A stretch of DNA of 15,316 nucleotides from Abditibacteriaceae bacterium (GTDB lineage: Bacteria > Armatimonadota > Abditibacteriia > Abditibacteriales > Abditibacteriaceae). The DNA lies in assembly GCA_031372065.1 (NCBI GenBank), contig JANMKN010000067.1, positions 1 to 15,316 on the forward strand. Direction: 5' to 3'. Numbering within the stretch: the first letter of the stretch is position 1; each line of letters starts with the position of its first letter. Made by a program: the position numbers and the translations under genes. Below the pieces are notes generated by a model. It saw nothing but the letters and a program-made list of their open reading frames with translations. It searched no databases and was not told where the DNA came from. Below, piece after piece: positions 1 to 15,316 of this stretch.

Positions 1-237
1 CACCCAGCGGCCCCCGCCCCACCCGCAGCCTACCTAAGCGCCCAAAAGATCCCAAACGACCAAATTGCCCCAACCCCCCCAAACGTGCTGGGGGGCGTTA
101 AAACCAACGGCTTCCCCCCACATCCCGCCACAAAAACGCGCCCCCCCCACGTGCGGCGCCCGCTTTTGTGCTGCCGGTGGTCGGAGAACCCCTTGCCAAC
201 ATAGTCTCTTGTTAGCTTGGTATTAGGGGAGCAGCAA

Positions 238-741
238 TTAAAACTTCAGTGGCTTGCCATCAACTGTCATCTGCTGACGCAATGTTTTGGTGTTCTGCCT
301 TAACCACCGACCATGAATCTTTATCCAGCTGTCCTGAAACGACGAGTTAGAGATGATTGTTATCCTTTTCTTAGTGCGTGAATTGATACCAAAGGCTTTT
401 CCGAATTCTTTGGCAACTACTACGATTTTATTGTTTGATACGCTTACATTTATAACGGAGGTATGGGTCTTTAACTCTGTTGTCCGAGAGAACCACATCT
501 GCATATGCCGACTCACATCTGACCGCGTTAATCTTTGCCCTTTAATATTGAGCATTTGATAATTTGGAGCCAGTTGAGACAAGAGCGTTTTTGAATCTTT
601 ATGTGCAGTAGCAGTATCAATCGCTTGGTAAGCCGCGACAATAAAATGGCGTGCATCCTTGACCGAATCGGCATGAGCCGACAGCGTTGATAAGGCCAAC
701 GCCGAATATACAAGGGAATTTTTTATTGCTCGTATAATCAT
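238..741 (-). CDS. Secreted NTF2-like (DUF4440/SnoaL-like) protein
   Basis: 167 aa; signal peptide ending SAHA-D; NTF2-like pattern (LAPNYQMLNIKGQRLTR ... FQDSWIKIHGRWLR); AT-richer than neighbours. Confidence 0.7.
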   Translation of the reverse strand: MIIRAIKNSLVYSALALSTLSAHADSVKDARHFIVAAYQAIDTATAHKDSKTLLSQLAPNYQMLNIKGQRLTRSDVSRHMQMWFSRTTELKTHTSVINVSVSNNKIVVVAKEFGKAFGINSRTKKRITIISNSSFQDSWIKIHGRWLRQNTKTLRQQMTVDGKPLKF

Positions 742-917
742 CGAAGACTATTATGTCACACATCCAAGCCGCGCGCCGTAGCCCAACAATGCAACTCACC
801 CGCAAATTTCCGCCGTAAAAGCGCGCCTTTGTGCTGGGAAGTGCCCAAATTTGCCTGAAAAGCCGCAAAAACTCCTCTTCGGTATAATTTCGCGCTTGAC
901 GGGCTATCGAATACGAC

Positions 918-1379
918 GTGTGGCGGCATTCCTATCTCGTGTGGTGGGGCACTTTTGGTCTGCGAAGGCGTGGCGATAGCTTGCAGCAGCCCCTCCAAGA
1001 CTTGTCTCTGCCTCTCCAGCGCCTGTGGATGCTCACCCTACGTCTGTAGGCCCCTATCCGAGGCTTGTATATTCTCATTCAACATCTCTATCGGCTCATC
1101 TGAGGCTTGTGGATGTTCATCCGACGCCTGTGTGTGCTCATCCGAGGCTTGTATGTGCTCATCCGGCGCTGGATAAGCACATACAAGGTCTGGATAAGCG
1201 CACACAAGGTCTGGATAAGCAGACACAAGGTCTGGATAAGCAGACACACGCGTCGGATGAGCGCACACGCGCTCTGGATAAGCAGATACAGGTGCCGGAC
1301 GAGCGCCTACAAGCCTCGGATGAGCATCCACAGGCGCTGGATGAAGGCATACACGGCTTGGATAAATGTCAGTAGACAA
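918..1379. repeat. Array 1: 21-bp tandem repeats in two oppositely oriented arms (long imperfect palindrome centred at 1167/1168)
   Basis: Left arm units (YTGTRKRTGCTCATCCGAGGC-like) start at 981,1002,...,1149, with degenerate in-phase units at 918,939,960; right arm units (YGGATRAGCRSAYACAAGGYC-like) start at 1170,1191,...,1359. Confidence 0.92.
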
Positions 1380-1401
1380 GCGGCGCAGGTTTGCCTACAA
1401 T
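1373..1401 (+). promoter_or_regulatory. sigma70-like promoter at the end of array 1
   Basis: TAGACA (1373-1378), 17 bp spacer, TACAAT (1396-1401). Confidence 0.6.
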
Positions 1402-1423
1402 AAAAATATCGCCGAAAACGTTG

Positions 1424-1617
1424 TTATAAGAGTAGTTTGAAAAGTCCTCCCTCTCCCCAGCGCAGCGATTGGGGGAGAGGGTTGGGGTGAGGGGATTTCT
1501 TGTATTGGAAGAGGTCGCAAGCGACCTCGTGCCCCTCATCCGGCCCAGAGGGCACCCGCCTCTCCCCAGTGGGGAGAGGAATCCAGTTCCAGTTCCGACT
1601 TTTCAAACAAATTATAA
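1424..1617. mobile_element. MITE/REP-like element in the 5' UTR of the 323-aa gene
   Basis: Perfect 12-bp inverted repeats GTTTGAAAAGTC (1435-1446) and GACTTTTCAAAC (1597-1608); TTATAA on both flanks (1424-1429, 1612-1617); two internal CCTCTCCCC...GGGGAGAGG hairpins and GAGGTCGC-AA-GCGACCTC (1511-1528). Confidence 0.7.
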
Positions 1618-1626
1618 GGAGAACTT

Positions 1627-2598
1627 ATGCCCCGCTTAACTCTGCAAGAGCGCGAAACCGTGATGAACGACTTCGCCGGTCACTACGAAGAACTGTTGGT
1701 GCAGCATCCCGCGTGGGAAATCGAAACGGGCTTTGGCCTGACCCAACTGCGCGCCTTGTATCAAGACTACCGCGCCAAACAAGCGTCCATTGTCACGCTC
1801 GAAAGCACCACCTTACGCAATCAACGCGCCCAGCGTGACACCTTGTTTGGCGCCACAGCCGATGATGTCAATGGTGTCTGGTTTGTGCTGTCGCTTTACA
1901 AGAAAATGACGCGCTCCCGACTGCCCAACAACAGCCCGCTGCGCAAAACGATTCCGCAAATTGGCTTGGTCTATCCCGGCACTTACGACGCCATTTTGGG
2001 CGGCTTCATCGAACATTGGAAGTTAGTCAACGAGGCGTTGCCGCCAACCAAACCGCTGCTTATCGCCGGAAAATCGCTGGCTAATATAGAAGCGATTCGC
2101 ACTCAAATCGGCGGTCTTGCGACCACGGTGGACGAAGCGTTCCAAACCCGCCTCTCGGTGATGCGCGCCGAACGCGAACAGCTTTTCGGCGATGTCATCG
2201 AAGACGAACGCGAAGCGACTTCGGTTATTGGACGCCTCGACTCGTATAGCATTGAAGTGCAATCGCAGTTTCCCGGCAGCACTTTGGCGCAAACTCTGCC
2301 GCGCATTTTCCCCGAAGAAGGCGAATTGCCGCGCTTTCCCTTTAATTTCCGCACGTCGGGCGTTGATGTTGTCATCTGGTGGGCGATGGTGGAGTCTTTG
2401 AAAAACCGAGCCGCCGTTCTCTTTCTCAAAGAAGGCATCTTTGAGCAAACCCAACCCGTTCCCACGGCGCTACCTTATAAAGTCACCTTTGCGGGCGCCG
2501 AAGCCCAAGACGAACTGGATGAAGTCGAATTGCGCGACGACAACGGCATAACCATCGCACATGGCCGCCACGATGCCAGTTTGATTGAGCCAGCGTAA
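1627..2598 (+). CDS. Hypothetical cytoplasmic protein: two tandem helical repeats plus C-terminal beta-sandwich (FN3/Ig-like)
   Basis: 323 aa; RBS AAGGAG just upstream; internal duplication (LRNQRAQRDTLFG/LSVMRAEREQLFG; SPLRKTIPQI/STLAQTLPRI); beta-strand-rich C-terminus; no signal peptide. Confidence 0.8.
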   Translation: MPRLTLQERETVMNDFAGHYEELLVQHPAWEIETGFGLTQLRALYQDYRAKQASIVTLESTTLRNQRAQRDTLFGATADDVNGVWFVLSLYKKMTRSRLPNNSPLRKTIPQIGLVYPGTYDAILGGFIEHWKLVNEALPPTKPLLIAGKSLANIEAIRTQIGGLATTVDEAFQTRLSVMRAEREQLFGDVIEDEREATSVIGRLDSYSIEVQSQFPGSTLAQTLPRIFPEEGELPRFPFNFRTSGVDVVIWWAMVESLKNRAAVLFLKEGIFEQTQPVPTALPYKVTFAGAEAQDELDEVELRDDNGITIAHGRHDASLIEPA

Positions 2599-2668
2599 AA
2601 GAGCCGGCCCGCCTTGCCCTTTGCAGAGAAAGGAAACCTCTGGCCAGCGCCAAACGTGAAAAGCGCCC

Positions 2669-3034
2669 ATGAAAAAACGTATTTTAACAGCGCTCCTTGC
2701 CATCGCTTCTGTCTCTGTTGCCGCCGGATTCGCGCAAGCCGCTCCCAAAGCCAAACCCGCGCCGAAGCCGGTGCCGCAAAAGATCACTATCACCTTGCCC
2801 GAAGGCTACAAAGACAATAAAGTGGCCGTCAAAGCGGGCAAACCGGTGGCGTTGACGTTCTTTCTGAAGAGCGATGCCGGTTGCGGCGACACCGTGACGG
2901 TGCCAGCGGCCAAGTGGAAAAAAGACCTCAAGATCGGCGAAAAAGCCACCGTGGTTTACACGCCGAAGAAAAGCGGCAAATTAGCTTTTGCCTGCGGCAT
3001 GGACATGATGAAGGGTTCGTTGATCGTCAAGTAA
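2669..3034 (+). CDS. Exported cupredoxin-domain protein (CupA/EfeO-type Cupredoxin_1)
   Basis: Signal peptide ending AQA; Pro/Lys linker; motifs KAGKPV, GCGD and YTPKKSGKLAFACGMDMMKG. Confidence 0.85.
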   Translation: MKKRILTALLAIASVSVAAGFAQAAPKAKPAPKPVPQKITITLPEGYKDNKVAVKAGKPVALTFFLKSDAGCGDTVTVPAAKWKKDLKIGEKATVVYTPKKSGKLAFACGMDMMKGSLIVK

Positions 3035-3062
3035 GGCGGGCTGTGACCCGTTTCTGCTAAAC

Positions 3063-3099
3063 AAAAAGCGTCTCGTTTTAAGAAACGGGACGCTTTTTT
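3063..3099. terminator. Bidirectional intrinsic terminator
   Basis: AAAAAGCGTCTCGTTT...AAACGGGACGCTTTTTT hairpin with A/T tracts between convergent genes. Confidence 0.85.
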
Positions 3100-3122
3100 G
3101 TTTGTGAACCGTTAGATTGTTA

Positions 3123-3773
3123 CTATGAAAACCCTTCAGGCAGTTTTGACCAATCGTGCAGAAGATCGGCGGGAAAATGAAAGCCATCCGGCCAGACAAG
3201 CGTGCCGTATTCTTCATCTATCACGACTTGTTTGAAATATTCTCTATCCGACAATTCCTCGTAGTATGCTGATTGCTCCCAGAGTGACTCAAAGTTGATG
3301 GTTTGCCGTGTGTTATCATCGAATTCTATCCGCAAAGTGTAGGGGCCTTTGATTCTGAAGTTAGTTACACGATATTTTGAAGCGGCGCTCGGCATTATGG
3401 CGTCTCTCACACGCGGCAACAGTAAGCAAAAGCCTGCGGCTGCGGTCAGAAAACCGGGCACCAAAAACAAGAATAAACTGAAACCGTAGAATGCTGCATT
3501 ACGCATCGCTTCTACTTGTTCTTGCTGTTCACCGGGAGAAGGGTGCCGCGTTTGTTTATGGCGTCTCATATTAGTGATAATGTTGCAACTTGCTTTGGCC
3601 TGCGGCCAGCGTTGCCAGAGCAAGAACAAACCAATGGCGCTAAAGCAGGCATAGGCTCCAAAAGTCGCAATGGAGCCGACACGTTGCGACACCAAAACAG
3701 TCATGGCGAAATCGCCGGCGAATAATAATGCCAGCCAAATCAACCACTGAATTTTCTTTAGTTTCTCTATCAT
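3123..3773 (-). CDS. FxsA-family membrane domain fused to a DUF2442 domain
   Basis: N-terminal TM helices with the FxsA-type LFLVPGFLTAAAGFCLLLPRVR motif; C-terminal YTLRIEFDDNT...FKQVVIDEEYGTLVWPDGFHFPADLL matches the DUF2442 pattern. Confidence 0.7.
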   Translation of the reverse strand: MIEKLKKIQWLIWLALLFAGDFAMTVLVSQRVGSIATFGAYACFSAIGLFLLWQRWPQAKASCNIITNMRRHKQTRHPSPGEQQEQVEAMRNAAFYGFSLFLFLVPGFLTAAAGFCLLLPRVRDAIMPSAASKYRVTNFRIKGPYTLRIEFDDNTRQTINFESLWEQSAYYEELSDREYFKQVVIDEEYGTLVWPDGFHFPADLLHDWSKLPEGFS

Positions 3774-5659
3774 GGCGACACGATGAACTTGCGTTGCGTG
3801 GTAGTAATAAACCGATTCTTGTCGTCGAAAATGGAAATCTTCAGCGTTTGCGCGCCGGTTTTTAAAGTCGTCAAATCTATATCTATATTATGCGCGCCGG
3901 GGCGATTCGAGGCGTAGACGAGTTTGTCGTTGAGCGCCGCGTAAACTTTGGGACGTGATACATAAGTTTTAAGCGTCACAACAAAACGCGCGGTGTTATT
4001 GAACGAGGAAGCGAGGCTAATTGTCGCATTGTCATTGAAGACAAAGGGCAGGGCGGGGCGTTGGTCGGCCAAGTGTTCCGGGCCTCGGAGAAAATACGGC
4101 GATTGGGCGATTTGACGAAATTGCTCTATGATTTTCGGGCGCTCGGTGAGGTTGTAATTGTTCAGTTGGCGCCCGGCTTTGGCATGAACCAAGTTGTTGG
4201 CGTCGAACCAGTTAATCATCTTCACGCGCGGAAACAGCGCGGGCAGGGCACTATACATTTGCGCCATCTTGTCTATCGCGAAATCCTCGCGCAACTTGCG
4301 GTCAGCGGCGGCCCTGTGACTGGCGGCGTATTCGCAAATGGCAATCGGTTTTCGCTGCGCATAAAGTTTGTAAATCGGCTCCAAAAGCGTGGTTGGATTA
4401 TCTAAAAGCGCCGGGCGTTGTGGATTATTATCGTAAAACGGCACGCTATAAAGGTTGACGCCCACCCAATCGCAGCCGTCGTCGCCGGGATAATAAAGGG
4501 GAATGGTGTCAACGGGAATCGCGCCCACGCACCAAATTGTGGCGGCCAGCGGCGCAGTTTCGCGAAAGACGCGATGCACAAGGCGGAATTTCTCCTTGTA
4601 AAGCGCGGGATTCTTGCTGTAAGGAGTCCAAAAGCCATTCATTTCGCCCGCGAAGCGAATAAAAAGCGGCCAATCGGTAGCGCGGGCAGCCTTGGCCCAA
4701 CCGCGCAAATACGCATCGTCGCGCACTGCCTTGATGTCCGTCGGCTCCCACGCGATATGCGGAATCACGTTGGCGGCTTTGCAGCGTTCAATCCATTTCA
4801 GCGGAAACTTCTGACCATAAGAGACATACATGAAATGGCTGGCGAGCGCGACTCCTGCGACTTTGGTGAATTCTTCTGCGGTCTTGTGGCTTTGCCAGTT
4901 TTCGTCGAAATAAGAGTCTTTGAGTTGATCGTCGCGGTCTATAAAGGCGCCCAAGTAACAACCGACAATCGGTTCTAATTTCGCGCCCCGATAAAGCAGT
5001 TTGATTTCTTGATCGCTGGCCTGCCGCTCCCGAAAAACTTGCAAGCTGGTTTCATAACGCGCGGCCTCTTGCTCCACTACTAAAGCGCTATTGAGCGCGG
5101 TGTCTTGCCTCGCCGCACTTTTTTCTTTGGCGAGCGCGGCGCGATACATGGCAGCCTCGGCACGTCGCGCTTTGGCAGCTTCGGCAAAGGCGAAGTTTTT
5201 CAGATAAATATCGCCCAAGCGACGCAGCGCGGCATAAGTCGGATATTTTTGTTGCTTCGCACGAATGGCGGCGATTTCTGCCAAATCGCGCCCGTTAGAA
5301 ACTTGCGGCACAACGGCGGCGCCGGGCAATTTGAGCGGTAAATCATACGGCGATTTCACCACGATATTCGATGGCGGCGGCTCTGCCGGAGCCTCAATTG
5401 TTGGCTCCGTAGTAGGTGTCGGCGCTGGTGTTTCGTTCGCGGGTTCTGGCAGTGTTGAAGTGGGTAGTGTTGAAGATGGCTGCGCCGCGATTTCCGGCGG
5501 CGCGTTTTGCGCTGGCACACAAGCTGAAGGCAAGATGCTAAATGCCAGAAAAAAGAGCAGAAACCATTGTTGCCGTTGCTGTAATGATTCAGGTGTGCCG
5601 CGTTTTACCGTTTGGCTTTGATCCGGCAAAAGCGAAAAATTGTTTTTTATTGGGAGCAT
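3770..5659 (-). CDS. Glycoside hydrolase family 26 (beta-mannanase-like), membrane-anchored or lipoprotein
   Basis: IPHIAWEP, LFIRFAGEMNGFW (acid/base Glu), YYPGDDGCDWVGVNLY, KPIAICEYA (nucleophile); hydrophobic N-terminus with LPSAC and a Pro/Thr linker; start codon uncertain. Confidence 0.85.
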   Translation of the reverse strand: MLPIKNNFSLLPDQSQTVKRGTPESLQQRQQWFLLFFLAFSILPSACVPAQNAPPEIAAQPSSTLPTSTLPEPANETPAPTPTTEPTIEAPAEPPPSNIVVKSPYDLPLKLPGAAVVPQVSNGRDLAEIAAIRAKQQKYPTYAALRRLGDIYLKNFAFAEAAKARRAEAAMYRAALAKEKSAARQDTALNSALVVEQEAARYETSLQVFRERQASDQEIKLLYRGAKLEPIVGCYLGAFIDRDDQLKDSYFDENWQSHKTAEEFTKVAGVALASHFMYVSYGQKFPLKWIERCKAANVIPHIAWEPTDIKAVRDDAYLRGWAKAARATDWPLFIRFAGEMNGFWTPYSKNPALYKEKFRLVHRVFRETAPLAATIWCVGAIPVDTIPLYYPGDDGCDWVGVNLYSVPFYDNNPQRPALLDNPTTLLEPIYKLYAQRKPIAICEYAASHRAAADRKLREDFAIDKMAQMYSALPALFPRVKMINWFDANNLVHAKAGRQLNNYNLTERPKIIEQFRQIAQSPYFLRGPEHLADQRPALPFVFNDNATISLASSFNNTARFVVTLKTYVSRPKVYAALNDKLVYASNRPGAHNIDIDLTTLKTGAQTLKISIFDDKNRFITTTQRKFIVSP

Positions 5660-5749
5660 ACGGAATTGGCGTAAAGGGCGATGAGAATTTCAAGAAGCCA
5701 GTTTACCAATTCCCGTTTTCCCAACTTTCGTTTTTCGCTCGCCTCCGCG

Positions 5750-5779
5750 TTGACGCTTGCCACTCAGATAGCCTACAAT
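5750..5779 (+). promoter_or_regulatory. Putative purA promoter
   Basis: TTGACG (5750-5755), 18 bp spacer, TACAAT (5774-5779). Confidence 0.5.
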
Positions 5780-5812
5780 TATAAGGTTTGTCCGCCGTAT
5801 CCCAAGCCTTTT

Positions 5813-5880
5813 CAGTGGTTGGTGGGCAGTGGTCGGTGATCAGAGAATTCTGCCCACTGCCTACTGCCCACTGCCCACTG
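5813..5880. repeat. Palindromic 7-bp-unit repeat (CAGTGGK)n...(CCCACTG)n
   Basis: Four heptamers on each side of CAGAGAATTCTG; forms a hairpin in the purA leader. Confidence 0.8.
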
Positions 5881-5915
5881 TCCTTGGATGGAAAAGGGCG
5901 GAATGCAGGAGAAAC

Positions 5916-7223
5916 ATGGGTTCAATAGTCGTAGTGGGCGCGCAGTGGGGCGATGAAGGCAAGGGCCGCATCGTGGACTTGCTGGCCGAGCGCGCTGATG
6001 TCGTCGTCCGCTTTCAGGGCGGGGCCAATGCCGGGCACACCATCATCGCCGAAGGTCAGGAATATGTGTTGCATCTCATTCCCAGCGGCTTTGTGCAAGG
6101 CAAAACGTGCTTGATCGGCAATGGCGTCGTGATTGATTTGCCGACGCTGTTTGAAGAAATTGACGGCCTTGCCGAGCGCGGCTTTGAGTTCGACGGCAAA
6201 TTGTTCGTCAGTGATCGCGCGCACCTGACTTTGCCGTATCATCGCTTGTTGGACGCGGCGCGCGAAGCGGCCAATCCAGCGCGCAAAATCGGCACCACTA
6301 TGCGCGGCATCGGGCCAACTTACGTTGACAAAATGATGCGCATTGGCGTGCGCGTGGCCGATCTTTTCGACGAAGATTTGTTGGCCGAAAAAATCGCCGC
6401 CAACTGGGAAGATAAAACGCACGGCTTGCGTCACCTCACTGAAGAACAGCGCCCTCATCCCGAAGCGGTTTTAGCGCAGTATTTGCTTTATGCCGCGCGC
6501 CTTAAGCCTTTTGTGACTGATTGTTCCGTTATTCTTGATAAAGCGCGCCGCGCGGGCAAGCATATCCTATTTGAAGGCGCGCAGGGCGCCGGTTTGGACA
6601 TTGATTTCGGGACGTATCCTTACGTTACTTCGTCCAACACCATCGCGGGCGGCGCTTGCACCGGCAGCGGCGTTGGGCCGACCTCCATTGACCATGTGGC
6701 GGGCATTGCCAAGGCTTATTGCACCCGCGTCGGCGATGGGCCGTTTCCCACTTTGATGGAAAGCGCCATCGAAGAACAATGCCGTCAAATCGGCCACGAA
6801 TTTGGTGCCACGACAGGCCGCAAACGCCTCTGTGGTTGGTATGATGCCATGCTGGTGCGCCACGCTGCGCGCGTCAATGGCATGAGCAGTTTGGTCATTA
6901 CGAAGTTGGATGTGCTGGATCACTTTGAAGAACTCAAACTTTGCACCGGCTACTTGTATAAAGGCGAGGCGATGGATCATTTTCCGACTTCGCTCAAGCA
7001 ATTAGGCGAGTGCGAGCCGGTTTACGAAACCTTCCCCGGCTGGATGACGCCGACGGGCGATGCGCGCCGTTTCAGCGATTTGCCCGACAATGCGCGCCGT
7101 TATATCGAGCGCCTCGAAGAAGTTTCTGATGTGCCGGTTTCGTTGATTTCCGTTTCGCCCTCGCGCGAATCGTTTATCTGCCTCGATCATTCGCTGTTGA
7201 CTTACGAAGTCAGCCGGACTTAA
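5916..7223 (+). CDS. purA: Adenylosuccinate synthetase
   Basis: GAQWGDEGKG, RFQGGANAGHT, IGTTMRGIGP, EGAQG, EFGATTGRKR, TKLDVLD; RBS AGGAG before ATG 5916. Confidence 0.99.
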   Translation: MGSIVVVGAQWGDEGKGRIVDLLAERADVVVRFQGGANAGHTIIAEGQEYVLHLIPSGFVQGKTCLIGNGVVIDLPTLFEEIDGLAERGFEFDGKLFVSDRAHLTLPYHRLLDAAREAANPARKIGTTMRGIGPTYVDKMMRIGVRVADLFDEDLLAEKIAANWEDKTHGLRHLTEEQRPHPEAVLAQYLLYAARLKPFVTDCSVILDKARRAGKHILFEGAQGAGLDIDFGTYPYVTSSNTIAGGACTGSGVGPTSIDHVAGIAKAYCTRVGDGPFPTLMESAIEEQCRQIGHEFGATTGRKRLCGWYDAMLVRHAARVNGMSSLVITKLDVLDHFEELKLCTGYLYKGEAMDHFPTSLKQLGECEPVYETFPGWMTPTGDARRFSDLPDNARRYIERLEEVSDVPVSLISVSPSRESFICLDHSLLTYEVSRT

Positions 7224-7231
7224 TTTTTCAC

Positions 7232-7320
7232 CACAAAGGGCACAAAGAACTTCACAAAGAAACACAAAGTAACGATGTCGTATCTTGTGTTTCTTTGTGA
7301 AATTCTTGGTGTCCTTTGTG
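7232..7320. repeat. REP-like palindrome built from CACAAAG units
   Basis: 36-bp arms 7232-7267 and 7285-7320 with 3 mismatches, right after the purA stop. Confidence 0.85.
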
Positions 7321-7333
7321 TTTTGTTCATCGC

Positions 7334-8428
7334 ATGAAAGACGAGCGCGTTGCTTCGATGATGGCCGCCAGAGGCGCGGCAACGATGGCCGTTTCCAAAG
7401 CGGCGCCCGTGGTTTTGTGCCCGCCGATTCGCCACATTGCCACGCTGCATCTCAATGGCTTGAGCGAATTGCTGTTCACCTTGCCAGCGCTTTACACCTT
7501 GCGTGAAGAGTTTCCTGATGCGCAAATTTGTTCCGTCGTGCGGCCCGGTTTGGCGGCGTTGCTGGAAGATTCGCCTTACATTAACGAGTTGCTACTGCGC
7601 CCCAAAGGCGGAATGTCGGGGCAAGCCGCGCTGATGGCGAAATTGGCCACGACACACTTCGATATAGCCTTGTCGTTTTCGCAATCGCGCCAGTGTTCGC
7701 TGCTGGCTTTTTCCACCAGAGCGCCGGTGCGCGTTGGTTATCAAGGCGCGAAAATGGAAGCGTTGCTGTCGCATCACGTCGTGGAAAACGGCCCGTTTTC
7801 GATTGACAACGCCTTAGATTTGGTGCGCGCTTTGGGCTGTGCGCCACGCCAACTCGATTATGGCGGTTTGCTGCAAATTTCTCCTGCACATGGTAAAGCT
7901 GTGCAAGTTTTGTTGGACGAAAAAGGCGTGCAAGGCGAATTTATCATCGCCAATGTCAGCGGCGAGCGCGGACGCGAGAAGGGCACCATCCACGATTGGA
8001 ATTTAGGGCATTGGACAACGGCTTTGCAAGAACTGAATAAGCGTTGGCCGGTGGTTTTAGTGGGCGGACGCAGCGCGCCGCAAGTGACGGCCCATTTAGC
8101 GGGCACTTGGGCCGATTTCGGCGGTAAATTGTCGCTGCCGCTTTTGGCCGCGCTGTGTGGCCAAGCCAAAGTATGCATCGGTTCCGACGGCGGCATTTTG
8201 CACCTCGCCGCCGCCATGAAAACGCTCGTTGTCGGCATCTATGGCCCCACAGACTGGCAGGAAACCGGCCCGCGCGGCGTTTCACATCGCATTGTGCGCC
8301 ATCCCGTCGAGTGTGCGCCTTGTTTGCTCAATAAATGCAAATGGCAAGGCGCCGACCACAAAAAATGCCTCACCCAAATCACGCCGGACGAAGTAGTTAA
8401 AGCCACGCGTGAGTTGATAGGTGTGTAG
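7334..8428 (+). CDS. Glycosyltransferase family 9 (ADP-heptose:LPS heptosyltransferase-like)
   Basis: LSELLFTLPALYTLREEFPDAQI, IGSDGGILHLAAAMKTLVVGIYGPT, CAPC; start uncertain (7334 or slightly downstream). Confidence 0.9.
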   Translation: MKDERVASMMAARGAATMAVSKAAPVVLCPPIRHIATLHLNGLSELLFTLPALYTLREEFPDAQICSVVRPGLAALLEDSPYINELLLRPKGGMSGQAALMAKLATTHFDIALSFSQSRQCSLLAFSTRAPVRVGYQGAKMEALLSHHVVENGPFSIDNALDLVRALGCAPRQLDYGGLLQISPAHGKAVQVLLDEKGVQGEFIIANVSGERGREKGTIHDWNLGHWTTALQELNKRWPVVLVGGRSAPQVTAHLAGTWADFGGKLSLPLLAALCGQAKVCIGSDGGILHLAAAMKTLVVGIYGPTDWQETGPRGVSHRIVRHPVECAPCLLNKCKWQGADHKKCLTQITPDEVVKATRELIGV

Positions 8429-8432
8429 AAAA

Positions 8433-8494
8433 TGGGGCAAGGGCGTCCCGCCCGCTTTTTGAATGCCGGGTGCGCGCGAAACGCCCGCGCTCCA
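8433..8494. repeat. GC-rich REP-like inverted repeat
   Basis: TGGGGCAAGGGCGTCCCGCCCGC ... GCGCGCGAAACGCCCGCGCTCCA directly after the GT9 stop. Confidence 0.65.
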
Positions 8495-8622
8495 ATGCAA
8501 TTGGAACGTTAGACAATTGAGTTGTGACGCCTAATTGCGTTGTAAAACAGGGCTAATGAGGCGTATAAGATCGTCAATAATGTCCATAACTTCGCCAGAA
8601 TCATCAACAAAGTGAGGACTTA

Positions 8623-8745
8623 ATGAATAAACCGATTTATATGCAGCAAATGCTTTCGGCTAACGTGGGCGATGTGGTTTTGCCGGTTGAAATTCAAGCG
8701 CAGGACGCTGGTATGACATTCGTCTGGAACTCAAAGGCGATTTAG
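8623..8745 (+). CDS. Possible 40-aa small protein
   Basis: GAGGA RBS before ATG; MNKPIYMQQMLSANVGDVVLPVEIQAQDAGMTFVWNSKAI. Confidence 0.35.
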   Translation: MNKPIYMQQMLSANVGDVVLPVEIQAQDAGMTFVWNSKAI

Positions 8746-8804
8746 TCAAAGCCTATGCCATTGGGCGCAAGCCCTGCTCTATAACTTTCCAAATGTCATG
8801 AGCT

Positions 8805-9251
8805 TTATTCAGGAATTTCGGCTTCGACGAGTTTCGCCAACAAGTGCAGCGATTCCTGCCAGCCAAGGTAGCAAAGTTCTGCTGGAATCACGTTAGGCAC
8901 GCCTTCTTGCACGATATTCAACTCAGTGCCACACGATATGGGTTTTAAGGTGACCGTCATCTGAATCTCGCCGGAAAAGTTCGGGTCGTCGAATTTGTCG
9001 GTATAGCGGAGGCGCTCATTGGGCACCAATTCGAGATATTCGCCGCCGAAAGAATGGCTCTTGCCGGTGCCGAAGTTTGTAAACGACATCTTGAATGTTC
9101 CGCCCACGGTGGCATCCATGTGGTGAACCTTGCCGGTGAAGCCATTGGGCGGCATCCACTTGCTCAGGGCGTCGGCATCAAGGAACGCCTTATAAACTTT
9201 TTCAGGAGTCGCGCGAATAACGCGGTGCAGTCGGATAGTGTTTGTGGACAT
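8805..9251 (-). CDS. SRPBCC / AHSA1 (CalC-Aha1-like) protein
   Basis: IRLHRVIRATPEKVYKAFLD...WMPP...GGTFKMSF...ELVPNERLRYTD...GWQESLHLL. Confidence 0.93.
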   Translation of the reverse strand: MSTNTIRLHRVIRATPEKVYKAFLDADALSKWMPPNGFTGKVHHMDATVGGTFKMSFTNFGTGKSHSFGGEYLELVPNERLRYTDKFDDPNFSGEIQMTVTLKPISCGTELNIVQEGVPNVIPAELCYLGWQESLHLLAKLVEAEIPE

Positions 9252-9272
9252 GATTTTGTTTTCTTTCGATGA

Positions 9273-9740
9273 TTAGCCTTTTGCTTCCTCAAGCAAATAA
9301 AAGACATCCGTGCGAATCTTGGACGCATCGTCGTTCCAATCTTCTTCCCAGTGACCATAAATTTCCCATGAAACACCAGAAATTGAGTGTCCATGCTCGT
9401 CGCACCAGACGCGAATGGCGCTATGCGCTTCGCCAAGGTTTTGGTAGGGGCCAAAATGGGTGGCCGTCGCCACGCGGCCTGCGGGCAACTGCGAACAATG
9501 CACGCGCTCGTTGCCGACAAACGGCTCGGCTACTTCGGCGCCCACCTCGACTGAACCCTGCGCATCCAAATATAAGGCCACATGGCGTCCGGGGCGCGGC
9601 AGACCGGCAGACTTTATGAAGTTCCAAACCTCGCCGCAAGCTGCCGGCACAAACTGCGCCAGTTCTTCGAGGCGCACAATGCCCCGAATGACTGCTGTGC
9701 AAGTCGGCTCCGATTGGGTGATTTTAATTTCGTAGGGCAT
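9273..9740 (-). CDS. GyrI-like small-molecule-binding domain protein
   Basis: LPAGRVATATHFGPYQNLGEAH...SWEIY...RTDVFYLL. Confidence 0.9.
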   Translation of the reverse strand: MPYEIKITQSEPTCTAVIRGIVRLEELAQFVPAACGEVWNFIKSAGLPRPGRHVALYLDAQGSVEVGAEVAEPFVGNERVHCSQLPAGRVATATHFGPYQNLGEAHSAIRVWCDEHGHSISGVSWEIYGHWEEDWNDDASKIRTDVFYLLEEAKG

Positions 9741-9806
9741 GATGTTGGATGGATAAACGCCTTAACCTACCTTTCGCTGAATAAATTCCACATTGGGCTG
9801 ATGACT

Positions 9807-10859
9807 TTAGGGCACCTTCCACAGATCAACTTTGATGCCTCGACTTGCCGCAGCCACCAGCTTACCATCAGGCGAAAATTGCACATGGTAGGCAGAAAAC
9901 CGATCGCTTTCGCCATGAAATGTGTGCAAAATTTGACCTGTCGCCACATCCCACAACTTCATAGCTGACGCACTGGCGGTAACAACTTTTTTGCTGTTGA
10001 GTGAAAAAGCCACCGCATCTACTCCAGAAACAGCGTTACCAAGTTTTCCCATAAAGATAGTTTTGCCACCAGTCAGGGAGCGTATTTGTTGTCCGGTTAA
10101 AGCGTCCCATAATTGCACATTTGCTTCTCCCCAACACGAAGTTGCTAAGAGCTTGCCATCAGGCGAGAAAGAGATTAATGTTTCCAGAGTTGAGGAAGCA
10201 GCCGTATTTATCGCAGGTTGGATAACCTTTATCTCCTTCGCAGTGTTCCAATCCCACAGTTGAACTTTGCCTGACCAACATCCTGTGGCTAAGGTTTGAT
10301 TATCAGGAGAAAAAGAGACAGAATAGGCATCTCCTGTCGTTGGAATTTGCCTTAGCATTTTCCCCGTTGTGGTGCTTAATAATCTGTTTCCTGCGGCTAA
10401 AACGTCTCCGTTCGGCGAGAATGCGAGAGGACTAAACTCTTGTTGCAATTGAATTGTGTGTGTGATTTTCCAATCGCTTGTTGTATATATAGTCAAATTA
10501 TTTCCTGCGCTTGCCGCAAGCAACTTATTATCAGGCGAGAAAACTACATGGCCAATTGTGTCATCCAGCCGTAGGGATTTAGTGAGTTTCCAAGTTGCTG
10601 TATCCCACACTTTAACTGCGTAATCTTGACCTTCCAGTCTGCGAACGCGCCCTTTTTCTTTCACAATCACTGTGGCGCTATTAATACCAGCAACAGCCAG
10701 CCATTTGCCGTTTGGCGAAAAGGCGACATCAGAAGTCTCTAAATTGTAGCCTGTAAGCGAGCGCCAAGGTTTGCCGCCGTAGGTGCCTTTTGCGGAATCA
10801 CCTCTGCTACATCCCACAAAGTAAGGTGCAAACAAAAGAAGAAGCAAAAATCTATTCAT
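9807..10859 (-). CDS. WD40-repeat lipoprotein
   Basis: Lipobox FVG-C; about 7 repeats of FSPDGKLLA...V(K/Q)LWD; AT-richer than neighbours. Confidence 0.9.
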   Translation of the reverse strand: MNRFLLLLLFAPYFVGCSRGDSAKGTYGGKPWRSLTGYNLETSDVAFSPNGKWLAVAGINSATVIVKEKGRVRRLEGQDYAVKVWDTATWKLTKSLRLDDTIGHVVFSPDNKLLAASAGNNLTIYTTSDWKITHTIQLQQEFSPLAFSPNGDVLAAGNRLLSTTTGKMLRQIPTTGDAYSVSFSPDNQTLATGCWSGKVQLWDWNTAKEIKVIQPAINTAASSTLETLISFSPDGKLLATSCWGEANVQLWDALTGQQIRSLTGGKTIFMGKLGNAVSGVDAVAFSLNSKKVVTASASAMKLWDVATGQILHTFHGESDRFSAYHVQFSPDGKLVAAASRGIKVDLWKVP

Positions 10860-10940
10860 TGGGATACCTGCCTGACTTCAATTTTAACCTATTACTTTTG
10901 ATAAAAGGACACGCAAAAGCGGCTTTTGAGCATAAAAACA

Positions 10941-10962
10941 GGCATTTTTGGCCAAAAATGCC
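10941..10962. promoter_or_regulatory. Perfect 22-bp palindrome, possible operator
   Basis: GGCATTTTTGGCCAAAAATGCC is its own reverse complement. Confidence 0.5.
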
Positions 10963-10974
10963 GAAAATGGGGCT

Positions 10975-11184
10975 GCACTCGTCGCGGATGTCGTTTCACC
11001 CGTCGAAAATGTCGTTGCACTCGTCATCGGTGCAGTTGCATTCGTCACGAGTGCAGCTGCATTTGTCGTGAATGAAATCGCATTTGTGGCCGGTGAAACA
11101 GCATTCGTCGCGGGTGAAATGGCATTTTCGACGGGTGAAACAGCAATTATCGGCGATGAAAGCGCATTTGCAGACTTGAACGGG
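10975..11184. repeat. Array 2: ten 21-bp units forming a long imperfect palindrome centred at about 11067
   Basis: Units start 10975,10996,...,11164 (GCAYTYGTCNNNRRTGMANNN-like); perfect 19-bp inverted pair at 10993-11011 and 11123-11141. Confidence 0.9.
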
Positions 11185-11204
11185 GCAAAATGCGTGGTTA
11201 TAAT
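11176..11204 (+). promoter_or_regulatory. sigma70-like promoter at the end of array 2
   Basis: TTGAAC (11176-11181), 17 bp spacer, TATAAT (11199-11204); RBS AGGAG at 11233-11237. Confidence 0.7.
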
Positions 11205-11242
11205 GCAAAATGGCTCAGAATTTTAGTCCTATAGGAGATAAC

Positions 11243-11872
11243 ATGGCACAACTGAAAACCAGTCTGCGTGGCTTGACGATTCCCCAAAAGATTCAGCGCG
11301 GACGCGATGTGGAAGCCGGTTTGCGCGGCAATGTCAACCTGACGAACGGCACCGCTTTGGCGGATAACATCAAAGCCGCTGCCGACGATTTGGCGGCCAA
11401 AGAAACCATCCATTCCGACAAGCAACGCGAGGCGATTCAGGCCGGAACCGACAAAGACACCAGCGAAACCAACTTTGACCGCGTTTACGCGGCCACCGGA
11501 AACGACGCCGAACGGCAAATCGGCGACGACGAGTCGAAACTGCTGTCCACCAACTACAAACTGCAAGCCGAACCCGGCCCGTCGCAGGAAGTAGGAAAAG
11601 TGCAAAATCTCACCGTGACGACCGGCGATGAAGAGGGCGAATTAGACGGGCACTGGGATAGCGTGCCCGGCGCGCAATCTTATGCCGGCCAGATTTGCAT
11701 CGGCGATACGCCCGACCCCGCCAAATGGCAATACACCAAACCGCTGGGCCGCAAGTCCAAAGCAACTTTTGACAGCTTGGTTTCGGGCACGCGCTACTGG
11801 ATTCGCATCCAAGCCGTCGGCGCTTTAGGCCCCGGCCCGTGGAGCGACCCCGTTTCGCGCATCGCGCCGTAA
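11243..11872 (+). CDS. Cytoplasmic protein with N-terminal helical domain and C-terminal fibronectin type III domain
   Basis: 209 aa from ATG 11243 (RBS AGGAG); FN3 signature VQNLTVTTG...WDSVPGAQSY...FDSLVSGTRYWIRIQAVGALGPGPWSDP; no signal peptide. Confidence 0.88.
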   Translation: MAQLKTSLRGLTIPQKIQRGRDVEAGLRGNVNLTNGTALADNIKAAADDLAAKETIHSDKQREAIQAGTDKDTSETNFDRVYAATGNDAERQIGDDESKLLSTNYKLQAEPGPSQEVGKVQNLTVTTGDEEGELDGHWDSVPGAQSYAGQICIGDTPDPAKWQYTKPLGRKSKATFDSLVSGTRYWIRIQAVGALGPGPWSDPVSRIAP

Positions 11873-11890
11873 AAATCAGCCACTGGGAAT

Positions 11891-14527
11891 TTAAGGCGTT
11901 ATATCTGGCGCGAAAACCATCCATTCGGTCAGACCGGTTTTGCCGGGTAAATTATGAACGAATGTGGCGCGCAGTTTATCAGTTTGCACTGGCTTGATAA
12001 TCATTTCATTGGGTATTAAAAGAGTCGGCTGCGCCGGGTCGCGCCGCACTTCTTCGACATCGTGCCATGCGCCGTTTTTCCAATATTGAACTGAAAACCT
12101 TTTGGGAATGCGCACGCCGCCGCCATCGGCCCACAGGCAAAAGACGAGTCGTTCGACGGTTTGCGGCATGGCAAAATCGAGTTGCACCCAATCATTTTCG
12201 TTGGGCGATTCGTAGCTTGTCCAGCGATTGCGCCCACCGTTCATTTCGATTTTTCCATCGTTGAGTTCGCCTATCGTATCGAAGCGGCTGGTGTAAGAGG
12301 CGCTGGCTTTGGCCTCGCGTGCCAAGTTGTTTTGCAGTTTCGCTTCGGGCAAAGGCAATGGCGCTTCGCCCCAAATTTCCCATTCGGTGAGGCCAACCGC
12401 CGCGCCATTCTGCGGCTGCAAAGTGGCGCGCATTTTGGTGGTTGATACTGTTGGAAATTCGACATTATTCGCACGGTGGCCTTCGGGCAAAGTCGGCGAG
12501 CGTTTTTGCCCCGCGACGCTTTTCCACTGCGCGCCGTCCCAGAATTGCACATCGCAAGATTGTGGAGCGCGCACAGCTTTTCCTTCGCCATCATCAAGAA
12601 AATAGAGTTGCACTTTTGAGACAGTTCGCGCCACGCCAAAGTCGGTTTCAATCCATTCGTCAGCGCTTTTCGAGCCTTCATTTGTCCAGCGATTGAGCGG
12701 GCGTGGCGAGGTATAGTAGAAAACGCCATCAACTAAATTACCCGGCGAAGTGCCGTCGCTGGTAAATGAAGTGCGCGTGCGCGGAAAATAACTTCCTTCA
12801 TTGTTGACTGCGAAATTGTGCCACGTTTTAGAATCGGGAAGTGCGACACTATTTATCGTTTTGGGCAGTTCGCCCTTGATTTTTCCGAGCTTTTTTGCGC
12901 TGGCGATGCGCTTTCCATCGGCCCATAGGCTCAAACCAGAGCCGCGTTTATAACGCGTGCCGCTTTTGTCCCACACGATGCTGATTCGATGGCCGTGATA
13001 GGCCAAATCGTCCAAGCAAAAATAATCCCAGTCATCGGGCGCCATTGGATTGACTTCGATGATGTTATCGGCGCGCGGGCGCAAACCGGCGAGGCCGGTG
13101 ATGATTAAATCGTTGTAAGAGGAGTGAAAATAATGCTCGCTGTGATTGAAATTATCGGTCGTCCAGCGCCCATTTTCGGGGTCGGACATTTCGGCCAAAT
13201 AAGGCACGCCATCTTTGCGGCTACTGCGCGTATACGATTGCAAAACCGTCCAATAATCGGCTTTGGAAATCACGTTTTGCGGGTAATCATTCAGCACGTT
13301 CGCCATCGCTTGCAGCGTTTGCGCATTGGCATAGGGCCAGTTGTTGCCGCTCCACACGCACGAACCCTGCGCCACAAAGAAAAGCGGGTCGTTTCGCTCG
13401 GTTGTGTAAAGGCCAAACGGCGCCAAGAAGACGTTTTTATCAACGATGTTTTTCCACGCGACTTCGTAGCCTTTGTTTTTATCGGGCAGATTAAACAGCC
13501 ACGGCACAAAGCCGATTAACTCGCGGCCATGTGCATCGCCCGCGAATTTTCCATCGTCGTAAATGCGCGTTTTGGCTTTGATGGTATGGCCGTCTTTTTC
13601 TTCGTCATTGGCAAATTGCGCCAAGAAAAATTGGCGGCGTGTGTCCCATAATTCGCTTTGCACGCGCGCTTTTAATTTTTGCGCTTTATCGTCGTAGTCT
13701 TTGGCTTTTGTAGTGTCGCCTGCTAAGGCCGCCGTTTGCGCCATTGCTTTTAAATCGCCGTAAATGTAAGCGTTGAGTGTCGGGCGATAGCTTTCGCCGC
13801 CATCAAAGCCGTATTTGGTTTGGCGCGAGCCGATATTGGTTTCCATGCCGTCGTGCATTCCGCTCCATTTAAACATTTGATGTGCGTTGTCCCAATGTTC
13901 TTGCATCCAGCCATCATATTGCTTTTCCATCGAAGGCAAGCGATTTATCAGGAACTTTTCGTCGTCGTTGACCAAATAATTGGCCCAAACCGCATCGCCA
14001 TACCAGTTGGAATAGCTGCGCGGCTGCGCGCCCGGCGTGTTGAACCAATAGCGAATAAAATCATCGGTGATTCTTCTATCTTTAAGCCAGCGCAATTCAT
14101 AAATTTGCAAACCCAGTGGGCAACTTATGGCGCCATAACGCCCCGACCAGTTGGGGCGGTCTATAAATTCGGTGAAGGTGTAACCGCTTTCGGGCGAGCC
14201 ATACGTCATGTGTTTGGTAGCGAGTTCCCAGCGGTAATAATAGGTCGCGTCAATGGCGCCATCGGGCGAATCCCAAAACGGAATGCGCGCTTTAAACCAT
14301 GCGCTGTCACGGTTGTCCCACCACGAAAAACGCTCCAACTGCTTTTGCTTATCGAGAATAAATGGCGCTTTGCGATTGTCGCTCAGAGGGTTTTTCAGCG
14401 GCCCGACTTCAGTTTCTGTTGGTTGCTGCGAATAAAGCGCGGGTGCCGCGAAGAGGGCGATGCCGAGCAAAATCCAGCGGCCCCTTTTTTTGAGATAGTG
14501 CATAAAAATGAACCTTGTGTTGCGCAT
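11891..14527 (-). CDS. Secreted (alpha/alpha)6 glycoside hydrolase (MGH1-like, resembling GH142 beta-L-arabinofuranosidase) with two discoidin (F5/8C) domains
   Basis: Signal peptide; YYYRW, TEF, DGMET, RPTLNAYIYG, RELIGFVPW, CVWSGNNWPYA, HYFHSSYNDLIITGLAGLRP; two C-terminal 'RWT...(E/D)W(I/V)..DF...GLTEW' modules. Confidence 0.8.
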   Translation of the reverse strand: MRNTRFIFMHYLKKRGRWILLGIALFAAPALYSQQPTETEVGPLKNPLSDNRKAPFILDKQKQLERFSWWDNRDSAWFKARIPFWDSPDGAIDATYYYRWELATKHMTYGSPESGYTFTEFIDRPNWSGRYGAISCPLGLQIYELRWLKDRRITDDFIRYWFNTPGAQPRSYSNWYGDAVWANYLVNDDEKFLINRLPSMEKQYDGWMQEHWDNAHQMFKWSGMHDGMETNIGSRQTKYGFDGGESYRPTLNAYIYGDLKAMAQTAALAGDTTKAKDYDDKAQKLKARVQSELWDTRRQFFLAQFANDEEKDGHTIKAKTRIYDDGKFAGDAHGRELIGFVPWLFNLPDKNKGYEVAWKNIVDKNVFLAPFGLYTTERNDPLFFVAQGSCVWSGNNWPYANAQTLQAMANVLNDYPQNVISKADYWTVLQSYTRSSRKDGVPYLAEMSDPENGRWTTDNFNHSEHYFHSSYNDLIITGLAGLRPRADNIIEVNPMAPDDWDYFCLDDLAYHGHRISIVWDKSGTRYKRGSGLSLWADGKRIASAKKLGKIKGELPKTINSVALPDSKTWHNFAVNNEGSYFPRTRTSFTSDGTSPGNLVDGVFYYTSPRPLNRWTNEGSKSADEWIETDFGVARTVSKVQLYFLDDGEGKAVRAPQSCDVQFWDGAQWKSVAGQKRSPTLPEGHRANNVEFPTVSTTKMRATLQPQNGAAVGLTEWEIWGEAPLPLPEAKLQNNLAREAKASASYTSRFDTIGELNDGKIEMNGGRNRWTSYESPNENDWVQLDFAMPQTVERLVFCLWADGGGVRIPKRFSVQYWKNGAWHDVEEVRRDPAQPTLLIPNEMIIKPVQTDKLRATFVHNLPGKTGLTEWMVFAPDITP

Positions 14528-14586
14528 CGTTCGACTTTTCTTTTAACAGTGTAATGCCAACGCGCCTTTTTCAGAATGAAGATGAT

Positions 14587-14595
14587 TGCTACACT
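14587..14595 (+). promoter_or_regulatory. Extended -10 element upstream of fba
   Basis: TG-C-TACACT ahead of the RBS AGGAG. Confidence 0.35.
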
Positions 14596-14623
14596 GCCTG
14601 CAAGAAAACAGGAGACCATTTCG

Positions 14624-15316
14624 ATGATCGTTACCACCAAAGAACTTTTCAACCTCGCCTATGGCAACTACGCCGTGGGCGCTTACAACATCAACAACCT
14701 TGAACAAACCATGGGCTTGTTCAAGGGCTGCATTGATTCGCAGGCGCCGTTTATCATTCAGCTCTCGAAAGGCGCACGCAGCTACACCGATAAGCGAATG
14801 CTCGAAGGCATTATTCGCTCGGCGGAAGAAGTTTTTCCCGAAGCGATTTTCGCGGTTCACCTCGATCACGGCGATGAGCAGACCTGCTACGACTGCATTG
14901 ATTCGGGCTTTTATTCCAGCGTGATGATTGACGCTTCGCACGATCCGCTTGATGAAAACATCGCTATCACGCGCCGCGTGGTCGAGCGCGCTCACGCCAA
15001 AGGCGTTTCAGTTGAAGCCGAGCTTGGAATGCTTGGCGGCGTGGAAGAACACGTCGCTGTGGACGAAAAAAACGCCTGCCTGACCGACCCCGCCGACGCC
15101 GAGAAGTTCGTCACCGAAAGCGGCTGCGACAGCCTCGCGGTTGCCATCGGCACCTCGCACGGCGCTTACAAATTCAGCGGCGGACAAGGCTTGCACTTCG
15201 ACCGGATTAAACAGATTCAGCAGATTCTGCCCGGTTTTCCGATGGTGATGCACGGCAGTTCCAGCGTGCCACAAGACGAAGTGAAGCGCATCAACGAAGC
15301 CGGCGGCAAACTGCGC
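14624..15316 (+). CDS. fba: Class II fructose-1,6-bisphosphate aldolase (3' end beyond window)
   Basis: Not in the ORF track; translated by hand: MIVTTKELF...YAVGAYNINN...AVHLDHG...SSVMIDASH...VEAELGMLGG...LAVAIGTSHGAYKF...VMHGSS; RBS AGGAG. Confidence 0.97.
   Translation, partial: MIVTTKELFNLAYGNYAVGAYNINNLEQTMGLFKGCIDSQAPFIIQLSKGARSYTDKRMLEGIIRSAEEVFPEAIFAVHLDHGDEQTCYDCIDSGFYSSVMIDASHDPLDENIAITRRVVERAHAKGVSVEAELGMLGGVEEHVAVDEKNACLTDPADAEKFVTESGCDSLAVAIGTSHGAYKFSGGQGLHFDRIKQIQQILPGFPMVMHGSSSVPQDEVKRINEAGGKLR

Follow-up and report, generated by a model that had tools for sequence, protein, structure and literature searches.

Two loci about 10 kb apart on one bacterial contig were described as sharing an unusual layout, in which a palindromic array of 21-bp repeats is followed by a promoter and by the gene of a helical protein with an FN3-like end. 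The question raised by this layout is whether array and protein belong together as one genetic element and, if so, what recognizes the array and how it came to its sites. The window analysed here is the whole stretch of 15,316 nucleotides from an Abditibacteriaceae bacterium (contig JANMKN010000067.1), and it contains the following features.

121–219, reverse strand: attC-like repeat that closes the cassette gene, multi-copy in the genome (14 BLAST matches) and in relatives (matches in G001–G003)
238–741, reverse strand: DUF4440 gene (Pfam PF14534, above cut-off) and probable integron gene cassette, directed away from array 1
750–903, no strand: by alignment, a copy of the attI and integrase promoter found in the family's integrons (core 781–787, -10 at 883–888)
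917–979, no strand: degenerate units at the outer edge of array 1, still in register, common to arrays on contigs C281 and C382 with different centres
980–1378, no strand: array 1, with 19 units of 21 bp whose orientation flips at 1168/1169, so that the left arm is inverted relative to the right
1373–1401, forward strand: predicted sigma70-like promoter match, -35 in the last array unit; hexamers and spacing are the same in a paralogue on C369
1429–1616, no strand: 188-nt MITE-like insertion in the 5' leader with a short target repeat at both ends; relatives on C208, C331 and C182
1627–2598, forward strand: 323-aa protein, two tandem helical repeats of ~110 aa and a C-terminal, probably beta-rich domain; pI 5.0
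10950–11180, no strand: array 2, 11 units of 21 bp in one orientation, each partly palindromic
11176–11204, forward strand: predicted sigma70-like promoter match, -35 in the last array unit
11243–11872, forward strand: 209-aa protein with helix 13–27, a 58-residue helix 36–93, a short helix 97–101 and FN3 113–209; pI 5.1, model pLDDT 95.5

The two loci and their proteins

The 21-bp period claimed for the arrays is confirmed by lag-21 identities of 0.61 in array 1 and 0.63 in array 2, compared with a best lag of at most 0.32 and 0.35 in dinucleotide shuffles, while the outer units of array 1 (917–1000) taken by themselves are not significant (0.43 versus shuffles up to 0.46). Dyad symmetry was also found in both arrays, with scores of 11.1 (shuffle maximum 4.7) and 7.5 (shuffle maximum 3.9), but a mirror of two arms exists only in array 1, since all units of array 2 run in the same direction. 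An independent assembly of a public run, which may be the source sample, is identical over 796–1476, 6699–11007 and 10992–12400. The arrays are not CRISPR, as had been stated: the degenerate units stand head to tail without spacers, none of the 15 window proteins belongs to a Cas family and the Rfam scan gave no CRISPR.

The promoters fared less well. Matches to a sigma70-like -35/17/-10 with the -35 in the last unit are present at both loci, but taken alone they are at chance level (1 found versus 1.3 expected, and 2 versus 0.8), and a fixed -35 position was rejected as a general rule of such modules. The supposedly constant distance from -10 to ATG measures 38 nt in locus 2, and in locus 1 it comes to 37 nt once the insertion is subtracted; it spans 5 to 56 nt in other high-scoring modules and is therefore not a fixed feature. 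The insertion itself is a multi-copy MITE as proposed, with full-length relatives on the three contigs listed above and dozens of partial copies.

The left flank of locus 1 carries an attI site and an integrase promoter, as indicated by alignment with integrase-linked regions of relatives: 750–903 aligns over 153 nt with the sequence that precedes the integron integrase gene of L202, and it also aligns with five other integrase loci. The DUF4440 gene is placed between the attI-like core and the repeat at 121–219, which resembles an attC in its core-site patterns. No integrase gene lies beside this attI and array 1 begins in its place; the sole full integrase of the genome is found on contig C351.

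The internal helical repeat of the locus-1 protein has a profile probability of 99.7%. The protein has 53 database matches and fits no Pfam, NCBIfam, PADLOC or PHROG family, and the best match of its family in a PDB sequence search is an ESAT-6-like chain (E 0.042). The beta-sandwich claimed for both C-termini proved to be a true FN3 in the locus-2 protein, where structure comparison of the predicted model gave Z 14.7 and an rmsd of 1.5 over 90 residues; the Pfam FN3 score lies below the cut-off for this protein and above it for its relatives, and the fold search was filled by FN3 matches, so it is informative on the FN3 part alone. The claim was not confirmed for locus 1: no FN3 match appeared among 28 family members, and fn3 occurs on 23% of members of one Atlas neighbour cluster. 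A search for longer fused forms of the family, which is weak evidence, found none. A fold shared by the two proteins was likewise not confirmed, with no BLAST match, a whole-profile probability of 1.8%, 0.26% for the C-terminal domains and 18% for the best pair of helical units. Neither N-terminus is hydrophobic, in agreement with the reported lack of signal peptides, and both proteins are net negative (-12 and -5). Neither protein has a recognizable catalytic domain, the window genes include no motor ATPase, and no virus could be confirmed to carry a relative of the locus-2 protein. The defence and phage libraries returned nothing convincing.

Arrays and partner genes beyond the window

Both arrays are real, yet two such loci are no rarity, because the genome holds about 300 arrays with periods of 20, 21, 41 or 42 bp, which fall into ~130 sequence families and occupy roughly 1% of the genome. 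Lag 21 accounts for 242 arrays, compared with 0–19 at the other lags from 9 to 40. The arrays are located between housekeeping genes, their commonest repeated words are A/T runs, and the identity of neighbouring units declines from 0.68 at the array centre to 0.37 six units outward. About 68 arrays adjoin a gene from a dozen long-helix protein families, among which the beta-sandwich may be present or absent, and about three quarters of the arrays have no partner gene. These lone arrays are enriched in convergent gaps (49/178 versus 218/1382, p 0.0002). Remnants of partner genes were sought beside them, and the only 2 matches in 234 were further whole partner genes (controls 1/234). A few arrays do retain promoter or gene stubs.

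Seen from the gene side, the link between array and gene is strong. The scan upstream of homologues that the preliminary description had suggested found an array at 8 of 9 relatives of the locus-1 protein in this genome, and at 15 of 21 loci in other genomes. For the locus-2 protein, 63 metagenomic relatives could be tested, and 41 of them have an array (downstream in 1), against a background of 181 of the 4141 genes of this genome (4%). An array flanks 60 of the 69 testable partner genes in this genome, a count that is partly circular because the families were seeded from array neighbours; four to five genes of the c3 family have no array. The median pI is under 6 in nine partner families, the helical unit matched no known DNA-binding family in family searches, and a partner encoded at another place in the genome scores above the PQLLE (NF052641) cut-off.

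Array and protein had also been proposed to form a co-evolving module. As a module they are real and widespread. Tight co-evolution of their sequences is not borne out, because the array sequence drifts faster than the protein, most arrays are gene-less, FN3 is optional and one partner family has its array downstream instead of upstream. Array family and protein family agree in 9 of 11 pairs, whereas 22 of 37 array families with at least three members include a partnered one, which is not above chance (permutation mean 23.7). The likeness of array profiles is only 0.6 at 75–90% identity of the helical domain and near background below 50%, and this drift fits recognition of shape better than recognition of sequence. 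Periods of 20 or 41 bp accompany 16 of 49 two-unit proteins and 1 of 72 one-unit proteins, although these are related sequences, the counts by family are 4/7 and 1/5, and length was the only basis for classing several of the families.

The lone arrays are lineage-specific. The arrays that precede glyA, cmk and hemC here are missing from all 14 orthologous sites in relatives, and the hemC array occupies a junction at which three of five relatives have hardly any space between the genes. Five genomes in which no partner gene was detected had no array in the 600 kb sampled, and five genomes with partner genes had no lone array in 398 kb. Three array families inspected with their flanks have no common ends, neither terminal inverted repeats nor target repeats, and no common end word, attC-like or other, was found across 54 modules. 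A mobilising enzyme for the arrays was not found; this genome has 7 Y1 genes, genomes without lone arrays in the sampled DNA also have 3–8, and no host reverse transcriptase is present in this 94%-complete genome.

What reads and spreads the arrays

Our preferred reading, which we hold tentatively and at somewhat less than an even chance, is a selfish dispersed element that consists of a phased array and the gene for a long-helix protein, which likely coats the array. Spread of such an element would leave many array-only copies. The protein would assemble along the array with one dimer per two turns of DNA, and its ~110-residue helical unit, as a dimer or within a two-unit protein, would be the reader that sets the period. 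The coat could reach the -35 element and thus damp the gene's own promoter. Slippage inside the palindrome would renew the centre and push older units outward, so that sequence drifts while spacing holds. A host recombination enzyme may help the arrays to reach new sites; it is proposed because neither protein has a recognizable catalytic domain. FN3 would be an optional add-on.

The conservation within 196 arrays peaks at 10.5 nt (share 0.21) and lies below the permuted level at 3 nt, and the arrays therefore look like non-coding sites phased to the DNA helix. Among the roles that the preliminary description had listed, the results favour a selfish element and phased sites for protein binding, and a structured ncRNA loses support.

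One would argue that a host factor which wraps or bends DNA, such as gyrase or a nucleoid protein, reads the array. The array would then be a topological site or promoter enhancer exploited by the helical genes and spread in the manner of REP/BIME, and the partner would act otherwise, for example as a filament or an exported protein. Mirror arms together with the 10.5-nt signal, the abundance of A/T runs, the bias to convergent gaps, the acidic partners, the fast drift of sequence and a 41-bp array before the gene of the genome's integron integrase all speak for this. The accessible text of one study describes a gyrase motif of E. coli that covers 130 bp and has two flanks with periodicity, and it names BIME-2 repeats as gyrase sites (PMC6379681). 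However, one host reader leaves unexplained the 20- and 41-bp periods with two-unit partners, the agreement of array and protein families and the absence of arrays from close relatives in the sampled DNA. We regard this as a serious but rather doubtful alternative.

It is unlikely that the array gives a long hairpin RNA, bound by the helical protein or cut into short guides. The folding z-scores of the two arrays are -11.4 and -8.5 and the leftover integrase promoter in locus 1 points into array 1, but good folding is expected of any palindrome and the arms pair at only about 0.6. Additionally, the gene promoter starts at the array end, so the mRNA would exclude the array. A slight excess of G-U over A-C arm mismatches is seen when the arrays of the genome are pooled (351 versus 289, p 0.016), but 20 loci lean each way and 39 metagenomic arrays give 262 versus 251, so the wobble bias lends a hairpin RNA no support. 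No Rfam family came near its cut-off.

Arrays that are neutral minisatellites, which hairpin-driven slippage would create, which nothing would read and which a fast-moving gene family would carry along, would agree with uniform centres and decaying edges, with ~130 unrelated sequence families and with the gene-less majority of copies. Slippage alone does not fix a period of 20.5–21 bp across unrelated sequences and distant bacteria, nor does it give a conservation peak at 10.5 nt, and this explanation appears quite improbable.

An element derived from or moved by an integron, with the array replacing the integrase gene at attI and the integrase moving the array, is suggested by the position of arrays on the integrase side of 8 of 12 testable attI-like sites (cassette side 0/16, random windows 25/500) and by the presence of an integron integrase in the genome. 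The available part of one report states that integron integrase can use non-classical sites (10.1101/2022.09.11.507474). Yet only about a dozen of the 300 arrays adjoin such a site, module ends share no attC-like word, and 10 of 11 integrase loci in relatives have nothing above score 17, the eleventh showing only a faint 21-bp periodicity within a GC-rich frame. Derivation from an integron, or movement by one, is thus very unlikely.

That the arrays encode seven-residue repeat peptides which pair with the partner's long helix is barely credible. Open frames cross both arrays and are slightly commoner than permuted (1.49 versus 1.29), but they are absent from 49 of 196 arrays, and heptad coding was rejected for the lack of codon-period conservation and for periods of 20 and 41, which break the frame.

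Taken further, the arrays might belong to selfish elements of bacteria that form a class of their own, new to science. A long-helix superfamily would act there as a molecular ruler, each protein polymerising on its own array with one dimer per two helical turns and with spacing counting more than sequence, and would, without a transposase of its own, drive copying to hundreds of sites, taking over integron promoters too. We consider this wider proposal speculative and rather improbable. In any case, these repeats form a class in which spacing is retained although the sequence turns over, and the class is tied to a dozen unnamed families across distant bacteria. It suggests a way of recognizing DNA, or of spreading, that current catalogues of repeats and transposons do not cover, and array-protein pairs are numerous in the genome, where the proteins have one or two units and the periods are 21 and 41 bp.

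Comparison with known systems

Our literature search found no description of an array paired with an FN3 or helical protein. Iteron-Rep systems of plasmids and the centromere-adaptor pairs of partition systems (parC-ParR of R1, parS-omega of pSM19035) have phased direct and inverted repeats that overlap the promoter of a neighbouring gene; here the phased repeats abut the partner's promoter match at both loci, and the proposed mechanism would work alike. In contrast to those systems, family searches gave no match to a winged helix, ribbon-helix-helix or motor ATPase, and the arrays are chromosomal, scattered among housekeeping genes and mostly gene-less. The FN3 of the locus-2 C-terminus (PF00041) occurs here without a signal peptide and is missing from many partner families, and the entries for PF00041 and NF052641 show no link to repeats.

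REP/BIME repeats are associated with RAYT transposases. The likeness lies in hundreds of intergenic palindromic repeats, lineage-specific bursts, a bias to the 3' ends of genes and a few copies beside a partner gene, and the arrays described here are likewise dispersed intergenic palindromes with a 3'-end bias. However, the partner is a long-helix protein, with no Y1_Tnp/HUH match in either protein or in 28 family members, and the arrays are tandem runs of 200–400 bp with a fixed period, whose sequence varies between families within one genome.

The BrickBuilt minisatellite MITE of Porphyromonas gingivalis, as presented in the accessible part of its description, is an intergenic tandem array of 23-nt units with 19 dispersed copies and promoter elements, and it resembles our arrays in its dispersal, unit size and promoter elements (PMC4596501). 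It is one sequence family with leader and tail ends, and that part of the source reports no partner gene (PMC4596501). The arrays of this genome, in contrast, form ~130 families without shared ends and keep a period near whole helical turns.

The two arrays and proteins of the window

Both 21-bp arrays lie where the preliminary description placed them, together with several further features.

Features of the window
121-903, integrase-less integron site: copy of attI and integrase promoter, putative DUF4440 cassette gene, attC-like repeat
980-1378, array 1, lag-21 identity 0.61
1429-1616, MITE-like repeat, of which this genome, G001 and G003 carry dozens of partial copies; fragments often lie 3' of partner genes
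1627-2598, + strand, locus-1 protein gene (323 aa)
3123-3773, single ORF with FxsA and DUF2442 domains, which may be a fusion or read-through of two genes
7226-7326, near-perfect 100-bp palindrome between purA and a glycosyltransferase gene, multi-copy in genomes G003 and G005
8639-8768, intergenic, with matches in the relatives G001-G003
10950-11180, array 2, lag-21 identity 0.63
11243-11872, + strand, locus-2 protein gene (209 aa)

Dinucleotide-shuffle controls for the lag-21 identity reach a maximum of 0.32 (array 1) and 0.35 (array 2). The dyad symmetry claimed for both arrays is real by score (11.1 and 7.5 vs. at most 4.7 and 3.9 in shuffles), but two mirror arms are present in array 1 only, where they flip at 1168/1169; the units of array 2 all have one orientation and its symmetry comes from partly palindromic units. 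Across 104 arrays, neighbour-unit identity falls from 0.68 at the array centre to 0.37 six units out, and the outer units of array 1 reappear in arrays whose centres differ. A sigma70-like promoter match indeed starts in the last unit at both loci, but alone it is at chance level, although a paralogue on contig C369 has the same promoter hexamers as locus 1. The near-equal distance from the -10 to the ATG (37 and 38 nt) proved to be no general rule, as it is 5-56 nt in other high-scoring modules, i.e. arrays with an adjoining partner gene. Both arrays occur with zero differences in contigs of a public freshwater-sediment run, possibly the source sample.

In the model of the locus-2 protein (pLDDT 95.5), two short helices flank one of 58 residues, and an FN3 domain follows (Z 14.7 in a fold search). 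Profile comparison finds two tandem helical repeats in the locus-1 protein at 99.7%, and family searches gave zero match for its C-terminal domain. No sequence similarity between the two proteins is detectable, the best link being 18% between helical units; a shared fold therefore stays unproven. Neither protein has a hydrophobic N-terminus, in agreement with the claimed lack of a signal peptide. Both are acidic, and the locus-2 family keeps basic residues at 3, 5, 16, 171 and 206.

Arrays and partner genes across genomes

A lag scan of the 6.14-Mb assembly, in which the window is contig C125, gave 242 arrays at lag 21 and 0-19 at each other lag from 9 to 40. After merging of periods there were 316 arrays, of which 227 repeat every 21 bp, 39 every 42, 34 every 41, 12 every 20 and 4 every 22, and 17 lie within long ORFs; a second, independent filter gave 307, and the 300 arrays kept form 133 sequence families. 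Partner genes, which encode long-helix proteins, were assigned to arrays by profile search (59), inspection (7) and translated search (2). Their products make up about a dozen helical-looking families of 120-330 residues, with or without a beta-sandwich, joined by profile links of 72-91% for some and weak ones for others; one partner passes the NCBIfam PQLLE cut-off, and in one family the array is downstream of the gene. Judged by eye in 54 partner genes, a terminator-like hairpin is present 3' of many. Broken or truncated partner genes adjoin intact arrays on contigs C233 (474-1083), C351 (49941-50668) and C298 (16016-16174). A Y1 transposase gene lies directly downstream of a locus-2-type module in genome G004 (C1, about 1335200-1336500; L084), and two modules or arrays on C106 and C343 of this genome are likewise near such a gene.

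Viewed from the gene side, the association with arrays is strong. The locus-1 family has an array at 8/9 copies in this genome and, elsewhere, upstream at 15/21 loci and downstream at none, two of the six misses having less than 150 bp of flank. Metagenomic members of the locus-2 family carry it upstream at 41/63 loci and downstream at 1 (80 loci fetched, 17 partial or short-flanked ones excluded, at least 350 bp upstream in those kept), as do both named genome records. The background rate is 181/4141 genes. The association is weaker among relatives of two small families (3/13 upstream, 3/8 downstream). From the array side, about three quarters have no partner gene, and 56/234 of these lone arrays miss a long gene on one flank, mostly at contig ends.

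Lone arrays precede glyA, cmk and hemC in this genome, and the orthologous sites of relatives are array-free in 14/14 cases. The hemC array (C253, 7789-8066) occupies an operon junction, where space for a lost gene is absent; its first unit overlaps the stop codon of the upstream gene. Similarity to the target sequence may guide array insertion, as at this junction. Spare intergenic DNA is at most 150 bp at 80/178 lone arrays, which prefer convergent gaps, and some are decayed modules retaining stubs of a promoter or gene. The 200 kb sampled from G004 contain 8 arrays. Five genomes in which partners were not detected gave zero (600 kb sampled), and so did five partner-bearing ones (398 kb). 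Therefore, array bursts are patchy among genomes and partner genes are insufficient for them. Searches for shared ends of arrays or modules, for a reverse transcriptase in this genome and for a Y1 transposase distinguishing burst genomes found none.

Mechanism and its alternatives

As to mechanism, we tentatively infer a selfish array-plus-gene element, in which the partner's helical unit would read the adjoining array. The best clue hints at physical coupling of array and protein. Periods of 20 or 41 bp accompany 16/49 proteins with two helical units vs. 1/72 with one, and array and protein families are concordant in 9/11 pairs, although kinship of sequences inflates both counts. By standard rises, a helix of 58 residues is about 8.7 nm long, and 21 bp of DNA cover about 7.1 nm. 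It also speaks against a reader element that most partner families are acidic, that array sequence drifts faster than protein and that large array families contain a partnered member at chance frequency. That a host factor wraps the array DNA is possible but rather unlikely.

One would argue that the array acts as an RNA hairpin, since both window arrays fold well as RNA. However, such folding is expected of any palindrome, and the arms of metagenomic arrays differ by similar numbers of G-U and A-C mismatches (262 vs. 251); in this genome they number 351 and 289, with 20 loci leaning either way. These counts favour action as double-stranded DNA, and the hairpin is improbable. Neutral slippage appears slightly less probable again.

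Window 750-903 aligns with the DNA that precedes integron integrase genes in relatives, namely attI and the promoter, as far as the start codon of the integrase, and the DUF4440 gene to the left looks like a gene cassette. Among about 14-16 attI-like copies in the genome, an array is present on the integrase side at 8/12 testable sites and on the cassette side at 0/16, a link limited to about a dozen arrays. An integron origin of the element is quite doubtful. The genome's own integron integrase gene has, on the integrase side, a 41-bp phased array (L193 1185-1400, contig C351) composed of the local promoter motif, which suggests that arrays can originate in place; none comparable was seen at 11 integrase loci of relatives.

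Peptide coding is hardly credible: across-unit conservation in 196 period-21 arrays is highest at 10.5 nt, the helical repeat of DNA per turn, and under the permuted level at 3 nt, 49/196 have no open frame, and arrays of locus-1 gene paralogues have periods of 20 and 41. Therefore, the arrays are non-coding, with spacing held at about two helical turns.

Relation to known systems

A description of such an array-plus-gene element was not found in the literature outside subscription journals. The arrays lack the defining properties of CRISPR and MITE families, and arrays and partners lack those of REP-RAYT. REP/BIME repeats resemble these arrays in manner of spread, and iteron or centromere arrays resemble them in layout; the latter, however, are served by a Rep or partition protein, and family searches gave no such match for the partners here. 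The system is real, bigger than first noted, and fits no known family.
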